A DNA stretch of 64,000 nt from the human T2T-CHM13v2.0 reference genome, Homo sapiens. The number at the start of each line of letters is the position of its first letter. The stretch's first letter is position 1. A program made the position numbers and the translations under genes. The stretch lies in assembly GCF_009914755.1 (NCBI RefSeq), contig NC_060930.1, one strand, 5' to 3'. Under the pieces are notes generated by a model. The model had not been told where the DNA came from. It was given only the letters and a program-made list of their open reading frames with translations, and searched no databases. Of this stretch, positions 1 to 64,000 are shown one piece after another.

Positions 1-4331
<4,331 letters not shown>

Positions 4332-4350
4332 AGGAATTCTTAAGAGAATC

Positions 4351-4791
4351 TGTGACGGTCAATACTGAGTGTCAACTTGACTGGATTGAAAAATACAAAT
4401 TATTGATCCTGGGTGTGTTTGTGAGGGTGTTGCTAAAGGAGATTAACATTTGTGTTAGTGGGCTGGGAAAGCCAGACCCATCCTTAATCTGGGTGGACAC
4501 CATCTAATCAGCTGCCAGCATGGCTACAATATAAGAATCAGGCAGAAAAATGTGAAAAGAGAGGCTGGCCTACCCTCCCAGCCTACACCCTTCTGCTGTG
4601 CTGGATGCTTCCTGCTCTTGAACATTGAACTCCAAGTTCTTCAGTTTTGGATCTCAGACTGGCTCTCCTTGCTCCTCCACCTGCAGATGGCCTATTTTGG
4701 GACCTTGTGATCATGTGAGTTAATACTTAATAAGCTCATATATATATGTATGTATTCCATTAGTTCTGTCCCTCTAGATAACTCTAATACA
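4351..4791 (+). mobile_element. MLT2A-like (HERV-L) solo LTR
   Basis: TG...CA termini (tgtgacggtcaatactgagtgtcaacttga ... ctctaataca). Near-perfect 5-bp TSD gaatc (4346-4350) / gaatt (4792-4796). Confidence 0.88.
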
Positions 4792-5608
4792 GAATTCTAA
4801 TTGGGGGAGCAAAAGGACAATATCTACCATGATGCAAACACACACACAAAAATACTCACTCTTAGAGCAGATACACAGATGAGAAAGAGAAAGTAGCCAA
4901 AGGTTACCACTATAGAGAACCATCCAATGACAGTGATAAACTATAAAAGAGGATGAAAGAAGCAAAAGATATATAAAACAGTGAAAAACAGTTAACAAAA
5001 TGACAGAAATAAGTCCTTATCTATCAATAGTAACTTTGAATGAAAATGGAATAAATTCCTCACTTACAAGATATAGACAGGCTGAAATAATTAAAAAACC
5101 TAACTATATGCTGCCTATATCACTTCACCTTTAAAGACACATATAGGCTGAATATGAAGGGATAGAAAAAGATTCCATGCAAACAGAAACCAAAAGTGAG
5201 TAGCAGTAGCTATATTTATAGCAGATAAAACAGAATTTAGGTCAAAAATAGTAAAAAAGACAAGAATATTATATATTGATAAAGGGATAACTTCAGCAAG
5301 AGGATATAATAATTTTAAATATGTATGTATCAACATGAGAACACTCAGATAGATAAAACAAGCATATCTAAGAAGAGCAGTAGACTCCAAAATAATACTA
5401 GTTGGGGACTTCAGTACCCCATTATCAGCAGTGGACAGATCATCTAGAAAATCAACAAAAAAATATTGGATTTAAACTGCACTTCAGGCCAAATAGACCC
5501 AATAGATATTTACAAACATTTCATCCAATGGCTGCAGAACACATTCTGCTCAGCAGCATATAGAACATTCTCAAGGATAGATTATATGTAAGGCCACCAA
5601 ACAAGTAG

Positions 5609-6430
5609 CTTCAACAAGCATATGGAAAAATTCTCAGCATCACTAATCATTAGAGGAATGCAAATCAAACCACAATGAGATACCATCTCACATCAATCAG
5701 AATGGCTATTATCAAAAAGTCAAAAAACAACAGATACTGGTGAGGTTGCAGAGAAACGGGAACACTTATACAATGCTGGTGGAAATGTAAGTCAGTTCAG
5801 CCACTGAGGAAGGAAGTTTGGTGATTTTTCTTTTTTCTTTTTTTCTTTTTTAGTTTGGTGATTTTTCAAAGAACTCAAAGCAGTATTACCATTTGACTCA
5901 GTGATCCCATTATTGGGTATATACCTAAAGAAATATAAATTGCTATACCATAAAGATACATGCATGTATATATCCATCACAGCACTATTCACAATTCCAA
6001 AGACATAAGATCAACCTAAATGTCCATCAACAATTGACTGGATAAAGAAAATGTGGTACATACACACCCCAGAATACTATGCAGTCATCAAAAAGAATGA
6101 GATCATGTCCTTTGCAACAACATGGATGGAGCTGGAGGCCATTATCCTAAGCAAACTAACACACGAACAGAAAACAAAGATACTGCCTGTTTTCACTTAT
6201 AGTAGGAGCTAACCATTGAGTATATATGGACACAAAGAAGGGAACAACAGACACTGGGGCTTATGTGAGAGTGGAGGGTGGGAGAAGGATGAGAACTGAA
6301 CAAGTACCTATCAGGTACTATGTTTATTACCTGGGTGATGAAACAATCTGTACACCAAACCCCCATGACATGCAATTTACCTATATAACAAACCTGGACA
6401 TGTACCCTTGAACCTAAAATAAAATAAAAA
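5609..6430 (+). mobile_element. 5'-truncated L1 3' end (L1PA15/16-like) nested in the older L1
   Basis: ORF2 C-terminus and a 3'UTR ending ...catgtacccttgaacctaaaataaaa. Degenerate TSD caaacaagtag (5598-5608) / caaataagtgg (6431-6441). Confidence 0.82.
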
Positions 6431-6720
6431 CAAATAAGTGGCCTTAACACATTTTAAAATATCAAAATTCTATCAAGTATCTTCTCAGATCACAGGGGCA
6501 TAAAACTAGAAATCAGTAACAAGAAAAACTATGGAAACTGTACAAATACATGGAGAATAAACAATGTGCTCCTGAATGACCACTGGGCCAATGAAGAAAT
6601 TAAGAAGGAAATTAAAAAATTTTGAAAGAAATGAAAATGAAAATATAACATATTAAAAGCTATGGGATACAGCAAAAGTAGTACTAAGAGAGAAGTGCAT
6701 AACAAGAAATACCTACATCA

Positions 6721-8573
6721 GCTCTCCCTCTCCCTCTCCCTCTCCCTCTCCCTCTCCCTCTCCCCACAGTCTCCCTCTCCCTCTCTTTCCACAGTCTCCC
6801 TCTGATGCCGAGCGGAAGCTGGACTGTACTGCTGCCGTCTCGGCTCACTGCAACCTCCCTGCCTGATTCTCCTGCCTCAGTCTGCCGAGTGCCTGCGATT
6901 GCAGGCGCGCGCCACCACGACTGACTGGTTTTTGTATTTTTTTGGTGGAGACAGGGTTTTGCTGGGTTGGCTGGGCTGGTCTCCAGCTCCTAACCGTGAG
7001 TGATCCGCCAGCCTCAGCCTCCCGAGGTGCCGGGATTGCAGATGGAGTCTTGTTCACTCAGTGCTCAATTGTGCCCAGGCTGGAGTGCAGTGGCGTGATC
7101 TCGGCTCGCTACAACCTCCACCTCCCAGCCGCCTGCCTTGGCCTCCCAAAGTGCTGAGATTGCAGCCTCTGCCCGGCCACCACCCCATCTGGGATGTGAG
7201 GAGCCCCTCTGCCTGGCTGCCCAGTCTGGAAAGTGAGGAGCATCTCTGCCCAGCCGCCATCCCATCTAGGAAGTGAGGAGCACCTCTTCCCGGCCGCCAT
7301 CCCATGTAGGAAGTGAGGAGCGTCTCCGCCCCACCGCCCATTGTCTGAGATGTGGGGAGTGCCTCTGCCCCCCGCCCCATCTGGGATGTGAGGAGCACCT
7401 CTGCCCGGCCGCGACCCCGTCTGTGAGATGAGGAGCGTCTCTGCCCGGCTGCCCCGTCTGAGAAGTGAGGAGACCCTCCGCCTGGCAACCACCCCATCTG
7501 AGAAGTGAGGAGCCCCTCCGCCCGGCAGCCACCCCATCTGAGAAGTGAGGAGCCCCTCCGCCTGGCAGCCACCCCATTTGGGAAGTGAGGAGCGTCTCCG
7601 CCCGGCAGCCACCCCGTCTGGGAGGGAGGTGGGGGTCAGCCCCCACCTGGCCAGCTGCCCCGTCTGGGAGGGAGGTGGGGGGGTCAGCCCCCCACCCAGC
7701 CAGCCACCCCATCCGGGAGGGAGATGGGGGGTCAATACCCCCCCCCCGGCAAGCCGCCCCATCCGGGAGGGAGGTGGGGGGGTCAGTCCCCCGCCCGGCC
7801 AGCTGCTCCATCCGGGAGGGAGGTGGGGGGGTCAGCCCCCCGTCCGGCCAGCCGCCCCGTCTGGGAGGGAGGTGGGGGGGTCAGCCCCCCGCCCGGCCAG
7901 CCACCCCATCTGGGAGGTGAGGGGCACCTCTGCCCGGCCGCCCCTACTGGGAAGTGAGGAGCCCCTCTGCCCTGCCACCACCCCGTCTGGGAGGTGTACC
8001 CAACAGCTCATTGAGAACGGGCCATGATGACAATGGCGGTTTTGTGGAATAGAAAAGGGGGAAAGGTGCAGAAAAGATTGAGAAATCGGATGGTTGCTGT
8101 GTCTGTGTAGAAAGAAGTAGACATGGGAGACTTTTCATTTTGTTCTGTACTAAGAAAAATTCTTCTGCCTTGGGATCCTGTTGATCTATGACCTTACCCC
8201 CAACCCTGTGCTCTCTGAAACATGTGCTGTGTCCACTCAGGGTTAAATGGATTAAGGGCGGTGCAAGATGTGCTTTGTTAAACAGATGCTTGAAGGCAGC
8301 ATGCTCGTTAAGAGTCATCACCACTCCCTAATCTCAAGTACCCAGGGACACAAACACTGCGGTAGGCCGCAGGGTCCTCTGCCTAGGAAAACCAGAGACC
8401 TTTGTTCACTTGTTTATCTGCTGATCTTCCCTCCACTATTGTCCTATGACCCTGCCAAATCCCCCTCTGGGAGAAACACCCAAGAATGATCAGTAAAAAA
8501 AATAAAATAAAAAAAAGATAATCTCTATATGTGCAGATAGAAATGATCTCCAAAATCAGTTAAGGTACAGAAA

Positions 8574-8616
<43 letters not shown>

Positions 8617-8618
8617 AA
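6721..8618 (+). mobile_element. Full-length SVA retrotransposon (SVA_D-like) with short 3' transduction
   Basis: (CCCTCT)n hexamer head 6721-6765, Alu-like domain, GC-rich VNTR about 7170-8000, SINE-R to about 8495, A-rich tails. Exact 17-bp TSD aagaaatacctacatca at 6704-6720 and 8619-8635. Confidence 0.97.
8571..8615 (+). repeat. (AAAT)n microsatellite derived from the SVA poly(A) tail
   Basis: About 11 AAAT units directly visible. Confidence 0.95.
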
Positions 8619-8902
8619 AAGAAATACCTACATCAAAAAAGTAGAAAGATTTTAAATAAACGGCCTAATGATGCATCTCAAAGAACTAGAAAAGCAAGAA
8701 CAAACCAAAACCCAAATTAGGAGAAGGCAAAAATAATAAAGATTAGAGAATAAATAAATGAAATTGAGAATAAAATAATACAAAAAATTAGAAAAAATGT
8801 TGGATGTTTGAAAAGATAAACAAAATTGACAAACCATTAGCTAGATTAAGAAAAAAGAGAGAAGACTCAAATAAAGAAAATCAGAAAGAAAAAAGGAGAC
8901 AC

Positions 8903-10197
8903 GAAGGAAGTGGCCAAGATGGCTGACTAGAAGCAGCTAGTGTGTGGCTCTCACAGAGAGGAACAGAAAGGGTGAGTAAATACAACACCTTCAACTGAAA
9001 CATCCAGGTACTCGCATTGGGACTAATCAAGGAAACAACTTGACCCACGGGAAACATAGAAAAGCAAGACAGAACAATGGCTCACCTGAGAGCAACATGA
9101 AGCCGGGGAACCTCCACCAACCAGGAAAGTGGTGAGTGAATGTGCAACCTCAGGAAACCATGCTTCTCCCATGAATCTTTGTAACAGGAGATCTTGCGAA
9201 CCCACTCCATCAGAGCCTCCAGTCTGACAGACAGAGCTACGTGGATTCTCAGCAGAGCAGGCACCCAGGCATGCGTGGAGATCCTGGAGACTTAGATACT
9301 CGGGATTTCTGTCAAAAGTAGCTGCAGCTTTGGCAAAATGGGAGATTACACCCCCATACATACCCCTAGGAAAGAGGCTGAATCCAGGAGGCTGAGCAGT
9401 GACAGCCTGCAGGCACCAGTTCCACAGCACCTCACAAGATAAGGCCTACAGGCTTGCAATTTCAACCAGCCAATTGTAGCAGCATTGCAGCTCCCTAAGA
9501 ATAAGCTACCAGGGTGTGGGGCAGGCTGCCATCTTTGCCATTTGGCCACCTTAGCCATTCCACCCTTCAGGCTTTGGAGAGTCCAAGCTGACTGAGGGCA
9601 GAAGGGATCCCCCAGCACAGGACAGTTTCTCTACTAAAACATGGCCAGACTGCTGCTTTAGGCAGATACTTAAAGCAGATATACTGTCCCTCCTCACTGG
9701 GTGGGGGGAATTTTGAACTTGGGCCTCCAGCCAATTGCACTCATGATCTCCAGCTGACAGAGATTTGAATCGCTACTGGGATGGCACTCCCAGAGGGAGA
9801 GATGGGCTGCCTTGTTTGTTGTTTGAGCAACTTAGTTGTTTCAGCCATTGGGCTCTGGAAAGTTCAAGTCAATCCAGGGCTGAATGGATCCCTCAATACA
9901 GCACAGCTCCTCAACCAAAATGTGGCCAGACTCCTTCTTTAAGTGGGTCCCCAGTCCCACTGGGTGGGGTCCTCCCAACCAGGGCCTCCAGCCACCTCCA
10001 TGTGTGTTCTTCAGTCAACAGAGAGCTGAATTCTCCCTGGGACAGTGCTCCCTGTGGGGTGGGGGTGGGGGGGGTAGGCCGCCATCTTTGCTATTCGGGT
10101 GACTTAGCTGTTCCAGCCTTTGGGCATTGGAGAGGCTGAGCTGATCAGGGGCAAAAATGATGCCCCAGCACAACACAGCTTCTCTACCAAAACATGG
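8903..10197 (+). mobile_element. 5'UTR of an older primate L1 (L1PREC2/L1PA13-16-like), truncated
   Basis: Starts gtggccaagatggctgactagaagcagctag. Three related internal units end in ...aaaa(c)a/gtggccagact (about 9525-9655, 9805-9935, 10078-10197). It resumes for about 12 bp (ccagacttattc) at 16710 after THE1. Confidence 0.75.
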
Positions 10198-16704
<6,507 letters not shown>

Positions 16705-16721
16705 TATGGCCAGACTTATTC

Positions 16722-23195
<6,474 letters not shown>

Positions 23196-23411
23196 TTTGT
23201 TTCCAAGTTTTTGTTGTGGTAAAATATGTATTACACAGTATGTATTTTGTTAATCATTTTAAGTGTACATTCGGTGGTATTAAGTACATTCATATTTTTG
23301 TACAACCTTCATCACCATGATCCATTTCCAGAATGCTTTTCATCTTACAAAACTAAAACAATACATTTATTTAACAATAACTCCCCATTTACCCTTCCCC
23401 CAGGTCATGGC

Positions 23412-24013
23412 TGTTGTGGTAAACTGAGGAATAGAGAGACCAATACAGAGTATAGGAGGATTTGTTTATTTTAGGTATGCATCAGCTCAGAGGATTCACA
23501 TCCAAAAGCTGATCCCTGAACAAAGACAGAGTGGGGTTTTTATAAGCGGCCTTACAGAAGCAAAATAAAAGCAGTAGCAAAATAAAAGCAGTTAATCATA
23601 CAGTAATAGGTCACATAATCTATAGCATAACATTAACTTGTGACCTAGACTGTGGCCTTGTAGCTGCATTAAAAGAAAAACAAGAACTGGCTAAATACAG
23701 ACATTTGTAAAACATAATCATGCTAATCATGCTTAAGAAGCCTGGGAAAAGAGTAACAGTAAAAGAACCTGTCTTTCTCTTTATTTTCTTTCAACCTTGC
23801 TCTGGAAGGGAGGAGTGTGTCTGGAGCCTACTTTTTTGGCCTTGGCTATTTGGACTGCATTATCTTCTAACTGTCCTTGAAGTGAGCTGCTAGGCAGAGA
23901 AAAACTTGTTCTTTTCTTTTTAACCTTTGCTTTGCCACATTCTGGGCCTTAGCTTTTACTTTTCTTGGAGTGAATAAATGCAGTACTTATTATTATTTTA
24001 AATATCTGCCTCA
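23412..24013 (-). repeat. 3' LTR of the ERV3-like provirus (LTR4/LTR76-like)
   Basis: Minus strand TGAGGCAG...CA. Direct repeat of 36174-36773. Preceded by a polypurine tract (aaagaggggaaac, 24014-24026). Confidence 0.93.
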
Positions 24014-26951
24014 GTTTCCCCTCTTTGGTGCCTTTTATAAAAGAAGTTTAATAGGAGGTATCACTATTACTTAGTTCTGCCTGAAGAGACAAGTTTTCTT
24101 CTTTAGACAAAGGTTGATATTTAAGCAGAGCCATTAGCTGAGTGGTAGTTTGCCTAGCTACTATTGCCTCTATAGTTGATTGAATGCTTCTAACAAAGAG
24201 AAGGAAGAGACAAGGGAGTATTAGGCAACTTCCTAGTATGGCCAGAACCACTCCTATTAAAGTCTTGGACCTTCTGAAAAATGAAAACTGGCCTACAAAG
24301 AGAGAATCTGGGGACCACATTTTCCAGGTTTGAACTGGAACATGGGCTAATTTTTCTCATTCTTGCAGTTATTTCCATAATTGCTTTTCCATTGTCATTG
24401 ATTTCCAGACAACAATTAGTTAGATTGAACTTTCCACATACTCCTCCTTCCTGGGCTAGGATGTAGTCTATAAAGCTAATCTGTTCTGATAGATAGTGTT
24501 TCTCATTTTTGTGGTTTGCTGGGCCAGTAAATCTAATGCATTTGCTGCTTCATTAGTGATGATTTCAAGTACTGCCTGCAACCTTATGATGTGGTGAAGC
24601 ATGTAAATAGGAGTGCGGTATCCCTATGATCCATCTTGTGCCCAGGTAGCTGGCCCATAGTATTGAATTATTTTTTCAGGGGGCTCATCTGTGTCTTTTT
24701 AATATCCTATTTTTATATCTCTCTTTATGTCTGCATCTCTTTTGTTTCTTCTTCTAAGTTCATCATACACAGGATCCCCTAAAGTTTTTCTCTATTGCAG
24801 TGGGAGTAGGAATAAAGATGGTCTAATTGTTCTAAGCACACAGGCCCCTGCCCATTTAACTGGCAACTGTTGATATGCCCATAGCCCACAGATCCAATAA
24901 AGACTGGGGGTTGCTTGCCAAGTATTTGGAGATTCAAGTTGATACCAAGTGTGGTTTAGAGAAGAGAAACGGGAGAACAGATTTGGATAAGGTGCTCTGT
25001 AGTCATCTGTGCCCTGCCACAAAGTTTTCCTTAATGTTTCATTGTAATATTGCCGTCCTAAGCAGGTTATTTCTCCTACTGGGTCTGTAAAAGCCTTTCC
25101 TCAGCGAGCAACACAGTATCTTCTAATAATAGAAGTTTTTAAGAGCCAGACGCTTGAACTTGTGGGCATCTGTTTGGGGAAAGAGTCACTCAGAGTAAAG
25201 TTATCTTGAGGCATTAACTTTTTTGCTTCCCAAGGCCATTGGTCTCCTATGTTAGTCCTTCCACAAACATAACATGAGCAAATGCCTAGGCTGCTGACAA
25301 TGTTTTCAACCAGCTGAATAAATAGGTTTTTGGCTAAAGGAGGAGGCTCTGGTAACTTCTGGTTTATATGCTCAAAGAATGACTTAAAGACCCATAATTG
25401 TTGCTGGGCTGACTGGTTGGTTTGAGTCCTGTTTAGAATATATAGTTATTTTAGCTTTTTGACCATAGCTTTGTAATGCCATGAAGTAACCTGTAGTCCA
25501 TATAGGTACATCTGGCTTTAAGATAGTAAGATTTACAGGATTGCAAGTGCTTGTCTTACAATTCGGTTTTGCTGGTACTCTGATGAGCAAGATTGGCTTG
25601 GCCTTGGTGATGATGTGTCAGTGAACTGTGTTGTGCAGTTCGGGTAAGCTATTGCTAGGGCCTTGGAAGGATAAACAGGGGGTGCACATACAATTTTGTA
25701 CTGGCAATTTGTATAATACCTTGTAGGACCAGAGATTGTGAGATGCGTTTGGTTCATGGATGTTAACTGACAAATATCAAAGTATATGGATATAGCTCCC
25801 CACTCTGGAAAGAGAGGCTTGGGTTTGACTTACAAGACTTCCTTCTTTTGACTTGGTATGAATCTCAAATTAAGTCCCAGGTAAAGGCTTAGGGTCATAA
25901 CATATATAAGGCTGGCCATTTCCTGGGTCACAAATTGAATAGGTGGTCTGATTATAAGTACAAGCTCCTAAGTGAGTCCTTGTACACTCATAATAAGTAT
26001 AGTACAATAGGGTTCTAGTTATATTGTTCCCTGACCAAGTAGTATGTTACAGTGGGGACACCCTTCTTTTTTTTTTCTTTTTTCCTCTTTTTCTTTTTTT
26101 TATTTAATGGTTTTATATTACTATTATTATTATTATACTTTAAGTTTTAGGATACATGTGCACAATGTGCAGGTTAGTTACATATGTATACATGTGTCAT
26201 GCTGGTGTGCTGCACCCATTAACTCGTCATTTAGCATTAGTTATATCTCCTAAAGCTATCCCTCACCCCTCCCCCCACCCCACAACAGTCCCCAGAGTGT
26301 GATGTTCCCCTTCCTGTGTCCATGTGTTCTCATTGTTCAATTCCCACCTATGAGTGAGAATATACGGTGTTTGGTTTTTTGTTCTTGCGATAGTTTACTG
26401 AGAATGATGATTTCCAATTTCATCCATGTCCCTACAAAGGACATGAACTCATTATTTTTTACGGCTGCATAGTATTCCATGGTGTATATGTGCCACATTT
26501 TCTTAATCCAGTCTATCATTGATGGACTTTTGGGTTGGTTCCAAGTATTTGCTATTGTGAATAGTGCCGCAATAAACATACATGTGCATGTGTCTTTATA
26601 GCAGCATGATTTATAGTCCTTTGGGTATATACGCATTAATGGGATGGCTGGGTCAAATGGTATTTCTAGTTCTAGATCCTTGAGCAATCACCACACTGAC
26701 TTCCACAATGGTTGAACTAGTTTACAGTCCCACCAACAGTGTAAAAGTGTTCCTATTTCTCCATATCCTCTCCAGCACCTGTTGTTTCCTGACTTTTTAA
26801 TGATTGCCATTGTAACTGGTGTGAGATGGTATCTCATTGTGGCTTTGATTTGCATTTCTCTGATGGCCAGTGATGGTGAGCATTTTTTCATGTGTCTTTT
26901 GGCTGCATAAATGTCTTCTTTTGAGAAGTGTCTGTTCATGTCCTTCACCTA

Positions 26952-27629
<678 letters not shown>

Positions 27630-27632
27630 TTA

Positions 27633-28508
<876 letters not shown>

Positions 28509-28511
28509 CTA

Positions 28512-28922
<411 letters not shown>

Positions 28923-29085
28923 TTATTCTCTGATGGTAGTTTGTATTTCTGGGGGATTGGTGGTGATATCCCCTTTATCATTTTTTATTGCATCTATTTG
29001 ATTCTTCTCTCTTTTCTTCTTTATTTGTCTTGCTAGCAGTCTATCAATTTTGTTGATACTTTCACAAAACCAGCTGCTGGATTCA

Positions 29086-30165
29086 TTAATTTTTTGAAGA
29101 GTTTTTTTGTGTTTCTATGTCCTTCAGTTCTGCTCTGATTTTAGTTATTTCTTGCCTTCTGCTAGCTTCGGATTGTGTTTGCTCTTGCTTTTCTAGTTCT
29201 TTTAATTGTGATGTTAGGGTGTCAATTTTGGATCTTTCCTGCTTTCTCTTGTGGGCATTTAGTGCTATAAATTTCCCTCTACACACTGCTTTGAATGTGT
29301 CCCAGAGATTCTGGTATGTTGTGTCTTTGTTCTCGTTGGTTTCAAAGAACATCTGTATTTTTGCCTTCATTTCGTTATATACCCAGTAGTCATTCAGGTG
29401 CAGGTTGTTCAGTTTCCATGTAGTTGAGCGGTTTTGAGTGAGTTTCTTAATCCTGAGTTCTAGTTTGATTGCACTGTGGTCTGAGAGACGGTTTGTTATA
29501 ATTTCTGATCTTTTACATTTGCTGAGGAGTGCTTTACTTCCAACTATGTGGTCAATTTTGGAATAGGTGTGATGTGGTGCTGAAAAAAATGTATATTCTG
29601 TTGATTTGGGGTGGAGAGTTCTGTTGATGTCTATTAGGTCTGCTTGGTGCAGAGCTGCATTGAATTCCTGGGTATCCTTGTTAACTTTCTGTCTCGTTGT
29701 TCTGTCTAATGCTGACAGTGGGGTGTTAAAGTCTCCCAATATTATTGTGTGGGAGTCTAAGTCTCTTTGTAGGTCACTCAGGACTTGCTTTATGAATCTG
29801 GGTGCTCCTGTATTGGGTGCATATATATTTAGGATAGTTAGCTCTTCTTGTTGAATTGATCCCTTTACCATTATGTAATGGCCTTCTTTGTCTCTTTTGA
29901 TCTTTGTTGGTTTAAAGTCTGTTTTATCCGAGAGTAGGATTGCAACCCCTGCCTTTTTTTGTTTTCGATTTGCTTGGTAGATCTGCCTCCATACTTTTAT
30001 TTTGAACCTATGTGTGTCTCTGCATGTGAGATGGGTTTCCTGAATACAGCACACTGATGGGTCTTGATTCTTTATCCAATTTGCCATTCTGTGTCTTTTA
30101 ATTGGAGCCTTTAGTCCATTTACATTTAAAGTTAATATTGTTATGTATGAATTTGATCCTGTCAT
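29086..30165 (-). pseudogene. L1 ORF2p N-terminal fragment (359 aa) covering the whole APE-like endonuclease domain
   Basis: ORF track: [14 protein letters not shown]...IQETH...IYAPN...GDFN...KIDH...SDHS; frameshifts after ...IETQK. Confidence 0.85.
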
Positions 30166-31813
30166 TATGATGTTAGCTGGTTATTTTGCTCAATAATTGA
30201 TGCAGTTTCTTCCTAGCCTCGCTGGTCTTTACAATTTGCCATGATTTTCCAGTGGCTGGTATCGGTTGTTCCTTTCCATGTTTAGTGCTTCCTTCAGGAG
30301 CTCTTTTAGGGCAGGCCTGGTTGTGACAAAATCTCTCAGCATTTGCTTGTCTGTAAAGTATTTTATTTCTCTTTCACTTATGAAGCTGAGTTTGGCTGGA
30401 TATGACATTCTGGGTTGAAAATTCTTTTGATTAAGAATGTTGAATATTGGCCCCCACTCTCTTCTGGTTTGTAGAGTTTCTGCCGAGAGATCCGCTCTTA
30501 GTCTGATGGATTTCCCTTTGTGGGTAACCCGACCTTTCTCTCTGGCTGCCCTTAATATTTTTTCCTTCATTTCAACTTTGGTGAATCTGACAATTATGTG
30601 TCTTGGTGTTGCTCTTTTCGAGGAGTATCTTTGTGGCGTTCTCCGTATTTCCTGAATCTAAACGTTGGACTGCCTTGCTAGATTGGGGAAGTTCTCCTGG
30701 ATAATATCCTGCAGAGTGTTTTCCAACTTGGTTCCATTCTCCCTGTCACTTTCAGGTACACCAGTCAGACGTAGATTTGGTCTTTTCACGTAGTCCCCTA
30801 TTTCTTGGAGGCTTTGTTCATTTTTTTTATTCTTTTTTCTCTAAACTTCCCTTCTCACTTCATTTCATCTTCCATCACTGATATGCTTTCTTCCAGTTGA
30901 TCGCATTGGCTCCTGAGGCTTCAGCATTCTTCACGTAGTTCTCGAGCCTTGGCTTTCAGCTCCATCAGCTCCTTTAAGTCCTTCTCTGTATTGGTTATTG
31001 TAGTTATAAGTTCTTCTAAATTTTTTCAATGTTTTCAACTTCTTTGCCTTTGGTTTGAATTTCCTCTTGTAGCTGAGAGTAGTTTGATTGTCTGAAGCCT
31101 TCTTCTCTCAACTCGTCAAAGTCATTCTCCATCCAGCTTTGTTCCGTTGCTGGTGAGGAGCTTCGTTCCTTTGGAGGAGGAGAGGCACTCTGCTTTTTAG
31201 AGTTTCCAGTTTTTCTGCTCTGTTTTTTCCCCATCTTTGTGGTTTTGTCTAGTTTTGGTCTTTGATGATGGTGATGTGCAGATGGGTTTTTAGTGTGGAT
31301 GTCCTTTCTGTTTCTTATTTTTCCTTCTAACAGACAGGACCCTCAGCTGCAGGTCTGTTGGCGTTTTCTAGAGGTCCACTCTAGACCCTGTTTGCCTGGG
31401 TACCAGCAGAGGTGGCTGCAGAACAGCAGATTTTCGTGAACCGAGAATGCTGCTGTTTGATCGTTCCTCTGGAAATTTTGTCTCGGAGGAGTACCCGGCC
31501 GTGTGAGGTGTCAGTCTGCCCCTACTGGGGGGTGCCTCCCATTTAGGCTGCTCGGGGGTCAGGGGTCAGGGACCCACTTAAGGAGGCAGTCTGCCCATTC
31601 TCAGATCTCCAGCTGCGTGCTGGGAGAACCACTGCTCTCTTCAAAGCTGTCAGACAGGGACATTTAAGTCTGCGGCGGTTACTGCTGTCTTTTTGTTTGT
31701 GCCCTGCCCCCAGAGGTGCAGCCTACAGATGCAGGCAGGCCTCCTTGAGCTGTGGTGGGCTCCACCCAGTTCGAGCTTCCCAGCTGCTTTGTTTACCTAA
31801 GCAAGCCTGGGCA

Positions 31814-31996
31814 ATGGCGGGCACCTCTCCCCCGGCCTCACTGCCACCTTGCAGTTTGATCTCAGACTGCTGTGCTAGCAATCAGCGAGACTCTGTGGGC
31901 ATAGGACCCTCTAAGCCAGTTGCGGGATATAATCTCCTGGTGCGCCGTTTTATAAGCCCATCGGAAAAGGGCAGTATTGGGGTGGGAGTGACCTGA
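31814..31996 (+). other. ORF0: L1 antisense ORF0 homologue (60 aa, prematurely terminated)
   Basis: gcaATGg then MAGTSPPASLPPCSLISDCCASNQRDSVGIGPSKPVAGYNLLVRRFISPSEKGSIGVGVT*, matching primate L1 ORF0 as recalled. Confidence 0.75.
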
Positions 31997-32559
31997 TTTT
32001 CCAGGTGCTGTCTGTCACCCCTTTCTTTGACTAGGAAAGGGAACTCCCTGACCCCTTGCACTTCCCGAGTGAGGCAATGCCTCGCCCTCCTTCAGCTCGC
32101 ACGTGCTGCACTGCACCCACTGTCCTGCGCCCACTGTCTGGCACTCCCTAGTGAGATGAACCCAGTACTTCAGATGGAAATGCAGAACTCACCCGTTTTC
32201 TGCATCGCTCATGCTGGGAGCTGTAGACTGGAGCTGTTCCTATTCGACCATCTTGGCTCCATCCCCCTGATTCTGTCGGGGACACCCTTCTGTAGGTGTT
32301 TCTTCTAGCATGGTTAAGTGGGGTGACAATGACAAAACAATGTACACTATATTCATATCCAGCAAGGACAAAAGAGGTCCTTACCTGGGATAAAGGTTGA
32401 GCATAGTGACAGAACATTAGTAAAACAGTATACGGGAATACCACTAGTCCTAAGAAGATTTCTAACTACATTACTTGCTTGATGAGTCCTTAAGCTTCGG
32501 CCGTGCATAGACTAGTCAGCTTCTGGTGTGTGTCTACAACAGAGCTTGTTGTTTCCTTA

Positions 32560-33630
32560 AGTTTCAGCTGTGTATAGACTGGTCAGCCTCCGGAGTGACC
32601 AGAGCAGGGCTTTCACCCTCAGCAGCAGCTTGGTCTCATCTCAGGATCAGCCAGGTTGGGTGATCTGGGTCCTGCTAGCTGGTTCACTTGTCCTGAGCTG
32701 CTGGTTTTAGCTGACTGTGGTGGATCCAAGACACAACACCTGCAACTTTAACAGCAGTGGGAGTGGGGAGTGGACAAGGTTAAAATATAGGGCCCATCCT
32801 ATGTGGATTGTAGAGAAATTAGATTCTACTTTTTAACCTGAACAGAGTCACCAGATTTAAAGGGATGTGAGGCTTACACGCATTTTCATGTACCTAATTA
32901 TGAACACTTTGTATGGCTATTCCTAAAGCCTGCATTTGCTTTCTTAAGGCTAATTTCCCTAGTTCCTGGGGGTCACCTTTAATTTGAGCTATGATTTGGG
33001 GGTGGCTGACCAAACAAAATCTTATAGAGCAAATACCCAGTTTATTTGGTGGGGGTGCACCTGACTCGGAGGAGGACCATAGGCAAAAACCTGATGCTAT
33101 CTCTAATGAATTTCCTGGCAATATTTCTTCAGTAGCTGCTTGAGTGTCCAGTTCATACGTTCTACCTTTTCCTGAACTTTGCAGCTGATACGCTGTATGT
33201 AACTTTCATTTTATTTTTAACAGTCTTGTTAAATTTTGCAGTATTTCAGCTACAAATGCTGGCCCATTGTCTGAATATAAAGTTAGAGGCAGTCCAAACC
33301 TGGGGATAATGTTTTTTAACCGTACTTTAGTCACTTCTTGTACTTTTTCTGTCCTGGTGGGGAAAGCTTCAACCTGCCCTGAAAAGGTGCAATCAAGCAC
33401 TAGCATGTACCAGTAGCTGGCACGGGGCAGTTCTGTAAAGTCTATAAGCAAGTTTTCACAAGGCATGGCTCCTCCTCCTGTTCAGTTTCCCAGAGGAGGG
33501 GTTCTTTTTCTCCTCTTTTGTAACTCCATCTAGTGGCTTAGCCATCAGTGAGAAACTGGAATCCAGATATAGCAGAATCCTGCTGCTTTTAACTTCTAAT
33601 GTGACTGTGGGCTCCTGAAAGCCTAATGAG
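32560..33630 (-). pseudogene. pol: ERV pol remnant: short RT fragment joined to integrase
   Basis: ORF 33206-33466 LLIDFTELP...VEAFPTRTEK...IIPRFGLPLTLYSDNGPAFVA (integrase core D...D). RT-thumb-like AAGFC..WI...MAKPLDGVTK near 33500-33590. Confidence 0.85.
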
Positions 33631-33639
33631 AAGGTGCTC

Positions 33640-35293
33640 GGTCTGTCCAAGTCCTTACATCCTTCAGCTTCTGCCAGCCTGATCAGATCAGTATTTGGTT
33701 TCTCCAAGGTGTGGCAGCCCTTGGCCAATGGCCTCTTTGTCTCGTGGCCTTGGCCATTTCCCTCATTGCCTTCTGAACATTCATCCTTCCAGTGTCCTTT
33801 CTTTTTTCATCTCACACATTAATCTCTTTCTAGCCTTGTCCTGCTCTTGAATCCTTGCCTAACTTGACTTCTTCCACCTCTATGTCTGTGTCCACTGTGT
33901 TCTTTCACATTGCTAATCTCTCTTTCTATAATAGCTGTTGCCAACAATTGACCTTTTTCTTAAGCCTTCAATTTACTTTCCTTTTTCCTTCCTGAGTTCT
34001 CCTGCTCCTGCAGCCAGCCAGTGGGGCTGGGCATTGGCACGGGCCCTGCCCCTGCACACTGCCATCTGTCTCTCCTGTTTCTTTCTGATTTCCCTTTTAC
34101 TTTCTTCTTTCCTTTCTCACACTTACTCTTACTTTCTCCTTTCCTTCTTCCTTGCTCTTCTCCTGGCGTCGGTTCCCAGGCCCCTCTTTTTCCAGATAAA
34201 GCTGGGCTGGGGAGAGGGACTTAACCCTTGGCATGCCTAGCTGCTGTGCTTGTTGCTTTTGCTCTTTCCCATTTTGTTCCCTGGTCACAGTTAACATACA
34301 CCTTTGTGGCCACTTTTATAGACTGGGTGGTATTCATGCCTGCAACTTCTGCTTGATGTCACCCTGGGCTTGCCCTACAAATGAAGTATTTACCATATGC
34401 TGATGTTCAGCAGAGTTAAATGGGGTGTAAAGCCAGAATGCTTCACAGAATACCTCATAAAACTGACTTAGGCTCTCGTCAGCTCCCTGAAGCACTTCTG
34501 AAATCTTCCTTATATTAATTGCTTTCCTTCTACCAACTCTTAGCCCCTGCAGAAGTGCCTCTAGCTAACTCTGCAAATGCTGGAGCTGAGTTGCATCCTC
34601 TGGGTCCCAGGTGGGAACCTGGTCATCATAACAGATAAGTCCTTGCATCTTCCTGAGAGGCATTTGCATAGCTTGAGCACAGCCAGATCTGAGACGGCCC
34701 ACTTGACTCTCTTGACTTCTTTCCGTGGCCTCTCGGGGCTCTGATCCTCCCTTTCGAGGTGAGATCTGGGGGGTGTTAGCTCCTGAATCTGTTTCCTGGG
34801 GGGCTGTTGGTCTTGGTAAAAGGGGGGTAGGCTGGGACGTATGGAGAAAGAATTTCTGTTACCTCTGGAGGCTCCTGTAAAACTGGCTTCTCTTGCTCTC
34901 TCTGGGATTCTCCCTTTAACTCTGTGTCTGCTGGCAAAGCTGCTCTTACTTTCACTTTTGGCTTTTTTGCTATAAGCCATTAAACAGGGCTGGATCTATG
35001 CCAGTTTTGTCTGTATTGTATTTAACCATGAGTCAACATAAAGGAATTTATCTGGGTACACTGGCTGTCCTCTGACCCCTGCCACCACCTTAAATACATG
35101 GCCAATTGTTCCTTGTCTATAGTTCCTTCGGTCGGCCATCCAACACCAAAAGTGGGCCATTCTAATTCACAGAGAGTTCTCAACCTCTTAGGGGTTAACT
35201 TAACTGTATAATCCCCTGCAAAACCTTTCTTAAGGTTCCGTAACATGCACTCTAGTAGAGTAAGTTTTGATGTTTTGATGACTTTCCTCCCAT
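33640..35293 (-). pseudogene. gag: ERV gag remnant (MA, partial CA, NC)
   Basis: ATG GGA GGA AAG at 35293; MA-like LECMLRNLKKGFAGDYTVKLTPKRLRTLCELEWPTFGVGWPTEGTID. Degenerate zinc knuckle CVR*KKKGHWKDEC near 33775-33820. Confidence 0.82.
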
Positions 35294-35608
35294 TCCTCCT
35301 TTTACGACACAGCACATTCACTCTTGCACACTCACCCTCTCGTTTTGGCCGGTTACACCGTCTCCTATTATGGGATTTTTCAGATGCTGCTTGACTTTGG
35401 AGAGGTTCTTATTCCTACTACAACTCTGACCTGTAGGGCAGCTCCTATTAGCTGTATGCAGATTTCCACTAGTCTTAGTCAGCCCCACACTTTCTTGGAG
35501 CACACAGTCCACATTAAGATCTGTGACTCCCCACTTTGCAGCTGATGAGCCTAATTAGGTCCCTGCATTCACACACTTTCACACACTTTTAGTTCTCATG
35601 TTTGCAAT

Positions 35609-35757
35609 CGGGGTGGTGAGCCACTCTTGCCCCCTCTAGTTTTGCAGTTGGGGTGGCAAGCCACTCTTGCCACCTCCAGTTCCCAGTTGGGGTGGAGAGC
35701 CACTCTTGCCACCTCTAGTTCCCAGTTGGGGTGGCACGCCACTCTCACCACCTCCAG
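35609..35757. repeat. ~39-bp tandem repeat (about 4 copies) in the ERV leader
   Basis: Unit ggggtggcaagccactcttgccacctccagttcccagtt repeated with variants. Confidence 0.9.
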
Positions 35758-36151
35758 ATTACTAGCTGACTTAGTGAGCCACTCTCGTGTCCTGTGTCGG
35801 TGGGGTGTGAGTTTCATCTGAATTGGTGAGTCACTCTCATCACCCCCAGCCCCTGTGGGTCAAACTATTCAGCACACCCCAGGAGGTGATCAGGCTCCCC
35901 TTCTGTCCAAGGGATGGGTCCTGCCTTAGGCCTCCAAAACCTTACCGCAGTTCCTGAAGCATGCTGTTTTTGAATTCATCCTGTAGTCTCTCTTTAGGTT
36001 CCATGGTGCTGCTGGGTAGGGGCACTGGGTCAGGGGAGAGCTGATCTCCCTTCTGGGCTGAAGTCCTCCCGGTGGTGCCTGGGGTCACAGGTTTCCTGAG
36101 GCCCGTGCTCCAACCCCAGAGGCAAAGGAGACAGTAAGCCTGCTGTCTCCA

Positions 36152-36169
36152 TTCACTTCGTGGTCACCA
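36152..36169 (-). promoter_or_regulatory. Primer binding site complementary to tRNA-Arg(TCG)
   Basis: Minus strand TGGTGACCACGAAGTGAA directly after the 5' LTR, versus expected TGGCGACCACGAAGGGAC. Confidence 0.85.
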
Positions 36170-36173
36170 AAAA

Positions 36174-36773
36174 TGTTGTAAACTGAGGAATGGTGAGACC
36201 AATACCGAGTACAGGAGGATTTGTTTATTTTAGGCACACACTGGCTCAGAGGATTCACGTCCAAAAGCTGATCCCTGAACAAAGACAGAGTGGGGTTTTT
36301 ATAAGCGGCCTTACAGAAGCAAAATAAAAGCAGTAGCAAAATAAAAGCAGTTAATCATACAGTAATAGGTCACATAATCTATAGCATAACATTAACTTGT
36401 GACCTAGCCTGTGGCCTTGTAGCTGCATTAAAAGAAAAACAAGAGCTGGCTAAATACAGATATTTGTAAAACCTAATCATGCTATTCATGCTTAAGAAGC
36501 CTGGAAAAAGAGTACCATAAAAGAACCTTTCTCTTTATTTTCTTTCAGCCTTGCTCTGGAAGGGAGGGGGTGTGTCTGCAGCCTATTTTTTTGGCCTTGG
36601 CTATTCCAACAGAGTTATCATCTAACTGTCCTTGAAATGAGCTGCTAGGTGAAGGAAAACTTGTTCTTTTTTTTTAACCTTTGCCTTGCCACATTCTGGG
36701 CCTTAGCTTTTACTTTTCTTGGAGTGAATAAATGCAGTACTTATTATTATTATTATTTTAAATTTCTGCCTCA
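36174..36773 (-). repeat. 5' LTR of the ERV3-like provirus
   Basis: Direct repeat of 23412-24013; adjacent to the PBS. Confidence 0.93.
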
Positions 36774-37592
36774 TGGCAACTACTATTTTTTCTGTATCTA
36801 TGAATTTGACTACTCTAGACACCTCCTATAAGGGGAATCATAAAGTATTTGTCTCTTTGTATCTGGCTTATTTCACATAGCATAATGTCCTCAAGGTGCA
36901 TCCAAGTTGTAGCATGTATTAGCATTTACCTCCTTGAGGCTGAATAATATTCAATTGTATGCATGTACCACATTTTGCTTATCCATTTAGTACTCAATAA
37001 ACACTTGGGTCATTTCTATGTTTTAGCTATTTAGAATAATGCTGCTATTAACATGGGGGTACAAATATCTCTCAAAGTCCCTGCTTTCATTTTTTTGAGT
37101 ATATAGCCAGAAATGGATTCACTGGATTACATGGTAACTCTGTTTTTGATTTTTCAAAGTTATTGCCATGCTGTTTTCCACAGTGGCTGTACTATTTTAC
37201 TTTCTGAGCAGCAGCGCACAAGGGTTTCAACTTTTCCACTTCCTTACTAATATTTGTTATTTTCTTTTTCTTTTTAATATTAACAACCCTAATGGAAGTG
37301 AAGTGTTATCTTGCAGTTTTGACTTGCATTTCCCTAATGATTAATGACGTTGAATATCTTTGCTATTTGTGTGTCTCCTTTGGAGAAATGTCCATGCAAA
37401 TCCTTTGTCTATTTTTGAATAAGGTTATTTGTTTTCTTTTATTGCTGTTGAGTTTTAGGAGTTCTCTATATATTCTGGATATTAATCTCATATTAGATAC
37501 ACGAGTTGCAAATATTTCCTCTCATTGTGTACATTGCCCTTTTACTTTGTTAATATAGTCTTTTGATTTAAAGACATTTAAAATTATTCTTG

Positions 37593-38603
37593 GGCAGTTT
37601 CCCTCAGCTTTGTCTGACGGAAGCTGCTGGGCTTCTGCTTCCAGCTGGAGGAGGGTGAGGCATTGCCAATAGTGGCCAGGCATCCAGTGCTGGTAGCCTG
37701 CATCTGTGCCCCACCCGCAGCACCCTGAGCCCACTATTTCTGCCGTAGGCAGCCCAACCAGCGGCCGAGATGTAGGCCATCAAGTATGTGGTGGTGGGAG
37801 ATGGAGCTGTAGGGAAAACTTACCAACTCATCAGTGATCAGCTATACAACCTGGAGAATATATCCCTATTGTCTTTGACAATCACTATGCCAGTGTTATG
37901 TTAAATGGGAAACCGGTGAATCTGGGTGTATGAGATACAAGTGGACAAGAAGATTACACAGGTGGACAGATTATGACCCCCACCCCCGTTCCTATCCACA
38001 AACAGATGAATTCTTAATTTGCTTTTCCCTTGTGAGTCCTGCGTCATTAGAAAATGTCCATGCCAAGTGGTGTCCTGAAGTGCAGCACCATTGTCACAAC
38101 ACTCCCATCATCCTTGTGGGAACTAAACTTGATCTTAGTGAGAGAAATACAAGACTGAAACACTGAAGAAGAAGAAGCAGACTTCCATCACCTAACGGCA
38201 GGGTTTAGGTACTGTAAAATACCTGGAGTGTTCAACCAGGCCTCAAAATAGTGTTTGACGAAGCTATGCAAGCCGTTTTCTCCTGACCTCCCTTGAAGTA
38301 GAGGAAGAGAAAATGCCTGCTCTTGTCGATATCCGAGCCCCTTGTTCTTGGTCCTGTCACTGGAACTTTTGTTAAAAAACAGCAAAACAAAACAAAATAA
38401 AAAACAAAACAAAACAACAACTAAAAACCCCAAAGCACAAAAAAACCTGTGGAGCCTTTGCACCCAGTACCGAGTTTTTGTTACAAATCATTTTTTCCAT
38501 AAAAGCATTTTGAATCAATCAGTAATTTTAAGGGTTTTCTTGTTGTAAATGTGGAGTTTAGATTCACATTCTATTAAAATGTAGTCCTAAAATTGAAAAA
38601 AAA
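37593..38603 (+). pseudogene. RAC1P: RAC1 processed pseudogene (5'UTR, CDS about 37770-38328, short 3'UTR, poly(A) remnant)
   Basis: M*AIKYVVVGDGAVGKT at 37770; [42 protein letters not shown]; ends RKRKCLLL. Intronless, with stops and frameshifts. ATTAAA near 38573 followed by an A-run. Confidence 0.95.
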
Positions 38604-39734
38604 GTTCAAGAGTTTTGCCTATTTTTTCTTTAGTTTCCTGTGCTTTTGGTGTCATATCCAAGAAATTGTTGCCAAATCCAATGCCATGAAGCTTTTGTCT
38701 TATGGTTTTTTCTAAGAGTTTATAGTTTTAGGTGTTACATTTCAGTCTTTGATCAATTTTGAGTTATTTTTTGTATATGATATTAGGTAAAAGTGCAACC
38801 TCATTCTTTTGCAAGTGGATATCCAGTTTTCTAAGCAGCGTTTGTTGAAAAGAATGTCTTTTCTCTCTTGAATGGTCTTGGCACCCTTGTGAAAATCATT
38901 AGACCTTAAATGTGAGAGTTTATTTCTGGGTATCCTCTTCTATTTGATTGGTCTACATATCTATCTTTATGCCAATATTACATTGTTTCTTTTTTCTTTT
39001 TCTTTTCTTTTTTTACTGACCCATTGGTAGACATACACTTTTAATTACCGTAGCTTTGTAGTAAGTTTTGAACTCAGGTAAATCCTCTGGGTTTGTTCTT
39101 CTACATGATTGTTTAGGCTATTCACAGCCCCTTGAAATTATTCATAAATTTTAGAATGGATTTTTCTATTTCTGCCAAAAAGTCATTGGGATTTTGATAG
39201 AGATTGTACTAAAATTGTAGATTGCTATGGTAGTATTGAGATCTTAACAATATTTAGTCTTCCAATTCATGAACATAGGATGTTGTTCCATTTATTTATA
39301 TTTCCTTTAATTTCTTTGGAAATATTTTACAGTCCTTGACTTTCTTGGTTAAGTTAATTTTGAAGTACTTTATTCTTTTTGATGCTACTGGAAATAGAAT
39401 TGTTTTCTTAATTTCCTTTTCAAATTGTTCATTGTTAGTGTATAGAATTTGTAACACACAGATTTTGGTGTGTTCTCTCTGTATTCTACTACTTTGCTGA
39501 ATTAATTTAATTAGTTCTAAAATTTTTTTGTTGAATCTTTGGGTCTTTCTACATGTAAGATTCTATCATCCATGAACAGAGATAATTTTGTTTCCTTTCT
39601 GATTTGGATGACTTTTATTTATCTTGCTTACTTGCTCTGGCTAGGACTTCCATTGTTATGTTGAAGAAGTGGTGAAAGTGACACCCTTGCTTTGCTGTAT
39701 GTTTTTAACATAGGCTTGTATTATATTGAGATAG

Positions 39735-40093
<359 letters not shown>

Positions 40094-41016
40094 AATTTTG
40101 TAATTTTTCTGCTTTGAGATTATGTGTTTTTTTCCCTTCTTTTTGTTGATGTGATTATTACACTGATCAATTTTCATATGTTGAACCATCCTTTCGTTCA
40201 AGAAATAAATTTCGCTTGATTAGAGTGTACAATCCTTTTAATATGCTCAATTTGGTTTGCTAGCATTTTGTTGGTGATTTTTGCATCAATGTTTACATGG
40301 GATATCTGTAGTTTTCTTATAGTGTCTTTGTCTGGCTTTGGTGTTAGATTAATGCTGGCCTCTTAAAAAGAGGATTATTTTCTTCTCTTCAATTTTTTTG
40401 AAAAATCTTGAGAAAGACTGGCATCAGTTCTTTAATGTTTGCTATAATTTACCAGTGAAGCCATTAGGTTCATGACCTTTCTTTGTTAAGAGGTAATTGA
40501 TTACTGATTCAATTTTCTTACTATTTATAGAGCTATTCAGATTTTTTTGTTTCTTCATTGCTTAGTTGGTAGGTTTTGTTTCCAGGGACTTGTTCATTTC
40601 ATTTAGGTTATCCAATTTGTTCTCATACAGTTGTCCATAGTACTCTCATATTCCATTTTATTTCTGTAGAATGAATAGTAATCTCCTTTCTATCATTTCT
40701 TATTTTAGTAATTTTGGCTTACTTTTTTTTTCTAGTCCATACAGTGAAAGTTTTGTCTTTTTTTTTTTTTTAAAGAGCCAACTTTCAGTTTTGTTGATTT
40801 TCAATTATTTTTCCATTCTCTATTTTGTTTATCTATGCTCTATTCTTTATTATTACCTTCCTTCTGATAGCTTTGAGTTTACTTTTTCTTCTTTTTCTGG
40901 TCTCTTAAATTGTAAAGTTAGGTTTTTTATTTCAGATCTTTCTTTTTTAATGTAAGCATTTATAGTCATAAATTCCTCTTTTAGCACTGTTTTTGCTGTG
41001 TTACATAAGTTTTGGT

Positions 41017-41215
41017 CCTTCCTTCTTTCCTCCCTCCCTCTCTCCCTCCCTCCCTCCCTTCCTTCCTTCTTCTCTCTCTTTCTTTTCTTTTCTCTTTTCT
41101 TTTCTTTTCTTTTCTTTCTCTCTCTCTCTCTCTCTCTCTCTTCCTTCCTTCCTTCCTTCCTTCCTTCCTTCCTTCCTTCCTTCCTTCCTTCCTTCCTTCC
41201 TTTCTTTTCTTTCCA
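41017..41215. repeat. Compound polypyrimidine microsatellite (TCCC/TTTTC/TC/TTCC)n derived from an Alu tail
   Basis: Directly visible, about 200 bp almost purely pyrimidine. Confidence 0.95.
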
Positions 41216-41472
41216 AACTGGAGTGCAGTGGTGCAATCACTGCTCACTGCAGCCTCAAACTCACTGGGCTTTGGTGATCATGCCGCCTCAGCCTTCCAAC
41301 TAGCTGGGACTACAGGCATGTTCCACCACACCCAACTAATTTTTGTATGTTTTTGTAGAGAAGGCCTTTTGTCACGTTGCCCAGGCTGGTCTTGAACTCC
41401 TGGGCTTAAGCAAACCACCTGCCTTGGACTCCCAAAGTGCTGGGATTACAGGCATGAGTCACTGCACCTGGC
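41216..41472 (-). mobile_element. Alu (AluJ-like)
   Basis: gctcactgcagcctcaaactc...tcctgggcttaagcaaaccacctgccttgg...ggcatgagtcactgcacctgg. Confidence 0.88.
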
Positions 41473-41491
41473 TTGTTTTCTTTATTTTCAT

Positions 41492-41494
<3 letters not shown>

Positions 41495-41560
<66 letters not shown>

Positions 41561-41770
41561 GGCTTGTATTATATTGAGATAGCTTCCTTCTATTCCTAGT
41601 TTGTTGAGTGTTTCTATCATAAAAAGGGTGTTAAATTTTGTAATTTTTTTTCTTTTTTTGAGACAGTGTCACTTTGTCACCCAGGCTACAGTGCAGTGGC
41701 ATGATCTCAGCTCACATATATATATATACATATATATATGTATATATGTATATGTATATATATACATATA
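41495..41770. repeat. (CT)n(TA)n microsatellite interrupted by a 160-bp templated copy (41556-41715)
   Basis: Directly visible; the insert matches 39708-39869. Confidence 0.92.
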
Positions 41771-44700
41771 ACTTTAAGTTCTGGGACACATGTGCAGAAC
41801 GTGCAGGTTTGTTACATAGGTATACACGTGCCATGGTGGTTTGCTGCACCCATCAACCTATCATCTACGTTAGGAATTTCTCCTAATGTTATCCCTCCCC
41901 TAGCCCCACACCCTCTGACAAGCCCCAGTGTGTGATGTTCCCCTCCCTGTGTTCATGTGTACTCATTGTTCAACTCCCACCTGTGAGTGAAAACAAGGCG
42001 GTGTTTGGTTTTCTGTTCTTGTGTTAGTTTGCAAAAAATGATGTTTTCTATCTTCATCCATGTCCCTGCAAAGAACATGAGCTCATCCTTTTTATGGCTG
42101 CATAGTATTCCATAGTGTATATGTGCCACATTTTCTTTATCCAGTCTATCAGTAATGGGCATTTGGGTTGGTACCAAGTCTTTGCTATTGTGAACAGTGC
42201 CACAATAAACATACATGTGCATGTACCTTTATAGTAGAATGATTTATAATCCTTTGAATATATACCCAGTAATGGGATTGCTGGGTCAAATGGTATATCT
42301 GGTTCTAGATCCTTGAGGAATTGCCACACTGTCTTCCAAAATGGTTGAACCAATTTACACTCTCACCAACAGTGTAAAAGCATGCCTATTTCTCCACATC
42401 CTCTCCAGCATCTGTTGTTTCCTGACTTTTTAATGATTGACATTCTAACTGATGTGAAATAGTATCTCATTGTGGTTTTGATTTACATTTCTCTAATGAC
42501 CAGTGATAATGAGCTTTTTTTCGTATATTTGTTGGCCACATAAATGTCTTCTTTTGAGAAGTGTCTGTTCATATACTCTGCCCACTTTTTAAAGAGGATA
42601 TTTGTTTTTCTCTTGTAAATCTGTTTAACTTCTTTCTAGATTCTGGATATTAGCCCTTTGTCAGATGGATAGATTGCAAAACTTTTCTCCCATTCTGTAG
42701 GTTGCGTGTTCACTCTGATGATAGTTTCTTTTGCTGTGCAGATGCTCTTCAGTTTAATTAGATCCCATTTGTCAATTTTGCCTCTGTTGCCATTGCTTTT
42801 GGTGTTTTAGTCTTGAAGTCTTTGCCCATGCCTATGCCCTGAATGGTATTGCTTAGATTTTCTTCTAGGGTTTTTATGGTTTTAGGTTTGACATTTAAGT
42901 CTTTAATCCATCTACAGTTGATTTTTGTATAAGATGTAAGGAAGGTGTCCAGTTTCAGTTTTCTGCATATGGATAGCCAGTTCTCCCAACACCATTTATT
43001 AATAGGGAATAATTTCCCCATTGAATGTTTTTGTCAAGTTTGTCAAAGATCAGATAGTTGTAGATGTGTGATGTTATTTCTGGGGTTTCCGTTCTGTTCC
43101 ATTGGTCTTATATCTGTTTTGGCACCAGTGCCATGCTGTTCTGGTTACTGTAGCCTTGTAGTATAATTTGAAGTCAGGTAGCATGATGCCTCCAGCTTTG
43201 ATCTTTTTGCTTAGGATTGTCTTGGCTATGAGGACTCTTTTTTGGTTCCATATGAACTTTAAATTAGTTTCTTCTAATTCTGTGAAGAAAGTCAATGGTA
43301 GCTTGATGGGGATAGCACTGAATCTATAAATTACTTTGGGCATTATGGCCATTTTCAGGATATTGATTTTTCCTATCCATGAGCATGGAATATTTTTCCA
43401 TTTGTTTGTGTTCTCTCTTATTTCCTTGAGCAGTGGTTTGTAGTTCTCCTTGAAGAGGTCCTTCACATCTTTTGTAAGTTGTATTCCTAGGTATTTTATT
43501 CTGTTTGTAGCAATTGTGAATGGGGGTTCACTCATGATTTGGCTGTTTGTCTATTATTGGTGTATAGGAATGCTTGTAATTTTTGCATATTGATTTTGTA
43601 TTCTGAGACTTTGTTGAAGTTGCTTATCTGCTTAAGGAGATTCTGGGCTGAGATGATGGGGTTTTCTAAATATACAATCCTGTCATCTGTAATGTAAACA
43701 GAGACAATTTGACTTCCTTTCTTTCTATTTGAATACCCTTTATTTCTTTTTCTTGCCTGATTGCCCTGGCCAGAACTTCCAATACTATGTTGAATAGGAG
43801 TGGTGAAAGAGGGCATCCTTGTGTTGTGCCAGTTTTCAAAGGGAATGCTTCCAGCTTTTGTCCATTCAGTATAATATTGGCTGTGAGTTTGTCATAAATA
43901 GCTTTTATTTTTTTGAGATACATTTCATACATACCCAGTTTATTGAGGATTTTTAGCATGAAGGGGTGTTGAATTTTATGGAACGTCTTTTCTGCATCTA
44001 CTGAGATAATCATGTGGTTTTTGTCATTGGTTCTGTTTATGTGATGGATTACATTTTTTGATTTGCATATGTTGAACCAGACTTGCATCCCAGCAATGAA
44101 GCGAACTTGATCGTTGTGCATAAGCTTTTCAATATGCTAGTCGATTCAGTTTGCCAATATTTTATTAAGGATTTTCACATCAATATTCATCAGGTATATT
44201 GGCCTGAAATTTCCTTGTTGTTTTCATATCTCTGCCAGGTTTTTGTGTCTGGATGATGCTGGCCTCATAAAATCAGTTATGGAGGAGTCTATTTTTTTTC
44301 TATTTTTTTGGAATAGTTTTAGAAGGAGTGGTACCAGCTCCTCTCTGTACTGCTGGTAGAATTCAGCTGTTAATCTCTCTGGTCTCAGACTATTTTTGTT
44401 GTTAGGCTATTAATTGCTTCCTCAATTTCAGAACTTGCTATTGGCCTATTCACGGATTTGACTTATTCCTGGTTTAGACTTGGGAGCGGGTGTGTGTCCA
44501 GGAGTTTATCCATTTCTTCTAGATTTTTTAGTTTATTTGCATAGAGGTGTTTATAGTATTCTCTGATGGGAGGTTTGTATTTCTGTAGGATCAGTGGTGA
44601 TATTCCCTATGTCATTTTTTATTGTGTGTATTTGATTCTTCTCTCCATCCTTCTTTATTAGGCTGGTCTATCTATTTTGTTGATCTTTTCAAAACACCAA

Positions 44701-47700
44701 CTGCTGGATTCATTGATTTCTTTTGAAGGGTTTTTCATGTCTCTGTCTCCTTTAGTTCTACTCTGATCTTAGTTATTTTTTGTATTCTGCTAGCTTTTGA
44801 ATTTGTTTGCATTTGCTTCTCTAGTTCTTTCAGTTGTGATGTTAGGGTGTCAATTTTAGATTTTTTCTGCTTTCCCCTGTGGGCGTTTAGTGCTATAAAT
44901 TTCTCTCTAAACACTGCTTTAGCTGTTTCCCAGAGATTCTGGTATGTTTTGTCTGTGTTTTCATTGGTTTCAAAGAACATCTTTATTTATGCCTTAATTT
45001 CATTATTTACCCAGTAGTGATTCAGGAGCAGGCTGTTCAGTTTCCATGCAGTTGTGAGTTTCTTAATTCTGAGTACTAATTTGATTGCACTGTGGTCTGA
45101 GAGACTGTTATGATTTTCATTCTTTTGCATTTGCTGAGGTGTTTTTTTATTTCAATTATGTGGTCAATTTTAGAATAAGTGCAATGTGGTGCTGAGAACA
45201 ATGCATATTCTGTTGAATTCAGGTGGAGAGTTCTGTAGATGTCTATTAGGTCTGCTTGGTCCAGAGCTCAGTTCAAATCCTGAACATTCTGTTAATATTC
45301 TGTCTCGTCGATCTGTCTAATATTGACAGTGGGGTGTTAAGGTCTCCCACTGTTATTGTGTGGGAGTCTAAGTCTCTTTTTAGGTTTCTAAGAACTTTCT
45401 TTATGAATCTGGGTGCTTCTGTATTGGGTACACATATTTTTTGGATAGTTAGCTTTTCTTGTTGCACTAATCCCTTTACCATTATATAATGCTCTTCTTT
45501 GTTTCTTTTGATCTTTGTTTGTTTAAAGTCTGTTTTATCAGAGACTAGGATTGCAACCCCTGCTTTTTTTTTATTTCCATTTGCCTCATAAATATTCCTC
45601 CATTCCTTCATTTTAAGCCTATGTGTGTCTTTGCACATGAGATGTGTCTCCTGAATACAGCACATGGATGGGTCTTGACTCTGTCTAATTTTCTAGTCTG
45701 TGTCTTTTAATTGGGGCATTTAGCACATTTACATTTAAGGTTAATATTGTTATGTGTGTGTTTGATCCTGTCATTATGATGCTAGCTGGTTATTTTGCCC
45801 ATTAGTTGATGCAGTTTCTTCATAGTGTCAATGGTCTTTACAATTTGGTATGTTTTTGCAGTGGCTGGTACCGATTGTTTCTTTCCATGTTTAGTGCTTC
45901 CTTCAGGGGCTCTTGTAAGATGGGCCTGGTGGTGACAAAATCTCTCAGCATTTGCTTGTCTGTAAAGGATTTTATTTCTCCTTCCTTTATGAAGCTTAGT
46001 TTGTCTGGATATGAAATTCTGGGTTGAAAATTCTTTTCTTTAAGGATGTTGAATATTGTCCCCCGCTGTGTTCTTGCTTGTATTCTTCTGCCAAAAGATC
46101 CGCTGTTAGTCTGATGGGCTTCCTTTTGTGGACAACCCAACCTTTCTCTCTGACTGCCCTTAACATTTTTTCCTTCATTTCAACATTGGTTAATTGGACA
46201 ATTATGTGTCTTGGGGTTGCTCTTCTTGAGGAGTATCTTTGTGGTGTTCTCTGTATTTCCTGAATTTGAATGTTGGTCTGTCTTGCTAGGTTGGTGAAGT
46301 TCTCCTGGATAATATCCTGAAGAGTGTCTTCCAACTTTGTCCATTCTCCCCCTTACTTTCAGGTATAACAATCAAATGTAGGTTTGGTCTTTTTACATAG
46401 TCCCATATTTTTTGGAGGCTTTGTTTGTTCTTTCATTCTCTTTTCTCTAATCTTGTCTTCACACTTTTTTTCATTAAGTTGATTTTCAATCTCTGATATC
46501 CTTTCTTCCACTTGATTGATTTGGCTGTTGATACTTGTGTACACTTCACAAAGTTCTCGTGCTGTGTTTGTCAGCTCCATCAGGTCATTTATGTTCTTCT
46601 CTAAAATGGTTATTCTAGTTAGCAATTCACATAACTTTTTTTCAAGGTTCTTAGCTTCCTTGCATTAGGTTAGAACATGCTTCTTTAGCTTGTTCTAAAG
46701 AAGAATAAAGAGTTTGTTATTACCCACCCTCTGAAGCCTACTTCTTTCAATTCATCAAACTCATTCTCTGTCCAGTTTTGTTTTCTTGCTGGCGAGGAGT
46801 TGTGATCCTTAGGAAGAGAAGAGGTGTTCTTGTTTTTGGAATTTTCAGCCTTTTTGCTCTGGTTTTTTCTCATCTTCATGGATTTATGTACCTTTGGTCT
46901 TTGATGTTGGTGATCATCGAATGGGGCTTCTGAGTGGATGTCCTTTTTGCTTATGTTAATGCTATTCTTTTCTTTTTGTTAGTTTTCCTTCTAACAGTCA
47001 GGACCCTCTGCTGCAGGTCTGCTGGAGTTTGCTGGAGGTCCACTCCAGACGCTGTTTGCCTGGGTATCACCAGCAGAGGCTGCAGATCAGCAATGCCTGT
47101 TCCTCCCTCTGGAAGCTTTGTCTCAGATGGGCACCTGCCAGATGCCAGCTGGAGTTCTCCTGTATGAGGTGTCTGTTGACCCCTGCTGGGAGGTGTCTCC
47201 CAGTTAGGAGGTGTAGGGGTCAGGGATCCACTTGAGGAGTCCATCTGTTTCATAGCAGAGGTTGAATGCTGTGCTGGGAGGTTTGCTGCTCTCTTCAGAG
47301 CCAGCAGACAGGGGCATTCAAGTTTGCTGAAGCTGTGCCCACAGCCATCACTTCCCCCAGGTGCTCTGTCCCAGACAGATGGGGTTTTATCTATAAGCCT
47401 CTGACTGGGGCTGCTACCTCTTTTTTCAGAAATCCCCTGCCCAGAGAGGAGGAATCTAGAGAGGCAGTCTGGCTACAGTGGCTTTGCTTAGCTGCGGTGG
47501 CCTCAACCTGAGTCAAAATTCCCAGGGAATTTGTTTACACTGTGAAAGGACAGCCCCCTACTCAAGCCTCAGTAATGGTGGACACTACTCCCCCAACCAA
47601 GCTCAAGTGTCCCAGGTCAATTTCAGACTGCTGTGCTGGCAGTGAGAATTTCAAGTCAGTGGATCTTAGCTTGCTGGGCTCCAAGGGGGTGGGATCCACT

Positions 47701-48203
47701 GAGCTAGACCTCTTGGCTCCCTGGCTTCAGCCCCCTTTCCAGGGGAATGAACAGTTCTCTCCTGCTGGCATTCCAGGTGCCACTGGGGTATGAAAAGAAC
47801 TCATGCAGCTAGCTCAGTATCTGCCCAAACAGCCACCCAGTTTTTTGCTTGAAACTCAGGGGCTGGTGGCACAGGCACCCAAGGGAATCTCCTGGTCTGC
47901 GGGTTTTGAAGACCTTGGGAAAAGTGTAGTATCTGGGCCAGAGTGTACTGTTTCTTACAGCATAGTCCTTCATGGATTTTCTTGGCTAGGGGAGGGAGTT
48001 CCCTGATGTCTTGAACTTCATGGGTGAGGTCATGCCCCACCCTACTTCCGCTTGCCCTCTGTGGGTTGCACCCACTCTCTAACCAGTCCCAATAAGATGA
48101 GCTGGGTACCTCAGTTGGAAATGCAGAAATCACCCACCTTCTGCGTTGATCTCACTGGGAGCTGCAGACTGGAGCTGTTTCCATTCAGCCATCTTGCTAG
48201 CCA
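41730..48203 (-). mobile_element. Full-length LINE-1 (L1PA7-like), copy L1-5; ORFs disrupted
   Basis: 3'UTR ctttaagttctgggacacatgtgcagaacgtgcagg; 5' end TGGCTAGCAAGATGGCTGAATGGG; ORF1/ORF2 fragments. No clear TSD. Confidence 0.94.
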
Positions 48204-48527
48204 ATGTGCTTCTATACATTTTAATACATTTATGATAGCACTATCAAATAACACATTTGAAAGTCTGACTTTTGACTTGTAGCTGTGCTGCAATGAAATT
48301 ATATTCCATGATAGCATCTGGAAGATAATATTTATTCATAACTAAATACAAGCGGAATGCTTATTATTCTTTTCTATCTAACACTGTTGTAGAGGAGAGA
48401 AATGATCATGATAAGGGATGAGTATAGTATAGGTGAAGGGTTGCAGACACTGATAGTTTTTTATCCAATAGTCTTTTGCCTTGATAACAGAATATCTTTA
48501 TTTTTTTGATTTGCAATGTGATCAGCT

Positions 48528-49026
48528 TGTGGTAGGCAGAATAATGCTCACTTGCCTCTCCCCACCCCCACATCCCCCATCAAGACCACCACTTTCTAGT
48601 CCTGGGAACTTGTGAATATGTTTTTGTTTATGACAAAAGGGTCTTTACAGATGTGATTAAGGATCTTGAAATTGGGAGATAATTGTGGATTATCTGGGTA
48701 GACCCAATGTAATTGCAAAAGTCTTTTTAAGAGAAAACAGGAGGCAAGAGAGTCAGAGGAGATATGATGATGGAAGCAGAGGTTAGAGCAAAGTGAAAAA
48801 GGGATCATGAGCCTAGAAATGCAGGCAGCCTCTAAAAGATGGAACACACAAGGAAATTCTCCACTAGAGCCTTCGGAAGAAACTCAGCCCTTGCAACACC
48901 TTGATTTCAGTCCTGTGAAACTCATTTTGGACTTTGACTTCCAAAATTGTCAGCCAATAACTTTGTGTTGTTTTAGTTCACTACATTCATGGTAATTTGT
49001 TACACTAGCAATAGGAAACTAATGCA
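48528..49026 (+). mobile_element. MLT1D-like MaLR solo LTR
   Basis: tgtggtaggcagaataatg...gatgtgattaaggatcttga...ggtaatttgttacactagcaataggaaactaatgca. Confidence 0.82.
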
Positions 49027-49462
49027 TAGCCCTAGAAGATAAATCACAATTCATCTAAACAATTGTGGAAATTCCACTGACATATGCCAAGCTTTCCTTG
49101 AAGCTGTGTTGTCATGTGACTTGGCATGAAGGAAAGTCAGCTTGGGGTTGTTGAGAAAAAATTTTCTTTTATGATTCATCCATTTATCCTTTATCTCCTG
49201 CTCATGATGTTGGTTTAAGAATGTGATGTTTCAATCTGTAGCAGCAATTTTGGAACTCTGAGTTGACAGTCTACAGGTGTTAAAGTCTAAAAGCCTAAAA
49301 ACCAACACATCGAAGATACCACAGTGAAAGTCCCTTAATGACATTGCTGAACCATTGTACTAAATCTAGAACCAACTGTCTCCAGATTATTATATGTTAG
49401 ATGATTAACTGTCATTATTTCTTACACCAGTATTACAAGTGGAATCCAACTTGACTGATACA
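49027..49462 (+). mobile_element. Older MLT1 (J/K-like) LTR remnant, probable host of the MLT1D
   Basis: Degenerate motifs gtcatgtgact, gtagcagcaattttgg, gacattgctgaacc; ends tgactgataca. Confidence 0.45.
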
Positions 49463-50447
49463 TTTGGTATGTATGATGTGATAGATATAGTAGTTAATTA
49501 AAACTTAACCAAATATTTTCAATGAATCTCTTCAGATTTATTCTGTCCTCCATTCTGAGAAGACTGATTTCACATTAAACTGTCAAAAGACACAAAATCA
49601 ACTAAAAGAAAATTCGCCTTGCTAACAATTCTAATAAAAGCACACTTTTTTCGCCAGAAATTTGAGAGAAAAATATGAACTATACCTATTTGTTAGCTTT
49701 GTGTGCAAAGTAACAAGATTATGAACTAAATAGGCAAACATTTTGATGGCAAAATAAAAACCTGGCTGATATTTCACTAATTAGAGAACCAGGAAACTAG
49801 TGAGTACATAAAGTAATAATGGAATATTATAATATGTGAAACATTTAGTATAGTTAAAGTGAATCTGATGGCAAGGCATTAATTTACCAGCTTTGATTAA
49901 TTGTCTTCTGGCCTTACCTTCCATGCAGTGGAAAAATGTAGCAGTGGAAAATTGAGTTGTACTTAAATAATTTCAAGTCAATGAAGAACAGAATGGTGCA
50001 GTGAGAAATATTTAAATTATACTTTTAGATATGCAAAATCATTCATGAAGAAATTTAAAAGAATTTTAATTAATATCTGAACACTGTGATTTTCATTGGC
50101 TAAGGGAATAGCTAAGTTTATAGCTATAATTACAAACATAAATTGCTTTTCTTTCCTTCTGGATAAATAGCTTGACATGTTTATCTTGTGAATAACAGAC
50201 CTTTTAAAGTTAGGATTTTGAACTTTTTTTTCCCCCTTTCCTTTCTCTACCAGTCCATCAAGTCTTCATCCCATTATAATTTTTAAAAAAGAAGTCTAGA
50301 ATCTTTGGCATAGTATATGCTATATCTTTACATGTATGCTTAAAATCCAAGATAACTAGAGATAGAAAAGGGGCCATCTCTTCTTAATATCTCTGTCTCT
50401 TAAAATTACCAGTTATTAAGAACATTATCAGTTTTATACTGTTTTGA

Positions 50448-50759
50448 ATTGCTTAACAATGAGGCTACATTCTGAGAAATGTGTCACGTGGAGATTTTGT
50501 CATTGTTGAACATGATAGAATGTACTTACATTAGCCTAGGTGGTATATATATTTTTATTTATACATATATTTTTATCTGGAAAACCAAATTTCCAGCATC
50601 ATTACTAAATATCAATCATTTCCCCTACTTGATATGTGATGCCAAAATCAAGTGCAATAGATCAGGTTTTTATATATGCTCCACTATCATCTTATGAGGC
50701 CCCTGCTGTATATGTCATCTGTTGTTGACTGAAATGTTATTATGTAGTGCATGACTGTA
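50448..50759 (+). mobile_element. Tigger3/MER7-type DNA transposon remnant (both ends), central part replaced
   Basis: Left end ttgcttaacaatgaggctacattctgagaaatgtgtc...cctaggtggtata; right end gctccactatcatcttatg...ttatgtagtgcatgactgta. Confidence 0.75.
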
Positions 50760-51129
50760 TATTCGTAATTTAAAGAATCAAATAATTTCACAATTCTTAT
50801 AAGTAACAGCAAGCTCATTTCCTCCCCATTATTCCCTTTCTTCAAAAGCTACTATACTTTTCACCTCCTTAAGATGATTCTTATTTTACTATTTACCTCC
50901 ATGTATCTAAGAAACATATTTATATTACTACTTCTTTAACTTTTTAGACACTATCTATTGGTTTCTCACAGTAGAAAATGAAGCTTTAATGCTCTTCTCC
51001 CCGTCTCTCCCCCAATTCACATCTCCTCTATGTCTGATAGAGTTTCATCTGAGATCTTCTTTTGCCATTGTCCTTGGGAATCCTTTTGCTTGTTTTGCTA
51101 TTATTTTGTGTATCTCCACAATGCTCTTT

Positions 51130-51598
51130 CCTATTTTAATCCCTCATTTTAGTAGAGATACCTCTTGCGGTAGTTTTCTGAGAAAGAGTGCAATGGAGAC
51201 AATTTTTTAAAGAATTTGAATGCCTTTATTTTACTTTACATTTATTTTGACAGTTTGACTAGGTATAGGATTACAGGTTGAAATAATTTTCCTTGATAAT
51301 TTTGATCACAATTCCTTTTAGTTTTCGGTGTTGCCATTGATCAGTATGAAGCTGTTGTGTTTCCTGATCCTTTGTAGGTGATATTTTTTCCTTCCCCTGA
51401 AAGCTTGTTTTTGTTTTCAGTGTTCTAAAATTTTCCCTCTATTATTTTGGGTGGTTGGTGGGTCATTTCAATCTGTAAATTCTTTGTTTTCAGTTTTGGA
51501 AAATTTCCTTGTATTTTGTTTTCTTGTATTATTTCTCTGACTATTTACTTCCTCTTGTCTCTTTTGCAAGGATTCCTATTACTCGGATGTTAAACCTC
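51130..51598 (-). mobile_element. Ancient L1 (L1ME-like) fragment
   Basis: gacagtttgactaggtataggattacaggttgaaataattttcc and ttttggaaaatttccttgtatt resemble the L1M ORF1 region. Confidence 0.55.
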
Positions 51599-52113
51599 TG
51601 TCATAGCCAGTTTCTGAAATGACCCCCCACGATTCTTGAGTCTTGATATTCATGTCCTTGGGCAGTTCCCTCCAACACTGAATAGGAAGGCCAGTTTAAT
51701 TAACAAGATATTGTAAAAATGACAAAGCATGCCTTCTGAGGATAATTCATAAAGACATCGAAACTTCCACCTTGCTCCTTCTTGAATCATTTACCCAGAG
51801 CAAGTCAAATGTGGTGTTGTGAGGATACACAAGAAGTTCTGTGGAGAGAGATACACATGTAAGGAATTAAAAGCCCCCTGCCACATCTAGCACTAATTTG
51901 TTAGGCATGTGAGTATGCCACATTGGAAGAAAATCCTTCAGCTCCAGTCAAGAGTTCAGATGATTGAACCCCAACTGACATCTTGATTGCAACTTCAAGA
52001 CAGACTCTGAACTAGAACCACCCAGCTAAGGCATCCCTGGATTCCTGAACCATAGAAGCTGTATGAAATAAAATTTGGGGATAGTTTCTTGTGCAGCAGT
52101 AGAGAACTAATAT
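51599..52113 (+). mobile_element. MLT1F-like MaLR solo LTR
   Basis: tgtcatagccagtttctgaaatgacccc...tattcatgtccttg...gatagtttcttgtgcagcagtagagaactaata. Confidence 0.7.
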
Positions 52114-52144
52114 GACTGTGCTTGATATTCCAATTTTCATATTT

Positions 52145-52399
52145 AATGCTGGCTGTTGTCCTGGGACCTCAGCTCCTCTCCATGTGTGCCTCTTCATGTG
52201 ATCTCTCTGTGGTGCTAGTTTGGGGTTCCTTACAATAGCTAGGCCTCAAGAGTCATGCTGCATCATTTTTGTTGCATCCTATTCATTGAGGCAATTACAA
52301 ATTTCTACCCAGATTCAGGGAAAGTAGCAATGTTCTGAGACAGCATGTAGCCTTGGAAATATTGCTGTGGCCATTTTTGAAAACACAATATACAACACA
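52145..52399 (-). mobile_element. MLT1 (H/I-like) LTR fragment
   Basis: gctggctgttg...tcctctccatgtg...cccagattcagggaa...attgctgtggccattttt. Confidence 0.5.
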
Positions 52400-53198
52400 G
52401 AATCTGTAGTGAAACATTTGATTAGGACTCAAATTTAACTTTATGTCATTGGGGCCAACATTTACATGTTGGAGGATCTCAGCTTTTATATTTAAAAATT
52501 AAAATCAGTACTACCTTCATAATAATTAAAAAGAAAAGTTTCCATTCTATCCTCCACCTCCCTCTTTTCCCCCACTTTCAATTATTGCTACCTTTTTAAA
52601 TACAATATTGGTAAATTTAGACTCTAGTCATTTTGGCTATTTATTTTCTTTTTATCTTTTTCTTATTAAGTTTTTTTTTTCCTTTAGTTTGAGGGTATTG
52701 ACTGGTATGACAGCAGGGATCCTTGAACACTATATATTCAGGACTAATTGTTCTCATTTCTCTCATAAAATTATTTTTCTCTGAGCTATGAGGGACATGC
52801 AATCTTACAACTTGGTTTGTCTCTACTGAATTGTTTTAGTTGTTGTTAAATTGTTGAGCCACTTTTGTGTGCCTGCACAATGGGATCTCTATTTTTTCCA
52901 AAAATTAAGTTGAGCTTTCCCAGGCTGGCAGGTCTGTGATGACAATGTCACCCTTTATCTTTAGGAAGAACCAACCCTGAATTATTTATTCAACAGTGTT
53001 GTTTCCAAATCATCAATAGATGAAGTTGGCTTTAGAATTAGAGTAAACAATCAGGTGGCTAACTTGGAGTGTTAAGGCTGTTTTGCGAAAACAAAATCTT
53101 ATAAAAAAATCTGACAAAAAAATAAGGTAAAAAACTTAAATACTTGAAATTTTAGTTGATAATTAATTTGCACTCAGACTATATTAAAAACATTCTCA

Positions 53199-53543
<345 letters not shown>

Positions 53544-53909
53544 TTAAATGTAGCCTTCTCATGATTCAAAGAGCTTCTGGACTTACATTTAGATGACCCA
53601 GGCTTTCAAATGAAGTAAACTATTTTTATTCATTGAATTCATGTTACATTATCGGTAAAATAATTTTTTCCTTAAATGGAAGACTTCTGTCATCAAAGTG
53701 ATAGTTAAAATTGTAAGATTCAAAAAAGATTTTATAGATTTAATTTAAATATCCTTAAATAGTCTTTCTTGAATATTTAAATAGCCTTAAATAGCTTTTC
53801 TTGAATATTCCCATAGTTTCAAAAAGTTCTTATGAAAAGAAGGAAGTTTCTTATGAAAGAAGGAAAATCAAGAGGCTACACTTATAAAAATTAATTTTTC
53901 AGTTCTAGC

Positions 53910-55390
53910 TTAGTCATTCATTTACTGAGAGCCTATTCTGGGCTGGATTCTGAAGCAATGGAGAATGTGGAAGAGACAGTTTTATCAACAAGTTACTTCA
54001 AACCAATGTGACAAGTGCTTTAATGGAGACACGGAGGAAGTCAAAAGCATAGAAGCAAAGAGTACAATGATAGTTGCCAGAGGCTGGAGGGTAGAGGCAT
54101 GGGGAGATACTGGTTCAAATAAACCAACAACAGACCAACCAAAAAGAAACAAAGAAATATAGACTGGGTCAAACAAACAAACAAAAAGAAACAAAGACAT
54201 ATAGAAGAATGGGAGCACAGATGTAGGGAAATTGTTTGTCTAGGGGGTTAAAACATCCATAGAAGTGAAAAAAATGAATGGATTTTGGATGATGAAAATA
54301 ATTTACCTAAATGGAGAAGGGCATTTTGGAGAGGCAGAGACTGTAACTGTAAGTGACATTAAAAAGTAAAAAGAGATGGTGATATTAGAAAGGAGGTGAG
54401 TGTTTTATATATACAATAACAGAACACTGAGTGAATTTAAGGAAAGGAACCACATTCACAAATTGTATTTAAGGTAAATATTGGGAGGGAGATTGGATAG
54501 CATATAGACTGAACAATAAATGGGGAGTAATGGAGAAGAAACTGAGAAATAGTTTGTGAGTAGAATTAATGGAGGTTAGAGACTGAATTGGGGGGTCAAA
54601 GGAAGAATCCACCATTTAGTACTTAAAACAAAAAGATTAATTTGTTACTTGTTAAAGAAGAGGTTGCTGTGCTTGTATACAGTCTTTCTAAGCAAGCAAA
54701 TGGCTTTTAAGGAAGCATGGAGAGCATGAATTGTGAACTTCTTATTGGTAGGAATTTTAGAGATTGGTTGACTGTTAGCCAGGTAGGCATGGTTACTGGA
54801 GTGAAGCTGTCATTGATTGGTGACTTTGAGAAGCTGTCACTGAATGCCCTACTTTTGGAAGTGTGGTTTCTGAAGTAAGGTTGTCACTGATTGATTGGAA
54901 TGAGTTTAAAACTGATTCTAATATTACTTCTTCCTTTGACCAAAATATACTCTATCTTTCCCTTTTCTAAACTCAGAGAATGAAAAAGTTTTTTTCTAGG
55001 GGTTAAAATGGGAGAAGTAAAGGTCATCTTTAGTTTTTGCTAAACAGAATAAAGAGCCAGTGGATGATACAGGTGGGGAGAGGAGCAGACTAGACAGCAA
55101 GACACTGTGTTTTAGATGTGTTACTATGTATGTAAGACATCTGATAGGTAGTTGGAGATATGGAGGGCTTGGGAAAGAGGTTGGTCTTTGAGAGTCATTA
55201 TCATGTAGGAGAGCATTGAAACCTTGAAGAATGAAGAAGTGGCTCAGAAAGAGTTTGTAGAGTAATATATAGAAGTTGGCCTAAGACAAAATTGCAAATT
55301 ATTTGTAAAATAGGAGAGGAACTAGGAGACAGTAATTGGAGAAAGCAGAGGAGGAGAGTTTCAGTAATACAGAGCTGTCAATAGCAGGCT
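53910..55390 (-). mobile_element. Scattered ancient L2-like fragments (about 53910-54030 and 55060-55390) with a small L1M 3' fragment at about 54035-54115
   Basis: tcattcatttactgagagcctattctgggctgg; ttttagatgtgtt...aggtagttggagatatgg...ttgagagtcattatcatgtagg. Confidence 0.45.
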
Positions 55391-56899
55391 ATTTATATAT
55401 TAAAAAGATGTATAAAGAGTCCTTTGCTCTCTTCTGCAAGAGCCATTTTAATATAATTGTTGGCCTGAGAATCAGATTTAAGAGGCACCCAAACATTTTG
55501 GCTGTCAATTTTTGTTATAATGCTTCAATTTTTATTCATATGTCTTAGGTGATCATAAATCTTATCAATGTTTTCATGGTAGATGTATTCAACTCAACAG
55601 TTACTTATTAAGAACTTACTATCTGACTACTTTGTGTATTTTTACCTTGAAGTAGTTACTTTACTTCTTAAAAGATCATATCAAGTCCTTATGCACATAT
55701 ATTTCAACAATAAGGAGTTTATTTTTATACCATAATTAACTTGATAAGCAAAGATGAACGTTTAGATCTTAGTTAAAAGATGATCTGTGCAGTACAGTGA
55801 TACCTTATTAAAATGTGACTTTAAAGACTAAACAAATGGAGTCATATCACAAATTATTCCTAAAATATATGTATTAATGTACAAACTAAATAAAAATAAC
55901 TTTAAAAATAATAACATGATGAATGATATCCCTTAAGGGCAAAATTTTGTTTGGTATCATACTATCAATATTGTGCTATTAAACACTTTCTTTATACTTT
56001 TTTATTTATACTTCTTTAAATGGGAAATACTTGCCTTAATCCGTGACTTCTTTATGCTTTTCCCATAGTGAACATGTCTTTAATTTTGTATTCTATGGGC
56101 TTTCAGAACACCTGAATGCTCAGAATTTGCTACATAAATATTTGGCAATTAATCATCTGACCCATAAAGGGCAGTTTGACAATGACTCCTGCCCAGGTTC
56201 TTGTTATTCTTTGCCCTTTTCCAATATTTTTTTCTGATTAAATATGACTTCTTTACACTGGGATCATTTCCTGTCACTCATCTCAATTAGGAACTCCAAG
56301 GAAATAATTTCTTGATGTTGAGTATGATCTTTACAGTGAGTGCTATTTCTTTTCTCTCAGCAATACCTACTTTATAGCATGGAATGGAAATGTTTTTCTT
56401 TTGATTTTATCTTTTAGAATGTTTTAGGGAGGTATCCTTCTTCATTCTCTTCACCCCTTGGCTTGCCTCACTCCTTGAGGGCAGTGATTCATCTGGTTGG
56501 TGAAATGGGAGAACCTGTAAATCACTGGAACTCACATGTGGGAGGAAGCTGCTGCATTAGAAGATGGGCCTAGAGAGTCTTTGGGAGGCTCTTTCCTCCT
56601 TGTGTAAGATGGACCACAACTTCTAGGTGGCTGAGAATGGGTCTGCTCCATACTCTCAACTCTTCATGTGAATTTCTAAGATATAAACTTGAGATGCGGT
56701 GGTTAAAAACCCTTATTTTGGGTGTAGGTCCAAGCAGGATTAATTACTACATTATTTATCAAATCTAAGATGCTTTTCCCCCCCAGATTTTGAGGTATAA
56801 TTGACAAATAAAATGGTATATATTTAAGGTATGCAACTTGAAATTTTGATATATGTGTACATTGTGAAATGATCATAAGCTAATTAACATACGCATCAC

Positions 56900-57309
56900 T
56901 GATGTAGCTTGCATGTTTGTCCCCCTCCAAATCTCATGTTTAGATGTGATCCCCATTGTTGGAGGTGGGGCCTAGTGGGAGGTGTTTGGATTATGAGGGT
57001 GGATCCCTCATGAATGGCTTGGTGCCCTTCCCATGATAATGAGTGAGTTCTGATTCTATTAGTTCACTCAAGAGCTGGCCGTTTAAAAGAGTATGGCATC
57101 TCTCTTGCTCCCTCTGTCACCATGTGACATGCCTGTTGCCCCATCACCTTCTACCATGATTGTAAGCTCCTGAGGCCCTCACCAGAGGCAGATGGTGGTG
57201 CTTTTTATGCAGTTGGCAGAGCTGTAAGCCAAATAAGCCTCTTTTTTAAATAATATAAATTACTTAGCTTCAGGTATTCCTTTATCACAATGCAAAATGG
57301 ACTAATACA
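56900..57309 (+). mobile_element. MSTB-like MaLR solo LTR
   Basis: tgatgtagcttgcatgtttgtccccctccaaatctcatgt...ccctcatgaatggcttggtgccc...ggactaataca. TSD atcac (56895-56899 / 57320-57324, after a 10-bp junction duplication). Confidence 0.87.
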
Positions 57310-57754
57310 ATCTAGTACAATCACCTCACATAGCTAAGATTTTCTTTTCTTCTTTTTTATTGGAAGAGAACACTTAAGATCTACCCTCTTAGTGAATTTC
57401 AAATATACAACACTGTATTGTTGACTACAGTCACCATGCTGTACATTAGATATCCAGAAATTATTCAACTGGCATAACTGAAACTTAGTTCCCTTTGACC
57501 AATATCACCTTATTACTCCCTCCTCTAGCCCTTGGCAACCACTATTCTACTCTCTGCTTATGTGAGATTGATTATTTAAAATTCCACGTATAAGTGAGAT
57601 CATATAGTATTTTTCTTTCTGTGCCTGGCTTAATTTATTCAGTATAAGGTCCTCTAGGCTCATCCATGTTGTCACAAAAAAAGATGAATAATATTTCATT
57701 GTGTATATGTGTGTGTGTGTGTATACACCCACCACATTTTCTTTATCCATTTAT

Positions 57755-60700
57755 TTTTATTGTTTATTATACTTTAAGTTCTGGGGTACATGTCCAGAAA
57801 GTGTAGTTGTGTTACATATGTACACAACGTGCCATGATGGTTTGCTGCACCCATCAACCTGTCACCTACATTAGGCATTTCTACTAATGCTATCCCTCCC
57901 CTAGCCTCCCAACCCATGACAAGCCCTGGTGTGTGATGTTCCCCTACATGTGTCCATGTGTTTCCATTGTTCAACTCCCACTTATGAGTGAGAACATGTG
58001 ATGTTTGGCATTCTGTTCTTGTGATAGTTTGCAGAGAATGACGGTTTCCGGCTTCATCCATGTCCCTGCAAAGGACATAAACTCATCCTTTTTTTGGCTG
58101 CATAGTATTCCAGGGTGTATATGTGCCACATTTTCTTTATCCAGCCTATTATTGATTGACATTTGGGGTGGTTCCAAGTCTTTGCTATTGTGAATAGTGC
58201 TACAATAAACATATGTGTCCATGTGTCTTTATAGTAGAATAATTTATAATCCTTTGGGTATATGCCTAGTAATGGGATTGCTGGGTCAAACGGTATTTCT
58301 AGTTCTAGATCCTTGAGGAATCGCCACACTGTCTTCCACAATGCTTGAACTAATTTACACTCCCACCAACAGTGTAAAGGCATTCCTGTTTCTCTACGTT
58401 TCCTCCAGCATCTGTTGTTTCCTGACTTTTTAATGATTGCCATTCTAACTGGCGTGAGATGGTATCTCATTGTGGTTTTCATTTGCATTTCTCTGATGAC
58501 CAATGATGATGAGCATTTTTTCATATAATTGTTGGTCGCATAAGTGTCTTCTTTTGAGAAGTATCTGTTCATATACTCTGCCCACTTTTTTGATGGTTTT
58601 TTTTCTTCTTATAAATCTATTTAAGTTCTTTGTAGATTCTGGATATTAGCCCTTTGTCAGATGGATAGATTACAAAAAATATCTCCCATTCTCTATGTTG
58701 CCTGTTCACTCTGAGGATGGTTTATTTTGCTGTGCAGAAGCTCTTTAGTTTAATTAGATCCCATTGCCAATTTTGCCTTCTGTTGCCATTGCTTCTGGTT
58801 TTTTAGACATGAAGTCTTTGCCCATGCCTATGTCCTGAATGGTATTGCCCAGGTTTTCTTTTAGGATTTTAATGGCTTACGTCTTACGTTAAAGTCTTTA
58901 ATCCATCTTTATTTGATTTTTGTATAAAGTGTAAGGAAGGGGTCCAGTTTCAGTTTCCTGTCTATGGCTAGCCATTTTCCCAACATCATTTATTAAATAG
59001 GGAGTCTTTTTCCCACTGTTGTTTGTGTCAGGTAGGTCAAAGATCAGATGGTTGTAGATCTGTGGTGTTATTTCTGAAGTATCCGTTGTGTTCCATTGGT
59101 TTATATATCTGTTTTGGTACCAGTACCATACTGTTTTGGTTACCATAGCCTTGTAGTATAATTTGAAGTCAGGTAGCCTTATGCCTTCAGCTTTGTTCTT
59201 TTTGCTTAGGATTTTCTTGGCTATGCAGGCTCATTTTTGGTTCCATATGAAGTTTAAAGTAGTTTTTTCCAATTTTGTGAAGAAAGTCAATGGTAACTTG
59301 ATGAGGATAGCATTGAATCTATTAATTACTTTGGGCAGTATGGCCATTTTCATGATATTGATTCTTCCTATCTATGAGCATGGAATGTTTTTCCATTTGT
59401 TTGTGTCCTGTCTTATTCCTTGAGAGGTGGTTTGTAGTTCTACTTGAAGAGGTCCTTCACATCCCTTGTAAGTTGTACTCCTAGGCATTTTCTTCTCTTA
59501 GCAGCAATTGTGAATGGGAATTCACTCATGATTTGGCTCTCTGTTTGTGTGTTATTGGTGTATAGGAGTGTTTGTGATTTTTGCATATTGATTTTGTATC
59601 CTGAGACTTTGCTGAAGTTTCTTATCAGCTTACAGAAGTTTTTGGCTGAGATGATGGGGTTTTCTAAATATACAATTATGTCATCTGCAAACAGAGACAA
59701 TTTGACTTCCTCTTTTCCTAATCGAATACCCTTTATTTCCTTCTCCTGCCTAATTGCCCTGGCCAGAACTTCCAACTATTCACTACATTGAGATTCTGGG
59801 TTGAAAACATTTTTCTTTATGAATGTTGAATATTGGCCACCACTCTCTTCTGGCCCGTAGTGTTCCTTCAGAGAGATCTGCTGTCAGTCTCATGGGCTTT
59901 GCTTTGTTGGTAACCTGATCTTTCTCTCTGGCTGTGCTTAACATTTTTCCTTCCTTTCATCCTTGGTGATTCTGATGATTACGTGTCTTGGGGTTGCTCT
60001 TCTTGAGAATTATCTTTGTGGTGTTCTCTGTATTTCCTGAATTTGAATGTTGGCCTGTCTTCCTAAGTTGGGGAAGTTTTCCTGGATAATGCCCTGAAGA
60101 GTGTTTTCTAACTTGTTTTCTTTCTCCCCATCACTTTCATGTACATGAATCAAATGTAGGTTTGGTCTTTTCACATAGTCCCATATTTCTTGGCAGCTTT
60201 GTTCGTCCCTTTTTATTCTTTTTTCTCTAATCTTGTGTTCTTGCTTTATTTTATTCAGTTGATCTTCAATCTCTGATATCCTTTCTTCCACTTTATTGAT
60301 TTGGCTATTGATACTTGTGTGTGCTTCATGAAGTTCTCATGCTGTGTTTTTCAGCTCCATCAGGTCATTTGTATTCTTCTCTAAACTGGTTATTCTAGTT
60401 CGCAATTCATCTAACCTTTGTTCAAGGTTCTTAGCTTCCTTGCATTGGGTTAGAACGTGCTCCTTTAGTTCAGAGGAGTTTGTTATTACTTACCTTCTGA
60501 AGCCTACTTCTGTCAATTTGTCAAACTCATTCTCTATCCAGTTTTCTTCCTTGCTGGTGAGGAGTTGTGATCCTTTGGAGAAGAAGCATTCTGGTTTTTG
60601 GAATTTTCAGCCTTTTTGCACCCTTTGCAGCCTTTGTCTTTGATGTTGGTGACCTTTGGATGGGGTCTTTAAGTGAACATTCTATTCCTTTCTTTTTCTT

Positions 60701-61947
60701 AGTTTTCCTTCTAACAGTCAGGCCCCTCTCCTGCAAGTCTGCTGGAGTTTGCTGGAGTTCTACTGCAGACCCTGTTCACCTGGGTATCACCAGCGGAGGC
60801 TGCAGAACAACAAAGATTGCTGCCTGTTCCTTCCTCTGGAAGCTTTGTCTAAGAGGGGCACCTGCCAGATGCCAGCCAGTGCTCTTCTCTATGAGGTGTC
60901 TGTTGGCCCCTGCTGGGAGGTGTCTCCCAGTCAGGATACACAGGGGTCAGGGACCCACTTGAAGAGGAAGTCTGATCCTTAGCAGAGCTCAACGCTGTGC
61001 TGGGATGCCCACTGCTCTCTTCCAGGCCATCAGGCAGGGACGTTTAAGTCTGCTGAATCTGTGGCCACAGCCATCCCTTCCCCCTAGTGCTCCATCCCGG
61101 GGATATGGGAGTTTTATCTATAAGCCCCTGACTGGGGCTGCTGTCTTTTTTTCAGAGATGCCCTGCCCACAGAGGAGAAATCTGGCAGTCTATCCACAGC
61201 AGCGTTGCTGAGCTTCAGTGGGCTCTGCCCAGTTCAAACTTCCCAGTGGCTTTGTTTACACTGTGAGGGTAAAACCACCTACTCAAGCCTTAGCAATGGA
61301 GGACGCCCCTCCCCCCACCAAGCTCTAGCATCCCAGGTTAGTCTTGGACTGCTGCTGTGCTGGCAGCGAGAATTTCAAGCCAGTGTATCTTTGTTTGCTG
61401 GACTCTGTGGGGGTGGAACCCATCATGCCAGACCACTTGACTGTCTGGCTTCAGCACCCCTTTCTAGGGGAGTGAATGGTTCTGTCTCACTGGCATTCCA
61501 GGCACCACTGGGGTTTGGAAAAAAAAAAAAAAAACAAACTCCTGCATCTAGTTCAGTGTCTGCCCAAATGGCTGCCCAGTTTTGTGCTTGAAACCCAGGT
61601 TCCTGGCAGGATAGACACTGGAGGGAATCTCCTGGTCTGTGGGTTGGAAAGACCATGGGAAAAGTGCAGTTTCTGGGCCAGAGTGCATGGTTCCTCAGGC
61701 TCAGTCCCTCATGACTTCTCTTGGGTAGGGGAGAAAATTCTCTGACCCCTTGCACTTCCTGGGTGAAGTGATGTCCCACTCTGCTTCGGCTTGCCCTCCA
61801 TGGGGTGCACTCACTGTCCAATGAATCCCAATGAGATGAACCATGTACATCAGTTGGAAATGCACACAAATAATCTTCCTTCTTCATTGATCTCACTGGG
61901 AGCTGAAGAACAGGGCTGTTCCTATTTGTCAATCTTACCAGCAATCT
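57755..61947 (-). mobile_element. LINE-1 (L1PA7-like), copy L1-6, with a ~2-kb internal deletion
   Basis: Both ends present. 20-bp TSD with 2 mismatches: cattttctttatccatttat (57735-57754) / catcttctttattcatttat (61948-61967). ORF2 RT is joined directly to ORF1 at about 59791. Confidence 0.93.
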
Positions 61948-62671
61948 CATCTTCTTTATTCATTTATATGTTGACAGACATTTAGGTTGTTTCCATATTT
62001 TTGCTATTGTAAAAAATGCTGCAATGAATGCGCAGATATTTCTTTGAAATAGTAATTTTATTTTTTTGGATATATATGAAGAACTGAGATTGTTCTATCA
62101 TAGATAGTTCTATTTTTAATTTTTGGAGGAACCTACTCTACTGAAAGAATAGACTCCTCTTATATTAGAGGAGCATCCTAAATTTGCTGAGCTAACTTAT
62201 GTTCTCACCAACAGTATCTTATCTTTTGTCTTTTTGATAACAGCCATTCTAACAAGCATACAATTGTGGTTTTGATTTGCGTTTATCTGATGATTATTGA
62301 AGCTAAGCACCTTTACATATATTTGTTGGCCATTTGTATGTATTTTTTTGAGAAATGTATCTTCAGATCCTTTGTCAACTTTATTTATTTTTTTTTACTA
62401 TTGGAATGTAGGAGATTTTTGTATATTTTGGATATTAACCCCTTATCAGATACATGGCTTGCAAACATTTTCATCTATTCTGTAGGTTGCCTTTTCACTC
62501 TGGTAATTGTCTCTTTTGCCATGCAGAAGATTTTTAGTTTGATGAAGTCCTACTTGTCTATTTTTGCTTTATTGCATGTGCTTTTGATGTCATATCTATA
62601 AAATACTTGCCCAGGCCAATGTCAAGAGGCTTTCCCCCTATGTTTTCTTCTAGTAGGTTTATAGTTTCAGG

Positions 62672-64000
<1,329 letters not shown>

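What the first reader, a model, noticed from the sequence alone, without database searches (positions are those of the whole stretch)
59765..59805. A private insertion motif is shared by L1-6 and L1-2, and L1-6's 2-kb deletion starts right at it
Seen: cagaacttccaactattcactacattgag occurs at about 12391-12419 (L1-2, PA6-like) and about 59764-59792 (L1-6, PA7-like), 47 kb apart. Other copies read aacttccaa(c/t)(a/g)ctatgttgaat, so the two share a 5-nt insertion plus substitutions. In L1-6 the motif runs straight into ORF1 sequence (attctgggttgaaaa). The ~50 bp before it (ttccttctcctgcctaattgccc) matches L1-4 rather than the PA7-like L1-5. Inference: a shared indel is hard to explain by parallel mutation; it points to sequence transfer between copies, perhaps during the repair event that caused the deletion.
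Basis: partly seen in the sequence, partly recalled or inferred. Interest (0 to 1): 0.7.

Follow-up and report, generated by a model that had tools for sequence, protein, structure and literature searches.

The report
Two-donor repair patch in L1 deletion
An old, broken jumping-gene copy (LINE-1) on human chromosome 6 has lost 2.2 kb, and the scar holds two tiny patches that match other LINE-1 copies, one of them a neighbour 47 kb away; this is likely a fossil of one DNA-repair event that hopped between similar repeats, a known kind of process with no predicted function.

Summary
The 19-nt motif occurs exactly twice in the genome (L1-2 and L1-6, 47,373 bp apart), against 8,149 copies of the canonical site, so it is neither a lineage marker nor parallel mutation. 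L1-6 is one old insertion (18/20 target-site duplication) with a unique internal deletion of about 2.24 kb that joins ORF2 to ORF1. The junction is a three-step mosaic: old-type L1-6 sequence to 59695; a young-type patch (4 of 4 diagnostic bases, against 3 of 75 upstream); 24 nt identical in all three sources; the L1-2 patch (16-40 nt); then L1-6's ORF1, with only an imperfect TGA microhomology. The young patch matches L1-4, but also about 3,000 other young L1s, so L1-4 is a candidate donor only. Best reading (0.65): one break in L1-6, repaired by short copying from two diverged L1 templates in turn and closed by end-joining. [quoted passage not shown] Direction and the single-event claim are inferred and need ape orthologues. 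It is a clean molecular fossil of a known mechanism.

The parts
57735..57754 (+). Left target-site duplication of L1-6, inside an older L1 fragment
   Evidence: 18 of 20 identical to 61948-61967; the two flanks map to L1-4 reference 207-401 and 379-701, i.e. contiguous
57750..59695 (-). L1-6 3' arm (3' UTR and ORF2 end), old-type
   Evidence: young state at 3 of 75 diagnostic sites; terminal branch 0.089, sister to L1-5
59721..59752 (-). Patch from a young L1 (start lies between 59696 and 59740; end between 59752 and 59776)
   Evidence: 4 of 4 diagnostic sites young (59721, 59740, 59746, 59752); product of old-panel frequencies about 7e-6
59753..59776 (-). 24-nt window identical in L1-6, L1-2 and L1-4; inferred template-switch zone
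59776..59792 (-). Patch carrying L1-2's private 5-nt insertion, CA and G
   Evidence: 2 of 2 genomic hits; 40-nt identity with L1-2
59789..59796 (-). Deletion junction ORF2 to ORF1 (about 2.24 kb lost); TGA shared by both sides, the next base follows L1-2
   Evidence: the degenerate junction pattern has 1 match in the genome
59793..61942 (-). L1-6 5' arm (ORF1 remainder and 5' UTR), old-type
   Evidence: 84% to L1-5, 79-81% to the young copies L1-0, L1-1, L1-4 and L1-7
61948..61967 (+). Right target-site duplication of L1-6
12380..12419 (-). Inferred donor tract in L1-2 (10267-16414), collinear L1 on both sides
   Evidence: L1-2 keeps the old state at 3 of the 4 young-patch sites
28100..28152 (-). 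Candidate donor of the young patch in L1-4 (26116-32267)
   Evidence: 53-nt exact match; the only one of 7 neighbours that keep the site to carry the C,C,A block; not unique genome-wide

Best explanation
L1-6 carries a 2.24-kb internal deletion whose junction holds a short young-L1 patch followed by a short patch identical to L1-2, and these likely arose in one DNA-break repair event that copied from two similar L1 templates in turn and was then closed by end-joining. Shown: the mosaic, the private motif, the single-insertion status of L1-6 and the unique junction. Inferred steps, read left to right on the + strand: (1) a break or collapsed fork in L1-6, with loss of about 2.2 kb; (2) the left 3' end pairs with a young L1 at the homologous ORF2 position (L1-4, 31.6 kb away, is the nearest candidate) and copies 13-80 nt; (3) the nascent strand switches within the 24-nt three-way identity to L1-2 and copies 16-40 nt, including its private insertion; (4) it is released and joined to L1-6's ORF1 through an imperfect TGA microhomology. 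The donors stay unchanged. The event would be younger than the young L1 lineage that carries the block and far younger than L1-6 itself. No function is predicted.
For: The motif is private: 2 copies against 8,149 canonical. The TSD and contiguous flanks show one element. Two independent foreign patches sit in the last 72 nt before the junction; on its old-type arm L1-6 shows no other run of young states longer than 1, and the pair scan found no other L1-2/L1-6 private substitution in reference 1-2030. Both entry points are at homologous positions and the exit is non-homologous, the order expected of homology-led invasion followed by end-joining. Direction: L1-2 is collinear on both sides and old enough (branch 0.063; 3.3 private changes per 56 nt) to own the changes, while L1-6's last 56-nt bin has 1 private change against a mean of 4.3. 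Precedent: homologous template switch then end-joining in mouse ES cells (PMC5104497, passages); switches among dispersed retrotransposons, 7 of 10 intrachromosomal (PMC4215184); about 50-fold preference for same-chromosome donors (PMC2996329).
Against: One genome cannot order the events. A conversion tract made after the deletion would also end at the junction. L1-2's insertion plus the next two bases is a perfect 7-nt inverted copy of the canonical sequence at the breakpoint (17 of 1,024 possible 5-mers do as well), which fits an origin at the break in L1-6. L1-4 differs from L1-6 at 59723 and 59711, and 3 of the first 100 listed young copies carry L1-6's base at 59723, so the young donor may lie elsewhere. 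Invasion of templates only 85-89% identical is disfavoured (400- to 900-fold drops for highly diverged templates in yeast). The low private-change count in the last bin is weak alone: 5 of 36 L1-6 bins have 1.
Confidence: 0.65

Rival explanations
1. Separate events: L1-6 first lost 2.24 kb by microhomology joining at TGA(A), and one or two later ectopic gene conversions overwrote the bases left of the junction, stopping where homology ends.
For: The canonical ORF2 and ORF1 sides share TGAA, a ready microhomology. Heterology would stop any later tract exactly here.
Against: It needs two or three independent events within 72 nt of a 4.2-kb element whose other 75 diagnostic sites show no patch. 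The last base before ORF1 follows L1-2, so the tract would have had to overwrite the microhomology without a right-hand homology arm. The bare junction occurs in no other copy (1 match).
Confidence: 0.15
2. The motif was born in L1-6 at the break (an inverted, locally templated insertion plus error-prone synthesis) and was later copied into L1-2.
For: The insertion plus CA is the reverse complement of the 7 canonical bases at the breakpoint (chance 17 of 1,024); three changes cluster within 17 nt of the break.
Against: It needs a second break at the homologous site in L1-2 and a tract under 41 nt that leaves out the young base 1 nt to its left. The CA state arises independently in 47 canonical-context copies and CA+G in 4. 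L1-2 has other locally templated rearrangements of its own.
Confidence: 0.1
3. The patches came from L1 RNA or cDNA: reverse transcriptase extended L1-6's broken end on a then-active young L1 transcript, perhaps during insertion of the young L1-7 0.75 kb away, and then switched to L1-2.
For: The + strand is the cDNA strand, so the left-to-right order fits reverse transcription. L1-7's 3' half is young (57 of 58 sites), lacks this region, shows no TSD, and breaks in ORF1 53 nt from L1-6's breakpoint in L1 coordinates. L1 cDNA intermediates recombine with DNA breaks in cells (PMC13526784, abstract).
Against: The identified donor is an old, decayed copy in cis, which favours DNA proximity. No poly(A) or TSD marks the patch. 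The breakpoint coincidence is only of the order of a few per cent (my estimate).
Confidence: 0.07
4. No transfer: a lineage marker, parallel mutation or an assembly error.
For: None from the calls. Reads and other assemblies could not be checked.
Against: 2 copies genome-wide; the two copies fall in different clades and are 86-88% identical in ORF2; L1-2's nearest relative L066 lacks the motif. A 40-nt swap between loci this diverged is not a usual long-read assembly error (own knowledge).
Confidence: 0.03

Closest known systems
[quoted passage not shown]
   Same: A nascent strand switches to a second homologous template and is then joined to the second end by microhomology or a single added base.
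   Different: There it is an induced break in a mouse reporter, with kilobase tracts and identical templates. Here it is a germline-transmitted event, with tracts of tens of bases and donors 85-89% identical.
Template switching among dispersed Ty elements in yeast (PMC4215184 sections 7 and 13; PMC2996329 passages)
   Same: Serial jumps between diverged retrotransposon copies, with a preference for donors on the same chromosome.
   Different: Yeast outcomes are long BIR translocations or triplications; here synthesis aborts after tens of bases and returns to the broken element.
Gene conversion of a broken L1 by endogenous L1s (Tremblay et al. 2000; only its title was seen, in a reference list; text not held)
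   Same: Endogenous L1 copies serve as repair donors for a broken L1.
   Different: Here the right side has no homology and 2.24 kb is lost, so it is not a completed two-sided conversion.
Non-homologous L1 rearrangements, TEMR-NHE (PMC9675761 passages and section 8)
   Same: The deletion joins non-homologous L1 positions with little microhomology; 60 of 96 L1 events in that study were of this class.
   Different: This deletion lies within one element and hides same-family templated patches. The word 'templated' does not occur in that paper's main text.

Membership tests
Template-switch repair junction (non-canonical HR termination / FoSTeS-type) | Inserted sequence traceable to an ectopic template | tested here: met
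   2 of 2 genomic hits are L1-2 and L1-6; young patch 4 of 4 sites
Template-switch repair junction (non-canonical HR termination / FoSTeS-type) | Entry and switch at homologous positions | tested here: met
   patches are in register; 24-nt three-way identity
Template-switch repair junction (non-canonical HR termination / FoSTeS-type) | Exit by microhomology or base addition at a non-homologous site | tested here: met
   ORF2-to-ORF1 join; TGA shared, next base mismatched to canonical ORF1 (0-4 nt effective)
Template-switch repair junction (non-canonical HR termination / FoSTeS-type) | Donors left intact (non-reciprocal) | tested here: met
   L1-2 and L1-4 are collinear across the site, with TSDs; L1-4 lacks the insertion
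Template-switch repair junction (non-canonical HR termination / FoSTeS-type) | All junctions formed in a single event | not testable with these tools
   no primate genomes or human haplotypes are held
NAHR / TEMR-HR deletion | Both breakpoints at the same position of the repeat, rebuilding a full chimeric element | tested here: not met
   breakpoints 2.24 kb apart in L1 coordinates
Classical non-allelic gene conversion | Homology to the donor on both sides of the tract | tested here: not met
   homology to L1-2's ORF2 ends at 59792
L1 subfamily or lineage marker | Motif shared by many unlinked copies | tested here: not met
   2 linked copies against 8,149 canonical
Spliced L1 insertion | GT-AG ends on the lost segment and a recurrent junction | tested here: not met
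   on the sense strand the lost segment begins TT and ends TA (read); the junction is unique

The most novel reading that the evidence does not exclude
The insertion of the young L1-7 next door broke and rebuilt its neighbourhood in one event: its cDNA patched L1-6, synthesis then jumped to the DNA of L1-2 47 kb away, and both L1-6 and L1-7 were truncated at nearly the same ORF1 position. More widely, many internal L1 deletions would hide such same-family multi-donor patches, invisible to repeat annotation, and would form a fossil record of germline template switching and of chromatin contacts.
Probability: 0.1. Interest if true: 0.6.

Novelty: new member of a known kind. Interest (0 to 1): 0.3.

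Why it matters
The locus itself is decayed repeat DNA with no gene in the window except a pseudogene (hub annotation), so no function is at stake. Its value is as a base-resolved natural example in which a repair donor can be named: a copy about 87% identical and 47 kb away in cis, preceded by a second donor. If ape orthologues confirm one event, it shows multi-template switching between diverged L1s in the primate germline, and it suggests a cheap genome-wide screen of L1 deletion junctions for hidden patches. Such patches can also mislead subfamily calls and dating of single copies.

Tried and rejected
Lineage marker: rejected. A longer L1-2 to L1-6 conversion or a duplication origin: rejected; identity is 86-88% and no other pair-private substitution was found in reference 1-2030; the 11 in ORF1/5' UTR rest on only 8-9 copies and lie within the range of other pairs (0-33). 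A 52-nt exact L1-2/L1-6 match at 58620-58671 and a 77-nt L1-8/L1-6 match carry no pair-private base and were not counted as tracts. Fusion of two separate L1s: rejected by the TSD and contiguous flanks. Splicing or a recurrent junction: rejected. Motif inherited from L1-2's source element: its best genomic relative L066 lacks it. L1-4 as the proven donor: not established. Successive NAHR duplications followed by a large deletion would give the same order, but need crossovers within 70 bp of each other; rejected on parsimony. The C/T base after the insertion does not give direction, because L1-2's relatives are mixed. In one search the insertion was sliced 1 nt off; one search corrects it. Five coordinate strings for the two sites gave no hit in 3 of 3 supplementary files of PMC12350158; the full variant list may not be among them, so polymorphism remains open. 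Paper searches listed nothing on this locus; the locus was not searched by coordinate in full text, and subscription papers are missing. A panel of L1-2's relatives beyond L066 and an outside ORF1 panel were not obtained, so the ORF1 side of the junction is compared with 8 neighbours only.

Full report
Observation. The 29-mer is at 12391-12419 and 59764-59792. Its 19-nt core has 2 matches in the window at up to 3 mismatches, against 0.02 expected, and 2 exact matches in the whole genome. A 17-mer spanning the insertion, with 1 mismatch allowed, gave 27 hits against 38 for the reversed control. Of the 25 inexact hits none has the L1PA flanks; one lies at the homologous site of a 70%-identical older L1. 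The canonical site occurs 8,149 times, so the scan does count L1 copies. The component substitutions recur rarely by themselves: CA in 47 canonical-context copies, CA plus G in 4. The combination with the 5-nt insertion is private to these two copies, 47,373 bp apart.

Setting. The window lies in a cluster of 9 long L1 copies within 124 kb, 8 of them on the minus strand. L1-6 (57750-61942) has a 20-nt target-site duplication with 18 matches, and its flanks are contiguous parts of an older L1. It is therefore one insertion with an internal deletion, not a fusion. The lost stretch is 2,225-2,247 nt in 6 of 7 intact neighbours and runs from late ORF1 to about 2 kb into ORF2 (L1-4 sense coordinates about 1861-4106; the ORF assignment is partly from my own knowledge). 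A degenerate junction pattern matches only here, and the lost segment has no GT-AG ends (read).

Anatomy of the junction. I compared the cluster copies with 29 genomic relatives of L1-6 (30 loci were cut of 40 scored matches, one being L1-6 itself) and with L1-2's best relative. Twenty-two copies formed the old panel; the seven young-type relatives and L066 were left out of it. At 79 sites that separate the youngest copies (L1-4, L1-7, L048, L062, L063) from the old panel, L1-6 is young at 3 of the first 75 and at all of the last 4 (59721, 59740, 59746, 59752). The product of old-panel frequencies at those four is about 7e-6, and the position was fixed in advance by the junction. Genome-wide, the block goes with the young upstream base in 2,988 copies and with the old one in 48, while the old block with the old base occurs 786 times. 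The 48 are 1.6% of block carriers, which fits point mutation in a young family (inference). Next come 24 nt identical in L1-6, L1-2 and L1-4, then L1-2's insertion, CA and G, then ORF1. Identity to L1-2 is 40 nt, so the copied tract is 16-40 nt. At the exit TGA is common to both sides, and the next base follows L1-2 rather than canonical ORF1.

Who gave to whom. L1-2 is collinear on both sides of the motif and keeps old states at three of the four young-patch sites. It is diverged enough to own three changes in 17 nt (3.3 private changes per 56 nt) and carries other local rearrangements. One break in L1-6 explains the deletion and both patches; the reverse direction needs a second break at the same site in L1-2. 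Against this, the insertion plus two bases is an exact inverted copy of the 7 canonical bases at the breakpoint, matched by 17 of 1,024 possible 5-mers. The young donor is not identified. L1-4 is the only one of 7 neighbours that keep the site to carry the full block and matches over 53 nt, but L048 and L063 match equally, L1-4 differs at 59723 and 59711, and young L1-7 has lost the region.

Mechanism. Read on the + strand, the order is homologous entry, homologous switch, non-homologous exit. This is the signature of synthesis-dependent repair that copies briefly from ectopic templates and ends by end-joining (inferred; 0.65). The event postdates the young lineage (terminal branches 0.007-0.024) and is much younger than L1-6 (0.089). 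The patch holds 0-1 later changes in 72 nt, which gives no lower bound: it could even be polymorphic. Rivals are separate deletion and conversions (0.15), origin at the break and copying to L1-2 (0.10), RNA or cDNA templating tied to L1-7 (0.07), and no transfer or an assembly error (0.03).

What is known. A homologous template switch followed by end-joining with one added base was shown in mouse ES cells (PMC5104497; abstract, introduction and passages). Switching among diverged and natural retrotransposon repeats, mostly on the same chromosome, was shown in yeast (PMC4215184, sections 7 and 13; PMC2996329, passages). Repair of a broken L1 from endogenous L1s is the title of Tremblay et al. 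2000 (reference list only). Non-homologous L1 deletions are common in human genomes (60 of 96 L1 events; PMC9675761, section 8), and 83.1% of 30,449 unclassified deletions have 1-15 nt of microhomology (PMC12350158, passages). L1 cDNA can recombine with breaks (PMC13526784, abstract). Eight paper searches listed no description of this locus, and five coordinate strings were absent from 3 supplementary files; larger variant tables that I could not see may bear on polymorphism.

Verdict. Real and correctly seen, and richer than first read because there are two donors. It works like, and meets four of five tested or testable features of, a template-switch repair junction; the single-event feature could not be tested. 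It is not NAHR, not a two-sided gene conversion, not a splice product and not a lineage marker. New member of a known kind; interest 0.3.

Noticed in passing
window 16716-23193 (L1-3), switch at 20737-20758: Chimeric L1: the 3' two-thirds is young (mostly 90-96% to L1-4/L1-1), the 5' third old (85% to L1-5, 79% to young copies), joined in register; no TSD found. It looks like a homologous L1-L1 recombination product.
   Followed up: partly
window 62686-64000 and L006:1-1948 (L1-7), junction at about 64039: A young 3' half (1,356 nt) joined to ORF1 with 1 nt of microhomology and no TSD found; its ORF1 breakpoint is 53 nt from L1-6's in L1 coordinates. It may be an insertion-mediated deletion or a fusion of two copies.
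   Followed up: partly
window 41556-41715 vs 39708-39869: A 160-bp copy (95.7%) of a nearby stretch ending in an Alu-like fragment (recognised from memory) sits inside the (TA)n run beside L1-5's tail: a second locally templated insertion.
   Followed up: no
window 23412-24013 and 36174-36773: Paired 600-bp LTR-like repeats (91.7%) with TG...CA ends and an apparent 4-bp target duplication, suggesting a decayed endogenous provirus on the minus strand with L1-4 inserted inside; family not determined.
   Followed up: no
window 11110-11340 and 12970-13020 (L1-2): A tandem duplication of about 115 bp that shares private bases between its copies, and a deletion of about 115 bp with a short local duplication at its junction.
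   Followed up: partly
window -15193 to 78012 (L003-L008 plus window): Nine long L1 copies of different ages in about 93 kb, eight in the same orientation; at least three carry large rearrangement junctions.
   Followed up: no
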